Shown one piece after another: positions 1 through 64,000 of a DNA stretch of 64,000 bases. How positions within the stretch are numbered: position 1 is the stretch's first letter; the number at the start of each line of letters is the position of its first letter. Where the stretch lies: positions 1,041,432 to 1,105,431 of the forward strand of contig JAHPZH010000001.1 in assembly GCA_019058315.1 (NCBI GenBank), given 5' to 3'. Position numbers and translations under genes: made by a program. A model generated the notes under the pieces. That model had not been told where the DNA came from and made no database searches. It worked only from the letters and a program-made list of their open reading frames with translations. This stretch comes from Candidatus Helarchaeota archaeon. GTDB lineage: Archaea > Asgardarchaeota > Lokiarchaeia > Helarchaeales > RDOG01.

Positions 1-1117
1 GGGAAGATACAGGAACTAAATCAATTAAATAATTTGAAGATTCGTCATAAAGTAGTTCTGAAATCAGATTTGCTGCCTTAAGCGAAATTTCATCCAAAGG
101 ATCATAGAGAAGCTTAATTTTAGGTGTTTCAGAAATATCCACATATGCCTCGCCATAATTAGATAAGAATCCTTTATTATCAGCAGCATCAACACCACAA
201 ACGAGATAGTAATAAGATCCATCAGAACTAACAGTATCAATATATGAATTCCCAACTATTTCAGATGCAATTAGAGAGTATTTTGAAGGAGAAAAGCTGG
301 CATAGGTTCCACGATAGATTTCATAAGACACTAAGTCGCTATCGGATGGAGTTGTCCAACTCAAAATAACCTTCCCTTCACCCGCTAATGGTGCATCAAC
401 AGAAAGTTCAGGAGCTTCGGGACCAACTAAGTCACAAATACCTGTCACAACTTTGGAAGGATTACTTTTTCTTCCAAGAGCATCAATTGCTACAACTTGA
501 AAAGTAAATTCTTTCATATGATCATAATATTGAACTTCATAAGAAGTTTCAGTGGTTGAACCTATTTTATAAGTATAATAGGTTAAAGGAGAAGTAGAGA
601 GAATATTATATTTTAAAATTTCATAAGAAACAGCTTTTTTAGGAGCCTCCCACTCCAGTAAAATTTTTCCATGATACCCCGATATCGCGTTTACGATTGG
701 GGCTTTTGGTGGTTCTACATTAACCGAAACCCGGATAGGTAGAGATGCTTGACCAATTTTTCCCCATGTATTTATAGCAGCGATTTTATAATAATATTCG
801 CCGTCTTTATATACTTGATCTGTAAAGTTCATATCTTCTATGTTACTGGCTATCAAATTCCCTGCAGAGGGGATAAAATCACTATCTTTATTTCGATAGA
901 TATTAAATGTAACGTCCGATTGTGGATAATTCCAAGAAAGGAATATGGTACCATTGATAGATTGTCCTTTCCCACTTAGATCAACGTCAAGTTGGGAAGG
1001 AATTGCAGGTATCGGCATAATATTTGTAGACGCCGATGTAAAAATAGTCATCATATATATAACAACAAACAATAATACCAAATTTCGAAATATTTTACCT
1101 TTCTTCAGACGTGACAT
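1..1117 (-). CDS. Secreted/surface protein with fibronectin type III repeats (partial, runs off left edge; absent from ORF track)
   Basis: Hand translation from ATG at 1117: MSRLKKGKIFRNLVLLFVVIYMMTIFTSAST (signal-like), then three FN3-type units (IFLSWNYP..FNIYR..YYYKIAAIN; ILLEWEAP..FQVVAID; VILSWTTP..YEIYRG..YYYLVCGVD). Open to the window edge; GAGGGA upstream. Confidence 0.85.
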   Translation of the reverse strand, partial: MSRLKKGKIFRNLVLLFVVIYMMTIFTSASTNIMPIPAIPSQLDVDLSGKGQSINGTIFLSWNYPQSDVTFNIYRNKDSDFIPSAGNLIASNIEDMNFTDQVYKDGEYYYKIAAINTWGKIGQASLPIRVSVNVEPPKAPIVNAISGYHGKILLEWEAPKKAVSYEILKYNILSTSPLTYYTYKIGSTTETSYEVQYYDHMKEFTFQVVAIDALGRKSNPSKVVTGICDLVGPEAPELSVDAPLAGEGKVILSWTTPSDSDLVSYEIYRGTYASFSPSKYSLIASEIVGNSYIDTVSSDGSYYYLVCGVDAADNKGFLSNYGEAYVDISETPKIKLLYDPLDEISLKAANLISELLYDESSNYLIDLVPVSS

Positions 1118-1768
1118 AATCAATCCCTCTTGGAGGTAATATGAGTGAGCAGGTCATCTAGTTTAAAGTTAGAAAAATTCAGATTGTGGTCTTTTATTTC
1201 ATAAACCAACTTAACATATCCGGATATTGTTAAATAATTGATTAAATCTAGCTAAATTCTCATAATTTAAACTAAAATGCCTGTTCTATTTTTCAATTTC
1301 AATAAATTCACTAAAGAATTAAACTAAATAAATTATGACTCTATATATAAACCTTATCGAAATTTATTAAATAGAAATAAGAATGGTAACATTCGAGATT
1401 AGAAGAATTTAACGAGTAATTTATTTTATCCAAAATTGGAATGGACGAAAATCTTATATTATCGCTCGATAATATAATCTATGGCCCAAACTTACTGAAA
1501 TAGGAGTAAATAATATATTTAATATTTTTTCAAAAATCATATATGCATTCTTGGGTTAAGATATATACTATATTTTCTGAAATCGAGATTTTATTACTGG
1601 AATCTTCTATTTTTATCCCTTTTTTTATTATTTTGAATTCTATGAATTTTATTGATCAATAAAAAAAATCACTATCGTAGAATTGTTGAACACAAAAAAA
1701 GTTTTTATTTGTATTTTAATTTAATCTAAAAAAATAGAAATTAGATTTTAAGGAAATTATTGAGCTAA

Positions 1769-2095
1769 TTAATAGCACAGGAATATAATAGCACCCACTA
1801 TAAAAACAATCCAAGGAATAAAAGTAGGTTGACTAATATTTAAGTTATGTAGAATCCAATAACCGCTTGCTATTGCTATGATGGCACCTATCACTAATGC
1901 AGCGGTTGTATCTTCGCTTTCATGCCCTATAGCACCTATAATCAATGCTAACACCGCAATACCAATTAATATCAATGCAAATAATCTATTGTTAAATCCA
2001 GATGAACGTATTCCTGCTGCTAGGTATGAAATCCCAATATTTATTCCCATAAATATCTTAGCTGCAGTTTTTGCTCCTGACATTTTAAAAGGCAT
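1769..2095 (-). CDS. Small multi-pass membrane protein
   Basis: 108 aa, about 4 hydrophobic segments, GGAG just upstream. Confidence 0.7.
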   Translation of the reverse strand: MPFKMSGAKTAAKIFMGINIGISYLAAGIRSSGFNNRLFALILIGIAVLALIIGAIGHESEDTTAALVIGAIIAIASGYWILHNLNISQPTFIPWIVFIVGAIIFLCY

Positions 2096-2319
2096 CTCCT
2101 TTTTTTTTTTTAAAATTAAAATGTTATTAGTATAGATTTTTTAAACTTAAATAAAAACATATAAAATTTTTATTATCAAGGAATTAATTCCTTATTTTCT
2201 AAAATATTGTCAGAAACTTAATTAATTATAGCGATTGATGATAAATTAACAAAAAAACCTATACTAGAGAATTAAATATAATTTAAAAATAATTAATAAA
2301 AGTTATGATGTGATATCTA

Positions 2320-3555
2320 ATGGTCCAAGTTTTTAAGGTCCCATGGGCAGCTTGGAGAGACCCAGAATTCTTAGAACTAACTTTTCCAGATTCTTGGGAT
2401 GTAAATTTATGCAATATGAATGGTGGAAGAGAATTAACTGATGATGAAATTAAAAACGCCTTATTAAGTCCAATAAATTCCCCAAAATTATCCCAATTAG
2501 CAAAAGGAAAAGAAAACGCAGTGATTGTTGTAGATGATATGACCAGGGTTACTCCAGTTTCAAGAATTATTCCCCATGTTCTTAAAGAGTTGGAATATGC
2601 GGAACTAACGAGGGATAAAATTACAATCTTATTAGCTTTGGGTGCTCATAGACCAATGAATCGGCATGATTGTATTCTAAAATTAGGAAGAGATATAGTA
2701 GATACAATCAATATTGAAAATCACCATCCTTATGAAAATTTAACAAATTTTGGTGAATCAAAAATAGGTACACCTATAGATGTTAATACAACTTATTGTA
2801 AAGCTGATTTAAAAATCTCTTTAGGGGGTGTTATACCACATCCATTAGCAGGTTTTGGTGGTGGAGCTAAAATTGTTTTACCAGGAGTATGTGGGATTCG
2901 AACTCTTGAAGCAAATCATTCTGCTGGAATGAGGGGTGTGAGTGTTGGAATTGGTAGGATGACTGGAATAAGGAAGGATATTGAAGATATTGCAGAGAAA
3001 GTTGGTTTAGATTTTTCTATTAATGTAATAATGAATGAACATGGGGGAATTGTAGGATTGACATCTGGTCATTTTAGAGATGCCCATCAAAAAGCAATGG
3101 AAATGGCTACACAAGTATATAGCACAAAAATTACTCTAAATAATCAAGTCTGCTTTTTTAATTTATATCCAGAAGATTCAGAATTAAGTCAATCTATAAA
3201 AGGATTTAATTTTTTAATGACTACATCAGGAAAAATTTTAGGTAGAAGAGATACAATTGTATTAATGTCTTCCTCATATGAAGGTCGTGGATACCACAGT
3301 CTTATAGCTGAAACTGGAGCAAAATTATATTCTAATTTGGGAGATAGCATTATTTGGAAGGCTTTTATAAATAAAAGAAGAGTTTATTTTTTCTCACCTA
3401 ATATAAGTGAGGCGGATTTATATCATTTCTATCCAAAATCTGTAAAATTATTTAATAATTGGGATGAATTAATACAAGACCTAACTTCCATTTATGGAGA
3501 ATCCCCTAAAGCATCAATATTTCCTTGCAGTATTCAATTAGCCTTACGAGAATAA
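2320..3555 (+). CDS. larA: LarA-family (nickel-pincer lactate racemase-like) protein
   Basis: Motifs DDMTRVTP, ALGAHR, PHPLAGFGGGAKIVLPG, NH; substrate not assignable. Confidence 0.8.
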   Translation: MVQVFKVPWAAWRDPEFLELTFPDSWDVNLCNMNGGRELTDDEIKNALLSPINSPKLSQLAKGKENAVIVVDDMTRVTPVSRIIPHVLKELEYAELTRDKITILLALGAHRPMNRHDCILKLGRDIVDTINIENHHPYENLTNFGESKIGTPIDVNTTYCKADLKISLGGVIPHPLAGFGGGAKIVLPGVCGIRTLEANHSAGMRGVSVGIGRMTGIRKDIEDIAEKVGLDFSINVIMNEHGGIVGLTSGHFRDAHQKAMEMATQVYSTKITLNNQVCFFNLYPEDSELSQSIKGFNFLMTTSGKILGRRDTIVLMSSSYEGRGYHSLIAETGAKLYSNLGDSIIWKAFINKRRVYFFSPNISEADLYHFYPKSVKLFNNWDELIQDLTSIYGESPKASIFPCSIQLALRE

Positions 3556-3599
3556 AGAGAACTTGTTAATGAATACTCATATCATTGATTTATCAATTT

Positions 3600-3902
3600 C
3601 TAAATTGGCAAAGGAAGCGGTGAATCGAGTTCCATTTCAGTTAATTCTAGTCTCAGCTTTATACTTTCAAGCTTTTGATCTTTAATTGATAATTGTTCTT
3701 CAAGATATTCTATTCTAGATTTTAGTGCAGGAAAAATCGTTTCTTTAATCATTTCTAGAATTAAGGTTTTAGATTCTAATTCTTTAGTTATATCTTTTTT
3801 ATTTACTTTATCGCTAGTAATATCTTTTTTTTCATTTACAGAACGTTTATTTGAATCATTTGGAATTTCATCCTTTGTTTTTTCTTGTATTCTTTTTGAC
3901 AA
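3600..3902 (-). CDS. Hypothetical coiled-coil protein
   Basis: 100 aa, charged, C-terminal heptad pattern. Confidence 0.6.
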   Translation of the reverse strand: MSKRIQEKTKDEIPNDSNKRSVNEKKDITSDKVNKKDITKELESKTLILEMIKETIFPALKSRIEYLEEQLSIKDQKLESIKLRLELTEMELDSPLPLPI

Positions 3903-4180
3903 TTCCCACTAACCTATTTCGTAATCAAATAAATTATATAATCTAATAAATAAAATCCGATAAAATACATATATTAAATTTAGTGTGATAAAGAAGAGGT
4001 AAGATTAGATATTGGTTGTTTACAAAATTAATGGTCTGAATTATTTTACTTATTTAATTATTTTATTCTATATACTCTATTAAAATCTAAAAATATTTTT
4101 AAATAAAAATAAGGAATAATTATAAAATAAAATAAAATGACAAGTTTTTTAATTATAAAGGTTAGTAAATATAAAAAAAA

Positions 4181-5110
4181 TCAAGTTTTAATTTTCTTCT
4201 TTTTTTGTTCATCTAAAATTTTCTTTAATTCTTTCATTTGATCCTCAACACTACCTAACTTTTTAATTTCTTCTTCTATTGCCATATCATCAGTGCTTAC
4301 ACTACTTTTTGAAGTGGATAAAGGACTTGGTGTAAGTGGTTTAGGTGAACTCTTAACCGGAATAGAATATGGTTTTGATGGCTCTTTAACAGGAGATACA
4401 AAAGGTTTAATTGGCTGAGGAACACCTTTAGGTAAGGAAGCAAGCTTGTCAGAGGGAATAGATCCCTTAGATGGAAGAGTCGGGGCCTTCACTGGAGGAC
4501 CTTTAGTAGGTGCCTTCATTGGAGGACCTTTAGTTGGTAACCTCGTTGGAGGACCTTTAGTAGGTGCCTTCATTGGAGGACCTTTAGTTGGTGCCTTCAT
4601 TGGAGGACCTTTAGTTGGTAACCTCGTTGGAGGACCTTTAGTTGGAGGAACCGCAGGAGTAGGTGCTTTAGTTGGAGGAGGTGGGCCTTTAACTGGGAGT
4701 GAAATAGGTTTAGCAGGTGTAAATGGCTGTTTAGGAACAGGTACTGTTGTGTCACCCGTAGCTGGAACTGCTTGAGCAACCTCAATAGGTTGGCTAAATT
4801 CTCTTAAAATAAGTTGAGGAGCCAATAATAAGTCGCTTATAAACTCCTGAATTTGTTCAGGATTCGCCACAACTCCCGTAGTAGTGCTTGTTTGAGTGAT
4901 CCTAGCTTTTAAGAATTCAAGCTTCTCTGTAAATTCTGTTTTTATACTCTCATCATCGATTTTATCTGAAATTTCTATTATTTCTTTAAAATGTTGCATA
5001 AGAAGGAGATAATCTTCATTTTTTAAGGCGGTTTCGGATTCTTTCATAAGATCCATACGTCTTTTCTTTAAGACCTTTAATTCCTTTGGACTTATATATT
5101 TAAACGACAA
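4181..5110 (-). CDS. Proline-rich tandem-repeat protein with helical N-terminal domain and C-terminal coiled coil
   Basis: Six PTKGPPxxx repeats, GPPPP; TTG start with GGAG upstream. Confidence 0.8.
   Translation of the reverse strand: MSFKYISPKELKVLKKRRMDLMKESETALKNEDYLLLMQHFKEIIEISDKIDDESIKTEFTEKLEFLKARITQTSTTTGVVANPEQIQEFISDLLLAPQLILREFSQPIEVAQAVPATGDTTVPVPKQPFTPAKPISLPVKGPPPPTKAPTPAVPPTKGPPTRLPTKGPPMKAPTKGPPMKAPTKGPPTRLPTKGPPMKAPTKGPPVKAPTLPSKGSIPSDKLASLPKGVPQPIKPFVSPVKEPSKPYSIPVKSSPKPLTPSPLSTSKSSVSTDDMAIEEEIKKLGSVEDQMKELKKILDEQKKKKIKT
4484..4645. repeat. Intragenic 27-bp tandem repeat, 6 copies, with 81-bp higher-order structure
   Basis: tggaggacctttagt at 4493, 4520, 4547, 4574, 4601, 4628; units encode TRL, MKA, MKA, TRL, MKA, VKA after PTKGPP. 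Confidence 0.95.
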
Positions 5111-5411
5111 GATTTTACTCCCAGTAAGTCTAAATAAGAATAGTCATATAAAATCTCGCTTTAATCGGACATGTTATTTTTACTTATTTATCAAATATTA
5201 TGAATTACTATTATTTTATTATAATTTTTAGTTTAAATAACTTGTTTTATTTTATTTAATATTTATTATTTAAAGGATAGAAATAATGGAATTTATTACA
5301 AGTATTTTAAATATAAGATATAAAAAAAAATGATTTTTTGATAGTAAATGAATTTTTAATTTATACATTAAATTTAAATTAAAATTTAAAAGAAATTTCA
5401 AGCGAATATTA

Positions 5412-6227
5412 TTATTTCTTCATTTTTTTAGTAGTTTTTTTACTTTTTTTCTTATTAGTCTTTCGTTTAGACTTTTTAATTGTTTTAGGTTTTGATTTTG
5501 TTTTTTTAGGTTTGTCTATTTCTTTTATTTCCAATGGTTTTTCTTTCTCTATTATTTTTTTTGGTTTATCTTCTATCTTTTCATTTTTTTCAATTTCCAT
5601 TGATTTTTTGGGTTCTTCTTTTTCATCAGATACTATTTTATGAATTTTATCTGTTTTTGCATACACTTCGTCTTGAAAAAGTGGAATTGATCCAGACATT
5701 TTGAATGAAGTAACCATACCGTAATCATCAATATAAAACCGTGGCTTTCCTGCTATTTCCTCGACTTCTCGGGGTCTCGTTAGTCTTTCTACTGTTTCTT
5801 TTCTAGATTTCTGTTCTGCCTCAATAATTAATTGTGCTGCAAGATCTTTTATTGAACCAAAAGCCAGTTCCCCAATTTCATCTAGATTCATGTCTGGTTT
5901 GAATATAACTTCTTTTACTGGAATTTTACCAGCATTTTCCTTAATTAATTTTCTATATTTTTTTATATTCTTTTTACTTTTCTTGATCATTACTATAATT
6001 GCGCCATTTGCAGTTTTAAGACTATGTGAAACCAAAATCGGAGACATTGAATCTTCATGAGGTTGCCAATAGACGAGTGCTGCAACTCTAGAGATTTTAC
6101 TTTGATGAAATTCGACACCATCAACTCTACCATGTGTTTCTGCGATAACATTTAAAAATTTCGAATTAAGTTCATCATTTGGTCCTACTACCGCGATATT
6201 AAATGAATAAGTTCCCTCTATTTCCAA
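5412..6227 (-). CDS. Degenerate small-GTPase (Rab/Ras-like) fold protein with Lys-rich tail
   Basis: FNIAVVG..(no GKS/T)..DGVEF..LVYWQ..SLKTANGAIIVM follows the Rab pattern FKxVVxG..TIGVEF..LQIWD..YYRGANGAIIVY. Confidence 0.6.
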   Translation of the reverse strand: MEIEGTYSFNIAVVGPNDELNSKFLNVIAETHGRVDGVEFHQSKISRVAALVYWQPHEDSMSPILVSHSLKTANGAIIVMIKKSKKNIKKYRKLIKENAGKIPVKEVIFKPDMNLDEIGELAFGSIKDLAAQLIIEAEQKSRKETVERLTRPREVEEIAGKPRFYIDDYGMVTSFKMSGSIPLFQDEVYAKTDKIHKIVSDEKEEPKKSMEIEKNEKIEDKPKKIIEKEKPLEIKEIDKPKKTKSKPKTIKKSKRKTNKKKSKKTTKKMKK

Positions 6228-6302
6228 ATTTCAAATCTCCTTTTTTATTATATGATTAAAGAATTATAAAAAATTTTTTGATGTAATATTTTTTTATGAT
6301 AA

Positions 6303-6653
6303 TTAATCGATTGGAATATCAACTCCTTCTTCGTCAACTTCACTTTCAATAACTTTCTCTTCTGAAGTTGCCTCTAATTTAGTACATCCTTTTATATGGA
6401 GAATATTTAAATCATTTTTCTTTTCAATTATTGGCTTTTTTAGCAAAATGAAGGTAGAGATTAATCTACTTGTTTTTATTTTAAAAATCTCAAAAATTTT
6501 AGTATTTGATAAGTAATCAGTAATCATACCTAAAAAATTCAGACCAAGGACTTTTTTTACTTCATTTTCTATATCATTTCTGAGATTTAACATCCTTTTA
6601 TCCAAAAAATCTTTCATAGCTGTTCTATAACAATCACATTCTTTTACTTTCAA
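6303..6653 (-). CDS. Hypothetical protein
   Basis: 116-aa ORF with acidic C-terminus, fills the gap. Confidence 0.55.
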   Translation of the reverse strand: MKVKECDCYRTAMKDFLDKRMLNLRNDIENEVKKVLGLNFLGMITDYLSNTKIFEIFKIKTSRLISTFILLKKPIIEKKNDLNILHIKGCTKLEATSEEKVIESEVDEEGVDIPID

Positions 6654-6804
6654 TCTATTTCACATTTTTTAATTACTAATTTAATTTAAATCTGGTCTTT
6701 GCTTAAAAATAATATAGAAATTTAACATAAAAAAACTATATATTCTTTTAATATTATGTTTTGGAATATAATCTATAAGTCTAAATTAAAATGAGGACTT
6801 ACCT

Positions 6805-8424
6805 ATGTCAAAAAAAACAAAAAGAGCTCCCTATTATGGTCATATTTCTCAAAGTCCTATAAGTCCAAGGAGAAAAAAGAAAAAGTTGGGAATTCCTAAA
6901 TTTGATGTTGCCGATTTATATAGTGGTAGCGCACCAGTCATAATGGAAGAAGAGTCAGAAACTAAAACAATTACTGAAGTTTCGCCTGATGAAAAAGCTC
7001 GTAAAGCATATTATTGGATTGTAAATAATGCGCTTATATCTCCATATTATGATATCGAATTTAGCCAAGCACAACCAGAAATAATCAAATTTACTGGCGC
7101 AGGAACAGAGCTTACCATTCCGACAGAGCACTCATATTCATCTTTTGTGCTTTTACCCATATTAAATTTTATAGTTCGTAAACGGGCGTTATTTATTGGC
7201 GGTCCAGGACGTGGAAAAACAGCATCAGCCATTCTTATGGGGCTTTTAGCAGGATATGATATTACAGATCTTAAGAAAGCAATCCAACATGGGCAACCTC
7301 AAATGACAATTACTGATTTATTAGGCAATCCACTACCAAGAGATCTAATTCGTGCAAAAGAAATGGAAGAAGTTTCGATTGCTTGGAGAAAATGGATTGA
7401 TATGAATGTAAAAATTATTGATGAATATAATAGGATTCCAACTAGGACTCAATCAGCTTTACTTACCTTAATGGCTGATGGCTATGCCGAAATACTTGAT
7501 CAAATAGTTGAATGTGGGGAAAGTGCTTGGTTCTTAACAGCTAATGATGACATTGGAGGTGGGACATACCAGGTTATTGAAGCCTTAAAGGACCGAATCG
7601 ATATCGTAGTAAAAACACTTAATTTTAATTCAAGATTCTTAGATGATTTATTATTTAGAATTGAAAATAAAATAAAAATAGAGGATATCATACCTCCGGA
7701 TATAATATTTTCACAAACTGAACTAGATATAGCATACGATGAAATGCTAGAGGTGACAATTTCAAAACAAATACGAAGACGTCTAGAATTTTTTTGCGCT
7801 CAATTTGATTTTTGTGATCTTGCAAGTAAAATTTTTGATTACAAAAGTAAAGATAATATTCGTTTAGCAGGTAATTCGTTGTCACAAATTTGTAAACAAG
7901 ATTGTGGTAGAGATAAAATAATTAGTGTTTGTTCACAAACTGAAAACGGCTTATCCGTGAGAGTTAGACTTACAATATTGAATTTTGCAAAAGCATTAGC
8001 CTATTTTCGCGGAAATAACGAAGTAGAACTTGAAGATTTACGCCAAATTATTCCGTGGATATTACATGAAAAGTTGATACAAAACCAAACCTCACCTTTC
8101 TTTGATGTTCCTGAAAATCAAATCTATCGCATAGATAAAATTGCATGGATCAAAAATGCGTTTGATATGGCTATGAAAGAATATGAAAGACTAGATCTTG
8201 ATAATAAAGATCCATTAATGGAAATAGAGGAAGAGTTCAATCGTGGTATAGAAGATTTGACACCAATACAAGTTAAACAACGGTTAGTAAAAATTGAAAA
8301 ACTCATTAAAGATTATTCTAAATCCTCTAAATTATTGTCTTATGTCTATGAAGATGTTGTAAAATTGAAATATTTTTACATGCGCTATAGAAATTATTTA
8401 GAATGGTTGGAATGGCAGGATTAA
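6805..8424 (+). CDS. MoxR-type AAA+ ATPase
   Basis: Walker A GGPGRGKT, Walker B IIDEYNR, TQSALL, LTAN, ALKDR arginine finger. Confidence 0.9.
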   Translation: MSKKTKRAPYYGHISQSPISPRRKKKKLGIPKFDVADLYSGSAPVIMEEESETKTITEVSPDEKARKAYYWIVNNALISPYYDIEFSQAQPEIIKFTGAGTELTIPTEHSYSSFVLLPILNFIVRKRALFIGGPGRGKTASAILMGLLAGYDITDLKKAIQHGQPQMTITDLLGNPLPRDLIRAKEMEEVSIAWRKWIDMNVKIIDEYNRIPTRTQSALLTLMADGYAEILDQIVECGESAWFLTANDDIGGGTYQVIEALKDRIDIVVKTLNFNSRFLDDLLFRIENKIKIEDIIPPDIIFSQTELDIAYDEMLEVTISKQIRRRLEFFCAQFDFCDLASKIFDYKSKDNIRLAGNSLSQICKQDCGRDKIISVCSQTENGLSVRVRLTILNFAKALAYFRGNNEVELEDLRQIIPWILHEKLIQNQTSPFFDVPENQIYRIDKIAWIKNAFDMAMKEYERLDLDNKDPLMEIEEEFNRGIEDLTPIQVKQRLVKIEKLIKDYSKSSKLLSYVYEDVVKLKYFYMRYRNYLEWLEWQD

Positions 8425-9938
8425 CTGACGAAACTTTAATAAAATTATTAAAGGATAAAAGAGAACAAATTAATAAGAAAGTTGATAAAGCTCAACAAAT
8501 GCAACCTGCATTTGATACTAAGGCGGTAAAATATGCTATTTTAAACGTTATGGAGCCTTTAATTAAAGCCATAAAAAAAATTCAACCCGAAAAAATTGAA
8601 TCTGTTTTTACTAATGTTTTTGATCTTTTACTTTATGCCATTAGCAAATATTATTATGCTCTTCCTGAAAACCAATTTACAAATATTAGGCTAGAAATGT
8701 TATTTGAAAAGATTTTACCTATGTTTCCAGAAATAATTATAGAAAAACCTACTAATTTTATTGGTAAATTATTCAATGCTGGTGAGCATCTTCGAGAAAA
8801 GTCTTCTAATTTTTATAGGGTTCTTATCGACATTTCTGATTATATAAAGTCTGACAATTTTACTGACTATGGACAAGTAGCTGCATGGGCTGTGGGAGAA
8901 ACTCGTCTTCGAAAAAATGCCCTTTCTATTCTTGAGAAATCTCCCCCTGGTTTAATTTTAAAATTGACAAGTTTAAATAATATTCCTAAATCAAAAGAAA
9001 AAAATATTACAACCTATATTATCGAGGCTTTAAAAAACGATAAATGGCGTTCAATCGAAAAACCTTTTTCAAGTAAATTTATAAAATTAATTCAAAATAA
9101 TCAAGAAATCCAAAAAAAAGTTATCGATGAAGAAATATCACAACCTAATCTCTTAAAAGAACGTCCCTTAGTTGTACTTGATGATGTCGGTAATTTTATA
9201 GGTTTTAAAGGGAATTTTAGTTCTCCTCCAAATCTAATTTGGGGATCAAATGGAACGATTATAGCATACACTGAAATAGGGGAGATTGTTTTTATTAATA
9301 TTGAAGGGAATGGATATCGAGAAAAAAGTATACGTCCTAGGGATGTTCGAGTGATAGGTTACAATCCGAGTGTAGGTTTTATTGGAATTAACCGAAAAGG
9401 ACAATTTGTGAACCTATCAAACTTGAAAATTTATTCCGAAAAGATTACAGGTACCAAAAAGTTCTTTGATTATTGTTATTCAATTTCAACTTCGGATTAT
9501 ATTTATTTCATACTTAAAGATAAAGAAATTTATAGATTAGATTCAGAGAATGTTAAAAAATTTGTTTTCAAAGGCAAGACCGATAATTTAACAGTGTCTA
9601 CAGACGATAGATTTTTCTTTATTAATATTGAAAAGACCGAAACAAAAAGATATAATTATAATCTTTCAGAACTATCATCAACAAGAAAATCTAAAAAAAT
9701 AATGAAAATAAAATCTAATGGTCTTCTTAGAGTGAATCCTCCTTATGTATATATTCTAGATGAACCAAATAAACTTTTAATTTATGATTTAAAGAATAAT
9801 TCCTTGGTAAAATCACAAAATTTGCCTCTAAAAATAACTAATTGTTCTTCATTTTTGATAAACGAAAGAGAAATTTATATAACTACAAAATTTAGTCATC
9901 ATATAATTTGTATCGGGTCAAATCCTTATTTATCTTAA
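8403..9938 (+). CDS. Hypothetical protein, helical N-terminal half and beta-rich (propeller-like) C-terminal half
   Basis: Overlaps the MoxR stop (coupled); start may be ATG 8412. Confidence 0.7.
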   Translation: MVGMAGLTDETLIKLLKDKREQINKKVDKAQQMQPAFDTKAVKYAILNVMEPLIKAIKKIQPEKIESVFTNVFDLLLYAISKYYYALPENQFTNIRLEMLFEKILPMFPEIIIEKPTNFIGKLFNAGEHLREKSSNFYRVLIDISDYIKSDNFTDYGQVAAWAVGETRLRKNALSILEKSPPGLILKLTSLNNIPKSKEKNITTYIIEALKNDKWRSIEKPFSSKFIKLIQNNQEIQKKVIDEEISQPNLLKERPLVVLDDVGNFIGFKGNFSSPPNLIWGSNGTIIAYTEIGEIVFINIEGNGYREKSIRPRDVRVIGYNPSVGFIGINRKGQFVNLSNLKIYSEKITGTKKFFDYCYSISTSDYIYFILKDKEIYRLDSENVKKFVFKGKTDNLTVSTDDRFFFINIEKTETKRYNYNLSELSSTRKSKKIMKIKSNGLLRVNPPYVYILDEPNKLLIYDLKNNSLVKSQNLPLKITNCSSFLINEREIYITTKFSHHIICIGSNPYLS

Positions 9939-9988
9939 GAGAAATTAATATAAATTCAAAGTTTAAGGATTTTTGAAGGTTATCATCT

Positions 9989-11746
9989 TTGGAAGCCAAA
10001 TTTGAAAAGATAAAGAAAAAATGGCTTGAAATCTGGCCTAAAGCTCTCCTCACTTGGTCAAGATATATTATTTTAAGAGAGCCTATATTTCTTTTTAATT
10101 TGAAAGAAGTAAAAAGAGTAGGCATGGGTGATAATATTGCAGCAGTATCAATGGCAGACTTGGGTATACATGTAAATCTCCCAAAAATCGTTAATCTTGG
10201 TTTGGAAGATTGTGGCCATATAATACTTGCCCATGAAATTGGACATCATGTTCTTTGTCCTAATAGTCTAGTGAATATGGCAAGGCTAGTAAATATAATG
10301 CAACCAGTTTTTGGGAATATTGAACAAACTAGGATGATGGAAAATCTATATGGAGATTTGTTAATTAATGATAGATTATATCTCTCGCGAAAGCTTCCGA
10401 TTCCTAATGTTTATAAGCTAATGATGAAAAATGATGCTACATTACATGCCGATTTACTTTGGAAATTTTATATGAGAGTATATGAAACAATGTGGTATTT
10501 ACCACGTGGAAGTTTGGCAGGGAAAAACATAACAAAAAATATGGATATGGATGCTGGTATAGCTACGAGGATAATACGAATTTTTGCAAATCGTTGGATG
10601 AGGGCAGCGAAAAAAATCGCATATGTATTTCAACCATATTTTCCGCCCCTTGAAAAAATGAAACAAGCTTTAATGCCTAATTTAGATACAGAAGTTCCAG
10701 GTGAAGGTGCGGAAGGAAAAATTTATGGTTTGACGCAGATAGATCAAGATGAACTTGATGCTGCAGCAGATGAGGGTCCCTTTCCAATAGATTTACCCTC
10801 TCTAGATGAAATAAAAGAAGCAGAAATTGCTGAAGCAAAGAATAAAGCAGGTAAACCAGGAGGAGGACAACATCGTACCCCTGCTCAATATGGTCAAATT
10901 CTCAAGAATATTGGATTAAAGCTTAAACCTAATGAGGAAATTATAAAATATTATAAAGAATTAGCTAGTCCAAATCTAATACCACTTCCTAAAGTTAAGC
11001 GACCCGGAGGTGGTGATGCTTATCCAGAGGCAACTGATATTTGGTATATTGGAGAAGAACATGAAAAACTCGATTGGCCTGCGACTATTTTTGAGTCTCC
11101 AATAATATTTCCAAATTTAACAACCAGAAAGAGAATGTGGGCAGAAGATAAAGGATCAAAACTAACTAAGATGCCTGTAGATCTTGATATTTACATCGAT
11201 AGTTCCGGAAGCATGCCAAATCCTAGAACTGCAGTATCTTATCTTACCCTAGCTGGTGTAATTCTTGCTTTAAGTGCATTAAGAGCGGGAGCGAAAGCTC
11301 AAGTCACTGTATGGAGCGGTTATGGGCAATTTGCAAGCACCCAAGGTAAAGGTGGTTTTATCAATGATGAAAAGATTCTTTTAACAATGCTGTGTAAATA
11401 TTTTGGTGATGGTACAGGGTTTCCATTAAATGTTCTTCGTAACACATATAATGAACGAAAACCTGAGGATCCACCTGCCCATATTATTGTTATTTCAGAT
11501 GATGGTGTTGATACAATGCTTTTAAACGATGAAAAGGGAAAATCAGGTAAAAAGATCTCACAAGAATCGCTTGATTCTGCTCGTGGTGGAGGTACTCTAC
11601 TTCTTAATCTTCCATCACAAGTAAACAGTTATTCAAGAATTTTAGATTTAAAAAAACTTGGTTATGAAATATATAGGGTAACAAATTGGAACCAACTTGT
11701 AGATTTTGCCCGAGATTTTTCTGTAAAAACATATGGAGATTTATAA
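9989..11746 (+). CDS. HEXXH metallopeptidase-like + vWA domain protein
   Basis: LAHEIGHH; MIDAS YIDSSGSM, GDGT, VISDDG. Confidence 0.85.
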   Translation: MEAKFEKIKKKWLEIWPKALLTWSRYIILREPIFLFNLKEVKRVGMGDNIAAVSMADLGIHVNLPKIVNLGLEDCGHIILAHEIGHHVLCPNSLVNMARLVNIMQPVFGNIEQTRMMENLYGDLLINDRLYLSRKLPIPNVYKLMMKNDATLHADLLWKFYMRVYETMWYLPRGSLAGKNITKNMDMDAGIATRIIRIFANRWMRAAKKIAYVFQPYFPPLEKMKQALMPNLDTEVPGEGAEGKIYGLTQIDQDELDAAADEGPFPIDLPSLDEIKEAEIAEAKNKAGKPGGGQHRTPAQYGQILKNIGLKLKPNEEIIKYYKELASPNLIPLPKVKRPGGGDAYPEATDIWYIGEEHEKLDWPATIFESPIIFPNLTTRKRMWAEDKGSKLTKMPVDLDIYIDSSGSMPNPRTAVSYLTLAGVILALSALRAGAKAQVTVWSGYGQFASTQGKGGFINDEKILLTMLCKYFGDGTGFPLNVLRNTYNERKPEDPPAHIIVISDDGVDTMLLNDEKGKSGKKISQESLDSARGGGTLLLNLPSQVNSYSRILDLKKLGYEIYRVTNWNQLVDFARDFSVKTYGDL

Positions 11747-12326
11747 GATGGAGAAAATTGAGTTAAAATTCCTGAAAGATGCAGTTTCACAGCTCCCTGA
11801 AGCATTTTCGCCCGAATCCTCTCCTGCTTTAGCTCATGATAATCTTATAGCAGTAAGTTATGATTTTTTAAATTATGAATTAGAAGTTCCAGCGAAACTT
11901 AAAAATTTTAAAAAAGTTTTTTCCCGTATCCCAAAAAATCAACGCGCAATTTATCTAATAGAAATAGGAATTCTTTCAAATAATGATGTTTTACCAATTT
12001 TTAAAGCTGCTATAAAAAAGAAATCAGTGGGTGACTTTTATATTATATCCTCAATAGCTGAGATAGCAAAAAGTTTAGCCGATATTGTTCCACCCGAAAA
12101 CTTCATTAGTGATCCTGAAAGGGCAGAAGAAATTGTGAGAAAACTTACTAAAACATTTGGAATTAAGATTGCAGGTGAAACTGAGTCAGAAAGTGAATCA
12201 AGACTTCTTCAAGTGGATTCTTTAGAGTTAAAAAATGTTAAAGATCAAATCGAGGCAAAAATTCGAAAAGCCCTTGAGGAAGCTCGAAGAAAAGCAAAAG
12301 CTGCTGCCAAAGTAACGAGAGAGTGA
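11733..12326 (+). CDS. Hypothetical helical protein of the MoxR-vWA cluster
   Basis: Overlaps or abuts the vWA stop; C-terminal coiled coil ending AAAKVTRE. Confidence 0.75.
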   Translation: MEIYKMEKIELKFLKDAVSQLPEAFSPESSPALAHDNLIAVSYDFLNYELEVPAKLKNFKKVFSRIPKNQRAIYLIEIGILSNNDVLPIFKAAIKKKSVGDFYIISSIAEIAKSLADIVPPENFISDPERAEEIVRKLTKTFGIKIAGETESESESRLLQVDSLELKNVKDQIEAKIRKALEEARRKAKAAAKVTRE

Positions 12327-12359
12327 AAATAATGCGCTCTAATTCGTTGAGAGGGTTAA

Positions 12360-12908
12360 ATGGTTAAAATAGACAGAATTTCGAATGAACACGAAAAACA
12401 CACGATTCGAGAATTAAAAAAGAAATATAATTTATCAGATAAAGATTATAATATTGATGAAAGAGGACATGTAATTAAAATTAGTTTATCTAATAAAAAT
12501 TTAGAGAAGATACCTGATTTTATTAATGAATTAAAGCAATTAAAAATATTAAATCTTAGTCATAATAAAATTTCAAAGATAGAAGGTTTGAATAATCTAT
12601 CGAAACTTAAAAAATTGAATTTGCATGCAAATATCATCACACATATAAGTGGTTTGGAGAATTTAATTCAATTAAAAGACATAAATCTTCTCCGAAATCA
12701 GATTAATAAGATAGAAGGGTTAGATAATCTTACTCGATTACAACGATTGAATCTTTACAATAATCAGATCAAGAAATTAGAAGGGTTAGGTAATCTTACG
12801 CAATTATCAGAACTACAACTTAGTAATAATCCCTTATTAGATGAAGATAAAAAAATATATGAAAAGGGCTTAAAAACAATAATTGAATATTGTAAAAAAA
12901 ATGAATAA
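12360..12908 (+). CDS. Leucine-rich repeat protein (SDS22-like)
   Basis: 22-aa repeats LxxLxxLNLxxNxIxKIEGL. Confidence 0.9.
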   Translation: MVKIDRISNEHEKHTIRELKKKYNLSDKDYNIDERGHVIKISLSNKNLEKIPDFINELKQLKILNLSHNKISKIEGLNNLSKLKKLNLHANIITHISGLENLIQLKDINLLRNQINKIEGLDNLTRLQRLNLYNNQIKKLEGLGNLTQLSELQLSNNPLLDEDKKIYEKGLKTIIEYCKKNE

Positions 12909-12956
12909 TAAAAAATAAAAATCAAAAAAAGGACAAGATAAGGAAGTCAGATTTGA

Positions 12957-13124
12957 ATGGCTAAAAAAGTAAAAATAATAGAGAAACTCGATTATCCTGC
13001 GGACTTAGAAGAAGCTATGAACGCTTTCTTAAAAGGAGTTGGAAACGTTATTGACATACAATACACTGTTTTCATCACTCCAGACAAAAAAGCATACTAC
13101 CAAGCATATATTTTGTATGAGTGA
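12957..13124 (+). CDS. 55-aa small protein, Cse60/DUF2758-like (below ORF-track cutoff)
   Basis: MAKKVKIIEKLDYPADLEEAMNAFLKGVGNVIDIQYTVFITPDKKAYYQAYILYE; VKI..DLEE..N.FL..VIDIQY..AxILY pattern. Confidence 0.7.
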   Translation: MAKKVKIIEKLDYPADLEEAMNAFLKGVGNVIDIQYTVFITPDKKAYYQAYILYE

Positions 13125-13200
13125 TAATGAAAGAACTATCCCTAAGGAACAAACCTTAAATCTCTTCTAACCTTTCTTTATTTCTTAAATAAATTTAAAT

Positions 13201-13671
13201 GTGAAAAATATGGAAGAATCTAAACTTTTTAAGCAAATCAACCAAATTGGAATTGTCACAACGAATTTAGAAAAAGCTATAGAGAAATACGAAAAAGTAC
13301 TTGGAATAGGTCCTTGGAATATTTTAGATCGTAAAAATCAGACTGCTATATATAATGATAAAGAAATAACATTCTCTACAAAAACAGCCTTAGCTTGGTT
13401 TGGTTCTATACAAATGGAAATAAATCATGTTTATGAAGGTGAGACGGCTCATTTGGATTGGATAAGAAGACGTGGTGAAGGGTTCCACCATTTTGGAGTA
13501 TTTGTTGATGACCTAGATGAAGCTTTAAAAAAACTTGAACCTTTAGGAATTAAATGCTTCTTCCGGGTCACAACGGCAGGAGTGACCGCTGCGTATTTAG
13601 ATACAGAAAAGATATTCGGATACGTTTATGAATTTATATCATTACCAAAGAGAAAAAAAAGAAAGAAATAG
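13201..13671 (+). CDS. VOC/glyoxalase family protein (methylmalonyl-CoA epimerase-like)
   Basis: NQIGIV, QMEIN, GEGFHHFG, YEFI. Confidence 0.85.
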   Translation: MKNMEESKLFKQINQIGIVTTNLEKAIEKYEKVLGIGPWNILDRKNQTAIYNDKEITFSTKTALAWFGSIQMEINHVYEGETAHLDWIRRRGEGFHHFGVFVDDLDEALKKLEPLGIKCFFRVTTAGVTAAYLDTEKIFGYVYEFISLPKRKKRKK

Positions 13672-13680
13672 TGAATTTTA

Positions 13681-15042
13681 ATGGATCTCGATGAAATTAA
13701 AGAGCATAAACATGGTCCTAAATGGAACTCTGAAGCTTCTGATATGCTTGATGAGGGAATGATTGATGAGATTGCTGAATTTACTGAAGATTTAGATGAA
13801 TTTACAAGAAATATGGAATCTCGAAGTATATATTTAAAAGATAATATTCCTAAATTGTTAGATTATGCTAAACGGCATATACAATATATTAAAGAATTAA
13901 ATATACCAGAATCAAATAAATTGATTGATTTCCCAACAACAGATCGCTCTATTCTTGCCTCTTATCCTTGGAAACTTGTTCCGGATGATCTGGATTATTC
14001 AGGATTAATAGTGTATAATACAGCTGGCACGACAGGAGAACCTGTAAGTGTACCTCAACATCCTATTAGTGTAGCAGCTTATTGTAATTTACTATTACGA
14101 GCTCTTTCCTTTTGGGGAATTGAACATGAATTTTTACCAGAAAAAGTAGGAATTGCACTAGTAGGATTTCAAAAATATACTATTACATTTCCCTGTATAT
14201 TAAAATCTTTAAATAATACTATTTTTTTAAAAATTAACCTGAACGAGGAAGATTGGCGGGATGCTTATGATGGTTATCGCTTTCTTTCTGATGTGAAACC
14301 GGAAATTTTAACCGGAGATCCCCTGTCCTTTTCAAAGTTAGCACATCTTGGTGATCAAATTAAATATCCGCCAATTCGACCTAAAGCATTGATTACAACT
14401 GCAGTTGCTCTTTCTGATGGAGTTAGAAAAAGACTTGAAGAAGCTTTTCAAGCCCCAGTTATTGATTGGTATTCTTTGACAGAAACAGGTCCAATTGGCT
14501 ATAAATGCAAATTAGGCCATGGATATCACGTTTTATCTCACGATATCGAAATTGAAATTCTTGATAAAACAGGAAATCCTTGTAAACCAGAAGAAGTTGG
14601 TGAAATCACAGTATCTGGTGGTAGAAATCCTTATTTTCCTTTAATTAGATATAGAACTGGTGATTATGGGAAACTAAATTTTGAAATTTGCCCTTGTGGT
14701 GATCCCATGCCTAGAATTTTCAACTTAGAAGGACGTGAACCAGTTCAATTCTTCACAATAGATAAAAAAATTATTAATAATGCAGATATTTCAGCAGTCC
14801 TAAAACCTTTTCCTATCATTCAATTCACATTTCATCAAGATTCTAAAGGTGCTTGCGAACTTAAAGTAAAATTTGCGAGTGGTGTTCAACAACCTTCAAA
14901 AGAAGAATTGAGAGAGGTAATTTGTGAAGTAATGGGAAAAAATATTTCATTAAATGTTATAATTGACCCTAATTTAGGGGAGAGAAGATCTAGTGGTAAA
15001 GTTATACCTTTCTCAGCTGATATTCCGCTCTTTTATGAATGA
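13681..15042 (+). CDS. Phenylacetate-CoA ligase/CapK-like adenylate-forming enzyme
   Basis: NTAGTTGEP, YSLTETG, PLIRYRTGD, CPCG..EGR. Confidence 0.85.
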   Translation: MDLDEIKEHKHGPKWNSEASDMLDEGMIDEIAEFTEDLDEFTRNMESRSIYLKDNIPKLLDYAKRHIQYIKELNIPESNKLIDFPTTDRSILASYPWKLVPDDLDYSGLIVYNTAGTTGEPVSVPQHPISVAAYCNLLLRALSFWGIEHEFLPEKVGIALVGFQKYTITFPCILKSLNNTIFLKINLNEEDWRDAYDGYRFLSDVKPEILTGDPLSFSKLAHLGDQIKYPPIRPKALITTAVALSDGVRKRLEEAFQAPVIDWYSLTETGPIGYKCKLGHGYHVLSHDIEIEILDKTGNPCKPEEVGEITVSGGRNPYFPLIRYRTGDYGKLNFEICPCGDPMPRIFNLEGREPVQFFTIDKKIINNADISAVLKPFPIIQFTFHQDSKGACELKVKFASGVQQPSKEELREVICEVMGKNISLNVIIDPNLGERRSSGKVIPFSADIPLFYE

Positions 15043-15101
15043 AATAAAAAAAGTTCTTTATAATTTAATCGTTAAAGATTAATAATTTTAAAGGTGATTT
15101 T

Positions 15102-15680
15102 ATGGAAAAAGATAAAATTAGTAAGGAAGAAACTCATCTAATTGCACCATGTGGAATCTATTGTGGTGCATGCGATTCATTCTTGGGAAAAAGTAAAAAA
15201 TTAGCTTCTGAACTATATAAAATCCTCGAAGGTTTTAATTTAACAGATGTAGGTCCTGTATTTTTAGGAGCTACTCAAAAACAAATAAAAACCTTCTTAA
15301 AATTGTTAAAGAAAATAGGTAAAAATCCAAAATGCCTAGGTTGTTTAGGAGGAGGAGGAAATCCTATGTGTCCAATGAAATTGTGCACAAAGAAAAAAGG
15401 TATTTTAACTTGTGCTGAATGTGATGAAATGCCATGTCCTCCAAATGATGCCGACTTAGAAAATCCTTTGATGAGTAAAGCAGGTATGTTGCATTTAATC
15501 AGTAGGCGTTATAATAAGTGGAATATTGAAAATTTAAAAAAGATTAAGAAGGATGGATATCGAAAGTTAATTGATGAAATGCAAGAAAAAGTTAGAGATG
15601 GATTTCTGACAAGCGATGTAATATCAAAAGAAAAAATTTTTACTGAAGTCATGGAGAAAATGGAAAAAAAGAAAAAATAA
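15102..15680 (+). CDS. DUF3795-like Cys-rich protein
   Basis: IAPCGIYCGAC, CLGC, CPMKLC, CAECDEMPC. Confidence 0.8.
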   Translation: MEKDKISKEETHLIAPCGIYCGACDSFLGKSKKLASELYKILEGFNLTDVGPVFLGATQKQIKTFLKLLKKIGKNPKCLGCLGGGGNPMCPMKLCTKKKGILTCAECDEMPCPPNDADLENPLMSKAGMLHLISRRYNKWNIENLKKIKKDGYRKLIDEMQEKVRDGFLTSDVISKEKIFTEVMEKMEKKKK

Positions 15681-15730
15681 ATAATAATAAATATAATTAC
15701 AGATATATTTCGACTAAAAATGGTGAATAA

Positions 15731-16486
15731 TTGACAATCACAGCATATCATGATTCTCCTTATGAGGGACGCCCTCATCGATATTATTTTGCTATAACAA
15801 ATGATTGTAATAGAGCATGTCCTTGGTGTAGCACATATTCATCCCCTGGAAAAAAAACATATTTATTAAAAGAAAAATTTATTCATTTACTTCCTAAAGA
15901 AGGATCATTCGAAATTCAATTCGAAGGGGGCGAACCGACTCTTCATCCTGATTTATTTTGGATGATCAAGCAATCTCGTGAAACAAGAAGATGTAACAGA
16001 GTTGTTCTTTGTACAAATGGTGTAGTATTTCCTTTTTTGTATCGAAATAATCGAATAGATAATAAGAAATCAAAGTCATCACTTAAAAACTATTTTTTAA
16101 AAATGGGACATCCTTTAACCATTAAATTAAGTTTAAATCATCATCTCTATGAGCATGATAAATTGATTTTTGAAAAAGCTAAATTGGTTGTGGATGTTTT
16201 CGAAGATCTAAGAGCCATTGGGGATTTTAAAATTATTTTAAATGTTAGACGTCGAAATAATCGAAAATATAATTATGATAAGTTAATTTTAGAACATTTA
16301 TCTCATTATGCACTTGAACCATATACAAATATATTTTTTCTTCAAGCATATGGGAAAAATAAAAATAATAAACTCGCAGAAAAGCCGTTTCTTGTAGGAT
16401 ATAATTTCACCTTATTCAATCCAGATGGAAAATCCTTTGGCAATGATTTAATTTCAAGATCTGAGGCAATGAAAGAACTTCCTTGA
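15731..16486 (+). CDS. Radical SAM protein
   Basis: CNRACPWC, EGGEPTLH, TNG. Confidence 0.9.
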   Translation: MTITAYHDSPYEGRPHRYYFAITNDCNRACPWCSTYSSPGKKTYLLKEKFIHLLPKEGSFEIQFEGGEPTLHPDLFWMIKQSRETRRCNRVVLCTNGVVFPFLYRNNRIDNKKSKSSLKNYFLKMGHPLTIKLSLNHHLYEHDKLIFEKAKLVVDVFEDLRAIGDFKIILNVRRRNNRKYNYDKLILEHLSHYALEPYTNIFFLQAYGKNKNNKLAEKPFLVGYNFTLFNPDGKSFGNDLISRSEAMKELP

Positions 16487-16496
16487 GAGATTATAA

Positions 16497-17591
16497 ATGA
16501 TTACAAGTCAAAAATTTAATAGTATAAATCCAGAATATCGGCAATATAAACAGACAATTTTTGACTTAAGAACAAATAGTACAACTAAATCATTAATAAA
16601 TTGGAATGTTAATGGTAAAACTTACAAAGTTTATTCAAATGTTAATCTCTCAATATATTCGGGACAAGAATGTAATGGAAATTGTTCTTTTTGTGTAGAA
16701 CAGCTACGACCTTTAAGTCGTGGAAGAACTTTGAAATCTCAGAAAATCCAAATTTCGGATGATAAAAAATACTTTAAATTATTGGAGGCAACATTAAGAG
16801 AAACAAAGCAATTAAAGCCGAGTATTTCAATCACAGGTGGCGAACCAAGCAAAGATCATCGATTAAATAAGATTCTTAAATATATAACAAAATATAATAT
16901 GCGTAAACGTACAATGACAACAAATGGTTCGGGTCTATTAAATGTGGATCCCGGGACTAACCTAAAAGTAATAGACCTTTTAGCTCTTGCAAAATTATCT
17001 CATTTAAATTTAAGTCGAGCTCATTATGATGATGAAATTAATCACAAGATTATGGATTTGGATGAATTTTTCAGTAATAAAAAATTGAAGGCGATTATTG
17101 TTAGAGCTAAAATGGGAGGTATTAGACCTCGTTTATCTTGCGTTCTTTTAAAAGGAAACGTTGATAACACCCGAGAAATAATTAAATATTTAGATTGGGC
17201 AGCCTCAATGGGTGTTGATAATGTCGTATTTCGACAATTAATGCAATTTGATCATAAAACTCATCTTAAAAACCGAATTACCCGATTTTGTCAAGATTTT
17301 TTTGTTCCACTTGCACCATTACTACAAGAAATTTATCAAGATGAATTTTATCATAAACCAAATTTTTCATTTATCAAACAGGTAATGGGTTATTATTATT
17401 ATGTAGAAGTTTTTCGTTATAAAAAATCTGGGCAGAAAGGAATTGATGTTGTTTTTGAAGAAGCTGATCTTTCATTCATTGAATTAAGAAAACAAAACAA
17501 TATTGAGAATCGAATTATTTATGAACTTATTTTCCATCCAAATGGTCATTTATGTTCAACTTGGCAACCATGGGACGGAATAATACTTTAG
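16497..17591 (+). CDS. Radical SAM protein
   Basis: CNGNCSFC, ITGGEPS, TTNGSG, NLSRAHY. Confidence 0.9.
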   Translation: MITSQKFNSINPEYRQYKQTIFDLRTNSTTKSLINWNVNGKTYKVYSNVNLSIYSGQECNGNCSFCVEQLRPLSRGRTLKSQKIQISDDKKYFKLLEATLRETKQLKPSISITGGEPSKDHRLNKILKYITKYNMRKRTMTTNGSGLLNVDPGTNLKVIDLLALAKLSHLNLSRAHYDDEINHKIMDLDEFFSNKKLKAIIVRAKMGGIRPRLSCVLLKGNVDNTREIIKYLDWAASMGVDNVVFRQLMQFDHKTHLKNRITRFCQDFFVPLAPLLQEIYQDEFYHKPNFSFIKQVMGYYYYVEVFRYKKSGQKGIDVVFEEADLSFIELRKQNNIENRIIYELIFHPNGHLCSTWQPWDGIIL

Positions 17592-17599
17592 GTCATTAA

Positions 17600-17917
17600 T
17601 TAATATTTTTCTCCCTGTTTCCAATACATTACTTTTTCAAATGACTTTCGTTGTGCTAAAATTTCTTCTTGGCTTTTTCCTCGCTTCTCTAATTCCTCTA
17701 CCCAATCAATTATTAAAAGTTCAAACGCATCTTGTAGTGTAGTAATTTCGTTTTTATATTGTTTTATTTCCTCATCTTTTTTACTTAAATCTTGATTAAG
17801 ATCATCGATTTTTTTTTGTAATTTTTTTGTTTTACTAATTTCATCATATAATTTTTTAGTTAGGCTTTTCCGGATCTTCTCCAATTCTTGCTCTAGAACC
17901 TTAAATTTTTCTTCCAA
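17600..17917 (-). CDS. Coiled-coil hypothetical protein
   Basis: 105 aa, heptad repeats. Confidence 0.65.
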   Translation of the reverse strand: MEEKFKVLEQELEKIRKSLTKKLYDEISKTKKLQKKIDDLNQDLSKKDEEIKQYKNEITTLQDAFELLIIDWVEELEKRGKSQEEILAQRKSFEKVMYWKQGEKY

Positions 17918-18265
17918 TATGATTAAACTCTCAATAATTTTTCAAATAGAAGATTTGAATTATAGATAGTATTAATTTTATATTAAATTACCTATATTTC
18001 CAAATTCTAATTTTAATGAAATAAAAGTCGAAATCATGGTCACAAATGGTGTTAATAATTTACCAACTGGTCTAATAACTTTTGGAAGATCAGATGATTA
18101 AGTTCAATATAATCTCTATATTTTTTTTATAACAAATTTCTAATTTGGAATAATCGGACAGTATAAGCTGGGAATTATTGGACTATATTATTTTTTATAA
18201 CATTAAAAAGTTCTATATCATTTAAAGTATTATTGCATCGATTTCGAATTTCAAAGGTGAATTTT

Positions 18266-21200
18266 ATGAAAAAAAATAATTTCAGTTCAAAATCACTAAT
18301 TTTACTAGTAATCTTTTCATTAAGTTTCACGCTTCTTTATTCAAACTCATCAAATAATCTATCTTTATGGAGTTTTACACAATTAATAAATAAAATTAAC
18401 AATTTTGAAGATTCAAATATTTTTACAAATGAAGATTTAAAATGGGTTAATAACGGAACTCCAATATGTACTGAAGATTATTCTCAATCGGGAGCAAAGA
18501 TTTGCAGTGATGGTGATGGGGGTGTAATTATAATATGGTCTGATGGTAGAGATTCCAATACTGATATTTATGCACAGCGGCTTAATTCAAGTGGGATCGC
18601 GCAATGGACGCCTAATGGTACTCCTATATGCCAATTTAGTGGAGGTCAGACACAGCTCCAAATTTGTAGTGATGGAAATGGTGGGGCAATAATTACTTGG
18701 ACTGATTATAGAGATGGAGCTAATACTGATATTTATGCCCAACGGATAGATTCAAATGGAGTCGTTAATTGGACTATAAACGGAATACCTATATGCAAGG
18801 AAGATGATGCCCAACATCAGCCCGAAATTTGTAGTGATGGCGCTGGAGGTGCAATTATAGTATGGCAAGATGGCAGACCTGGAGGAGCTAATGATGATAT
18901 TTATGCACAGCGAATAAATTCAAATGGTATTGCACTTTGGACTCCCAATGGAACTCTAATATGTGATCAAATTAATTATCAAAGAAACCCAGAGATTTGT
19001 AGTGATGGGGTTGGAGGTGCAATTTTTACATGGGAAGATGAAAGAAATGGGGGCGGTATAAGAGATATTTATGCACAAAGGATCGACTCAACTGGTTTCG
19101 TACTGTGGTTAGCAAATGGAATATCAATATGTACAGAGATTAATAATCAATATTATCCAGAAATTTGTAGTGATGACAATGGAGGCGCAATTATAACATG
19201 GGAAGATCATCGTATTACTTCTTCAAATCGTGATATTTATGCACACAAAGTTGATTCTATGGGGAATTTATTATGGACTGATAATGGCACACCAATTTGC
19301 ACAACAAGTAACAATCAATATTCTCCTAAACTATGCAGCGATGATGATGGAGGCGCAATTATAACATGGGAGGATGAAAGAGTAGGCACGAAAGACATTT
19401 ACGCACAAAGAATTAATTCTAGTGAGGCTGTTATGTGGACTAGCAATGGTGCAAATATCTGTACAGCAATCAATTCTCAAGAAAGTCCTTCAATTAGTTC
19501 CGATGGAGCTGGAGGCGCAATTATAGCATGGACAGATTGGAGAAATGGTACAGAAATGGATATTTATGCTCAACAAATAAATTCAACTGGAGCTGTACAA
19601 TGGACTATGGATGGTATACCAATATGTACTTTTAATTATAATCAAATGGGTAGTTTTGTTTTCTCCAAAGCTGGCGAAGCATTTATAACATGGGCTGATA
19701 GAAGAACTGGGACTTTATATGATGATCTTTATGCACAGCATGTAGTATTTGATGAGATTCCTCCAAGTATTACTGTATATTCACCTCCTGGAAATTATTA
19801 TAATAGCCCTCCTGTAATGGATGTGGATTTTAATGATGATTATAATTTGGATGATGCATATTATAAAGTAGATTCTTTCACTCCTTCTGGTACTAATACA
19901 ACAGGATGGAATACCATTTTTACTAATAATGATGGAAATACCAATACGACAGATTTTACAATGGCAACTTCAATATGGACTTCATTAACTCAAGGATTAC
20001 ATACAGTTTATTTTAAAGCTTGGGATGATGTTAATAATGTAAATGATGGATCTTCTCCTTCTTGGCAATTTTATAAAGATACACAAGCTCCGAGTATTAC
20101 AGTCAATATGCTGGGTGGGAATACTTACACATCCGCTCCTGTTATGGATGTAGATTTTTTAGATGCTTTTTCACTTGATGATGGATATTACCGAGTAGAC
20201 TCATATAACCCTCAGGGCACCAATCCAACTGATTGGACAGAAATTTTCACAAATCTTGCCAATGATAGTTATACTTCAAACTTTACAATGTCAAGTTCTG
20301 TATGGAATTCATTAACTCAAGGATCACACACAGTTTATTTTAAAGCTTGGGATGATGTTAATAATGTAAATGATGGATCTTCTCCCTCTTGGCAATTTTA
20401 CAAAGATACTAATGCTCCAGACATTATTATCAATACTGGATCTGGTAATTATTATAATTCACCTCCAAGTATGGATGTAGACTTCAATGATTCAATATCT
20501 CTTGATGATGGTTACTATAAAGTCAATTCTTGGGTTCCAAGTGATTTTATAACTACTGGTTGGTATGAAGTTTTTAATAATTATGGAGGATCCACTTATA
20601 CAATAGATTTTACAATGAATGGGTCTCTTTGGAATACTCTTAATGAGGGATCAAACACGGTTTATTTTAAAGCTTGGGACGACGAGGGAAATATTAATAA
20701 TGGTTCTTCTCCATCTTGGCAATTTTATAAAGATATAACTGATCCTTATTTTTCATTTATAACCCCTTCTGGTAATTATTATAATTACGAAATACCCAGT
20801 ATTCTTGTAGATCTCAAAGATAACTTAAATTTATCTTGGGTATATTACCAAATAGATAATGATCAACCAAAAGATGCTGATTTAACAAATTGGACAGTAA
20901 TTTTTATCGATTTGTCATCAAATGATACAGTAATCAATTTTGGAGTAAATAATACTATTTTTAATTCCTTAAGTGAAGGCTCCCATAATTTATATATCAA
21001 AATAAGTGATGATGCAGGTAATATTAATGATACTAACCTTGAATATTTCCAATTTTGGAAGGATACTACACCTCCTACAATTACAGTTAATTCTCCACAA
21101 GGAAATTATTATAATTCAACTCCGTATATGGATATGGATTTCAATGATAATTATTTACTTGATGATGCATATTACAAAGTAGATTCTTGGTCTCCAAATG

Positions 21201-22516
21201 GAACTACTACTACTGGTTGGATTCCAATATTTACAAATGCTCTTGTAAATTCTTGGGTAAATGATTTCTATATGGATGGCGGTGTTTGGAGTGGTTTAAG
21301 TGAAGGAAACCACACGGTTTATTTTAAATGCTGGGATGATGCAGGAAATATTAATGACGGTCCTGCCCCTTCGTGGCAATTTTATAAGGATATTACTCCT
21401 CCAAATTTTACATTTTATACGGTTTCGGGGGGATATTATAATTCGGAACCGTATATACAAATGTGGTTCAAAGATAACTTGAATTTGTCAGGTGCATATT
21501 ACCAAATTGATTCTTTTAATCCGCAAGGAAACGATATTACAAATTGGACTTTTATCCCATTTTCTCTAAACGCAAAGTCCATATTTGTCGGATTTCAACC
21601 GTCATTATTAGTTTTTAATTCATTAACTGATGGTAACCACACTTTCTATTTCAAGGTCTTTGATGATGCTGGCAATATAAATGATACTATAAATTATACA
21701 TGGGAATTTTATAAAGATACAGCAATCCAAGCACCTACTGGATTAACTGGTAAAATAATAAAAGGAACTAATAATAATACATTAAATATAGGTTGGACAA
21801 ATCCAACAGATTTATCTGGGATAGTTGGCGTATATTATAGATTAGGGGCACCACCAACTTCAAATACTAATGGAACCTATGTAACTGGCTTAAATATTAA
21901 TCATTTAAATATAACAGTATTTGGGGATGGACCTTTTACCATATATATATGGCTTAATGACTCAGTTGGGAATTGCAATTATACTATGTATACAAATATT
22001 ACACTTGTTCTAGAAAAAGCAAAACCTGATATTTCTACAATTATTGCAACAATTTTAAGTGGAACTTTTAATAATGGATTTGATCTTTTAAGGATATTAA
22101 TATTCGGAATTGTAGGTAGTGTAGCTGTTGCGATTACTTTAGGAGTATATAGGTATAAAAAAAGTTCAAGAGTTAAAAGTGTAAAAAAGAAGGCAAGAGC
22201 CAAAGCCCTAAAAGCTAAAGTTATTAAGGAATCTATTGAAAAACCTCTCCCAATTTTTACCGAAAAAACAACACTCGAAGAAAAAATACAAAAATTGCAA
22301 TCGGATGGAATTCCAATAGATTCAATTACCAAACAATATGATCCCGAATTAAATGCCTATTTTGAGAAAGATCTTGCAACATTATCTACTGAAGTCAAGG
22401 AAAGAATAATGAAATTAGATATTCCAATTGAAGAAAAAATCTCTATATTCGAAGAATTTAGGAGTTTACCCGAAAAATTACAAAACGAATTTCTTAAAGA
22501 GTTAGAAGAAGAGTAA
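18266..22516 (+). CDS. Large type I membrane-anchored surface glycoprotein: signal, 8 beta-propeller-like repeats, 6 Ig-like repeats + FN3-like unit, TM helix, cytoplasmic helical domain
   Basis: Start moved to ATG 18266 (GGTGA upstream); repeats CSDGxGGAIITWxDxR..DIYAQRI; about 109-aa repeats DTxxP..YFKAWDD..WQFYK; TM ILIFGIVGSVAVAITLGVY then RYKK; many N-x-S/T sequons. Confidence 0.9.
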   Translation: MKKNNFSSKSLILLVIFSLSFTLLYSNSSNNLSLWSFTQLINKINNFEDSNIFTNEDLKWVNNGTPICTEDYSQSGAKICSDGDGGVIIIWSDGRDSNTDIYAQRLNSSGIAQWTPNGTPICQFSGGQTQLQICSDGNGGAIITWTDYRDGANTDIYAQRIDSNGVVNWTINGIPICKEDDAQHQPEICSDGAGGAIIVWQDGRPGGANDDIYAQRINSNGIALWTPNGTLICDQINYQRNPEICSDGVGGAIFTWEDERNGGGIRDIYAQRIDSTGFVLWLANGISICTEINNQYYPEICSDDNGGAIITWEDHRITSSNRDIYAHKVDSMGNLLWTDNGTPICTTSNNQYSPKLCSDDDGGAIITWEDERVGTKDIYAQRINSSEAVMWTSNGANICTAINSQESPSISSDGAGGAIIAWTDWRNGTEMDIYAQQINSTGAVQWTMDGIPICTFNYNQMGSFVFSKAGEAFITWADRRTGTLYDDLYAQHVVFDEIPPSITVYSPPGNYYNSPPVMDVDFNDDYNLDDAYYKVDSFTPSGTNTTGWNTIFTNNDGNTNTTDFTMATSIWTSLTQGLHTVYFKAWDDVNNVNDGSSPSWQFYKDTQAPSITVNMLGGNTYTSAPVMDVDFLDAFSLDDGYYRVDSYNPQGTNPTDWTEIFTNLANDSYTSNFTMSSSVWNSLTQGSHTVYFKAWDDVNNVNDGSSPSWQFYKDTNAPDIIINTGSGNYYNSPPSMDVDFNDSISLDDGYYKVNSWVPSDFITTGWYEVFNNYGGSTYTIDFTMNGSLWNTLNEGSNTVYFKAWDDEGNINNGSSPSWQFYKDITDPYFSFITPSGNYYNYEIPSILVDLKDNLNLSWVYYQIDNDQPKDADLTNWTVIFIDLSSNDTVINFGVNNTIFNSLSEGSHNLYIKISDDAGNINDTNLEYFQFWKDTTPPTITVNSPQGNYYNSTPYMDMDFNDNYLLDDAYYKVDSWSPNGTTTTGWIPIFTNALVNSWVNDFYMDGGVWSGLSEGNHTVYFKCWDDAGNINDGPAPSWQFYKDITPPNFTFYTVSGGYYNSEPYIQMWFKDNLNLSGAYYQIDSFNPQGNDITNWTFIPFSLNAKSIFVGFQPSLLVFNSLTDGNHTFYFKVFDDAGNINDTINYTWEFYKDTAIQAPTGLTGKIIKGTNNNTLNIGWTNPTDLSGIVGVYYRLGAPPTSNTNGTYVTGLNINHLNITVFGDGPFTIYIWLNDSVGNCNYTMYTNITLVLEKAKPDISTIIATILSGTFNNGFDLLRILIFGIVGSVAVAITLGVYRYKKSSRVKSVKKKARAKALKAKVIKESIEKPLPIFTEKTTLEEKIQKLQSDGIPIDSITKQYDPELNAYFEKDLATLSTEVKERIMKLDIPIEEKISIFEEFRSLPEKLQNEFLKELEEE
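19981..20408. repeat. Near-identical ~100-bp direct repeat between adjacent Ig-like units (19981-20081 and 20308-20408)
   Basis: ttcattaactcaagga..gcttgggatgatgttaataatgtaaatgatggatcttctcc..aaagatac, 327 bp apart, a few T/C differences. Confidence 0.9.
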
Positions 22517-22524
22517 TTACTAAT

Positions 22525-24747
22525 TTACTCAAATATTTTTTTTACTAATTCGCTCGCGGATTTAAAAAGAGCTACATTACCAGACCAAGTTTTTAATTCT
22601 TTTTTAAATTTTGATTCAAATTCATTAATATATACATTCAATTTTTTTATTATACTATCAATTGGTTGTCCTTTTAGAATTAATGCCGCTCTTATATTTT
22701 CAGCATCATCTAAAGCAATTTCAAAATTTTTATAAGCCAATTTAGTCATACTGGTTTCTGTTTGAGATAGTTCAGAGCCAAAGGATTGAATTGCTGTTAA
22801 AAAACCGCCTAAAAGGTCAGGATCAATTTTTGATTCCGTAAAATTATATTCATGTAGAGTTAATCCTGAACTTTTATCAATAATCATTAAATATTGTATA
22901 ACAATTTTGGTATATCTCTTCTTTAATCCATCAAATACTGGATTTTTTTCATCAACAAGCGTGCATAATTGTTGAATTTGAGTTTCTTGTTCTGGAAAAG
23001 TCTGTTGGTATGTTTCTAAATTTTGGCAAGCAATACGATTAACCTCTGAAAACCATTTTAATAAATCAAATTCAAGGTTAATACGATTCTTTACTGACAG
23101 ATTATCTCCAGTTCTATAATTTTTATCAAGATCATTTATCCATTCTTGTAAAGTATCAATTATACTTAGACCTGGTAGGCTTCTATCTAGTTTAGTTTTA
23201 ATTTCTTTCATTAAAAGCAATATATCCCCTATGTTCCAATTCCCTTCATCACAATAATCGAATAAAGTGAAAAATCTTAAAATAATTTCAGTTGAATCAA
23301 GGATTTTTTGGCTAATTTTTTCAGTTTTTCCTGCCAATTTAGAAGCAGTTTCAAAAGCCATTTGTATTAAATTCTTCAGGTACGCTAGAAATCCCGTAGC
23401 TTGTTTTAAATCTTTCGTCCAAACGGTTAGAATTGCATCGTGATTTTTAATAGTAGATTCGATAATCATATTGTCAGCAGTCACTTTGGCAATTCCAGAA
23501 TATAAAGCGAGATACTGTTCTTTATCTACATTAATTTCGCTTAAATCTAGAGCGGAAATCTGATCTATAATTATATTAAATGCCAAATTATCATCAATTT
23601 TAAATGGAATTTTTGCAGAACCTTTTTGTAGTTGTGATTTTAGCAATTCAATTTGGGTCAATATTTTCGGCTGAACTAGGGGGCATTTTATTTGAATTTC
23701 TTTGGGTGTAACTGTTGCTGTGTGAGGATTTCCAAAGGGATCAATAAAAGATACTGATCCAAAGACTTTTGATTTTCCACAAGTTAAAGGTATTAAATCA
23801 AAATCTACGCCTCTAGATTCACCTGGTTTTAAAATATCGACGACTTTCACTCTATCAGGTATTTCGTATTGTGAGGTAGGAACAAGTGTGACATTAATAT
23901 CAGTAATAACTGTTTTAGAAACATTCTGGACTGCTATTTTAAAGCGAATTCCACCTCCCACATAGTCATATTCTCTTTTGACATTTAATAAATCTTCAAT
24001 TTCTCTTGTGGGAGAAGTTGGTTTTGTAATTGTTGTAGTTTTTATAGGTATTGGAGGCTTAACGGGAATTAAAGGTTCAATTTCTTCTTTTAGTTCAACT
24101 TTCAAATATTTTTGGATAGATTCTACTTTTTTTTCAACTATTTTATAGAAATTTTTCTCCTTTTTTATAATACCTGAAGAAATTAAGCGCTCTAAATGAT
24201 ATTTTATAACTTTAGGGTCTAAATCTACTATATCTTTTAATTTACCAAGGTCAAGGTCTGGTAGATTAAAAATTTTTTTAAATATTAAAAGTGAATTTTC
24301 GTTTTTCAAAGCCAAAAGTGGCTCTTCGGATCCTTTATTAAAATTTGATGGAAAAAATGTTCGATATTTTAGATATTTCTTGCGATAAATCATATTAAAA
24401 TTTTCTAAAACTTTTAAGTGCCAATTTGCCACTTTGGGATTTAAATTTAAATTTTCTCTTAATTCTCTTAAGTGGCTTCCTGGATTTTCATTAATATAAT
24501 TTAAAATATCTTCTCTTTTTTTGTTAGAAAGAACATTTGAAATAGTTAATTTCTTTTCAGGAAAAATTAACTTGTTTAAGATTAGATTATAAATTGCTTG
24601 GCTAATTTCAACATTTGAATAATTAAATTGACTCCTTGCAGCTGATTGAAGTTTTCTTATATTTAATCTTTTATTTTTATTGGCAAATTGATCAGCAATT
24701 TTTAATATATCTTTTTCAATTTTGCTTATTTTAGTTAATTTTTCCAA
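22525..24747 (-). CDS. Winged-HTH protein fused to a beta-sandwich/platform region and a C-terminal longin-like domain
   Basis: NPGSHLRELRENL..WHLKVLE and YHLERL (ArsR-like wHTH); REYDYVGG.IRFKIAVQN; C-terminal YLMIIDKSSGLTL..DPDLLGGFLTAIQSFG..WSGN.ALF. Confidence 0.75.
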   Translation of the reverse strand: MEKLTKISKIEKDILKIADQFANKNKRLNIRKLQSAARSQFNYSNVEISQAIYNLILNKLIFPEKKLTISNVLSNKKREDILNYINENPGSHLRELRENLNLNPKVANWHLKVLENFNMIYRKKYLKYRTFFPSNFNKGSEEPLLALKNENSLLIFKKIFNLPDLDLGKLKDIVDLDPKVIKYHLERLISSGIIKKEKNFYKIVEKKVESIQKYLKVELKEEIEPLIPVKPPIPIKTTTITKPTSPTREIEDLLNVKREYDYVGGGIRFKIAVQNVSKTVITDINVTLVPTSQYEIPDRVKVVDILKPGESRGVDFDLIPLTCGKSKVFGSVSFIDPFGNPHTATVTPKEIQIKCPLVQPKILTQIELLKSQLQKGSAKIPFKIDDNLAFNIIIDQISALDLSEINVDKEQYLALYSGIAKVTADNMIIESTIKNHDAILTVWTKDLKQATGFLAYLKNLIQMAFETASKLAGKTEKISQKILDSTEIILRFFTLFDYCDEGNWNIGDILLLMKEIKTKLDRSLPGLSIIDTLQEWINDLDKNYRTGDNLSVKNRINLEFDLLKWFSEVNRIACQNLETYQQTFPEQETQIQQLCTLVDEKNPVFDGLKKRYTKIVIQYLMIIDKSSGLTLHEYNFTESKIDPDLLGGFLTAIQSFGSELSQTETSMTKLAYKNFEIALDDAENIRAALILKGQPIDSIIKKLNVYINEFESKFKKELKTWSGNVALFKSASELVKKIFE

Positions 24748-24907
24748 ATTTTACCCCAAATTTTACATTAATATTATTGCTTTATTTTATAATTTATAAA
24801 ATATTCTTTGAGAAAATATTTTTTCAATATAAATTTTAAATTTTATATCTATCAATAGGCGTAATGTCTAATAAATTAAATATAAAATTACTAGAAGAGA
24901 TGAAAAT

Positions 24908-26110
24908 ATGCCAAGAAAGGTTGCCATTGTTGGAATTGGGATGTATCCTTTTAGAGTAAGGCATCCAAAAACAAGTTATTACAACATGGCTTATGAAACA
25001 ACTAAACAAACTTTAGAAGATGCAAAATTAACGATTGATCAAATTGATAGTGCGGTTTATGGCATATATAATGATTTTTTCGAACGACAATTTATGCCAG
25101 ATATCATTGTTCACGATCATATTGGTATGATACTAAAGCCCGGAACGCGTGTTACGACTGGTGGGGCAACTGGGGGATATGCAATTCGAACCGCCTATAT
25201 GGAAGTCGCAAGTGGTCTTTCGGATATTGTTCTATGTTTAGGTGTAGAGAAATCAAATGATTGCTGGGATCCTGAAACTGAACAAAGAACACCAGAATTA
25301 GTAAAAGCAATTTCTTATTCTGCAGACTGCACATGGGTTCGACCTTTAGGGAGTTTTCCCGCAGCTTCATACGTCCTCCCAGTACGAGCACATATTGAGA
25401 AATTTGGAAATCCCTCAGAAGAATCTATGGCTCGTGTTTCAGTAAAAAATCATGGAAATGCTATTGGAAATGTCAATGCTCAAAGCCCAATGAAAATAAC
25501 CATAGATGATGTATTGAAATCAAGATATATTTCAGAACCCTTTAAGAAATTAGACTGTTGTTTATATAGTGAAGGGGCGGCCGCTATGATTATAGCGAGC
25601 GAAGAAAAAGCTAAAGAAATTTGTAGAAATACTGGAAAAGATCCAATTTGGATAACTGGGATTGGAGCTGGAAACGACTCAAATTTTGGAGGGTTGCGTG
25701 AAAAATTATGGTCTTTAACTTCTAATGTCTATGCAAGCAAACAATGTTATAAAATGGCTGGAATTAAAAACCCTTTAAAAGAATTAGATGTTGCGGAACT
25801 ACATGATGCCTTTACAGGGCAAGAAATTTTAAGTTATGAAGACTGCGGATTTGCAAAACACGGTGAGGGGTATAAATTAATTGATGATGGTATAGTTGAA
25901 GAAGGGGGAGAACTTCCAGTCAACCTTTCTGGGGGTTTGATTGGCTGTGGGCATGCAGTTGGTGCAACTGGGATATTTCAAGGTGGAGAAATCATCAAAC
26001 AACTACGTGGAGAATCACATCGCCAAACGAAAGATCCTGAAAAGGGATTTCTACATTCAGTAGGGGGACCAGTAACAGCGTATTGTGTATGTATTGTTAT
26101 GGAGAGATAA
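24908..26110 (+). CDS. Thiolase family protein (SCP-x/non-canonical type)
   Basis: GVEK, VKNHGNA, AELHDAF, VNLSGGLIGCGHAVGATG. Confidence 0.9.
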   Translation: MPRKVAIVGIGMYPFRVRHPKTSYYNMAYETTKQTLEDAKLTIDQIDSAVYGIYNDFFERQFMPDIIVHDHIGMILKPGTRVTTGGATGGYAIRTAYMEVASGLSDIVLCLGVEKSNDCWDPETEQRTPELVKAISYSADCTWVRPLGSFPAASYVLPVRAHIEKFGNPSEESMARVSVKNHGNAIGNVNAQSPMKITIDDVLKSRYISEPFKKLDCCLYSEGAAAMIIASEEKAKEICRNTGKDPIWITGIGAGNDSNFGGLREKLWSLTSNVYASKQCYKMAGIKNPLKELDVAELHDAFTGQEILSYEDCGFAKHGEGYKLIDDGIVEEGGELPVNLSGGLIGCGHAVGATGIFQGGEIIKQLRGESHRQTKDPEKGFLHSVGGPVTAYCVCIVMER

Positions 26111-26113
26111 GAT

Positions 26114-26575
26114 ATGAGTGAAAAAAAAGACTTTTTAGAATATTATGATGAGATGATTATACATTATCAATATAGTGTTGGCGAAATTTCGAAATTCTTC
26201 CTTGAGGTAAAAAATAATGGCAAATTATTCGGAACACGTTGTACTAAATGCGGTTTTGGCTTTTTTCCACCGCGTATAAATTGTCATAAATGCTATGAAC
26301 CCTGTGAATGGGTCGAATTGAGTGGGAAAGGTGAAATTATTGCAGGTACTTTAGCACATTTTGGTGTGAGCAATTTTACTCAAGTTGTTCCTATAACAAT
26401 AGCTTTTATAAAGATGGACGAAATGGACATGGCAATCCGCCATACTGTTGTTATGGACTCCAAAGATCTTTCAATGGATAATCTAAAGAAAGGTACAAGA
26501 GTAAAAGTACAATTTAGACCTAAAAATGAAAGAGAGGGAAAAATTACAGACTTCTATTTTGTATTAGATAAGTGA
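26114..26575 (+). CDS. DUF35/ChsH2-type Zn-ribbon OB-fold protein
   Basis: CTKCG..PPRINCHKC; directly after the thiolase. Confidence 0.9.
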   Translation: MSEKKDFLEYYDEMIIHYQYSVGEISKFFLEVKNNGKLFGTRCTKCGFGFFPPRINCHKCYEPCEWVELSGKGEIIAGTLAHFGVSNFTQVVPITIAFIKMDEMDMAIRHTVVMDSKDLSMDNLKKGTRVKVQFRPKNEREGKITDFYFVLDK

Positions 26576-26615
26576 TTCTAAAATTATTTTAAGGAAATAT
26601 ATGAAGAATTCCACT

Positions 26616-27968
26616 TTATAATCGAAAATCTTGTCGTAATTTACCCCAAATCGCTACAAATATATTTCCTAATTGTTCGATCTGGAAAGGATCTTCTACT
26701 TTGAATCCATTTGGAACACCGAACCTATCATTTAATGCAAATACAAGCTCTTCCCGATCTCTATTTATACCCCAAATCGATTGTTCCTCAAAATTTCTAA
26801 TTGAAATATTTACTTTATTATAATTTGAAAATATATCTCGATGACTAGAGTCATTTGGTTTTATATTTGTAATAATCCGAAATTTCATTGTCGCTTTAAT
26901 ATCAGACAAATTTAAAATCTTAGGTAACATTTCGATACTTGGAAATATTAAAATAGCATTATGTTTGACCCTTTTTACTACCTGGCTTAATTTTTCAATA
27001 GCTTGATCTTGTCCTTTTAGTAAATTTGGCATATTATCAATTATTCCCCTTTCCGCTTTAGCAAGGGATTCTTCATAAGTATTCATTTTCATATTTCTTT
27101 CAAGAAGCTCTTCAGCCATTTTCTCAACTGTATTATCCATTTCTGTTATTTTCCCGTCTTTTGATTTTATCTCTTTTTCTAATTTTTCTTTAGTTACTTC
27201 CAATTCACTTATATAAGATCGATTTTTATTGAGCTCATCCCCTTGAATTCGTATTTTGTTCTTTAATTCCAATATTTCTTTTGTAGTCTCCTCTTGATAT
27301 TGTTCGAATTTCGATTTTTGCTCAACAATTTCATTGTTAAATTGGATTTTGTTCTGATTTAACGATTCATTAAATTGTGCTTCGTTTTCCTTAATTTCAT
27401 TTAGGAAATTGGTTTTAATTTCTCCAATTTGATTTTGTAATTCTTGAATACGATCATTAAAATTTGCAATTTCTGAATTTTTTTGTTCAATTTCCTCATT
27501 TTTTAATTGAACTTCCGTTTCTAATCTTGCCTTTATATTGCCAAATGTTGAGATTTTATTTTGTTGTTGACTAGATTTGGTTTGTAATTCGTTGTAATTA
27601 GTCTGTAATTTATTTGCTTTGTCTTCTAAACCTATTATTTTGGCATTTAAAGTTCCTATGTCTGCTCTTAACTTTAATTCATTATCTTCTAATTGTTTAA
27701 TTCGCGATTTATAATCTTCAATCTGACCTTTAAGTATTGTACTTTCACTAACTTTTTCTTCTGCGGTAACTTCAGCTTTTCTTCGTTTTTCTTCTGCGTC
27801 TTTCAGTTCTTTTTTTAATTGTTTGATCTCTTCTTTCTTTCGCTTTATCTCTCTACTTTTTTTATCTGACTCATCTTTTTCGTCTTTTTTATACTTTTGC
27901 TCAATCTCTTTTATTTTCCTTTTCAAATCTTCTATTTCTTGATCTTTTTTACGAAACACTTCATCCAA
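26616..27968 (-). CDS. Long coiled-coil protein with C-terminal TrmB-effector/PLD-like domain
   Basis: About 320-aa coiled coil, then IRNFEEQSIWGINRDREELVFA. Confidence 0.7.
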   Translation of the reverse strand: MDEVFRKKDQEIEDLKRKIKEIEQKYKKDEKDESDKKSREIKRKKEEIKQLKKELKDAEEKRRKAEVTAEEKVSESTILKGQIEDYKSRIKQLEDNELKLRADIGTLNAKIIGLEDKANKLQTNYNELQTKSSQQQNKISTFGNIKARLETEVQLKNEEIEQKNSEIANFNDRIQELQNQIGEIKTNFLNEIKENEAQFNESLNQNKIQFNNEIVEQKSKFEQYQEETTKEILELKNKIRIQGDELNKNRSYISELEVTKEKLEKEIKSKDGKITEMDNTVEKMAEELLERNMKMNTYEESLAKAERGIIDNMPNLLKGQDQAIEKLSQVVKRVKHNAILIFPSIEMLPKILNLSDIKATMKFRIITNIKPNDSSHRDIFSNYNKVNISIRNFEEQSIWGINRDREELVFALNDRFGVPNGFKVEDPFQIEQLGNIFVAIWGKLRQDFRL

Positions 27969-28075
27969 AGAAATCCCTCCCTTATTAGTGGGTAAATTTC
28001 TTTATTATTAATATCGAATAATATAAGATGTAAATTTGTATGTTTCTTTTATTATTTAACTTTAACTCATATTAA

Positions 28076-28450
28076 CTAACTACTAGCAGCTTTAACTGCT
28101 ATATCATGTACTTCAATCCAATATTTTCTTAAACCTAATCCTGCCCACCAAATACCACAGCCACTCAAAATTAATAGGGCATATACTACGATAAATAATG
28201 GAAGGTATATAATATTTATATTGATCATATCCGGGTAGGAGATGAATATTCCTGTTAGCAAGTTCGAGGATGCAAAAACTATTCCTATTTCTAAACAAAT
28301 AAGTCCTATCGTAGTACCTTTCCACGGTCTCCATCTATCTGAGAATTTTGTTAGCTGATATAATCTATATTGGTAGAAACAGAATATTCCACCACCAATG
28401 AATACTAAAATCATGAAAACAACAGCTATCCACATTAGAATTGCTGGCAT
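28076..28450 (-). CDS. 3-TM membrane protein
   Basis: Hydrophobic helices; TAATG overlap with the upstream gene. Confidence 0.75.
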   Translation of the reverse strand: MPAILMWIAVVFMILVFIGGGIFCFYQYRLYQLTKFSDRWRPWKGTTIGLICLEIGIVFASSNLLTGIFISYPDMININIIYLPLFIVVYALLILSGCGIWWAGLGLRKYWIEVHDIAVKAASS

Positions 28451-28869
28451 TAAGATTTTCCTCCTTTTGCACTTTCAATATTTCTAATGAATTCTCTAAT
28501 AGAGATAATGCTTTTTATCATTCCTATAATAGCTATACCAAAACCAATGAAAGTATTTATTATAAAAATAGGTTGTTCAAAGGGATTTCGTATAAAAATA
28601 TCCAGACTGAATCCCATACCAAAAAATGCCGGATTTGAGAGATAGACGTAACCAAAAAAGCAAAATACAAAAAGAACAAACCCAATTATAAATAAGGAAA
28701 GACCATATACTTGTGATCCCCAATGATCCCAAACTTTATCATCGGTTCTAAATGAATATATCTTTCTATGTTGTAAAATATTCTTTGTAATTAAAGATAA
28801 TAATACTACAAATATCAAAATTATTGCTCCAAGCATTAATACAGTAACTTGTTGAGTATCCATAATCAA
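28450..28869 (-). CDS. 3-TM membrane protein
   Basis: Hydrophobic helices, same layout as 28076-28450. Confidence 0.75.
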   Translation of the reverse strand: MIMDTQQVTVLMLGAIILIFVVLLSLITKNILQHRKIYSFRTDDKVWDHWGSQVYGLSLFIIGFVLFVFCFFGYVYLSNPAFFGMGFSLDIFIRNPFEQPIFIINTFIGFGIAIIGMIKSIISIREFIRNIESAKGGKS

Positions 28870-29014
28870 TCATCCACTCTAAGAAATTTCTGTGTATTTT
28901 TAAAATATTTAAAATATCTAAAATATTTTTAAAAAAGTTGTAATAATAAACTTAATTTTTTAAATTATTATTTAAATTTTTACAAATTATATTGTATCTC
29001 TATTTTATCCTAAT

Positions 29015-30310
29015 TTATTCATTTTGCTCTTTTGCTTTTTCCTCTAATTCCATTTTTTTCTTATCAGCTTGAATCTCATCCCAGATAGTAGAAGTATAGC
29101 CAAAATGTTGGGTTAGAAAATTTTCAATATCAAAAGTTTTTCCAACCTCTCTACCTGGTAATCCTTCTATTTGCTTTCCCTCTTCCACATCGGTAGCTAC
29201 GGCGGTATAAGGTAATATTTCTGCATTATCTTCGATTTTAACTCCAGGAACTATTCCGCTCCCTACATCTACTAACACATTCTTTCCAACGTAAATCTCC
29301 CCCAACTTAACTGGCGCATCCCCATAAGCTTGATGAGTTGCAAAAACAGTTTTACTCTTGATAACTGCACCATCATCAATTGTTATCTTCTCAGGATGTA
29401 ACGGGTCTATTGTCACATCATCTTTTATTATGACATTTTTCCCAATTTTTACGCCTGCCAGTCTCAATAAAATCTGTCTCATTCCCTGTGTCATTAAAGG
29501 GCTTTTTTGTAATTCAAGAAGAAGCATATTAAAGGGACTATAACGAGGTATATATTTTCTAAAATCACGCAGATTAGCATCAAGAGTTTCTAATGGTCGT
29601 TTATCCATAGCAAGTAATTGAAGAATATCTTCTGAAAAAGGATATCGGATAGAGTCAGGTATGCCAATACCTATATAATTCTCTTTTATATCATAAGAAA
29701 TAAATCCGGGTCCTACATATGCATTATCACCGATATTTACTCCTGGTAAGATTATAGCTCCTGGCAGCACTATAACATTTTTGCCTATATTTACCTCACC
29801 GACGTATAGTTCATGAGTGTCAAGTGAGAATTCATGACATAAAATAACAGCTCCTGTATTTATTACAGTATTATCACCAATCGAAATCTTTTTAGTAAAG
29901 AGAGTATCTATTAAATTGGCCGGGGAAATGAAGACATCTTTGCCAATTTTTGCTCCCAAATCTTTCAAGAAATTTCTTTTAAATTTAGGTGTTCCATATT
30001 TTAAAAGTGTTAGAAAATATTGGTTCCGCAAAGAAGAAATTAATCCACCAGTAATTCTTCTATATCTCTTTTTTTCTTCCTTTGTAGCTAATCTTATATT
30101 TCTTGCTCTCTCAGTTTTTCCTTCATAACTTTTTTTAGTATTTTTAATGAGTCTTTTTGTTAAATTTTCTTGATATTTGATAATCCGTTGTTTATTTCTT
30201 TCAGTTTCTGCTTCTTCTGGGAATAAAAATAAATTAGTTATTAATTGTTGAAATTCTTTCAAATAAGGAAACATTTCTACTATTGGCTTCATCCTTTTCG
30301 GGATTCGCAT
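29015..30310 (-). CDS. Double hexapeptide-repeat (left-handed beta-helix) acyltransferase
   Basis: Two units GAKIGKDVFI..LCHE..IGKNV..ILPGVNIG and GVKIGKNVII..ATHQ..IVPGVKIED. Confidence 0.85.
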   Translation of the reverse strand: MRIPKRMKPIVEMFPYLKEFQQLITNLFLFPEEAETERNKQRIIKYQENLTKRLIKNTKKSYEGKTERARNIRLATKEEKKRYRRITGGLISSLRNQYFLTLLKYGTPKFKRNFLKDLGAKIGKDVFISPANLIDTLFTKKISIGDNTVINTGAVILCHEFSLDTHELYVGEVNIGKNVIVLPGAIILPGVNIGDNAYVGPGFISYDIKENYIGIGIPDSIRYPFSEDILQLLAMDKRPLETLDANLRDFRKYIPRYSPFNMLLLELQKSPLMTQGMRQILLRLAGVKIGKNVIIKDDVTIDPLHPEKITIDDGAVIKSKTVFATHQAYGDAPVKLGEIYVGKNVLVDVGSGIVPGVKIEDNAEILPYTAVATDVEEGKQIEGLPGREVGKTFDIENFLTQHFGYTSTIWDEIQADKKKMELEEKAKEQNE

Positions 30311-30392
30311 TAATCATCCTTTCCAAATATGTTTTTAATAAGAAAAAAATGTCTATAGTAATTAATTTGTTTGTATTCCTAATACTTAAACA

Positions 30393-31169
30393 TTACTTTT
30401 TCTGAATATCCAGATATTTACTAAAGATATTCATATAAAGACATTCTTCCGCTGGCATGAAAAAATCGTGTTTTGGTTTTTCTGTTAATTGGACCGGAGC
30501 ACCTCTTATAAGAACAATTGGGATTTGCTCATTAGACTCACCCATAAGTAATTGAGCCGCTGTTGCTAAATCGTCTGCTATAGCTCTAAATGTAAATACT
30601 AATTTTCTACCGTAAAGATCGGGTTTTCCTCGTTCGTCAGATACTGGTTCGATCCCAGATACGGCTAAAGCAGCACCAACTACTCCTCTCTTTAAAGGTT
30701 GAGTTCGGCTGTCACTTAAAACAATGCCGATTTTTTTACCAGTTTTTTCTTGAATTTTTTTTCTTATTTCATGAATAGAAGAAATATCTGGTAAAAGCAC
30801 AACACATCCTAGAGGAGCATTAGACTGATCAACCCCCGCATTTGCTGTTAAACATCCGTATTTTTCACATAAAAGCACATGTTTCACTCCTCCATATATC
30901 TTATCCGCTTCATCAATAACTACTTGTACCATTCCTGGATCCATTTCATAAAGTTTAGCTAAGTCTAAAGCTTGCTTAGATGGTTTAACTTCATTTAAAT
31001 CCACAAAACGACCTTGAGAAATTGCTAATGGAGTTTCTGCTATTACTAATACATCATTATCTTTAAGTTCTAATTTTTCTCGGTTTAAGGTATCCAAAAT
31101 TATTTGGACGATATCATCGCCCTTTTCAATTAGTTTTGTTTTTAATGAAAAGAGGGAAATTTTATTCAT
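30393..31169 (-). CDS. cofE: CofE-family gamma-glutamyl ligase
   Basis: ANAGVDQSN, SDSRTQPLKRG, DLYGRKL, ADDLATAA..MGE. Confidence 0.9.
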   Translation of the reverse strand: MNKISLFSLKTKLIEKGDDIVQIILDTLNREKLELKDNDVLVIAETPLAISQGRFVDLNEVKPSKQALDLAKLYEMDPGMVQVVIDEADKIYGGVKHVLLCEKYGCLTANAGVDQSNAPLGCVVLLPDISSIHEIRKKIQEKTGKKIGIVLSDSRTQPLKRGVVGAALAVSGIEPVSDERGKPDLYGRKLVFTFRAIADDLATAAQLLMGESNEQIPIVLIRGAPVQLTEKPKHDFFMPAEECLYMNIFSKYLDIQKK

Positions 31170-31178
31170 TTTTATTCC

Positions 31179-32012
31179 TCATTTACCCATTCGCAAGGAT
31201 TTTGCCATTTTTACCATTTCTATTTGTGCTTTTACATCGTGTGTACGAATTATATGAGCACCGTTATAAACTGCGATAACAGTTGCAGCAAGAGACCCAT
31301 TCAATCTATTTGATGGATCTGGAATATTTAAAACATCACCAATAAATGATTTTCGAGAAATTCCGACTAAAATAATTTTTTTAAGAGTTCGAAGTGCTTC
31401 TAGAGATTTAATAATTTGTAAATTAAATTCATACGTCTTTGTATTCACCCATCTCCCTATACCAGGGTCTATAATAATTTTATTTTCGTCAATTCCATTA
31501 TTTTTAGCAATATCAATTGATTTTTTCAGTTCATTAATAATCTCATGAATAGTATGACAATCTCCTGGTACTTTTTTAGTAGCCATTAAAATAACCGGAC
31601 AATTATAGTCTGAAATAACTTTTACTATTTTTGAATCAGTTCTAAATCCACTTATATCATTTATTAAGTGTGCTCCAAGGGATAAGGCTTTTTCTGCTAT
31701 GGAAGCATATTGAGTATCAATTGATATAAGGCAATTAGTTATATCCAATATTTTTCTTAATGCAGGTATTAGTCGGTCCTCTTCTTCCTTGATTGAGATC
31801 GCTTCTACGCCAGGTGCAGTAGATCTAGCTCCAATATCTAAAAATTCTGCCCCCTCGTCCTCCATTAATTTCGCTGTATTTATAAGTTTATCTTGAGTTA
31901 CTACAGATCCTTTGTAAAATGATTCTTTACTTAAATTGATAATCCCCATCGTTCGGATTGGATATGAATCACCTATATTTAAATTTAAAATTTGAGTGTT
32001 AATAGAATTCAT
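31179..32012 (-). CDS. folP: Dihydropteroate synthase
   Basis: MGIINLS.ESFY, DIGARSTAP, SIDT, INDISG, DPGIG, GISRKSF, IRTHDV. Confidence 0.92.
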   Translation of the reverse strand: MNSINTQILNLNIGDSYPIRTMGIINLSKESFYKGSVVTQDKLINTAKLMEDEGAEFLDIGARSTAPGVEAISIKEEEDRLIPALRKILDITNCLISIDTQYASIAEKALSLGAHLINDISGFRTDSKIVKVISDYNCPVILMATKKVPGDCHTIHEIINELKKSIDIAKNNGIDENKIIIDPGIGRWVNTKTYEFNLQIIKSLEALRTLKKIILVGISRKSFIGDVLNIPDPSNRLNGSLAATVIAVYNGAHIIRTHDVKAQIEMVKMAKSLRMGK

Positions 32013-32113
32013 TTATTTCAAATCCCAAGAATGATATAATAAAATGAAAAAAATATATGATATTTTTTTTAAAATCTTTCTTAATAAGCTTTTAAAGTTA
32101 ATATAACCCATAA

Positions 32114-32689
32114 TTGATTTCAATGGACTTTAATCAATACTTAGTTAATGGTCTAATTATTTCATTTGGAAGGTTTCTTGACATATTGGCTACATATAGA
32201 GTTACACCAAAGTTAGAGTTAGAAACGAATTATCTTGTTAAAAAACTAGGTTGGATAGGGGGAATTATTCTACAAATTCCTTTAATTATCTTAGGAGCAT
32301 TTTTCAATACTTTCACAATTTTTATTTTTGTTTATAGTTTTCTTATTACTGCTCATAACATTTCAGGATCTTGGCTTGTTAAAGGAATGGGTGAAGAAGA
32401 ATACACAAACATGCTAAAAAATGGAGTTTCAAAGGTTGATAAATTTCGAAATATCGTTCTAGATGAAATGACTCCATTTTTAGTATTTTGTATCCCAAAT
32501 ATGCTAATTTGGTTTTTTTTCTTCCAAACAATCCCTTTTTCTTATAATGTTTTCTTGGATAATACTAATACCTCGTACGTTTTTATGATTACATTTGCTA
32601 TTTTTTTCTTCAGTATAGTGAATACTATTAGAAATATAATTTATTTAATACGGTTAAAAAAGCAAATGAATAAAACAAATAATTCTTAA
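32114..32689 (+). CDS. Multi-pass membrane protein
   Basis: About 5 TM helices, D..TY..LE.N motif. Confidence 0.7.
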   Translation: MISMDFNQYLVNGLIISFGRFLDILATYRVTPKLELETNYLVKKLGWIGGIILQIPLIILGAFFNTFTIFIFVYSFLITAHNISGSWLVKGMGEEEYTNMLKNGVSKVDKFRNIVLDEMTPFLVFCIPNMLIWFFFFQTIPFSYNVFLDNTNTSYVFMITFAIFFFSIVNTIRNIIYLIRLKKQMNKTNNS

Positions 32690-32720
32690 AAAAAGAGTTA
32701 ACAAGGTAATGCTTATTTGA

Positions 32721-33881
32721 TTATTTTAATGATGCCATCTTTTTTCTTTCTTCCCTTCTTTTACGTCTTCTTTCTTTCTTTTCCTCTTCTGCTTTGATAG
32801 CTTCGTTTTTTTCATCCATTATTTTTGCATATAATTCTTCCAATGTGGCTGGAGGGATCATTTTTTTATCCTTTACTCGGAGTTGAATTGCTTCTGAGGG
32901 ACACGTAGTAACGCATAAACCACAACCTATACATCTATCCCTATTTACTATTGAAATATCGTCAACAATTTTTAAAGCTTGCATTTGACAGCGATCAATA
33001 CATGTACCACATCCAGAACATAATTCAGGATTAATTTCCGCATAATAATTTGTTGCGAAATATTCTACTGGTTTGGGAAGTAGCTTCAAACCTGCTAATG
33101 CTCCGCAACAACATCCGCAACAGTTACAGATATATTCTAGCTCTAAAGAGTTTGTCGGTTGTAAGATTAACCCATCTTCTTCATTTTGGCGAATAATTTC
33201 AAGAGCTTCTTCCTTACTAACAGAGCGACCTAAACCTACATTTAATTCTGATTGAGCAAAATTTCCAAATGCAAAACAAGTTTCCTGACGAGAGGTTACT
33301 TTACAAGGTTTGCCTGCTAATTCTGTACTTTTACGACAAATACAAGTTTGTACAGTTATTGGTCCCTCTGTATTTTTAATAAGTTCTTTTAAATCATCAT
33401 AATTCCCTACGATTTTTTCAGAGGATATACTTTGTTCTAAAGGAATAGTTCGTAATTGAGGGGTTTTGGTTTCTGATGTTGAGCTGAAACTCTCAACAGC
33501 ATATCTAAGAAGATCTTCAAGCAATTCTTTTGAAAGTTGATTTATTTGTAACTCATAGATTCCAATTGCATAAAGCATATTATTATAAAGTTTTTTATCT
33601 CCTTCTTTTTTGGAATGAATAAGTCCCTTCTTAACCATGTTATCTAATTTTTTTTCTAATTCTTCAATTGAATATCCTAAGTTTTTCATACGTTCATATA
33701 TATTCTCTAAAGGTTCAGAAGGTGTTGGAGAAAATTTGAGCTTAGTTGCAATTTTAGCTTCTTCAACAGTAAAGAATCTCTTTAATATGCGTAATTCTAT
33801 TCCTGACTTCGTGGGAGGAAATCCAACAGGCATTTTATCTAAGTGTTGTTGTAATTCACGATATACAATATCTTCAGTCAT
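32721..33881 (-). CDS. Iron-sulfur protein with 2[4Fe-4S] ferredoxin domain (paralog A)
   Basis: CICR, CNCCGCCCG, CSGCGTCIDRC, CIGCGLCVTTCP. Confidence 0.88.
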   Translation of the reverse strand: MTEDIVYRELQQHLDKMPVGFPPTKSGIELRILKRFFTVEEAKIATKLKFSPTPSEPLENIYERMKNLGYSIEELEKKLDNMVKKGLIHSKKEGDKKLYNNMLYAIGIYELQINQLSKELLEDLLRYAVESFSSTSETKTPQLRTIPLEQSISSEKIVGNYDDLKELIKNTEGPITVQTCICRKSTELAGKPCKVTSRQETCFAFGNFAQSELNVGLGRSVSKEEALEIIRQNEEDGLILQPTNSLELEYICNCCGCCCGALAGLKLLPKPVEYFATNYYAEINPELCSGCGTCIDRCQMQALKIVDDISIVNRDRCIGCGLCVTTCPSEAIQLRVKDKKMIPPATLEELYAKIMDEKNEAIKAEEEKKERRRKRREERKKMASLK

Positions 33882-33969
33882 TTAATTACCCTTAAATTTA
33901 ATAAGTAATATTATTCATTTACCTTTTAAAAAAAAATAGATTTAAAAAGGTAAAATATATTTGGTTATT

Positions 33970-35127
33970 TTATTTTGCCTTCTTTTTTCTTTCTTCTCTT
34001 TTTTTTCGTCTTCTTTCTCGTTTTTCCTCTTCTGCTTTAAGAATTTCGGTTTTTTCATCTAATATTTTTGTATATAATTCGTCCATAGTAGCTGGAGGGG
34101 TCATTTCTTTATCTTTCACTTGAAGTTGAATTGCTTCTGATGGGCATGTAGGAACGCATAAACCACAACCTATACATCTGTCCCTATTTACTATTGAAAC
34201 ATCATCAACAATTTTTAAAGCTTGCATTTGACAACGATCAATACATGTACCACATCCGGTACACAATTCAGGGTCAATTTCTGCATAATAATTAGTTGCG
34301 AAATATTCTACTGGTTTAGGAAGTAAATTCATTCCTGATAATAATCCACAACAACATGCACAACAGCTACATATATATTCTAGATCCAAAGAATTTGTTG
34401 GTTGTAGGACTAATCCATCTTCCTCATTTTGTCGAATAATTTCAAGAGCCTCTTCCTTACTAACAGAACGCCCTAAGCCCAGATCTAGCTCTGATTGAGC
34501 AAAATCTCCAAATGCAAAACAGGTTTCCTGACGAGAGGTTATTTTACATGGTCTTCCTACAATACTTGTAGCTTTACGACAAATACAAGTTTGCACAGAT
34601 ATTGGTCCCTCTGTATTTTTAATAACTTCTCTTAAGTCATCATAATTGCCAACGATTTTTTCAGATGATATACTCTTTTCTAGAGGAATTGTTCGCAATT
34701 GAGGAGTTTTAGTTCGAAATAATTCTAATCCTAGACCCTCAAAGGCATATTTAAAAAAATCTTCGAGCCATTCCTTTGAAAGGTTATTAATTTGTAGCTC
34801 ATAGATACCAATCGCAAAGACCATATTATTGTAAAGTTTTTTATCACCTACGTTTTTGGAATGTATAAGTCCTTTCTTAACCATTTCATCTAATTTTTTT
34901 TCCAATTCTTCAATTGAGTATCCTAAATCTTTCATACGTTCATATACACTCTCTAATGGTTCGGAAGGTTTTGGAGAATATTTTAGTCTAGTTGCTATTT
35001 TTGCCTCTTCAGGGGTAAATAGACTCTTCAAGATACGTATTTCTACCCCCGACTTCGTAGGAGGATATCCAATAGGCATTTTATCTAAATGTTGTTGTAA
35101 TTCACGATATACAATATCTTCAGTCAT
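33970..35127 (-). CDS. Iron-sulfur protein with 2[4Fe-4S] ferredoxin domain (paralog B)
   Basis: Same motifs; collinear with paralog A from MTEDIVYRELQQHLDKMP. Confidence 0.88.
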   Translation of the reverse strand: MTEDIVYRELQQHLDKMPIGYPPTKSGVEIRILKSLFTPEEAKIATRLKYSPKPSEPLESVYERMKDLGYSIEELEKKLDEMVKKGLIHSKNVGDKKLYNNMVFAIGIYELQINNLSKEWLEDFFKYAFEGLGLELFRTKTPQLRTIPLEKSISSEKIVGNYDDLREVIKNTEGPISVQTCICRKATSIVGRPCKITSRQETCFAFGDFAQSELDLGLGRSVSKEEALEIIRQNEEDGLVLQPTNSLDLEYICSCCACCCGLLSGMNLLPKPVEYFATNYYAEIDPELCTGCGTCIDRCQMQALKIVDDVSIVNRDRCIGCGLCVPTCPSEAIQLQVKDKEMTPPATMDELYTKILDEKTEILKAEEEKRERRRKKREERKKKAK

Positions 35128-35224
35128 TAAATAACCCTCAAATTTTATGAGTATTTAATATTTAATTAAATTGAAAAATTAAAAATATCTAACTGTTTTA
35201 AGTTCAAAATGTGTTTAAAATAAA

Positions 35225-36799
35225 TTAATGCTTAAAGCAACGAATTCCAGTGAAAATCATTGAAATTCCAAGTTCATCAGCTGCTTCAATAACTTCATTA
35301 TCCCTAATTGAACCTCCGGGTTGAATAACCGACTTAACTCCAACCTTTACTGCCTCATCAATTCCATCTCTGAATGGAAAGAAGGCATCAGATGCCATGA
35401 CGCTATCTTGAGCTCTATTTTCCGCTTTCATCGCAGCAATCTTTACTGAATCAACTCTTTTCATTTGCCCAGCTCCAACCCCAATAGTAGCAAAATCCTT
35501 TATAAACAAGATAGCATTGGACTTAACATGTTTTAGAACTTTCCAACCGAATAATAATTCCTTAATTTGAGAACTTGTGGGTTTTTTCTTTGTGACTACT
35601 TTAAAATCTGATTCAGTTATTTCTTTAATATCGCGATCTTGCACTAAAATTCCACCTACGACTTTCTTAAAGTCTAATTCTTTGGATGGCTTACCTAATG
35701 GAATATATCCTGTTTTTAATATTCGAAGATTTTTTTTAGTTTTTAGAATATTTAAGGCTTCTTCTGTATAATCTGGACAAATTACTGCTTCAACAAAAGT
35801 TGATGTTATTTCTTTTGCTGTGCTATCATCTAATTTTCGATTTATTCCTACAATACTCCCAAATGCTGATTTTGGATCACATTCGCGTGCTTTCTTATAT
35901 GCTTCTAGTATATTGGAACCTAATGCGCAACCACATGGATTTGTATGTTTGATAACAACTGCAGCAATTTCTTTAAATTCTCGAATAATATTTAGTGCTG
36001 CATCTAAGTCATAAATATTATTATAAGACAGCTCTTTGCCATGTAATTGGATTGAAGTTGCAATCGAAATTTCTCGAACATTAGGTTCAATATAAAAAGC
36101 AGCTTTTTGATGGGGATTTTCTCCATAACGTAAATTTTGCTTTTTAGAATAAATTAAATTTAATTTTTCTGGAAATAGATCTTCAATTGAGGAAATTTGA
36201 GCATTAAAATAATTAAAAATTATATTATCATATGAAGCTGTATGTTGAAATGCCTCAGTAGCTAGTTTTCTCCGCGTTTCCGAACTTATTCCTCCTTTAT
36301 TTTTTTCCATTTCCTTAATTATTTCAGGATATCTATTAATATTAACCACAACAACAACTGATTCATGATTTTTAGCTGCAGCGCGAATTAGTGTAGGTCC
36401 ACCTATATCAATATTTTCAATGGCATTTTCAATATCTTCATATTTGGTTGAAATTGTTTTTTCAAATGGATAGAGATTAACTACTACCAAATCAATCGGT
36501 TTAATTTTATGCTCAGATAATTGCCTTACATGCTCGATTTTGGATCTTACAGCCAAAATTCCGCCATGGATAATTGGGTGTAGAGTTTTTACTCTTCCAT
36601 CAAGCATTTCGGGAAAATTTGTAATTTCTGATATTTCTTTAACTTCTATATTTGCTTCTTTTATTATTTTTGCAGTATTTCCAGTTGAAATTATTTCAAT
36701 TCCAAATTTTTTTAGGTCTTTAGCAAATTCCTTAATTCCAGTTTTATCTGAAACACTAATGAGTGCCCGTTTTATTTTTATCATAGCTGTTCTTCCCAT
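35225..36799 (-). CDS. purH: Bifunctional AICAR transformylase/IMP cyclohydrolase
   Basis: RALISVSDKTG, GRVKTLHP, IDIGGP, LRYGENPHQ, KHTNPCG, ASDAFFPF, QPGGSIRD. Confidence 0.97.
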   Translation of the reverse strand: MGRTAMIKIKRALISVSDKTGIKEFAKDLKKFGIEIISTGNTAKIIKEANIEVKEISEITNFPEMLDGRVKTLHPIIHGGILAVRSKIEHVRQLSEHKIKPIDLVVVNLYPFEKTISTKYEDIENAIENIDIGGPTLIRAAAKNHESVVVVVNINRYPEIIKEMEKNKGGISSETRRKLATEAFQHTASYDNIIFNYFNAQISSIEDLFPEKLNLIYSKKQNLRYGENPHQKAAFYIEPNVREISIATSIQLHGKELSYNNIYDLDAALNIIREFKEIAAVVIKHTNPCGCALGSNILEAYKKARECDPKSAFGSIVGINRKLDDSTAKEITSTFVEAVICPDYTEEALNILKTKKNLRILKTGYIPLGKPSKELDFKKVVGGILVQDRDIKEITESDFKVVTKKKPTSSQIKELLFGWKVLKHVKSNAILFIKDFATIGVGAGQMKRVDSVKIAAMKAENRAQDSVMASDAFFPFRDGIDEAVKVGVKSVIQPGGSIRDNEVIEAADELGISMIFTGIRCFKH

Positions 36800-36934
36800 T
36801 TACTTAAATAATATTTTAAATAAATTTCCAAGCTATGTTTTTTTTTGAAAATTTATATTATTAATTATATTTTGTCGAGAAATTGAATAAATTATTTTTA
36901 AAAATTAAAAAAAAAATTGTAAAAAGAAGAAATA

Positions 36935-37564
36935 TTATTCTAACGTCTCTTTTTCTTTAGGATAAAATAACAAAGTCTGCTCTCCGTAATTATCACCCCT
37001 TAGAAAGCATCTAGTTTCTTTTTGGACAACATTATAATCATTTTCTACAGTATCTTGCATTAATTGAACTAAAGCTGTTAAAGCATTTCCCAATATTTCG
37101 GCAAATCCTCTTTGTCCAAGTTCATCAAGGTTAATATCCCCTTCTTGAACTGAGGCGCAAACTACACATTTTTTTATTCTTGCCACAATTTTTGGGACAC
37201 CTTCTTCTGATTCTTCAGCAGGAATAAATTTTGGATAATCAAAATACTCAGAATAATTTTTTCCTAAAATTATATACATTGCCAGCTCCCAAACATATAA
37301 TATATCCCTTAAATCTTTTGAAAAAAATATCTTTACCAAGTCCATTACACCATAAAATATATCAAAGGCTGCTGATCGGAATTGATTATTAAGTTCGTCA
37401 AATGCAGCTCCTTGATCTCCTAAAATTTCAGAGTATTTTTGAACAACCACTAATTCCATTAAGGAAAGAAGATATAAGTCCATTTTTCGATATCTCCATC
37501 GCATAAGTTTTTTTCCAACATTACCGAGTTTTTTTCTAAACCAACCAATTTTTTTTCTCGCCAT
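36935..37564 (-). CDS. V4R/TRAPP(Bet3)-like fold protein
   Basis: KCVVC and C-terminal ETRCFLRGD (V4R-type ExxC..G). Confidence 0.55.
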   Translation of the reverse strand: MARKKIGWFRKKLGNVGKKLMRWRYRKMDLYLLSLMELVVVQKYSEILGDQGAAFDELNNQFRSAAFDIFYGVMDLVKIFFSKDLRDILYVWELAMYIILGKNYSEYFDYPKFIPAEESEEGVPKIVARIKKCVVCASVQEGDINLDELGQRGFAEILGNALTALVQLMQDTVENDYNVVQKETRCFLRGDNYGEQTLLFYPKEKETLE

Positions 37565-37572
37565 AAAAACAC

Positions 37573-38145
37573 CTAATAAGTAATTTCTACCTCATGAATA
37601 CAATTCTTGCTTCCAGAACCTCGAGAAGCAATAGTTTCAACTTTAAACTTAATACTGGCTCCTATAATCTTTTTTATTCCCATTGGGTGATTATTTTTAA
37701 CTAACTCATTTAACATAGTTTCTAAGAATCCAGATATGGGGACACAGAAATTTAATCCCTCAATCGGTTCTATTTCTTCTTCTTTTGGACATAGACCACA
37801 ATTTCCATCAGTAATTCTTAATTTTACAGGCCTTTTTAAGTGATCTTTCTCACGAACTTTAACTTTTATTTTTTTATCTTCCCATAACATTACAAAAAAT
37901 TCTTTAATTAATGGAGTAAGTTTTTTCTTTTCCGGCTTATAGACTCTCATTAATCTTTCACTAATTTTACTTCCAATATCTCTTAGGTGAATATTTGCAT
38001 CTTCAGAACCACATTTTTCTGCTATAAATCCAACAATTGCTGGATAAGCCATTTGAGCAACTAAGTGTATTACTTTTCTACCAAAAAGGTCTTCTGGGGT
38101 GCCTCTCATTTTATCCAAAAATAAAGTCATGTTAAACCATCCCAT
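37573..38145 (-). CDS. TRAPP Bet3/V4R-like protein
   Basis: LRDIGSKISERL (Bet3-like), NCGLC, FCVPISGFLE, VET..SRGSG..CIHEV. Confidence 0.6.
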   Translation of the reverse strand: MGWFNMTLFLDKMRGTPEDLFGRKVIHLVAQMAYPAIVGFIAEKCGSEDANIHLRDIGSKISERLMRVYKPEKKKLTPLIKEFFVMLWEDKKIKVKVREKDHLKRPVKLRITDGNCGLCPKEEEIEPIEGLNFCVPISGFLETMLNELVKNNHPMGIKKIIGASIKFKVETIASRGSGSKNCIHEVEITY

Positions 38146-38370
38146 AAATTGGATTTGATAAATATGAATTTAATTTGAAGACATATATAAATAAATCTTT
38201 AGTTAGGCTCTAGCAGAAATAATTCAAAATTAAATTTAATATTGAAACCTTTTTGGCATTTAGATAGTATTGAATTCAAGAGATTGAAATTGAAAGGTTT
38301 AAAAGATAGCAACGGCAGAATAATAATATTGCATTGGAATTTAAAATTAAAATTTTAGTTTGGAGTAATA

Positions 38371-39927
38371 TTGAAAGAAAAAACTTCACCAGTCATGGGA
38401 ATAATTTCATCCAAGTTTACAACAAAAGGACCAGAACCCGAATTTGTAATTCCTCAAGACCTGGATCCGTCTATTGCTACAACGATATCTATAAAAGCAA
38501 TTTCCACAATGGCTGGAGAATCTGACGAGGCAAAAGAAGCAATTTCAGTATTACCCTTTTCTAATATCAAAGCAGATGGTCTAGTTTATTTTTATAAAGT
38601 TACTGCAGCAACTGAACGAGGAGGATCAATGTTTGCTTCCCTTACCATATTAATACACGAGACTGATTCTCCCTTTTTATACCATAATATAGCAAAATTA
38701 AAAGATTTATTGAGTGAAAAAGGGCAGCAAATAAGAGGAGGAGCTCCTTCAGATATCGTTTGTACAGAATTATATAATGAAATTAATGATATAGCAAAAT
38801 ACGAATCTAGTTCACGACAAATCTTGCTAGAATATGGTTTGGATGTTGCAGAAACGGATGCCTACTTTCACATGGTGAATAAAGGACCAGTAGGAGTTGG
38901 TGAGATAGCTATTTCTCTTCAAATTGACCGTGAAAAGGCATCAGATATTATGAAAAAGTTAAATGAAAAAGGACTTATTAAAACTATACCTGGAAAAAAG
39001 CTAGTTTATCAAGCTCTTCCACCATATAGAGCATTGTTGAATCAAATAAACACTTTTATTCCATTTATTCAATCCATTAAAAAAACCATTCCTGAATCAA
39101 CTGAAAATATTGAGGAATTAAATGACAAATATCTTACGTCACTTTCCGAATTAGAAACTCAGATAAAAAAATCATTAACTACAATGGAGGCACTTTTTGA
39201 AGGATCTAAAAGTAAAATAACATTCAAATTCAAAAATTTATGGTTTATTGATGGACCAGAAGCAATGATTGCTGAAATCACTGAAATTATGTGGAAGGCA
39301 AAAACTCGTATTTATATCGTTGCCCCCACTATTGAAAATGTGAATTTATCAATAATTAAAAACTTACCTCAAAAAATATCTATAAGACTTGCAGCTTTTC
39401 TTGATTTTAAGAATCCAAATCATTTAAAAATTGCTCATGAATTAGGGCAGTATAATATAAATTTTAGATTATATAATAAACAAAATTTATGGGGAATTAA
39501 CAGGGATCAGGAAGAAATAATTCTAGGTTCGACTACAAAAGATGGTGATGTTGCGGCAGTTGCTTCTGATGTTAAAGAACAAGTTCAATTATTTGCTCCC
39601 ACTTTAGAAACTGCATGGATCCAAGGAAAACCATTTGATTTAACAGAATTAATAGAAGTGCCAGTTTCTTCTCCATTTCAAGAAATTGAAACGAAAAAAT
39701 TCGAGAGAATTGAAAAAATAGAATCTAAGGAAGAAATTATTGAAACTGACAAAATAGTGCCTAAACCAATTAATAAAACAGAATTTGAGACTCCTAAACT
39801 TGCTTTACCTTCAGACTCAAAAACAAAACAAGTTTTTCAAGACTTAACAAAGGGATTTCAAAAAGTTGAAGAAGAGGAAAAGGAAAAAGCACAGAAGAAA
39901 AAAAAGTTTTGGAAAATTGAAGAGTAA
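38371..39927 (+). CDS. TrmB-family regulator with N-terminal uDENN/longin-like domain and C-terminal PLD-like domain
   Basis: SKFTTKGPEP..VLPF..LVYFY..RGG..ASLTILI; YGL..AE..AYF..GEIA..L.EKGLI..YQALPP (TrmB HTH); NLWGINRDQEE. Confidence 0.7.
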   Translation: MKEKTSPVMGIISSKFTTKGPEPEFVIPQDLDPSIATTISIKAISTMAGESDEAKEAISVLPFSNIKADGLVYFYKVTAATERGGSMFASLTILIHETDSPFLYHNIAKLKDLLSEKGQQIRGGAPSDIVCTELYNEINDIAKYESSSRQILLEYGLDVAETDAYFHMVNKGPVGVGEIAISLQIDREKASDIMKKLNEKGLIKTIPGKKLVYQALPPYRALLNQINTFIPFIQSIKKTIPESTENIEELNDKYLTSLSELETQIKKSLTTMEALFEGSKSKITFKFKNLWFIDGPEAMIAEITEIMWKAKTRIYIVAPTIENVNLSIIKNLPQKISIRLAAFLDFKNPNHLKIAHELGQYNINFRLYNKQNLWGINRDQEEIILGSTTKDGDVAAVASDVKEQVQLFAPTLETAWIQGKPFDLTELIEVPVSSPFQEIETKKFERIEKIESKEEIIETDKIVPKPINKTEFETPKLALPSDSKTKQVFQDLTKGFQKVEEEEKEKAQKKKKFWKIEE

Positions 39928-40048
39928 TAGTTCAGATTAATTCAGTGAAATTTTAATTAATAGTTTTTAAAAATTTTTTTAAATAAATTATTTTTTTTTA
40001 ATAAATAATTACTATTTATTATAATCAATTATAATTGAGGGTTTTCTA

Positions 40049-41659
40049 TTGAAAATAAGTGATCTAATCAAATTTGCAGCTCGTGCAGAACCAGATAAAA
40101 TCGGTCTTATTACAGATAGTGGTAGATATTCTTTTAAACAATTATATGAATTTTGTAATTCTCTCGCTAATGGATTAGTTCAAATGAATTTTAAATTAGG
40201 GGATAGAGTAGCATTATTAGTTCGTAATGGACTAGAAATATTCACGTCTTATTTTGGTATTCCACGAATGGGAGCAATTGTCGTGCCATTAAACTATAAA
40301 ATGTCAAAAGATGAATTGGTTTATTGTCTTAATGATTGTACTCCAAAGATGTTAATCTATGGAGAGGAATACGAAGATATTATTGATTATCTCAAAGAAA
40401 AATGTAAAAGTATAGAATATTTTATTTCTCCTGCTGATTTTCAAAAAATTATAACTTCATATTCTAAAGAAGGACCATTGGACTTAAATGGTAAAAAGAT
40501 AAGACTTAGTAATAAAAACACCCTTTTTTTAATGTATACAGGAGGAACTACAGGTTTTCCTAAAGGTGTAATGCTTTCGCATAAGAATCTTACATCTACG
40601 ATGGCAGCTAGTGCAGGAAAGATGCTTTCCGATGTTGGGAGCTATTCTGAGGAAAGGAGAGCTAAGTCGGTCGAGAGGATGGAGAATAGAGAAGGAGTAT
40701 TTATGACTGATCTTCCTATATTCCACGCTGCTGCTATGTTCACTGTGATCGTTGCCCTATATGGGGCTACAACTATGATCACCCACAAAAGATTTGATCC
40801 CATTAAAACCTATGAAATTATAGAAAAAGAAAAAGTAACCAATTTAGAACTAGTCCCAACTATGTTAATAAGAATGCTTGAGGCATATAACCCAAAATAT
40901 GACACTAGTAGTTTACAAACTATTTTTTATGGTGCGGCTGCAATAGATCCTACAACTTTGAAAAGAGCACTTGATATTTTTAAAAATGTAGATTTTTATC
41001 AAGTCTTTGGAATGACTGAGACTGCTGTACCTGTAACTTCTCTTACATCAGAAGATCATGAATTAATTAGAGATAAGGATCGTAATGAACTTTTAAGATC
41101 CGCAGGAAAACCTATCGCTAATGTTGAAATTAAAATTGTAGACGAAGCACGCAATGAACTCCCTATAGGAGAAATTGGGGAAATAGTAGTTCGTGGGGAA
41201 GGAATTATGCAAGGATATTGGAATAAAGAAGAAAAAACAAGGTCAGTAATTGATAAAGAAGGATGGTATTATACTGGAGATATGGGAAAATTAGACGAAG
41301 AGGGTTATTTATATGTCGTTGATAGGGCAAAAGATATGATTGTTTCGGGTGGAGAAAATATTTATTCTGCAGAAGTTGAAAATGCAATTTATAAGCATCC
41401 ATCTGTAAAACTTTGTGCTGTTATTGGAATTCCTGATGAAAAATGGGGTGAAGCAGTATGTGCGTACATTGTAAAAAAAGAGGATTGTGAGCTTACTGGT
41501 GAAGAAATAATTCAGCACTGCAAAGAACATATCGCTAGCTATAAGAAGCCTAAAAAAATAATTTTCATTAAAAAACTACCTATGAGTCCTCAAGGAAAAA
41601 TTCTAAAGAAAATTTTACGAGAAAAACATTGGAAAGATAAAGAAAGAAGAGTAGTTTAA
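40049..41659 (+). CDS. Long-chain fatty acid-CoA ligase
   Basis: YTGGTTGFPKG, FGMTE, YTGD, DRAKDMIVSGGEN, GKILK. Confidence 0.92.
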   Translation: MKISDLIKFAARAEPDKIGLITDSGRYSFKQLYEFCNSLANGLVQMNFKLGDRVALLVRNGLEIFTSYFGIPRMGAIVVPLNYKMSKDELVYCLNDCTPKMLIYGEEYEDIIDYLKEKCKSIEYFISPADFQKIITSYSKEGPLDLNGKKIRLSNKNTLFLMYTGGTTGFPKGVMLSHKNLTSTMAASAGKMLSDVGSYSEERRAKSVERMENREGVFMTDLPIFHAAAMFTVIVALYGATTMITHKRFDPIKTYEIIEKEKVTNLELVPTMLIRMLEAYNPKYDTSSLQTIFYGAAAIDPTTLKRALDIFKNVDFYQVFGMTETAVPVTSLTSEDHELIRDKDRNELLRSAGKPIANVEIKIVDEARNELPIGEIGEIVVRGEGIMQGYWNKEEKTRSVIDKEGWYYTGDMGKLDEEGYLYVVDRAKDMIVSGGENIYSAEVENAIYKHPSVKLCAVIGIPDEKWGEAVCAYIVKKEDCELTGEEIIQHCKEHIASYKKPKKIIFIKKLPMSPQGKILKKILREKHWKDKERRVV

Positions 41660-41711
41660 TAATAAAATTAAGACATGAATTAGAAAATAAATTTACAAAG
41701 AATTTTATAAT

Positions 41712-41846
41712 TTAAGATGTTTTTCCTTTCGTTTTTTCACAATTACTACAGACTTCTCCATTTGCACGCCATTGATACAGACTAATCGTTCCACCACATA
41801 TCCTGCATTTTGGGAGGTATGAATTTTGAATTCCTAAACTAGCCAT
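41712..41846 (-). CDS. 44-aa C4 zinc-finger microprotein (below ORF-track cutoff)
   Basis: MASLGIQNSYLPKCRICGGTISLYQWRANGEVCSNCEKTKGKTS; two CxxC motifs; alternative in-frame ATG at 41855. Confidence 0.6.
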   Translation of the reverse strand: MASLGIQNSYLPKCRICGGTISLYQWRANGEVCSNCEKTKGKTS

Positions 41847-42155
41847 TTTTTTCATCCTAATCTACTATTTTCACGTTATAGATCTCATATTTTTAATATA
41901 TAAGAAGGGGAGGGGAGGTATTGAAAAATGAAATGTCTTGAGAAGTGAAATTTAAAAAGCTCTAATTAATAAAACTCTTTATTTAATCAATTCGCGAATT
42001 CATTTGGATAATGTTTCAATATATTCTTATTCTAATAATTATTTATCAATAAGAATAAATAGATACTGATAAGAATAAATATTGAATTATTTAAAAATAT
42101 TAAAATAATATTTGAGTTTTGTTATACATTGCATTAGATAATTTGAGAACTAAAA

Positions 42156-42908
42156 ATGAATATAGAAAACATATTATTTGATATGGGCTTCACTCTCATA
42201 ACGTTTAACAACTTCACACTCAAAGATTATTTAAAAAGTCTTTCAAAAAACATTCAAGATTTACAATCTTATTTATTAGAAAATGATATTATAACCAACA
42301 ATAATTTTGGAGAAATTTTAAAGAGGAATCAAAAGCATTATTTTCAAAAGTCATTTCTAACTGATGATGAGTATTCAATAGAATTTATTTTGAAAGAGTC
42401 ATTTAAAGAGATAGGATTAGCTTCTGAAGAAATTAAGGGCACTCTTATTGATGAAGCTGCAGGAATTCTAAACTCTAAAGACGCTAAAAACTGGATTGCT
42501 TACCCTGATTCAGAATCTACTCTTCAAAAATTGAAGAAAAAGGGCTTTAAACTTGCAATTGTATCCAATGCTCCTTCACATGGAGGAGTACTTCATATTT
42601 TAAAAATGAATAATCTATCCAAATATTTTGATACAATTATTTCTTCAGCGCTTGCAAAAGTTAGAAAACCTAGGTCAAAAATCTTTGAATTGGCACTCTC
42701 AAATTTAAAAGCCAAGAGCTCTAATTCCATTTTCATAGGAGATGACTTATATTGTGATATCTACGGAGCCCAAAAATTAGGCATGAAAGCAATTCATCTC
42801 AACAAAGGATTTGAACTTCCTTCACCAAAAGAAATTAATATTAAACCTGATGAAAGAGTAAATAAAATCAGTGAAATAATTCCAATAATTGAAGAATGGA
42901 TAAAATAA
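42156..42908 (+). CDS. HAD-superfamily hydrolase
   Basis: LFDMGFTL, VSN, RKP, IGDDLYCDIYGA. Confidence 0.88.
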   Translation: MNIENILFDMGFTLITFNNFTLKDYLKSLSKNIQDLQSYLLENDIITNNNFGEILKRNQKHYFQKSFLTDDEYSIEFILKESFKEIGLASEEIKGTLIDEAAGILNSKDAKNWIAYPDSESTLQKLKKKGFKLAIVSNAPSHGGVLHILKMNNLSKYFDTIISSALAKVRKPRSKIFELALSNLKAKSSNSIFIGDDLYCDIYGAQKLGMKAIHLNKGFELPSPKEINIKPDERVNKISEIIPIIEEWIK

Positions 42909-42931
42909 TTTTGGAGTTTAAACCATATTTC

Positions 42932-45862
42932 TTATCCCATATCTTCTTCTAAATCATCAAAATCAGAAAGTTCGCTTAGTGTCTCAAGATATTCTGAGGG
43001 ATTGATTATAAATTCGATAAATTCTAATATAAGTTCCTCATTTCTTTCTTCGATTGTTTCCTCTTCTTCTATTAATTTATCATATTCTGCAAGTTCACTA
43101 ATATATTCATAAGGATTAAATAATAAGTCAATAAGATCATTTATTTCCTCTGTTAACGGAGCTTCAGGGATTGGTAAGGGTCCTATTATTTCTGGTTTTT
43201 TAGTAATTTCTACAGACGGCTTAATTTTTTCTAATTTTTGTATCCTTAAACGCTTTTTTTCTTCTAATTTTTTCTTTATTTCTTGACGCCGTTTATCTTC
43301 TTCTGCTCTAAATTTTTTAACTCGTAATTTTCTTTCCTCTAATATTTTTTGAAATTCTTGTTCTCTTTTTTTAGAATCTTCTTCAAGTTTGATTTTTTCT
43401 GCCCGTAATTTTTTTACCTCTTCCTCTAAGGCTTTTCTCCGTTTAATGAGTTTAATCCTTCTAATCCTTTCACGCTCCCTTACTGCTTTTAATCTCTGTT
43501 TTCTGACTGTTGTTAAAGCTTCTTCTTTTGCTTTCTCTTTAGCTATGCGTTTTTTATGTCTTTCTTCATATAATTTCTGACGTTCTTCACGCAATTTTTT
43601 CTGCAGTTCAATTACATTTATTTTTTCCTTCTCTTCTTCTTTTTTCTTTTGTTCTTCGATTTTTTTCTTCTCTGCTGCCTCTTTTTCTAGTTTTTGAAGA
43701 AGTAATTTTCGTTCTCCTTCCTTTTTTCTCTGTTCTTCTTCCTCTTTTAATCTTCTTTTTTCTTGTAATTCTTGCCATCTTTGAGTTTTGTCATCCTCTG
43801 TCTGTAATTTTTCCCAAAGTAAATTTTTTAATTCATCTTCATCAAAGATTTGAATTGATTTATTCCAATTCATTAATTTTTTAACAGATTCCCGATAATT
43901 ACGAAAATCTTGTGGGGAAACTGGATCTGCAAAAAATACTACTAAATCTGCAGCCTCTGGAGGAAGTAGGTTCCGTTCAAATATTTCAATTAGCTGTTTA
44001 TAACCAATTCTTTTTTCAGAAATTTTTTTAATAAAAAATAATTCTAATTTATTAACAACTTCTGATAAGTTTGATTTTTTAAAGACATCTCTTAATTTTA
44101 CATATTCACTTTCAAGCTTTTTTCCGGTCATATTTTGGAAAAAATCCTCAAAATTATCAAATTCTAGCAATTTAAGGGTATTTGTTCGAAATTCTTCATC
44201 TTTAATACTCAAAATTGCATTTAAAGATTTATTTTTTAGAAAGCTTGAAATAAATTGTTCTTTTAATAATTCAGGCTTGGGGTGAATTTCCAGTATTAAT
44301 TTAAAAAATTCGATATTATAATCAATATTTTTAAAAAATGGTTCATATTCTTCTTCCAAATATTCGAAAATCGCTTTAAAATCCTCACTCCAGAAACTTT
44401 CCCCACCTAACCCATACAAGACTAGCAAACCTTCCCCAACAGGGAGTATTAAAAAAACAGGAACGAAATTTCCCTCCATTATTACTTCTCCCTTTTTATC
44501 TGTTAAAAAATGAACATAATTTTCTACGAGACGTTTTCCTTCAATTAATTTTCCTTCTCTATTCTTATTAAAGAATAATAGATTTGGGTTAATATGGAGA
44601 AGCTTCTCAGAATCATTATAGACTGCTGAAAACCCAAATACTTGATAAAAACCAAGAAATTTTTCTAAATAATCCTGATCTAATGGAAAAATAATTATTG
44701 ATTTTCCGCCTTTCTTTAAATATGTTTTTACAAATTCTGCTTCCTCTTCAGTCCACTCTTCCTTTCTTACTTTATTTTTATCACCTTTCTGAGGTAAAAA
44801 AACTAATAAAATATCCTGAATTTTCTCGCCTTCTACAAGTTCATTAATTGAGTAAAATTCTATATTTGGAGGTTTAATTTGTTTGACTTTTTCCTCATTG
44901 AAGAGACCAATGATATCAATTTTTATAGTTTTCTTTTCAGAAATCTTTTTATTATAAAATAATTCTAATTTTTTTACAATATCGACTAATTTTAATTTTT
45001 TAAGCACATTCCTTAATTTTAAATATTCATTTTCAAACTTTTTTCCAGTTATATTTTGAAATTTAGATTCAAAGTGTTCAAACTCTAATAATTTAAGTGT
45101 TTCTATTCGAAATTCTTCATCCTCAAGATTTAGAATTTCATCAATAGATTTACTATTAATAAGGCTACGTATGAATTTATCTTTTAAGAATTCAAGTTTA
45201 GGGTAATTTTTTAAAATATTTTTGAATAATTCAACATTAAATTCAATCTTATTAAAGATATAATCATAATCTTCAATTAAATATCTAAATATTTGTTCCA
45301 AATTCTCCATCCAAAAATATTCCTCTCCTAGACCATATAAAAATAGTGAACCTTTTTTAAAAGGGAGCAATATACAAACAGGTAGATCATTTACCTCTAT
45401 TATTCTTTCTCCCTCTTTATCTATTGTAAAATGAACATAATTTTCTACTGAACGTTTTGTATCTGTTATTTTTCCTTCTTTATCTCTATCTAAAATTAAT
45501 AGATTTGGATTAACTTTGAGTTCTTGTTTAGTATTATTGTATTCTGAAGAAAACCCAAATATTTCATGAAACGCAGAAAAATTTTCTATTTCGTTTTGAT
45601 CCAAAGGAAAAACGATTATGGCCCTTCCACCATTTTCTAGATATTTTTTTACATACTCTACTTCTTCCTTATGCCAGCCATCTTCTCTTATTTCATTCTC
45701 ATCTCCCTTACGAGGTAAAAAAATCAATAGAACATCTTGAACTTCCTCGCCTTCTACAAGTTCGTTGATTACAAAAAATTCTACATTTGGTATATTAACT
45801 TTTTTGACTTTTTCTTCATCAAAGAGCCCAATAATATCCACATTTAAAGTTATATTGATCAT
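42932..45862 (-). CDS. Protein with two ~307-aa internal repeats (GATase-like/DUF4350-GIFT-like core), long E/K/R helix and acidic tail
   Basis: DIIGLF.EEKVK..NELVEGE..LLxFLP..EE.E.VK.YL..GG twice, 921 nt apart. Confidence 0.75.
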   Translation of the reverse strand: MINITLNVDIIGLFDEEKVKKVNIPNVEFFVINELVEGEEVQDVLLIFLPRKGDENEIREDGWHKEEVEYVKKYLENGGRAIIVFPLDQNEIENFSAFHEIFGFSSEYNNTKQELKVNPNLLILDRDKEGKITDTKRSVENYVHFTIDKEGERIIEVNDLPVCILLPFKKGSLFLYGLGEEYFWMENLEQIFRYLIEDYDYIFNKIEFNVELFKNILKNYPKLEFLKDKFIRSLINSKSIDEILNLEDEEFRIETLKLLEFEHFESKFQNITGKKFENEYLKLRNVLKKLKLVDIVKKLELFYNKKISEKKTIKIDIIGLFNEEKVKQIKPPNIEFYSINELVEGEKIQDILLVFLPQKGDKNKVRKEEWTEEEAEFVKTYLKKGGKSIIIFPLDQDYLEKFLGFYQVFGFSAVYNDSEKLLHINPNLLFFNKNREGKLIEGKRLVENYVHFLTDKKGEVIMEGNFVPVFLILPVGEGLLVLYGLGGESFWSEDFKAIFEYLEEEYEPFFKNIDYNIEFFKLILEIHPKPELLKEQFISSFLKNKSLNAILSIKDEEFRTNTLKLLEFDNFEDFFQNMTGKKLESEYVKLRDVFKKSNLSEVVNKLELFFIKKISEKRIGYKQLIEIFERNLLPPEAADLVVFFADPVSPQDFRNYRESVKKLMNWNKSIQIFDEDELKNLLWEKLQTEDDKTQRWQELQEKRRLKEEEEQRKKEGERKLLLQKLEKEAAEKKKIEEQKKKEEEKEKINVIELQKKLREERQKLYEERHKKRIAKEKAKEEALTTVRKQRLKAVRERERIRRIKLIKRRKALEEEVKKLRAEKIKLEEDSKKREQEFQKILEERKLRVKKFRAEEDKRRQEIKKKLEEKKRLRIQKLEKIKPSVEITKKPEIIGPLPIPEAPLTEEINDLIDLLFNPYEYISELAEYDKLIEEEETIEERNEELILEFIEFIINPSEYLETLSELSDFDDLEEDMG

Positions 45863-46186
45863 CTCAATTATTATATATTCAATAAATGAAATTCGGAATT
45901 ATTCATTCATTAATCTTACAATTAAAGATTTACTTTTCTTTCTGATAACTTTGTGTTTTAATTCTTATAAATTTCTTACTTGATATTATTTTCAATTTCC
46001 ATAAGAAATTTAGGGAGAGTTTTAAATTTTAAAATTATTTTATAAGAATTTTTTAAAAAATGAAAAAAATTACTACCGAAATTTTAATTTTTAAACTTTT
46101 TAAGCTAGTATTATTTAGAAAATACCAGTCAGAATTAAATATTTCATTAAACCCATCTATATTATACAAAAAGATTTAAATATAAG

Positions 46187-46507
46187 GTGGTTTATATGAA
46201 TAAAATAAATTCTTTCAAAAGAGAACTCCGAAGACATGGATTTTATCCTGTTAGAAATGGAAATCCTTTAGCACCGGTATTTGTAAAACATACTAGTGAA
46301 TTTGGGGGAATGTACGCTAATATTAACAAAGATCATACCTCTATTAGAATTAATGATGTAAAAAGTAGTTATAATTTTGACAATCAAAAAGAATTAAAAA
46401 AATTTTTAAAAGGTATGGAAGACGGTTTCGCTAAATTTCAGTTTTCTAAAATCTTATCTCGAAAATTAATCGTAAACATCATAGAGGATGCTTTAGAAAG
46501 AATCTAA
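46187..46507 (+). CDS. Hypothetical protein
   Basis: 106-aa ORF, GGTGG upstream of the internal Met. Confidence 0.65.
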   Translation: MVYMNKINSFKRELRRHGFYPVRNGNPLAPVFVKHTSEFGGMYANINKDHTSIRINDVKSSYNFDNQKELKKFLKGMEDGFAKFQFSKILSRKLIVNIIEDALERI

Positions 46508-46644
46508 TATTTTTATTTATTTTTTATATTAAGAGAGACTCTTTTTAATATTAATTTTTAAAGTTCTTTTTGTTATTTTGATAAAAGGTTATAGATGATC
46601 TTATTCTTCTTTATTGAGTTATAGAATAAATTTGGAGTGATACA

Positions 46645-48417
46645 ATGGGTTCTTTTATGAGTCCCAAGGAATCGGAATTTTATAATCGTTTTATACGAGA
46701 TTTGGCGAGTGTTAATGAGGAACCAAATCATAGTTTTGGTTTCTTTATAGAAAAATGGGCTGAAGAGATTCCTGATAATATTGCTTTATATTTTCAAGAT
46801 GATTCTTGGACTTGGCAAGCTTTTAATGATGAGAGTAATAAAATTTCTAACTTCTTTCTTAATTTGGGTCTAAATCAAGGTGAATGCGTAGCATTAATGC
46901 TAGAAAATTCTCCAGAACACCTCTTTCTTACAAGTGGAATTAATAAAATTCAAGGTATTAGTGCTTTAGTTAATTTCAATCAAAAAAAGCAAGCATTATC
47001 CCATTCCTTCAAAATAGTAAATCCGAAATTTATTGTAATAGATGGGGACAATTTACATTCTTTTTATGAAATTATTGACGATATTCCTCTCAAAAACGAC
47101 CAAATATTTGTAGTTAATAATAAAAAAGATATTCCACATGATTTTATGGATTTACCAAGTGAAATTAAATCGATATCCAAAACAAATCCCGAACCTCCCC
47201 TCGATTCTATTCTAGAAGATACAGCACTTTATATTTATACTTCAGGTACAACCGGACTCCCTAAAGCAGTAATTGCACCCAATGTAAAAATTTTTACTCA
47301 AGGATTCTTTTTAGGATTATCCCTAACAGATTTAACTCCCGAAGATGTTGTTTATATACCCACTCCTTTATATCACAATCTTTCTATAGGTTGTGCTTGG
47401 ATTGGAGCACTTGTTTCAGGATCTACAACAGCTTTAAGAAAAAGATTTTCTGCTTCTGAATTTTGGAAAGATATTAAAAAATACAATGCAACTTATACAA
47501 TTTACGTCGGGGAAATACCACGTTATCTTCTTAATCAACCAGAATCTGAGTATGAAAAAAATACACCTCTTAAGAAAATGGTCGGATTAGGTCTTCGAAA
47601 AGATATTTGGGAGAAATTTAAAGCTCGATTCCAAGTTGAACATATTTATGAATTCTATGGTTCTACGGAAGGGCATTATAGCCTTATAAATATTGATGAA
47701 GTTCCAGGGATGGTTGGGCGTAATAATATGGTTGGTCTTGTTCTTGCAAAATGTGATCCAGACACGGGTGAATTATATAAAAATAATCGAGGTTTTTGCA
47801 TTAAATGTAAACCTGGAGATGTTGGAATGGCCATGCTTAAAGTAGATAAGAAAAGCGTCTTTAGAGGGTATAGAAATAAAGAAAAAACTCAAAAGAAAAT
47901 GATTTCTGACGTTTTTCGAAAAACTGATTGTTATTTTAATACTGGTGATATGTTACAGTTACATAATGATTTATGGATTTCATTCTATGATAGATTTGGT
48001 GATACATTTCGTTGGAAGAGTGAAAATGTTTCTACATTAGAAGTTGAGGCAATTTTAAATTCCTATCCTTCCATACTTATATCAGCGGTTTATGGTGTGG
48101 CAATACCAAATACAGAAGGAAAAGCTGGAATGGCTGCCATTACATTACATGATTTAATTAAATTTAATATTGATGAATTCTCTCAATTTGTCACTGATGT
48201 TTTACCAAAATATGCAATTCCAGTTTTTATTCGTATTTGTGAGGAGCTTGAACTAACAGGACCTATGAAAATAAAAAAAGTAAATCTTCGAAAAGAAGCT
48301 TATGAAATTGATAAAATTAAAGATCCTGTATATTTTTGGAACTCTAAGAATAAAAAATATACTTCTTTTAGTAAAATAGAATATAAGGATTTACTAGAAG
48401 GTAAAATAAGGATGTAG
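46645..48417 (+). CDS. FATP/very-long-chain acyl-CoA synthetase family
   Basis: YIYTSGTTGLPKA, YVGEIPRYL, EFYGSTEG, DRFGDTFRWKSENVST. Confidence 0.92.
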   Translation: MGSFMSPKESEFYNRFIRDLASVNEEPNHSFGFFIEKWAEEIPDNIALYFQDDSWTWQAFNDESNKISNFFLNLGLNQGECVALMLENSPEHLFLTSGINKIQGISALVNFNQKKQALSHSFKIVNPKFIVIDGDNLHSFYEIIDDIPLKNDQIFVVNNKKDIPHDFMDLPSEIKSISKTNPEPPLDSILEDTALYIYTSGTTGLPKAVIAPNVKIFTQGFFLGLSLTDLTPEDVVYIPTPLYHNLSIGCAWIGALVSGSTTALRKRFSASEFWKDIKKYNATYTIYVGEIPRYLLNQPESEYEKNTPLKKMVGLGLRKDIWEKFKARFQVEHIYEFYGSTEGHYSLINIDEVPGMVGRNNMVGLVLAKCDPDTGELYKNNRGFCIKCKPGDVGMAMLKVDKKSVFRGYRNKEKTQKKMISDVFRKTDCYFNTGDMLQLHNDLWISFYDRFGDTFRWKSENVSTLEVEAILNSYPSILISAVYGVAIPNTEGKAGMAAITLHDLIKFNIDEFSQFVTDVLPKYAIPVFIRICEELELTGPMKIKKVNLRKEAYEIDKIKDPVYFWNSKNKKYTSFSKIEYKDLLEGKIRM

Positions 48418-48446
48418 CAACTAAAAAACTCATTCTTTTTAAATAT

Positions 48447-49085
48447 TTATTTTTTCTTTAATCTAAACCACATTTGTTGAATTTTATCATCAAATATTTT
48501 TTCAGGAAAATTTGTAGATTCCAATTCTTCAAAGCCAAATTTATTAAATATTTTTACCATTTCATTTTTTGAATAATAAGCGAAATAACGAGGAGATCCT
48601 GGGTATGATTTTGGATTTTCTTCAAGACCTTCTCCAGTTCCTAATTTGAAATTTAATGAAATTACTCCATTATTTTTAAGAACTCTTTTAAATTCTTTAA
48701 CTAATACATTAATTTCTGATTTTGGGATATGATAAATACAGCCACTTATCCAAATGCCATCAAAATAGTTATTATCAAAATTTAATCTACGCATATCCAT
48801 TAATTGAAATTTACCCTTTGGATAATATTTTTTGGCTTCTTCTAACATACTTTTTGATAAGTCAATACCAATAGCTTTTCCATCATTTTCTTCTTCTATG
48901 ATCTTACAGTGACGACCATCTCCACATCCGACATCAAGAATAAGAGGTTTTGAAATTGATATATAGAAGATTAATTTGCGAATATATTCTTTCTCCCATT
49001 CTATAAATTTTGATACTCTAGTTGCTTTGCAATAATTAGATGCAATTTTATTATAAGTCTGAATTGTTCTCTTATTTACATCCAT
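48447..49085 (-). CDS. Class I SAM-dependent methyltransferase
   Basis: ILDVGCGDG, GIDLS, FDGIW. Confidence 0.9.
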   Translation of the reverse strand: MDVNKRTIQTYNKIASNYCKATRVSKFIEWEKEYIRKLIFYISISKPLILDVGCGDGRHCKIIEEENDGKAIGIDLSKSMLEEAKKYYPKGKFQLMDMRRLNFDNNYFDGIWISGCIYHIPKSEINVLVKEFKRVLKNNGVISLNFKLGTGEGLEENPKSYPGSPRYFAYYSKNEMVKIFNKFGFEELESTNFPEKIFDDKIQQMWFRLKKK

Positions 49086-49106
49086 ATTTATACATCTTTT
49101 TTTATA

Positions 49107-50423
49107 TTATTTATTATCAAAATAAGATAACCATTTGGATTCAGCTTCAAACATTTCATCAACCATTTTTCGAATCTCATGTGGTGCAAGAAACGAATTT
49201 GTATTCGGATCCATCATAATTGCATGATGCACTAATTCTCTATCTCTGGCTAAAGCTGCCTTTACCGCAATACCTTGAACTAAAATATTGCTCATATTAA
49301 GAGCGGCACAACCTGGAGGTAATTCGCCCACGTATGATGGATGAATACCAGTAGCATCAGCGTAGCACGGCACTTCCACGCAACATCCATCAGGAAGATT
49401 AGTTATAAGTCCTGTATTTCTTATATTGCCATTGAATCGGAAGGGTTTATCAGTAATTATGCCATTTATAATGCCAGAACAATATTCAACACTTTTTTTT
49501 CCAAATTTAATTTTTTTCTTATCCGAAAGAAGCCTTCTAAATGTTTTCTCGTCTTCTTTTTCTGCTTCCACGCTTAATTTATAATAAAAATTATCTTCAC
49601 CTTCATAACCGGTCCCTCCAAATCTATCCATTAATTCTTTACGCTTTCGAAAGAAAGGAAGATACTCGCTTAAATGTCCACTAGACTCAGTCATATAATA
49701 ACCAAAATGACGAAACATCTCAATCCTAATTTTATCATTAGCTAAAGGTGGACCTTCAAAAAGTTTTTTACGAATTTTAGGATATAAATCTTCTTCATTT
49801 TTTCGAAATTCTAAAAACCACGCCATATGATTTATACCTGCAGCTAAATAGGTACATTCTTTTATATGCACTCCTGCCCAACGAGATAATAAATACGCAG
49901 TATGCTGAACGCCGTGACATAGACCCACATTAGGAACATCAGTTGCCTCATTCATTGCCCAACAATTCATTGCCATAGGATTTGCATAATTCAAAATTAA
50001 GGCTTTAGGTTTACTAAATTCTTTCATATCTGAACAAATATCTAATAGGACAGGAATCGTACGAAGAAATCGAAATACTCCTCCAGGACCTAAAGTATCT
50101 CCGATACACTGTGTCATGCCATATTTAGCAGGAATTTCCAAATCAAATTTTGTAGCCTCTAAACCTCCTACTTGTATCATTATAATTACAAAATCAGCAT
50201 CTTTTAAAGCTTTATGTCTATATGTTGTTACTTCAAATTTTGTGGGTAGATCCTCTTGTTTTTTAATCTTATGGCATAGTGCTTCTATGTGGTTAAGACG
50301 TTTTTCATCTATATCCATTAAGGCTATAGTACTATCCCTTAGTTTCTCAAAAGATAAAATATCTAAAAGCAGTTGTTTACTAAAAACAATACTGCCTGCT
50401 CCAATGAATGTAATTTTTACCAC
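49107..50423 (-). CDS. melA: Family 4 glycoside hydrolase (alpha-galactosidase-like)
   Basis: KITFIGAGS, DTLGPGG, NYANPM, GLCHGV, AGINH, TESSGHLSEY. Confidence 0.9.
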   Translation of the reverse strand: MVKITFIGAGSIVFSKQLLLDILSFEKLRDSTIALMDIDEKRLNHIEALCHKIKKQEDLPTKFEVTTYRHKALKDADFVIIMIQVGGLEATKFDLEIPAKYGMTQCIGDTLGPGGVFRFLRTIPVLLDICSDMKEFSKPKALILNYANPMAMNCWAMNEATDVPNVGLCHGVQHTAYLLSRWAGVHIKECTYLAAGINHMAWFLEFRKNEEDLYPKIRKKLFEGPPLANDKIRIEMFRHFGYYMTESSGHLSEYLPFFRKRKELMDRFGGTGYEGEDNFYYKLSVEAEKEDEKTFRRLLSDKKKIKFGKKSVEYCSGIINGIITDKPFRFNGNIRNTGLITNLPDGCCVEVPCYADATGIHPSYVGELPPGCAALNMSNILVQGIAVKAALARDRELVHHAIMMDPNTNSFLAPHEIRKMVDEMFEAESKWLSYFDNK

Positions 50424-50608
50424 ATTAGACTCTCCTAAATATCAATTTAAAGGACTTATTTTATTATTAAATTAAAATATGTGTCTTACTCATCTTGTTT
50501 AGAAATTAATTTAATCATAATTTTAATAAATTATTGCTACATAGTATTTATAATTTAAATTAAAAGGATTTTTATTAAGAAATATACATTTTAGGAGGTG
50601 AGCTGGGT

Positions 50609-50962
50609 TTGGGAACAAGTAGTAAGAAATGGTTTATATTAGGGTTAGTTGGGACGATAATCGCGGCTGGAGCTGGCGTTAACATAATAACAAGCTTATT
50701 AAATATTATGAACCTTAATCGTTCGATTAATGCTAGTATTGTAACACTATTATTATTTCAATATCTTTATTCAGAAATGAATGGTGGAATGGATGTATTC
50801 TTATTAACGCAGATTATGGCTTCGATAAGTAGAAATATTAGAATGCAAGGAATTTATAGACTTACCTTTTATATTGGGATAGTTACAGCTGTTGTTGGAG
50901 GAATTCTTGCTTTAGTTGGTTGGATAAATAAATTGCTACAAAATAAGAGTGAAATGTATTAA
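50609..50962 (+). CDS. Small membrane protein
   Basis: 2-3 TM helices, GGAGGTGA upstream. Confidence 0.7.
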   Translation: MGTSSKKWFILGLVGTIIAAGAGVNIITSLLNIMNLNRSINASIVTLLLFQYLYSEMNGGMDVFLLTQIMASISRNIRMQGIYRLTFYIGIVTAVVGGILALVGWINKLLQNKSEMY

Positions 50963-51004
50963 ATAAACTTGATAGAAAAAAATTAATACTAATCTTAAAC
51001 ACTA

Positions 51005-51349
51005 ATGTACAGAACTGCTTTAATGGAATTGGTAAAAATTTCAAGAAAACCCAATGTCATCTCAGAAATTTCTATGAACGATTTTAATATTTTAAAAAGT
51101 AAGGGAATCCTCACCCGAATCAGATTTGGAAAAGCGGATATAAGCATTGATTTCCTAAAAAATTGGTATGATCATATAAAAGTAAAATTTGGTATAGGTA
51201 TTGTAGATAATAACATAATAAATGACTCACAACTGGATGAAGAATTTGAAACATTTTTAAAAGAAAAATATCAAATTACAGACACCAATCTGCTTATTTT
51301 TCTACAGAAATATTTTAGAGATCTAATTATTGGATTCAGAATAAAATAA
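51005..51349 (+). CDS. Hypothetical protein
   Basis: 114-aa ORF. Confidence 0.6.
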   Translation: MYRTALMELVKISRKPNVISEISMNDFNILKSKGILTRIRFGKADISIDFLKNWYDHIKVKFGIGIVDNNIINDSQLDEEFETFLKEKYQITDTNLLIFLQKYFRDLIIGFRIK

Positions 51350-51522
51350 AATTGGAATTAAGAAATTTTTTAATTGATATAGATTATCTAAACTCCTCCC
51401 TACTTGATGACTATCTATATGTCTTAAATATTTTCTTTTAAATTTACTAAAAACAAATTTTGTATTAGTTTAAATATATCGGTTAAGATTAAAAATCAAA
51501 TAATTGTTTTTTTGGTGCTTTT

Positions 51523-51765
51523 ATGACTATAGATTTACAAGAAAATTTTCATAACAGTGTATTTAGAAATAAAATGAGGTATGGTAAATTAATTTGCCCT
51601 ATATGTGGGGAAGATATACAAAAAATTTCTAAAAGAAATCAATTTATCAATTCACCCGCAGGTATTTACTTAGTTTTCTCATCAAATCGATGCAAGATGA
51701 AATTCGTCTCACTAATAAATCAAGACAATTCAGAATTGAATATAAAGAAAATCCTTGAGGACTAA
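51523..51765 (+). CDS. Small protein with CPICG zinc-knuckle motif
   Basis: CPICGE..FSSNRC (TRASH/YHS-like, third Cys replaced by Ser). Confidence 0.6.
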   Translation: MTIDLQENFHNSVFRNKMRYGKLICPICGEDIQKISKRNQFINSPAGIYLVFSSNRCKMKFVSLINQDNSELNIKKILED

Positions 51766-51815
51766 TTTAATTTATATTTTGAATCCATAAGTTAATTCGG
51801 TAATGAATTCCCTGA

Positions 51816-52202
51816 TTAAATAATAAAAAGTTGTTCAATTAATTGCATAAAGGCGTTTAATTTCTTATTTTTTTCATCATTTTTTAAAAAATTAAGTAAG
51901 ATTTCTATTATTTTTATGATATCATAGTTAACAAAGCCTAATTGCTTCAGATCTTCTATTAAATTTGAAAATTTTAGTAACTCTTTCTGATTACCTAAAA
52001 ATGCTGGAGAAATTACTTTTGGTGTCCTAAGAAAGTCTTCAAAATCTTTAATATTAACAAAATCCGATAAATTTGAAATTGTCTCGCATAATTCTTTAAA
52101 TGTTTTGCGAAATCTGGGATTGAAATCATTAATATTTTCTTTGATAGATAATTTATAATATCTTTGAATTATTTTATGCAAAGGCACTATAGATTCTTTC
52201 AA
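51816..52202 (-). CDS. Hypothetical protein
   Basis: 128-aa ORF. Confidence 0.5.
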   Translation of the reverse strand: MKESIVPLHKIIQRYYKLSIKENINDFNPRFRKTFKELCETISNLSDFVNIKDFEDFLRTPKVISPAFLGNQKELLKFSNLIEDLKQLGFVNYDIIKIIEILLNFLKNDEKNKKLNAFMQLIEQLFII

Positions 52203-52292
52203 ACCAAAAAAACTTCCTTAATAAGATGATGATTTTTTTTGTTTGATTAATTTTTTAAATCTTGTTTCCTAAAAATCTTAAGGTGTAATTAA

Positions 52293-52580
52293 ATGAGCGA
52301 AGTCAAAGTTATAAAAGGCATGGCTGGAACAATAATGAACTATAGGCGTAGCCGACACACTCAACACACGAAACATATTTTGATTAAATTTGATGATTAT
52401 AATAATGATAAAGAAGCAGCTAAATTAATTGGTAGAGAAGTCGTTTGGGAAACTAAATCAGGTAAATTTATAAGAGGTAAAATTGTAGCAACTCATGGGA
52501 AAAAAGGTGTAGTCAGGGCTATTTTTAATAAAGGTTTGCCAGGTGAAGCCTTAGGAACCAAACTTAAAATTTGGAAATAA
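52293..52580 (+). CDS. rpl35ae: 50S ribosomal protein L35Ae
   Basis: NYRRSRHTQH, GKIVATHGKKGVVRAIF.KGLPGEALG. Confidence 0.93.
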   Translation: MSEVKVIKGMAGTIMNYRRSRHTQHTKHILIKFDDYNNDKEAAKLIGREVVWETKSGKFIRGKIVATHGKKGVVRAIFNKGLPGEALGTKLKIWK

Positions 52581-52812
52581 AAATTCCAATTAATATCCAT
52601 CTTTGGTATGTTTTAATTTCTAATTTTCAAATATTGAATAATATAAGAATATTTTTACTTATTATAACACAAAATTCAACTTACATAAACATTAATTGGT
52701 TAGGTTAAAATAAGAACATGTGGATTATATTTATAATTATTAACTATATGGTTGATAAATTAAGAATGCATTATTAGATAGAAATAAATTCAAATTTTTA
52801 CATAATAAAATC

Positions 52813-53637
52813 GTGAGAAAAATGAAAACAGTAGTTATTGATGATGTTGAACTTCGATTAGCTTATCCACTTGAAATAGATGTTCAATGGATTGGACAGA
52901 AAGATTTGTTGAATCAAGTTATTGCTGCATGGATGGTAGTGGATGAAAAGGATCTACCTTTGAATCCTAGATTATTAGGAAAGCCAGGAGTTGGCAAAAC
53001 CACTTTGGCAATTGCGGCTGCAAAAGCAATAAATCGGGATGCTTATATATATCAAGCTACAATGGACACAAGACCAGAGGATTTGATAATAACTCCCGTT
53101 ATAGCTTGCGATGGAAAAATATCTTATTATGCGTCACCTCTCGTAACTGCAATGATTACTGGTGGGGTTTGTATTCTAGATGAAGGAAATAGGATGAGTG
53201 AAAAATCTTGGGCTTCAATTGCGCCCTTATTGGATTATAGACGTTATGTCGAGTCAATAATTGCAGGTATAAAAATTAAGGCTAAGCGTGAATTTAGATT
53301 TGTTACAACTATGAACGAAGATGTAAGCACATATGAGATCCCTGAATATATTCATTCAAGACTTCAACCCCAAATAAAAATTGAATTTCCATCATGGGAA
53401 GATGAGAAAAAAATATTGAAATTTAATCTTCCTTTTTCAGATGAAGAAGTCTTAGACCTAGTAGTAAATTTTTTACAAAGTGCACATTCTGCAGATAGAC
53501 CTTATACAGTAAGGGACGGGATTAATATTGCTAGGTATATTGTAAAGATGGAAAAACAGAAAGGAAAACGCACAAATAAAATGATTACAATGGCGGTTGA
53601 ACAAATACTTGGAGAAGAAGCGTTACAATATTTGTAA
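52813..53637 (+). CDS. MoxR/CbbQ-like AAA+ ATPase
   Basis: GKPGVGKT, CILDEGNR, TTMN, SRL. Confidence 0.9.
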   Translation: MRKMKTVVIDDVELRLAYPLEIDVQWIGQKDLLNQVIAAWMVVDEKDLPLNPRLLGKPGVGKTTLAIAAAKAINRDAYIYQATMDTRPEDLIITPVIACDGKISYYASPLVTAMITGGVCILDEGNRMSEKSWASIAPLLDYRRYVESIIAGIKIKAKREFRFVTTMNEDVSTYEIPEYIHSRLQPQIKIEFPSWEDEKKILKFNLPFSDEEVLDLVVNFLQSAHSADRPYTVRDGINIARYIVKMEKQKGKRTNKMITMAVEQILGEEALQYL

Positions 53638-53652
53638 ATTTAAGTTGATATT

Positions 53653-55497
53653 ATGTTTCAATATCAAAATATATATGCAGTTCCTTCATTTCATTCAAAA
53701 ATTCAATTTGCTTGTGAAGTTAGGAGGCTATTTTTTAAAATCAACCCTGATGTAATTGCAGTTGAATTACCTGAGGGAGTGAGGGAAAAAGTAATAGAGG
53801 GGGTAAAACATCTTCCTTACATCTCTGTAGTAATGTATGAGGAGAGGAAAAAGAAAAAGTATGCTTATGTTCCAATTGATCCTGGGGACTCAATTATTGA
53901 AGCAATTAGATTAGGATTAGAATATAAAAAACCTCTTGAATTTATAGATTTGGATGTAAAAAATTATAGAAATAAGCAATTTACCTATGGTTTTGATGAT
54001 TATTCAATAACAAAAATTGGATTGGATAAGTACTATAGTCTATTATTACCTTTTCTTAAAAAAAGCAATTATGGAACTAAAGATTATCATAGAGAACTCT
54101 ACATGGTTAAAAACCTAAAAAAACTAATGAAGAAGTATAAAAATAAAAAATTATTATTAGTTTTAGGAATGGGGCACTGGGAACGAATAATAGGTCTATT
54201 AAAACGACCTAAAATTAAGAATATAGAGAGTTTAATTAAACGAGAAGAAGTAAAAATTTTCAATTTATCTCCAAATTCTTACATTCATGTTTTACGTGAA
54301 ATACCTTATGTCACTTATTTATATCAAACAACTCGTTCAGAAATAAAATCTCCAAAAGATTTTTTTGATAAATTAGAAGCATATAAAACACTTTATTTAA
54401 AAGCTAAAGATAATTATTTTAAAGCATATGGAGAGCCAATACATCTCCAAAAATTAAAAATACTCTTTCAATACTCTAGAAACTATGCACTCTTAGAAAA
54501 AAAACTAATTCCAGACTTATTTCATCTGGTTGTTTCCGCAAAAAATGTTGTTGACGATGATTATGCGGGTGAAGTATATGATTTGGCCTTAAGTTATTTA
54601 TTTTTTGATAAAAAACAAAAGTACCCAACTGTTGAAATAAGAAGAAATTTAGGAGAAGTAGATTCCAGAAAGGTGCAAATAAGAAGGCGTATTCCGGTTG
54701 AGAAAGAAGTTCATAGAAAAATTCCATTAAAAAGACGCCCAAAAGAGAAGTATGAAGGTGAATGGGAGAAAAAGTGGAAAGATAATTATCATGGAATTTA
54801 TTCATACCCTCCTGAAGATATAATTTTCGAAAATTATATGGATTATGTTCGCAAAAGAGCCATGAAAATACTAGTTGAGGACAAAATTAGAATTCATGAG
54901 TTCAAAACAAGTCTTATGGACGGAATTTCAATGAGAGATACAATCCGAAATTGGCATCTTGATCAAAAATTATATGTGAGAGAAGAAATTCCTCCTAAGG
55001 GGTCTATAGGACCTGTTGTTTTTATTTTTGAAGAGGATGACACTATGGATCGAGCATATTCATATAAATTAGATTGGATATCTGAACATGATAAGGAATC
55101 TGATTTATATTTGTATGCGACTGCCCCTGGTATTAATATTATAGGCCCTGGAATTTCTCGTGGAGAATATGGTGGGTTCACTTCAGTTTTTCCACCACTT
55201 GTAGACTCATATATTGATGATCCAGATTATTGGGATGAAATAGATAAGGTTCGAAATAATGCAGGAGAGTTACTACTCAGAGCTATTTTTCATGCAGAGG
55301 ATCATAAATATATCGTTTATGTAGCAAAAAAACCTCCTGATTCACACCTTAAATCATTAGCTCGCAAAAAAGGTTATTATGTTATCTATATTCCTATAAC
55401 TGAATTCAATCCAGTTGCATTAAAGAAGCTAAGAATTGTTCATTATTTGAACTCTAAAACTGTAAGAAAATATGCTAAAGATTACATCTTCCTTTAG
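53653..55497 (+). CDS. Hypothetical protein, partner of the AAA ATPase (TraB/TIKI-like N-terminus)
   Basis: PSFH..PDVIAVELP..FIDLD..RE..M..LGMGHW pattern; 15 bp after the ATPase. Confidence 0.7.
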   Translation: MFQYQNIYAVPSFHSKIQFACEVRRLFFKINPDVIAVELPEGVREKVIEGVKHLPYISVVMYEERKKKKYAYVPIDPGDSIIEAIRLGLEYKKPLEFIDLDVKNYRNKQFTYGFDDYSITKIGLDKYYSLLLPFLKKSNYGTKDYHRELYMVKNLKKLMKKYKNKKLLLVLGMGHWERIIGLLKRPKIKNIESLIKREEVKIFNLSPNSYIHVLREIPYVTYLYQTTRSEIKSPKDFFDKLEAYKTLYLKAKDNYFKAYGEPIHLQKLKILFQYSRNYALLEKKLIPDLFHLVVSAKNVVDDDYAGEVYDLALSYLFFDKKQKYPTVEIRRNLGEVDSRKVQIRRRIPVEKEVHRKIPLKRRPKEKYEGEWEKKWKDNYHGIYSYPPEDIIFENYMDYVRKRAMKILVEDKIRIHEFKTSLMDGISMRDTIRNWHLDQKLYVREEIPPKGSIGPVVFIFEEDDTMDRAYSYKLDWISEHDKESDLYLYATAPGINIIGPGISRGEYGGFTSVFPPLVDSYIDDPDYWDEIDKVRNNAGELLLRAIFHAEDHKYIVYVAKKPPDSHLKSLARKKGYYVIYIPITEFNPVALKKLRIVHYLNSKTVRKYAKDYIFL

Positions 55498-55617
55498 ATT
55501 AGATTTTAACCACTCTTTAAGGTATATTATTTTATTATTATATTTTCCAAAATATAAATAACACAAAAATTTCATTATATTTTTTAATATCCAATAAATT
55601 TAACTAAAGTTGTCCTT

Positions 55618-56718
55618 ATGGCAGAAAAAAATGTTCTTTTTGAGGAAATAAAAGATAGGATCAACAAAATAGTTCGAGGAAATCGATATATTATATCTGA
55701 ATTTGAAAAATTCAAAGGATCTATAGAAAATCTTCAAAAAAATATTCAAGATGTTTCTGATCCTGATAAATCTTTAGCAGAAATCAAAGATAAATTGGAT
55801 AGTCTTTCAGATTTGTTTAAATTAGGTAAAACTGTAAAAAATTTAAAACCAACTATTAATGAATTAAATGAGACTATGAAATCAATGAGTGAAATAAAGA
55901 AAACAGTAGATGATATTAAAAAAAGTGTAACTACCTTGGGGGATTTAAAATTACTTGCTTCTGAACTTAAAATGACAATGGCAGAAATTCGAGAAACTTC
56001 AAAAATAATGAAAATGGATGTAACTACTGCAGAAATTGAATTAGCTAAAATAAAACCAACTATTAAACCACCAACTATTAAACCAATAGAAAAAATAAGA
56101 CCGATTTCAAGTTCTAAATCAATAGAACAAAAAACCGTTAGTTCAGACCCCCTTACTAAAGGTCCTTTAAAAGCAAGTCCAATGTATAAAATAAAAAAAC
56201 CAGAATCAGTTACCGAAACCAAAGCTGAGTCAATTAAAACAGAACCAATCATAATAAAACCAACTACAGTGAAATCAATTAAATCAGAACCGACTATTAT
56301 AAAACCAATCACAATGAAATCAATTAAATCAGAACCGACTATTATAAAACCAATTACAATGAAATTAATTAAATCAGAACCGACTATTATAAAGCCAATC
56401 ATAAAAAATTCAAATAAAGTAGATAAAATTATAAAAGCACCTTCGAAAAAGAAAGGTATAACTCATCCGATTGTATTAGAAATTTTTCAACTAATAAAAC
56501 AACGAGCCCAGAGTGGGGAATCTGCAGAAGCGCTTTCCAAGCATATTGAGAATGCAAGAGACACGATTGCTAAAAGTTGGAAATGGCATCCTGCTTTATT
56601 GGAACTAGGGACATTCGCAAGGAAACTGAAGAAACTTCCTCCTAAAAACCCCCCATCACCCGATCTAATTAAAATTTTATTAGAAAAATTGGAAGAATGG
56701 AAAGCAAAAATGACCTAG
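55618..56718 (+). CDS. Coiled-coil protein with 15-aa tandem repeats and a small C-terminal helical domain
   Basis: IKSEPTIIKPITMKS repeats; C-terminal WHPALLEL..LLEKLEEWK. Confidence 0.75.
   Translation: MAEKNVLFEEIKDRINKIVRGNRYIISEFEKFKGSIENLQKNIQDVSDPDKSLAEIKDKLDSLSDLFKLGKTVKNLKPTINELNETMKSMSEIKKTVDDIKKSVTTLGDLKLLASELKMTMAEIRETSKIMKMDVTTAEIELAKIKPTIKPPTIKPIEKIRPISSSKSIEQKTVSSDPLTKGPLKASPMYKIKKPESVTETKAESIKTEPIIIKPTTVKSIKSEPTIIKPITMKSIKSEPTIIKPITMKLIKSEPTIIKPIIKNSNKVDKIIKAPSKKKGITHPIVLEIFQLIKQRAQSGESAEALSKHIENARDTIAKSWKWHPALLELGTFARKLKKLPPKNPPSPDLIKILLEKLEEWKAKMT
56233..56400. repeat. Intragenic 45-bp tandem repeat, about 3.7 copies
   Basis: attaaa(a/t)cagaacc at 56233, 56278, 56323, 56368. 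Confidence 0.92.
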
Positions 56719-56836
56719 AATACAAGGTTTTAATACTATATCCTAGCTATCTAAAATGATAACAATATAAAAATAAGAAAATTAATTAGAAATCAAAAAT
56801 TTTAATAAATTAGTTAAAATATTTTAAAAATACGAT

Positions 56837-56944
56837 ATTCCCTAGACTCGATGAGGAGATTTAACGGCAAGGATGACTATTAGTAAAACTGATAGATATG
56901 AATTATTATAGTTACTCCGAGATACCTCTTCGAGAGGGAAAAAT
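56837..56944 (+). ncRNA. Candidate box C/D guide RNA enclosed by a bulge-helix-bulge (predicted EndA-excised 95-nt RNA, 56846-56940)
   Basis: Relatively GC-rich island in an AT-rich spacer; BHB att-ccct-AGA-ctcg / cgag-aggg-AAA-aat; C AGGATGA 56870-76, D' CTGA 56889-92, C' GATATGA 56895-901, D CCGA 56917-20; D guide TTATAGTTACT antisense to LSU H69 AGUAACUAUAA. Confidence 0.7.
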
Positions 56945-57023
56945 TACATATTACCTTAATTTAAAAAGAGATTTAGTAACTTAATTTATAATTTTTGAAA
57001 AATAGTTAAAATATATTAATTTT

Positions 57024-57236
57024 TTATATCGATACATCTTTAGGCTTTAGGGTTTTTCGATTTTGGCTTTTAGCTTTTTCAATAGCGTTATCTAAAATCT
57101 TTTTTAAAGTGTTATTTAATGTCTTATTTAGAACTTCTGATGAAACATTACATCCCTTACTATTCACATATTTACGAATAGTTGATTTAATGATCATGCT
57201 TCCTAATTTTACCTTTTTAGTTTGTTTTTCAGCCAT
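57024..57236 (-). CDS. Short (alpha3-truncated) histone-fold protein
   Basis: MIIKSTIRKYV..VSSEV..AIEKAKSQNRKTLKPKD; RxTxxxxD motif. Confidence 0.8.
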   Translation of the reverse strand: MAEKQTKKVKLGSMIIKSTIRKYVNSKGCNVSSEVLNKTLNNTLKKILDNAIEKAKSQNRKTLKPKDVSI

Positions 57237-57330
57237 CCTAATCCACCCTTCAAACTTTAAGTTAATGTTAATGGTAAAAGCTAATTCTAATATCAGCTAA
57301 TTAGTTTTTCAACTAAAAAAGAATATTTTT

Positions 57331-57349
57331 AGTTCTATTTAACTTTTTA
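57331..57349 (-). promoter_or_regulatory. BRE/TATA-like promoter element upstream of histone gene 57024-57236
   Basis: Minus-strand TAAAAAGTTAAATAGAACT, identical to 57679-57697. Confidence 0.7.
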
Positions 57350-57395
57350 TGTTCTAAAATTTAAAAGTAAAAAATAAAAAGAAGAAAGATTTTAA

Positions 57396-57593
57396 TTACG
57401 TTGGTACGTCAGCGGGCTTAATTGTCTTTCTTTTTTTATCTTTAGCATTTTGAATTGAAGTATCAAGTAGTTTTTTTACAGCTTTATTCAAAGTTTTATT
57501 AAGAACTTCTGAAGCTATGTTACATTCTTGGGCATTAACATATTTACGGACGGCAGATTTTACAATTAAACTAGCTTCCTTTTCCTTTGACAT
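57396..57593 (-). CDS. Short (alpha3-truncated) histone-fold protein, paralog
   Basis: Start moved to ATG 57593 (GTGGATT upstream, as in the paralog); LIVKSAVRKYV..AKDKKRKTIKPAD. Confidence 0.8.
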   Translation of the reverse strand: MSKEKEASLIVKSAVRKYVNAQECNIASEVLNKTLNKAVKKLLDTSIQNAKDKKRKTIKPADVPT

Positions 57594-57678
57594 TTTAATC
57601 CACTCTATGTCTTTTATTATTATTGACAAAAATCCAATTATCTTAATTAAATTGCTTTATTTAAAAAAGAAAAAAATA

Positions 57679-57697
57679 AGTTCTATTTAACTTTTTA
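57679..57697 (-). promoter_or_regulatory. BRE/TATA-like promoter element upstream of histone gene 57396-57593
   Basis: Identical 19-bp copy at a similar distance from the ATG. Confidence 0.7.
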
Positions 57698-57770
57698 GTT
57701 TTATTGATGGAATAGAATATAATTGAATTATTCATGATAATTCTTATAGAGGAAAAAATGTGAGTTTTAT

Positions 57771-58466
57771 TTGAAAAATATATTTGAACATATAGAAAAA
57801 ATTGCAAATATCCCTAGTATTCATCCTGAAGAAAAAAAAGTCCGTAATTTTATTATAAATGTTTTAAATTCCATGAAACGAGATTTCAAAATAGATGAAT
57901 TTGGGAATCTTTATTTGTTATCACAAGATAATTTTAAAATTTTACTCTCATCACATATGGATAAACAAGCGCCCCCATTTTTTAAAGATCTTGGGAAATA
58001 TATTCAAGGTAAACTTGATGATGCAGTAGGAATTGGGATAATTTTGAGCCTTGCACAACATTATGATTTTCCTGCTCTTTTTAGTGTAGGTGAAGAAAAA
58101 GGTTTAAAAGGTTCAAAATACGCTCTGAATAATAATCTAATCCCAAAAGTTGAAAGTGCAATTGTAATAGATACAAGTCCCTTTGGAGAACTCGGGAATG
58201 GTCCGATATTTTATACTTCTTTCGATAATAAGCAGCCATTTAACAAATTCTTAAATGAGATTTTTAATTCAGCAAAATTAATCAATGTAAATCTTCAACC
58301 TATGGATGGTTCTATCAATGATGGAGTCAATTTAATTAAAGTAATATCGGATACAGTTGCTTTGGAACCTCATATTGATAATTATCATACATCAGAAGAA
58401 ATTTCTGCAAAGATAGATATAATTAACACATATAAAGTAATAGAGCAATATTTAAAGAAAATTTAA
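57771..58466 (+). CDS. M20/M28/M42-family zinc peptidase-like protein
   Basis: SSHMD, GKLDDAVG, VGEEKG, VID, NYHTSEE. Confidence 0.85.
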   Translation: MKNIFEHIEKIANIPSIHPEEKKVRNFIINVLNSMKRDFKIDEFGNLYLLSQDNFKILLSSHMDKQAPPFFKDLGKYIQGKLDDAVGIGIILSLAQHYDFPALFSVGEEKGLKGSKYALNNNLIPKVESAIVIDTSPFGELGNGPIFYTSFDNKQPFNKFLNEIFNSAKLINVNLQPMDGSINDGVNLIKVISDTVALEPHIDNYHTSEEISAKIDIINTYKVIEQYLKKI

Positions 58467-59983
58467 AAAAAAGAGTATAAATCTTTTTTAATCGGTCTAT
58501 CTACTTTATCTTTTATATCTTTTAACTGAATAGATTCACCCATTTTTGGCAAAATAATATTTTTAAATTTATTTCTAAACTTTTCTATCCCCTTAGTATG
58601 TATAGGAATTATATACTTTGGACTTAAAGATTCTATGGTCCTAAAAATTTCTTCCTCACTCATATGGCCTGAAGTGTGAAGATAATGATAATCAAGATTA
58701 AAAAATTTAATCCATTGAAGGTGTCTCTTGAAATCTATTGCTTGCTCTTCATTAAAAGGTTCAGTTTCTGAATGTATATAAATCCCATTTGATGGTTTTA
58801 AATCTATTAAATTTCCTAACCGAAAATAATCCATTACCATAATAAATTTATCTAAATTATCTTTAACTTCATCAAATTTAACTACATTAGGAAAGTTAAG
58901 GAAATCTCGTTCCCATTTTGAATATTCACTCCGCCTAAAGCTGCCCATCTTTTTAGGTTCTTGATAAATCCTTAAATTATTATCTTCAAGCTTAATTCCC
59001 ATATCGTCACTTAAATCGTAAATATGTTGTGCTAGTTTTAATGGAATTACTAATTTTCTGCCACTATTTTTTGCTACATCATAAAAAGTTTTTAGTCGAT
59101 CAAAATCTCTTAAACTAAAATCTATAAAGACAGGATTATTAGTCTCTTGTACTATTCTTAATGCTTTTTCTTTAAGTATTTGTTCAGAATTAATTTTTTC
59201 TTCTAATGTCTTCCCCATCAATTCTTCAATAAGATTTTTTAGGAAATCTTCCTCAGTTTCATTTCCCACATTTGTTCCTTCTATTATTAAAATATCGATA
59301 TCTCGTTCTTCTAGTTTTTTTAAAGATTGTTTCGTAAGATAACCTCTCACTCCATGTTGTCTTAAATCTCCTGTATACACTATATTCATATCGCTCGCTT
59401 CTATGATATAACCACCCGCACCCCAAACTGAATGGTCTAGATCAAAAAAATCTACCTTTATTGTTCCATTATATTTATCCCAAGTATTAAACTCTCTTGA
59501 ACATTCTTCCCATTGCGAATGATGAATATTAAAACCGTAAGGTCTTTTCTTTAAGGAACAGAATTCACTTTCTATTCCCCCTTTGGAAATGGTTTCATAG
59601 CTTTCAATTATTTTAATAGTTAATTCTGATGCAAAAATCGGGACATCTTCTCTTATAAAGGGAATATATCCAAAATGATCCATATGTGGATGTGTAATAA
59701 AAACCCCTTTTATATCGGATTCGCCCTGTTCATGACCAGTTGGGCTTATTAAATCATCTCGATAAAGATAAGGTAGATTAGGAATAAGATTAAAAAATAG
59801 ATAATCACCAATTCCCTTTGAACTACGAGGTTTCAAATATTCAGCAAAAAATTTTCTTCGGTCTTCATATGAAACGCCAAAATCAAAAAACAAAGATTCT
59901 TCTGAATCTTTAATTAAAATCTTATTTCCTCCAATTTGATTTATTCCACCATAAAGAACTATTTCTGAAGTTAATATCTCCAT
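58463..59983 (-). CDS. Metallo-beta-lactamase beta-CASP nuclease (RNase J-like)
   Basis: GG.NQIGGN, FDFG, THPHMDH, DHS, YTGD, IEGT, HTSGH, IPIH. Confidence 0.88.
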   Translation of the reverse strand: MEILTSEIVLYGGINQIGGNKILIKDSEESLFFDFGVSYEDRRKFFAEYLKPRSSKGIGDYLFFNLIPNLPYLYRDDLISPTGHEQGESDIKGVFITHPHMDHFGYIPFIREDVPIFASELTIKIIESYETISKGGIESEFCSLKKRPYGFNIHHSQWEECSREFNTWDKYNGTIKVDFFDLDHSVWGAGGYIIEASDMNIVYTGDLRQHGVRGYLTKQSLKKLEERDIDILIIEGTNVGNETEEDFLKNLIEELMGKTLEEKINSEQILKEKALRIVQETNNPVFIDFSLRDFDRLKTFYDVAKNSGRKLVIPLKLAQHIYDLSDDMGIKLEDNNLRIYQEPKKMGSFRRSEYSKWERDFLNFPNVVKFDEVKDNLDKFIMVMDYFRLGNLIDLKPSNGIYIHSETEPFNEEQAIDFKRHLQWIKFFNLDYHYLHTSGHMSEEEIFRTIESLSPKYIIPIHTKGIEKFRNKFKNIILPKMGESIQLKDIKDKVDRPIKKDLYSFF

Positions 59984-60075
59984 CTCCTTGAAAACGATGA
60001 ATATATCTATATTCTTATTAAAAACATTTTAATTTTTTTTACTTAATAAAATTAATAAAATTTCTGAGCATTACA

Positions 60076-60906
60076 TTATTCCTTCTTTTTTATACTAAAC
60101 CCCTTAAAAGTAGGAAATCTTGCATGTCCAGATTTTTTTGAAATTTCCATAAATTTTACTTTTGCGAAGAAATTTCCCCATCCATAAGCTTTAACTAATA
60201 AATCCAATAATTCTTTATTTTTAAAAGAGAGTAAACCAACATCTCCTATTCGGGTTTGGATACTACCATAAGAATTTTCAGTTGTTTCATTCCATCCAAG
60301 CACTTCAACCTCTAAAAATTCTTCTTTTTTTACTTTTAACCAATTTTCACTTCTGATAAATTCATAAATACTATTCAAATTTTTAACGATTATTCCTTCT
60401 CCGCCTTGAGAAGTGATTTCTTTAAAGAGTTCCTTCGGATTACCAGATACCCCTATAGTCTTAAGCATATCATTTTTCTTTACAATTTCTTCTAAAGTCA
60501 ATCTTCTCTCTTTTAAAGTTTTTTTTGTTAAGTCTTCTCCATCTAACCAAAGGATATCAAAGGCAATGTATGTTGCAGGATATCTTTTACTCATTAAATT
60601 AATCTTAAACTCATTTATTAGATGATCTCTAGTTGCCAATAAACCAAAATCGTTATTAACAATTAGTTCTCCATCCAATATGCATTCGTTACAATTTAGC
60701 CAATTTTTAATATCATTGAATTCTGGAAATTGAATTAATTTCTTATTTTTATTTCTGTTTACCATTATTATGTCATCTGAAACAAAAAATAAAATGCGAG
60801 CACCATCATATTTATTTTCAGCTATCCAATTTGAATCAAGCTTTTCAATTTCTTCTATTTTCAATGTTTTACATAACATAGGTGAAATTTGATTATAATC
60901 AAACAA
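60076..60906 (-). CDS. Minimal ATP-dependent DNA ligase (adenylation + short OB domain)
   Basis: PML, ENKYDGAR, LDGEL, AFDIL, EGIIVK, WLKVK, RFP.F. Confidence 0.92.
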   Translation of the reverse strand: MFDYNQISPMLCKTLKIEEIEKLDSNWIAENKYDGARILFFVSDDIIMVNRNKNKKLIQFPEFNDIKNWLNCNECILDGELIVNNDFGLLATRDHLINEFKINLMSKRYPATYIAFDILWLDGEDLTKKTLKERRLTLEEIVKKNDMLKTIGVSGNPKELFKEITSQGGEGIIVKNLNSIYEFIRSENWLKVKKEEFLEVEVLGWNETTENSYGSIQTRIGDVGLLSFKNKELLDLLVKAYGWGNFFAKVKFMEISKKSGHARFPTFKGFSIKKKE

Positions 60907-60948
60907 AATTATTCACTAATACAAAAAAATTATGAAAAAAAGGGAAAA

Positions 60949-61740
60949 TTAACCTAATTTTTCAGATACTAATAAGGATTTCTCTAGTAAACTCTTCAGA
61001 TCTTCTGTCTTTGTTGCAACTGTTTCGATTTTTTCAATTTTTATTGGTTTTCCAGCTAATGTATCTTCGATTAATGTTTCTACTTTTTCTCTAAACTCAT
61101 CCACCAATTCATTTTCATCGATTTTTTTATCTGCCAGAGATTCTATTAATTTTAATCCGAGATCTATTTCGTCCTTGCTTAATTTTTCTTCTTTAAGTTC
61201 TGGAACTTGTACAATTTCATCTGGATAATAAAGGTTTATTAGGTTCAAAACATTTTTAAAAGGCTTAATAATACCCAAATGGGTCTTGTTCCTAACAGTA
61301 TACTTTACCAGTGCGCACCTACCGCTTTTTTCTAATGTTTCTCTAAACAATGTAAATGTTTTGGTATATTTTCCATCCGGGACCAAGTAATATTGACTAT
61401 CAAATCCTCTAGAATCAATATCTTCGATTTTTTTATATCCAAGAATTTCGATATTTTCTGTATTTAAATCTTCAATGTTTTTAAGGATTTCTTTATCAAA
61501 AACCAACATTTCATCTGCTACTTGATATCCCTTTTTAAATTCTTTATACTCATACTCTCTATTACAATCTGGGCAAAAATACTTATTTTTAATAGCATGT
61601 CCTTCTGAACAAACCCTTTTAAAACTTATAGATTTACTTCTTCTTAAGGTAACTGCCTTTACGGGTATATTTACCAATCCAAATTGCAAATTCACCGTAA
61701 ATAGTGCTTTAGCACCTTTAGTTTTAGCTTTTTTCGGCAT
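60949..61740 (-). CDS. ku: Prokaryotic-type Ku protein
   Basis: LQFGLVNIPVK, KGYQV, YYLVPD, LYYPDEI, DEFRE, DLKSLLEKSL; GGAGG upstream. Confidence 0.93.
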   Translation of the reverse strand: MPKKAKTKGAKALFTVNLQFGLVNIPVKAVTLRRSKSISFKRVCSEGHAIKNKYFCPDCNREYEYKEFKKGYQVADEMLVFDKEILKNIEDLNTENIEILGYKKIEDIDSRGFDSQYYLVPDGKYTKTFTLFRETLEKSGRCALVKYTVRNKTHLGIIKPFKNVLNLINLYYPDEIVQVPELKEEKLSKDEIDLGLKLIESLADKKIDENELVDEFREKVETLIEDTLAGKPIKIEKIETVATKTEDLKSLLEKSLLVSEKLG

Positions 61741-61858
61741 TTGTTTTCCTCCATTAAAAATTGATTTGAAAATTAAACATTATTAAGAGTTTTTACATGT
61801 TATTATAAAATTCTATCTTTAATTCTTATTTATTATTTATTTTTTTTAATATGAATTA

Positions 61859-62923
61859 CTATTTTTTGGCTTCTATGACTCTTTTACCAATTTTACAAAT
61901 TCTTTTTGCAATGTCTGATATTTTAGTTTCACTTAATGACTTTAACTTAGTTTTAAAAATGTCATTTATAGGTTCTTTCCACTTTTTAGGAATCCTTGAT
62001 TCACCAATAGATGTCCCTATAATAGCTCCTATGTTACCACAATTACAATCGGTATCGTAGCCACACATTCCAGCTATACAGATCGATTTACCCAAATCTC
62101 CATTTCCATAAAGTAGGGCAAGAATAATTATACCTATATTTGGCAAAACATGAACTCCATGAAGATTTTTATCTTGTAACATATTGAGCCGTTTGGGATC
62201 TTTAGCTTGTTTTATTAATTCATCTCTTGTTTCTTTCCAATATTTAATAATTTTCTCCCTTGCATCTCGCCAATTATCGTGTTGATTGTTTAATCTTATT
62301 GCTTTATCAATAAAACCAAAATATAAACTATTTTTAGGGATTGTTTTAATGGCAGCATCTATTAGTTTTTTTGGATCAGTCTCGTAAAATGCGGCAGAAA
62401 CGATTCTTGATATAAAAATTTCTCCAAGTATACCCTCTCCATTATGAGAAATTTCTGCATCCATCCTTCCATATTTTTCAGCAATATCTAGTTGCCCAGG
62501 AGCTATTAGTCCCCATATTTCACCTCTCATTTGTGCACCAATAAAATCTGAAAAAATGTTATTTTGAGCTCCAGAATCAGGTGGAAAGATCCCATTTTTT
62601 AAATTTTTAAAAGCCACATCCTCAGCGGTATACATATTTGTATATAATTCTTTTAACCACATTTCAGCAATATTTTTTGAGTTTAAACCAATTCCATATT
62701 TCTCGAGAGCCATCAAACCGACTATTTCAAACATTTCGTCATCATTAATAACACCCTTTCGATAAATTTTTACAAAATTATTAATTTCCCCATATTTTTT
62801 TTGAATAAATTTATAAGGGCGCATTTCTAGAGGCATTCCAAGGTAACTGCCTATACATTTACCATAAAATCCCCCATAAACTTTGTCATAATATATAGAA
62901 TCATCTAGTGGTTTTAAATTCAT
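61859..62923 (-). CDS. ADP-ribosylglycohydrolase family protein
   Basis: G..LG.P.E, NDDE, IGAQMRGE, SH.GEG, GYDTDCN. Confidence 0.88.
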   Translation of the reverse strand: MNLKPLDDSIYYDKVYGGFYGKCIGSYLGMPLEMRPYKFIQKKYGEINNFVKIYRKGVINDDEMFEIVGLMALEKYGIGLNSKNIAEMWLKELYTNMYTAEDVAFKNLKNGIFPPDSGAQNNIFSDFIGAQMRGEIWGLIAPGQLDIAEKYGRMDAEISHNGEGILGEIFISRIVSAAFYETDPKKLIDAAIKTIPKNSLYFGFIDKAIRLNNQHDNWRDAREKIIKYWKETRDELIKQAKDPKRLNMLQDKNLHGVHVLPNIGIIILALLYGNGDLGKSICIAGMCGYDTDCNCGNIGAIIGTSIGESRIPKKWKEPINDIFKTKLKSLSETKISDIAKRICKIGKRVIEAKK

Positions 62924-62970
62924 GATAAAAAATCCTAAAGTTATTAAAAAATAATTAAAAAAATAAAAAA

Positions 62971-63636
62971 TTAGAGATTTTGTGAGGTATTTGCTTCCTC
63001 ATCAGCAACCTCAGTTAGAAGTGCTATATATGTTTTGTTTGCTGCTGACATTTTCGCTAATACACCTTTAAACATAGGACTGAATTCGGAATTAAATTCT
63101 GCCCAGATTTCATCAAAACGATTTTTAGATCCTTTTAATTTATCTTCAGCAACTTTATATTGAGATTCCTTTCCAGATAACTCTGTTTCTTTTTTTGGTA
63201 TCTTTTCGGTCTGGCCTTTTTCTTGCATTTTAGCTATATCTTTTTTTAAATCATTTACTTTATTTTTTAACTTTCTAGTTTCTTTTGCAAATGAATTTAA
63301 CTCTTTAATAGCATCATTTAATATTTCAGATTTCTCAACAATCTGTTTTAAAACCAGAACAACATTATTAGTTAAACTAGTAACTAGGGATTTTTGTCCA
63401 TCGATTAAAGTTTCATATTTTTGTGCAAGACCATAAGCAGGAGATTGTGTTTCATCTTCAGATGTTTTTTCTGCATAATCTTTTAATTTTTTAGCAATCT
63501 TCTTTAAGTGTTTCTCATATTTGCCATGGATATCGACTATTTCCTCATATTCGTTTTCTAAATCTTTAAAAATCTTGTGCATTTCATTTTCTACGTCTGC
63601 ACCTTTCTCAATCAACTCATCAAGATCGATTATCAA
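62971..63636 (-). CDS. All-helical protein with BAR-domain-like architecture
   Basis: 221 aa, three long amphipathic helices with a Lys-rich tip. Confidence 0.55.
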   Translation of the reverse strand: MIIDLDELIEKGADVENEMHKIFKDLENEYEEIVDIHGKYEKHLKKIAKKLKDYAEKTSEDETQSPAYGLAQKYETLIDGQKSLVTSLTNNVVLVLKQIVEKSEILNDAIKELNSFAKETRKLKNKVNDLKKDIAKMQEKGQTEKIPKKETELSGKESQYKVAEDKLKGSKNRFDEIWAEFNSEFSPMFKGVLAKMSAANKTYIALLTEVADEEANTSQNL

Positions 63637-63796
63637 AATTTTTCACCTTTTTTATAATTATTTTTAAAATTATTTATTTTCTTATTTATGAATTTCTTAA
63701 TTTAATACCTCTAATATTTCGGTGAAAATTATTAAAGATAATGTTTTAATATTAACTTTCAATTTAGTGAACAAATTTTAGTGTTGGTTTGAATTT

Positions 63797-64000
63797 ATGG
63801 TCTGGAAAAGTAATATTACGACTGAAGAAGCTAATGAAATCATTTACATAATGTCGGAAAATTTTAGAAAGGGACTAATGGGCAGATCTGTTGTTGAATC
63901 TCAGCTGTTTCCAGTTAATAATTATATTTGTATTGCATGTCATCAATTATATGACCAAACATTTGCATATAATATTCTAAAAAAAATTGTTGATAATGGC
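63797..64000 (+). CDS. Hypothetical protein (partial, runs off right edge)
   Basis: ATG 63797: MVWKSNITTEEANEIIYIMSENFRKGLMGRSVVESQLFPVNNYICIACHQLYD..., open to the end. Confidence 0.65.
   Translation, partial: MVWKSNITTEEANEIIYIMSENFRKGLMGRSVVESQLFPVNNYICIACHQLYDQTFAYNILKKIVDNG

Follow-up and report, generated by a model that had tools for sequence, protein, structure and literature searches.

We describe a stand-alone gene that encodes a box C/D sRNA with two guides and is enclosed in a bulge-helix-bulge (BHB) splice signal; we propose that, by means of this frame, its RNA is probably excised and circularised. The gene lies at positions 56837-56944 (+), in an intergenic island of the window, by which we mean the whole 64,000-nt stretch of DNA analysed here (C3:1041432-1105431 of a 5.8-Mb assembly with 30% G+C; the host genome is labelled G000). 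Judged from its sequence, this is a real box C/D sRNA gene, predicted to aim at two rRNA sites that are also methylated in yeast and humans. The frame recurs in relatives with compensatory changes, and the host genome carries genes for the enzymes that would process the transcript.

Architecture of the element

The element combines an hBHBh' frame with a box C/D sRNA. From 5' to 3', its parts are as follows.

56837-56839 (+): outer helix h, 5' strand ATT, pairing with 56942-56944 through three A-U pairs only
56840-56843 (+): central 4-bp helix H, 5' strand CCCT, pairing with AGGG at 56935-56938
56844-56846 (+): 5' bulge AGA, with EndA predicted to cut at 56845/56846
56847-56849 (+): inner helix h', also stem I of the kink-turn, 5' strand CTC; in family f1 the pairing reaches 56856
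56851-56857 (+): box C, ATGAGGA, directly after CTC-G; consensus RUGAUGA, here with G at position 5
56858-56872 (+): D' guide, 15 nt, of which 56865-56872 (CGGCAAGG) pairs with host 23S CCUUGCCG
56873-56876 (+): box D', ATGA; an NNGA column in homologues (ATGA, TCGA, ACGA, TTGA, GTGA)
56877-56895 (+): variable D'-C' hairpin, CTAT / 11-nt loop / ATAG
56898-56904 (+): box C', ATGAATT, with the ATGA core at the same column in homologues
56905-56916 (+): D guide, 12 nt, of which 56906-56916 pairs with 23S helix 69 AGUAACUAUAA
56917-56920 (+): box D, CCGA; CNGA in homologues
56921-56931 (+): insert confined to family f1, which follows box D, precedes the inner helix and could pair with the region of box C
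56932-56934 (+): inner helix h', 3' strand GAG
56935-56938 (+): central helix H, 3' strand AGGG
56939-56941 (+): 3' bulge AAA, with EndA predicted to cut at 56940/56941
56942-56944 (+): outer helix h, 3' strand AAT, pairing with 56837-56839

The 4-bp helix, the 3-nt bulges and the flanking helices h and h' define this as an hBHBh' motif, in which h is weak in G000, and every helix and bulge drawn by a first-pass annotation of this DNA is present where it had been placed. EndA cut sites are set after the second base of each bulge, following tRNA-intron precedent. The extended inner helix (CTCGA.GAGG / CCTC.TCGAG) is strong, with 9 of its 10 pairs formed, and this pairing, CTCGATGAGG/CCTCTTCGAG, has undergone a compensatory change from G-C to A-T in genome G001. 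The + strand of the element folds with a minimum free energy of -29.4 kcal/mol (z -3.6 against shuffles, compared with z -1.8 for the - strand), and the central and inner helices include G.U pairs that only the + strand allows, in agreement with the strand chosen at first pass. As that annotation had also warned, a 6-bp TTCCCT/AGGGAA helix competes with the frame; the minimum-free-energy fold in G000 favours this rival, which abolishes the 3' bulge. In G000, T56838-39 can take the first two A residues of the 3' bulge as partners.

Within the frame, we find the anatomy of an archaeal box C/D sRNA: a terminal C/D kink-turn beside a short stem, an internal C'/D' motif and guides that match rRNA. 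The kink-turn is supported because the odd G at position 5 of box C faces the odd C at position 2 of box D and the pair covaries among homologues (G-C, A-U, C-G, G.U and U.U), in which the box C counterparts read ATGACGA, ATGAAGC, ATGAAAA or ATGATGA. Beside the C and D boxes, CTC/GAG or TTC/GGA is kept across homologues. The stem of the D'-C' hairpin is kept with changed sequence (CTAC/GTAG in G003, 8 bp in G001, CCGG/CCGG in family f27) around an unconserved loop. The C'-D spacer is exactly 12 nt, and the C-D' spacer is 15 nt in G000 and G001 and 12 nt in most homologues. The insert that follows box D measures 11 nt in G000 and 16 nt in G001, is absent from the other seven BHB-type families, and shows one compensatory change between G000 and G001 in its pairing with the C-box region. 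Such an insert would strengthen the inner helix but compete with the kink-turn, so that the RNA could adopt either the processing fold or the kink-turn fold but not both at once.

The internal layout given here departs from that of the first-pass annotation, which had read box C as AGGATGA (56870-76), a D' guide at 56877-88 followed by CTGA (56889-92) as box D', and box C' as GATATGA (56895-901). These motifs exist in G000, and the Rfam model sR1 gives a weak alignment to them (11.2 bits, E 1.6, where the gathering score is 45), but none of them is kept in homologues, in which this segment forms a hairpin that differs in both sequence and length. AGGATGA overlaps the real box D', the true box C standing 19 nt further upstream; the former D' guide and its CTGA fall in the unconserved hairpin loop; and homologues place box C' at ATGAATT (56898-904). 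The guide at 56877-88 had been left with no assigned target, whereas the corrected layout combines canonical 12-nt C'-D spacing with a real D' guide (56865-72) that aims at a conserved second site, the equivalent of E. coli G1945. That the earlier layout is the functional one strikes us as hardly credible.

Guide targets in helices 69 and 71

Helix 69 of the single-copy host 23S rRNA reads GGGAGTAACTATAAC, and the D guide, in which TATAGTTAC is invariant among homologues, pairs with it over 11 nt; the earlier assignment of this guide to the helix 69 loop is borne out by the host's own rRNA. T56912, the fifth nucleotide upstream of box D, faces host A2128, which corresponds to E. coli A1913 when numbered against the annotated E. 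coli 23S, just as the +5 rule had been applied at first pass. Its further equation of this site with yeast Am2256 (snR63) holds because yeast psi2258 and psi2260 are equated with E. coli 1915 and 1917 (PMC2794176).

The D' guide forms a shorter duplex of 8 bp, in which C56868 (N+5) faces G2160, the equivalent of E. coli G1945, in helix 71 and 32 nt downstream of A2128. In G001, this guide and its target have changed together relative to G000 (target CCTTGTCGG, guide CTGACAAGG), and the D' guide is conserved in families f3, f4, f16, f21, f26 and f28. By the same offset of 343, which reflects equal spacing, we infer that the G1945 equivalent is yeast Gm2288, a methylation guided by snR75 (PMC5199042).

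Conservation and covariation of the frame

Homologues were collected by BLAST, by a pattern search and then with a covariance model (R1) in 151 genomes sampled across the phylum; R1 matched the sRNA in 72 of them, mostly over the full length of the model. The BHB frame stands at the same register in eight families (f1, f3, f4, f21, f26, f27, f28 and, in a relaxed form, f9). On the 5' side, the order is always outer helix, 4-bp helix, 3-nt bulge, inner helix of 2-3 bp, one base and box C; on the 3' side, box D is followed by the inner helix, the 4-bp helix, the 3-nt bulge and the outer helix. Six different central helices occupy this position: CCCT/AGGG, CCCC/GGGG, CCCG/CGGG, CCAC/GTGG, ATAA/TTAT and GTAA/TTAT.

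An alignment of 34 distinct sequences, fitted to the covariance model, quantifies the pairing. Overall, 85.7% of cells pair, a share that falls to 33-51% once the partner columns are offset by 1-3 positions. In the central helix the proportion reaches 97%, with all four pairs varying on both sides; the three innermost pairs of the outer helix are nearly always formed, and the 3-nt length of the bulges is kept in nearly all BHB-type homologues. Two further checks agree. RNAalifold, run on an independent MAFFT alignment (11 sequences, 7 families), recovered the outer, central and inner helices together with both 3-nt bulges. A strict-motif search anchored on the C and D boxes only found the motif, in one register, in 2/2 sequences of f1, 2/2 of f3, 10/12 of f4, 3/6 of f21, 2/2 of f26, 1/4 of f27 and 2/5 of f28; in shuffled flanks the motif appeared in 0.1-5.5% of trials. 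The outer helix ranges from 3 to 10 bp across homologues, is longest in G001, G003 and G007 (8-10 bp) and weakest in G000 (3 bp), and in several sequences from f27, f28 and f9 the motif is interrupted by a mismatch or an additional base. With its register recurring in eight families with compensatory changes, the frame is far beyond chance, and the covarying copies that the first-pass annotation had proposed to look for in other genomes exist.

Six further families (f16, f19, f20, f7, f11 and f25) have the same sRNA with plain terminal stems instead of the frame, so the frame is dispensable for guide function. In f16, all 22 of 22 genomes carry the sRNA. In every one of them (L040-L061), the plain-stem sRNA directly follows a protein gene ending in a run of acidic residues and is itself followed by oligo-T; the conserved synteny suggests that this sRNA may be co-transcribed with the preceding protein gene.

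Genomic context and other C/D sRNAs of the host

On one side of the element is a coiled-coil protein gene and on the other are histone-fold genes; its immediate neighbours are as follows.

55618-56718 (+): upstream gene for a 366-aa coiled-coil protein, ending 120 nt before the element
57024-57236 (-): histone-fold gene, on the downstream flank

The 366-aa protein matches BLOC1_2 only below threshold (30.2 bits, cut-off 33.4), and no relatives of it were found in the species-representative genome collection. ARAGORN places no tRNA gene in 55000-59000, that is, none within 2 kb of the element, which fits the earlier statement that tRNA exons are lacking around it. In several families, TATA-like elements, read by eye, precede the central helix by ~20-40 nt; because they stand just upstream of the frame, they suggest that the sRNA may have short dedicated transcripts.

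A listing of sequencing runs that contain this DNA gave eleven, all of them DNA metagenomes and most from sediment; nine include part of the stretch, one is its likely source, and no RNA run was among them. Elsewhere in the genome, we find two EndA paralogues (184 and 204 aa; regions C12:5422-5676 and C1:331438-331698), an RtcB gene, a fibrillarin gene with Nop5 adjoining it, many interrupted tRNA genes, which make the tRNA set intron-rich, and a full-length actin match (448 bits). The actin and the interrupted tRNA genes are in keeping with an Asgard archaeon. The 16S rRNA gene (G000:C12:50-897) is at a contig end, with only its first ~830 positions assembled, and one of the EndA paralogues lies 4.5 kb from this partial 16S on the same contig.

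A whole-genome BHB scan anchored on C-box-like motifs gave 379 matches compared with 232 in reversed controls, and the one credible match is the element at 56837-56944. A generic strict-BHB scan is uninformative at 30% G+C (175 matches, 197 in controls). A second match to the guide pattern in the host genome, at C11:705481, lies in coding-looking sequence and was dismissed as chance, as were most pattern matches in other genomes.

A crude guide-to-rRNA scan, which covered the partial 16S and would let guides against its missing part escape, found two other clear C/D sRNAs in G000, both lacking a BHB frame. One, on the minus strand of C5 and ~56.8 kb from the right end of that contig (index 1346882), outside the window, ends in a simple GGAC/GTCC stem. 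Complementary to 23S CAAATGCCTT, its D guide is directed at the A that corresponds to yeast Am2281, one more site of the helix 69-71 region that is shared with eukaryotes. The other, on the minus strand of C3 at ~629.5 kb, also outside the window, has canonical ATGATGA and CTGA boxes and a 13-nt match to 23S position 2866, and it sits in a dense cluster of ~20 tRNA genes (C3:627.6-631.8 kb), many of them with predicted introns.

Proposed processing and rival explanations

To our knowledge, the splicing endonuclease is the sole enzyme that demands BHB geometry. The reading that we favour, and think fairly likely, is that this gene encodes a free-standing double-guide box C/D sRNA that EndA excises and RtcB closes into a ring. 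The endonuclease, probably a heterotetramer of the two EndA paralogues, would cut a transcript of the gene once per bulge, and RtcB would seal the excised piece into a ring of ~95 nt here and ~72 nt in most relatives. In this ring, stem I would be capped by a 7-nt loop made up of the 3' strand of the central helix and the bulge remnants. L7Ae, Nop5 and fibrillarin would bind the sRNA, with the D guide directing 2'-O-methylation of A2128, at the tip of helix 69, and the D' guide directing methylation of G2160 in helix 71. The pattern of two EndA paralogues in Asgard genomes has been ascribed to a broad-specificity two-subunit enzyme (preprint 10.64898/2026.10.13.758758).

Instead, the RNA could be an ordinary C/D sRNA that stays linear, its ends trimmed by exonucleases with no part for EndA, and the frame no more than a lengthened terminal stem that lends stability to the RNA or the RNP. 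The occurrence of the same sRNA with plain terminal stems of 4-9 bp in six families is what this explanation would expect, the outer helix of G000 is weak, and the ends of C/D sRNAs are generally set by RNP protection (review PMC7994747); that the two other C/D sRNAs of G000 lack a BHB frame also counts against an EndA route. However, a stabilising stem has no need of exactly two 3-nt bulges, one per strand and separated by 4 bp, that keep one register through six helix sequences, and unpaired bulges weaken stems rather than stabilise them, so we regard this explanation as unlikely. EndA might also cut the frame merely to release, or define the ends of, a linear sRNA within a longer transcript, any ring being a short-lived by-product. 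The 3' region of the upstream + gene, which ends 120 nt before the element, could supply such a transcript, and in model archaea the rings that rRNA forms at BHB motifs are intermediates of processing (PMC7038931). Against this, TATA-like elements stand just upstream of the frame in several families, and excised BHB introns are often recovered as circles (PMC7714728, PMC9014305); we consider release in linear form quite improbable. Excision by EndA followed by ring closure by RtcB is the course of events that we carry forward below.

Relation to known systems

The closest known parallel is the intron of euryarchaeal pre-tRNA-Trp (Haloferax volcanii, Pyrococcus), in which a C/D guide is likewise enclosed by a BHB (Clouet d'Orval 2001, as cited in PMC7714728). 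EndA excises this intron, which is then recovered in circular form (PMC9014305). Both RNAs contain two guides for sites on both sides of an intron position. In contrast to that intron, the element described here has no exons and no tRNA within 2 kb, its leader and trailer each span a few nucleotides, and its targets are in 23S rRNA, in trans, rather than in a host tRNA of its own; it is not a guide of the tRNA-Trp-intron type. Within BHB motifs, C/D guides are known as tRNA-Trp introns only (PMC7714728, PMC9014305).

Stand-alone C/D sRNAs that can occur as circles in Thermococcales, Sulfolobus and Nanoarchaeum are, like ours, the products of free-standing genes (Starostina 2004 and Danan 2012, via PMC7994747; PMC9014305). 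In T. kodakarensis, these circles need the ATP-dependent ligase Rnl, not RtcB (PMC9014305). The host studied here is not an evident thermophile, being AT-rich (30% G+C) and coming from sediment metagenomes, unlike the organisms with these circular sRNAs. Archaeal C/D sRNA termini usually lack BHB motifs, and their circularisation route is described as unclear (2021 review PMC7994747). Stand-alone BHB processing is established for other RNAs, namely the 16S/23S stems, the permuted SRP RNA of Thermoproteus (PMC4731332) and the 5' UTR of HVO_1309 in Haloferax (PMC7714728). There too the motif flanks a functional RNA and is cut by EndA and joined by RtcB, but none of these non-tRNA substrates is a modification guide RNA. 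Our literature search found no BHB-framed stand-alone C/D sRNA, nor any paper on Asgard C/D sRNAs. Excision by EndA and sealing by RtcB has probably not been described before for stand-alone guides, and what appears to be new here is the BHB-framed stand-alone C/D sRNA itself.

In eukaryotes, the same target nucleotides are served by two snoRNAs, yeast snR63/SNORD46-type (Am2256) and snR75 (Gm2288), compared with one double guide here. Plant snoR442 (Rfam RF01232) has the same guide register, with AGUUACU directly before box D. With its Rfam model the element scores 18.4 bits (E 0.13), short of the gathering score of 50, and by sequence it is therefore not a member of that family; nothing in the window reaches any Rfam gathering score. 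The likeness to snoR442 appears to be forced by pairing to an invariant rRNA loop and is not proof of common ancestry.

The two targets also bracket a recurrent intron site. In six genomes (G001, G179, G068, G167, G160 and G286), 23S rRNA is split at ~E. coli 1927, exactly between the sRNA targets at 1913 and 1945, by intervening sequences that range from ~250 to ~840 nt, the one in G068 measuring ~580 nt; the split loci include L147/L149 (G001:C165) and L148/L150 (G179:C44). The 23S of G000 is uninterrupted at ~1927. Compared by eye, the leader and trailer of the frame have no sequence likeness to the 23S exon ends at ~1927, and the 23S introns of G001 and G179 contain no evident C/D guide. 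Because its targets bracket this site, the gene may have originated as an rRNA intron that, like the tRNA-Trp intron, guided methylation of the exons on either side of it, and may later have become free-standing with its splice signal retained. The broadest version of our proposal holds that such an 'exon-less intron' is ancient in Asgard archaea, that EndA and RtcB provide dedicated biogenesis of a conserved circular double guide, and that descent from an rRNA intron is possible; taken as a whole, we offer it as speculation that is distinctly more likely to be wrong than right.

Implications

The finding bears on how archaeal C/D guides gain their ends and why some of them are circular. An ATP-dependent ligase in Thermococcus is the sole proven route to stand-alone guide circles (PMC9014305). 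The conserved, covarying frame described here offers a second, precise and testable route for stand-alone guides, in which EndA would cut and RtcB would seal. It also adds a candidate substrate, neither tRNA nor rRNA, for the splicing endonuclease of organisms with unusually intron-rich tRNA genes. For Asgard archaea, the element supplies a first concrete rRNA methylation guide, with predicted targets at the subunit interface, in helices 69 and 71.

More broadly, Asgard archaea are the lineage closest to eukaryotes, and most eukaryotic snoRNAs are freed from introns. If an exon-less-intron origin proves true, the gene would represent an archaeal forerunner of intron-encoded snoRNA biogenesis.

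Follow-up and report, generated by a model that had tools for sequence, protein, structure and literature searches.

A Ku-ligase gene pair between probably unrelated ADP-ribosylglycohydrolase and beta-CASP nuclease genes in an Asgard archaeon

The two-component NHEJ systems of bacteria and archaea pair a Ku homodimer with LigD, as in M. tuberculosis and B. subtilis (YkoV/YkoU), and include the arrangement of Methanocella paludicola, where Ku, Lig, Pol, and PE are split into separate genes. The locus described here is like these systems in that a single-domain Ku adjoins a LigD-type NTase-OB ligase, and its gene order, Ku then ligase, is that of other Asgard loci. It differs from them in that the genome has neither a Pol domain nor a Pol gene and its one PE-like ORF, 340 kb off, is sub-threshold, as well as in its shortened OB domain and highly divergent Ku sequence. 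Eukaryotic NHEJ, with Ku70/80, DNA ligase IV, and Artemis/SNM1C, employs the same three broad enzyme classes, which here lie side by side. However, the Ku at this locus is without the vWA and C-terminal domains, the ligase, which has neither a DNA-binding domain nor BRCT repeats, more closely resembles LigD and archaeal Lig, the nuclease is RNase J-like and bears a histidine in motif C, and the adjacency of these genes is not conserved.

For the nuclease itself, the best match in both sequence and fold is the group comprising RNase J and the uncharacterized EF2904 (PDB 2AZ4), with which it shares a core of MBL and beta-CASP that has no KH domains, together with a motif of the HTSGH type, an RNase J-like feature. 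In contrast to RNase J, it is without the bacterial C-terminal domain, and its score against the RNase J family TIGR00649 (72.6 bits, or 73 when rounded) is far under the cut-off of 400 bits. The bacterial ligase-associated DNA damage response cluster (Lhr-core helicase, MPE endonuclease, ATP-dependent ligase, and MBL-fold exonuclease) also places a ligase beside an MBL-fold nuclease, whereas no Lhr or MPE gene is adjacent here, and at E<=0.01 the nuclease has no NCBIfam match to the exonuclease family of that cluster (presumably TIGR04122, which we take to be part of the NCBIfam library). To our knowledge, the ligase-associated cluster lacks Ku, which is present at this locus.

Layout and sequence context of the locus

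Within the window, the whole 64,000-nucleotide stretch of DNA that was analyzed, ORF coordinates place four co-oriented genes on the minus strand, in agreement with the initial annotation. These encode an ADP-ribosylglycohydrolase (ARH; 61859..62923, 354 aa; PF03747, E 1e-44), Ku (60949..61740, 263 aa; PF02735, E 6e-37), a stand-alone minimal ATP-dependent DNA ligase (60076..60906, 276 aa, TTG start; PF01068, E 4e-33), and an RNase J/EF2904-like beta-CASP metallo-nuclease (58463..59983, 506 aa; PF12706 and RMMBL PF07521). The spacers, likewise read on the minus strand, measure 118 bp between ARH and Ku (61741..61858; AT-rich, with a TTTATAAT-like element and a GGAGG ribosome-binding site), 42 bp between Ku and the ligase (60907..60948), and 92 bp between the ligase and the nuclease (59984..60075; AT-rich, with TATA-like stretches and an AAGGAG ribosome-binding site), direct reading having reproduced the latter two lengths as previously given. 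The Ku-ligase spacer contains T8 and T7 runs at a position where the genes of most relatives overlap. Co-transcription of all four genes is possible, as they share a strand and are separated by only 42 to 118 bp; the promoter-like elements in the AT-rich ligase-nuclease spacer would also be compatible with the nuclease having its own promoter.

Both GC and GC3 of the region are native, no flanking repeats or tRNA genes occur around it, a viral-contig scan returned nothing for the Ku-ligase pair, and the locus has no mobile-element hallmarks. As far as its sequence can tell, the region is without any mark of foreign origin. The nearest homologues are encoded by MAGs of Hel-, Loki-, and Promethearchaeota, which fits the Asgard origin previously regarded as probable.

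The Ku-ligase pair

Ku scores 176.3 bits against TIGR02772 (Ku_bact), above the cut-off of 150, with positions 2 to 259 of 259 covered, and 127.8 bits against PF02735 (cut-off 25), the only domain found in the protein; the earlier caveat that this Ku looks bacterial-type was therefore well placed. A Pfam domain search found neither a vWA domain nor the Ku70/80 C-terminal arm or SAP domains in it, and the whole genome encodes a single Ku gene. Identity with eukaryotic Ku70 or Ku80 was rejected on the absence of the vWA and C-terminal domains and of a second Ku paralogue, and the protein is, judged from these domains, a predicted bacterial-type, homodimer-type Ku. Its relatives comprise one at 78% identity, with all others at or below 35%, and in the tree it occupies a long orphan branch of 2.3 substitutions per site. 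Ku is rare in the phylum: 8 of the 400 genomes sampled (2%) encode it, this one included.

The ligase is built of a nucleotidyltransferase domain and a trimmed OB domain. Among NCBIfam families, the NHEJ ligase domain TIGR02779 ranks first, with 133.6 bits (below the cut-off of 227.75), and the PDB relatives of the ligase include 1VS0, the ligase domain of M. tuberculosis LigD. In a full-length alignment with Ku-linked ligases from five further Asgard genomes, it retains motifs I, III, IIIa, IV, V, and VI, all of them invariant (K32-x-D-G, D78-G-E, F116-D, E170-G, L190-K-x-K, and R263-x-P-x-F). A ligase of the same type directly follows Ku in all seven other Ku-bearing Asgard genomes, with the two ORFs overlapping by 4 bp at six loci (L094, L095, L096, L098, L099, and L100) and lying 26 bp apart at the seventh (L097). 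Because this ligase type adjoins Ku in 7/7 other genomes, its six motifs are kept, and Ku exceeds the TIGR02772 cut-off, we regard Ku and the ligase as a conserved unit. The reading that we favor, with a probability of roughly two in three, is that the functional unit at this locus consists of Ku and a stand-alone LigD-type ATP-dependent ligase and that the neighboring ARH and beta-CASP genes are probably unrelated to it. The pair represents an old, compositionally native, and very divergent Ku lineage.

No LigD polymerase or phosphoesterase domain is encoded in the window, as the initial annotation had stated. It had also raised the prospect that such partners, encoded elsewhere, might complete a standard system, and no standard partners were found. 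A search of the whole genome (94% complete) for the LigD PrimPol at E<=0.01 gave no match to either TIGR02778 or PF21686, and the same models do detect the polymerase in another Asgard genome, G002. The sole PE-like ORF in the genome, ~340 kb away, encodes 142 aa and scores 23.4 bits against PF13298, which is sub-threshold (cut-off 31.1), and in a pairwise alignment it has an alanine opposite the arginine of the D-F-R motif of a bona fide Asgard PE. On the model of the homologous Ku/LigD of bacteria and archaea, the Ku homodimer would thread onto double-strand ends, hold them together, and recruit the ligase, which would self-adenylylate on its motif I lysine and seal compatible or minimally processed ends. 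As there is no LigD polymerase and no convincing PE, end cleaning and gap filling would either be skipped, which would confine the pair to clean ends, or fall to general enzymes.

The neighboring nuclease and ARH

The nuclease contains MBL motifs 1 to 4 (D, HxHxDH, H, and D) and beta-CASP motifs A (acidic), B (His), and C, and D34, H98/H100/D102/H103, H184, D206, E235, H436/H440, and H462 are invariant in an alignment of 20 beta-CASP sequences. Judged from these motifs, it is predicted to be catalytically intact. Motif C is a histidine (H462), invariant across the family and correctly read as such before; in the DNA-acting SNM1/Artemis/Pso2 nucleases this residue is reportedly valine rather than histidine (Callebaut et al. 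2002). The best PDB sequence match is 2AZ4, followed by RNase J, and Foldseek PDB matches of an AF2 model (pLDDT 88.8) are to 2AZ4, RNase J, and CPSF73, indicating an RNase J-like fold (TM-score about 0.6 to 0.7). SNM1 and Artemis structures are absent from the top 50 Foldseek PDB matches, which are of the 2AZ4, RNase J, and CPSF73 types only; an SNM1/Artemis/Pso2 identity was rejected on this basis together with H462. Both sequence and fold thus assign the protein to the RNase J lineage, contrary to the suggested relation to eukaryotic Artemis, and it is most likely an RNase J-type 5'-3' RNA exonuclease or endonuclease. One report describes strong DNase activity for the D. radiodurans RNase J DR_2417, a result that is contested (PMC6300522).

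This is the only copy in the genome of the RNase J/EF2904-like family, which 246 of 400 Asgard genomes encode and which is far commoner there than Ku. It belongs to an eight-member closest subclade, with seven or more relatives at 56 to 61% identity (P0005-P0011), that is distinct from the subclade of the copy encoded by G128, a genome of the same family. Because Ku has just the one relative at 78% and the rest at 35% or less, these beta-CASP relatives are without an orthologous Ku. The patchy phylogeny of the nuclease suggests transfer, and unnamed archaeal beta-CASP clusters with a patchy phylogeny pointing to transfer have been described (Phung et al. 2013; PMC3553952).

The ARH protein scores 153.7 bits against PF03747 (cut-off 26.2), matching profile positions 1 to 286 of 287. 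Orthologues at 45 to 54% identity occur as single copies in 89 of the 161 genomes of the class, nearly all of them without Ku; among them are 6/6 genomes of the same order that have no Ku. In the Ku-bearing comparison genomes, ARH lies on contigs other than the Ku contig. ARH is a conserved single-copy Asgard housekeeping gene. A rare protein, P0102, fuses a beta-CASP nuclease to an ARH; the similarity of its ARH half to the ARH described here is limited to a 22-residue motif, and its nuclease half is 23% identical to the present beta-CASP.

The initial annotation had treated all four genes as one NHEJ-like module in which the nuclease and ARH are linked to Ku, and neither gene proved to be so linked in the other genomes examined. 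No beta-CASP or ARH gene lies within 10 kb of Ku in any of the seven other Ku-bearing Asgard genomes, and 80 beta-CASP loci from archaea of other phyla have no Ku, no ARH, and one distant ligase. Linkage of beta-CASP to Ku is also absent from the sister-clade loci L007-L009. In the closed genome G002, the positions of Ku and the beta-CASP homologue are 1.52 and 0.89 Mb, respectively, while G271 has the Ku-ligase pair yet is missing from the set of genomes that match beta-CASP at E<=1e-20, and the ARH and beta-CASP homologues of one Lokiarchaeota MAG are on different contigs (locus tags 12440 and 17500). The recurrent neighbor of beta-CASP is instead an OB-HD (YhaM-like) gene, found at 22 of the 80 loci in four lineages. 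With three beta-CASP genes among roughly 5000 genes, the chance of one adjoining the pair is ~0.1%, a figure for a gene class that was picked post hoc. A conserved four-gene ARH-Ku-ligase-beta-CASP operon was rejected, as only Ku-ligase recurs (7/7 loci), in keeping with the earlier caution that the adjacency might be due to chance. What stands of the proposed module is its Ku-ligase core, paired in every Ku-bearing Asgard genome examined, and not the beta-CASP end processor or the ARH regulator; the position of ARH and beta-CASP beside the pair is lineage-specific and probably without functional meaning.

Alternative readings and implications

A lineage-specific, three-gene form of end joining, in which the RNase J-like beta-CASP was recruited as a DNA end trimmer, would replace the LigD PE and Pol and would make the nuclease a functional analogue, not a homologue, of Artemis, the Ku-ligase pair having settled beside it or the reverse. 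The nuclease is directly downstream of the ligase on the common strand at 92 bp, its motifs are intact, its subclade is distinct from that of the G128 copy, and its place beside such a pair, in a genome without Pol or a convincing PE, is suggestive; bacterial repair clusters that pair a ligase with an MBL-exonuclease also exist. We nonetheless consider recruitment unlikely, given that the linkage is kept in no comparator (the 7 Asgard Ku loci, the 80 beta-CASP loci, and L007-L009), that the fold and the motif C histidine point to an RNA-acting lineage, that the ligase-nuclease spacer holds promoter-like AT-rich elements, and that the sole copy of a family kept by most Ku-less Asgard genomes must also serve the general role of that family. 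Unlikely, too, is the reading in which the co-opted end trimmer of this one lineage would represent independent convergence on the eukaryotic Ku, ligase, and beta-CASP (Artemis) logic from a different beta-CASP branch. For ARH, a regulatory role in which it would strip Ku, the ligase, or DNA ends of ADP-ribose, in a manner reminiscent of the PARP/ARH3 control of break repair in eukaryotes, is strongly disfavored and appears very improbable: the gene is 118 bp upstream of Ku on the common strand, and the fusion P0102 exists, but orthologues are found in nearly exclusively Ku-less genomes (89/161 of the class) and never near Ku, and the two halves of P0102 have so little in common with the proteins encoded here.

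The pair itself could instead be a decaying or repurposed remnant that performs no chromosomal end joining, for example one that serves a mobile element or is under relaxed selection. The very long Ku branch, the trimmed OB domain and sub-cut-off score of the ligase, the T8 and T7 runs between genes that overlap in relatives, and the absence of Pol and of a convincing PE from the genome would all fit such decay. The Ku and ligase frames are intact, however, with every catalytic ligase motif kept; Ku still exceeds its equivalog cut-off, the relative at 78% implies a maintained lineage, and neither the locus nor the viral-contig scan offers a trace of a mobile element, which leaves a remnant improbable in our judgment.

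With the conserved Ku-ligase unit as the preferred reading, the proposed eukaryote-like module of four genes comes down to an ordinary pair of genes with probably unrelated neighbors, and an "Artemis-like" module is unsupported; the adjacent nuclease is nevertheless a candidate for preparing DNA ends for a Ku-ligase pair that is without Pol or a convincing PE. According to a preprint, a complete prokaryotic NHEJ set occurs in no Asgard archaeon (10.1101/2023.09.30.560322); the genome G002 encodes a complete Pol-Ku-Lig/PE operon. That operon represents one of at least three separate, scattered Ku-ligase lineages held by Asgard archaea. All of these lineages are bacterial-type, which argues against a special Asgard-to-eukaryote descent of Ku, ligase IV, and Artemis.

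The Ku-ligase pair and its setting

Four genes lying on the minus strand, which the initial annotation had proposed to form a single NHEJ-like module, were confirmed by ORF positions and profile matches: an ADP-ribosylglycohydrolase (ARH; 62923-61859, 354 aa; PF03747, E 1e-44), Ku (61740-60949, 263 aa; PF02735, E 6e-37), an ATP-dependent ligase (60906-60076, 276 aa with a TTG start; PF01068, E 4e-33), and a beta-CASP nuclease (59983-58463, 506 aa; PF12706 and RMMBL). Ku scores 176 bits against TIGR02772 (Ku_bact, cut-off 150). Among NCBIfam families, the ligase fits the NHEJ ligase domain TIGR02779 best, with 134 bits, short of the cut-off of 228. The window sits in a 1.48-Mb contig, part of a 94%-complete genome of 5.8 Mb and ~30% GC, and its nearest protein relatives are found in MAGs of Hel-, Loki-, and Promethearchaeota. 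The spacers of 118 bp (ARH-Ku), 42 bp (Ku-ligase), and 92 bp (ligase-beta-CASP) are all AT-rich. Both Ku and the nuclease have a good ribosome-binding site and TATA-like stretches upstream, and T8 and T7 runs come after the stop codon of Ku, but because the genome is 27-30% GC, these signals are weak evidence for or against co-transcription. Immediately upstream of ARH is a gene for a 221-aa all-helical coiled-coil protein without a family match (62971-63636, minus strand). On the other side, a short 231-aa M28/M42-type peptidase-like ORF (57771-58466, plus strand) converges on the beta-CASP gene, and their ends overlap by 4 bp.

Ku is single-copy in the source genome and present in 8 of 400 genomes of the phylum. 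Flanks of at most 10 kb were taken around the other seven Asgard Ku genes, and in all seven, the next gene after Ku is a short ATP-dependent ligase of the same kind, with ORF coordinates overlapping by 4 bp in six loci and separated by 26 bp in the seventh. The window ligase aligns over its full length with five of the Ku-linked Asgard ligases, retains motifs I, III, IIIa, IV, V, and VI, and has deletions confined to the OB domain. It is clear from these results that Ku and the ligase, both of them intact and the ligase with all its adenylyltransferase motifs, are a real unit whose pairing is conserved. This core of the proposed module therefore stands, but the membership of the beta-CASP nuclease and ARH does not, the four-gene adjacency being found in the source genome alone among all comparators.

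Partners and origin of the pair

Bacterial Ku and ligase usually work with the polymerase (Pol, or PrimPol) and 3'-phosphoesterase (PE) domains of LigD. No match to LigD polymerase was detected anywhere in the 94%-complete genome, and the sole PE-like ORF, encoding 142 aa, lies ~340 kb away, outside the window (G000:C3:1439830-1440258; L139:1387-1815, minus strand). Its score of 23 bits falls short of the cut-off of 31, and Ala stands opposite the Arg of the D-F-R motif in its alignment with a bona fide Asgard PE. The ORF may encode a PE that is degenerate or very divergent. Other Asgard Ku loci have different partners. The closed genome G002, from another family, carries a complete canonical Pol-Ku-Lig/PE operon, with LigD PrimPol, Ku, and a ligase-PE fusion in that order (L099, G002:C1:1514000-1533999; ORFs 8805-9728, 9673-10530, and 10527-11921), which contradicts a preprint statement that no Asgard archaeon has a full prokaryotic NHEJ set (10.1101/2023.09.30.560322). 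A stand-alone, divergently oriented LigD PE gene lies beside Ku-ligase in another Ku-bearing Asgard genome (G271, locus L098). In four related genomes (G275, G277, G163, and G273; loci L094-L097), a divergently oriented ORF of ~170-176 aa is found immediately upstream of Ku. The two of these ORFs that were scanned (L094 and L095) both encode TPR proteins, and this ORF may be a conserved accessory factor.

The window Ku has one relative at 78% identity (P0124), on a 1.1-kb contig, and all of its remaining relatives are at or below 35%. In a maximum-likelihood tree, these two proteins share a branch of 2.3 substitutions per site, separate both from a monophyletic clade of five Asgard Ku proteins and from the Ku of G002; as this tree came from a quick search and long branches make the placement unsafe, it is with that caveat that we recognize at least three Ku lineages in Asgard archaea, every one of them single-domain and prokaryotic in type. 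All four genes have genome-typical GC and GC3, and neither flanking repeats nor tRNA genes were found, so that none of these features points to an island and the pair is no recent arrival. Scans of viral contigs gave no relative of Ku and, for beta-CASP, distant matches alone (20-33% identity), and the idea of a viral or mobile origin was abandoned. A search of 161 genomes across the class found no close relative, and synteny with six genomes of the same order is almost nil, precluding the reconstruction of an insertion site.

The beta-CASP nuclease and ARH as neighbors

The nuclease belongs near RNase J. Its catalytic residues (D34, HxHxDH at 98-103, H184, D206, E235, H436/H440, and H462) are invariant in a 20-sequence alignment. 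With the RNase J family TIGR00649, its score is 73 bits (cut-off 400). The nearest solved structure by sequence is 2AZ4 (Enterococcus faecalis EF2904), followed by RNase J enzymes, and Foldseek searches with an AlphaFold2 model (pLDDT 88.8) returned 2AZ4, then bacterial and archaeal RNase J, then CPSF73 and aCPSF1, with no SNM1/Artemis structure among the top 50 matches. By analogy with these structural relatives, RNA is the most likely substrate of the nuclease, which would cut it as a 5'-3' exonuclease or endonuclease; a role on DNA is conceivable, as DNase activity has been reported, though contested, for one bacterial RNase J (PMC6300522). The two further beta-CASP genes of the genome are aCPSF1-like and aCPSF2-like, which leaves the window gene as its only RNase J-like copy; it was also the sole match in the genome when the copy from a same-family genome was used as the query. 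Phylogenetically, it groups with good support with seven Hel-/Loki-type proteins from metagenomes (P0005-P0011; 56-61% identity), among them P0005 of a Helarchaeota MAG (82 kb) and P0010 of a Lokiarchaeota MAG (22 kb). The sister clade is made up of Hadarchaeales, Hodarchaeaceae, and Halobacteria-MAG sequences. A metagenome scan with the nuclease gave a single match, at 29% identity. Phung et al. (PMC3553952) set aside archaeal beta-CASP clusters that are unnamed and not monophyletic, and this family probably corresponds to one of them.

The RNase J-like beta-CASP family is found in 246 of 400 Asgard genomes (E<=1e-20), and a scan of the genome collection confirmed at least 565 beta-CASP loci, the best 80 of which were kept for a survey of neighbors. 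These come from Thermoplasmatota, Nitrosopumilales, Bathyarchaeia, Altiarchaeota, DPANN lineages, and a few bacterial MAGs. Neither Ku nor ARH occurs within 10 kb of the nuclease in any of these best 80 loci, and over the same span, a ligase was found once, 4 kb away. The sister-clade loci (L007-L009) are likewise without Ku, ligase, or ARH, and since the Ku search gave no match above 35% identity except on one short contig, the seven closest nuclease relatives lack an orthologous Ku. In the closed genome G002, 630 kb separate Ku from the beta-CASP homolog, and G271 has Ku-ligase yet is not among the genomes with a beta-CASP family match at E<=1e-20. The expected linkage of the nuclease to Ku elsewhere is thus not borne out, and recruitment of an RNase J-like nuclease to Ku-ligase in this lineage alone, to which the adjacency in the source genome would correspond, seems improbable. 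A different neighbor recurs: an OB-fold and HD-domain (YhaM-like) gene lies directly downstream of the nuclease in 22 of the best 80 loci (L011, L014, L019, L021, L022, L024, L027, L084, L086, and others), in Thermoplasmatota, Altiarchaeota, Methanobacteriaceae, and Methanomicrobiales. This arrangement recalls the exonuclease pair RNase J and YhaM of Bacillus, and it is possible that the EF2904/RNase J-like beta-CASP and OB-HD proteins are a putative two-exonuclease pair. XPD helicase was rejected as a general partner of the nuclease because its synteny is limited to Thermoplasmatota.

ARH is similarly independent of Ku. Its orthologs are single-copy in 89 of 161 class genomes (45-54% identity) and present in all six same-order genomes, none of which has Ku, and in each of the six Ku-bearing genomes of the class, ARH and Ku are on different contigs, contrary to the linkage that had been anticipated. 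One ARH relative (P0222) is 84% identical. The ARH and beta-CASP homologs of one Lokiarchaeota MAG are on separate contigs, at locus tags 12440 and 17500. A 765-aa protein on a 3.4-kb Logan contig (P0102) fuses a beta-CASP nuclease (residues 1-420) to a full ARH domain (463-742). Its ARH half has no more than a 22-residue motif in common with the window ARH and its nuclease half is 23% identical, and it was rejected as a Rosetta-stone link, as each half belongs to another subfamily; it says little about the window locus.

Proposed end joining by Ku and ligase

The initial annotation had also likened the locus to eukaryotic NHEJ. In contrast to that system, the window Ku has neither the vWA nor the C-terminal domains, the ligase resembles LigD, and the nuclease comes from the RNase J branch; with an adjacency that is also unique among all comparators, the arrangement is not the eukaryotic one. 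The bacterial ligase-associated damage-response cluster likewise combines a ligase with an MBL exonuclease, but the window nuclease has no match to that exonuclease family at E<=0.01. The closest known system is bacterial and archaeal Ku with LigD in its split form, pared here to Ku and ligase. By homology, a Ku homodimer would bind and bridge DNA ends and bring in the ligase, which would then seal the ends held by Ku. With no Pol or PE partner, such a system would be limited to clean ends or dependent on general enzymes, and a recent study reports that archaeal replicative primase can mediate break repair (PMC12019639).
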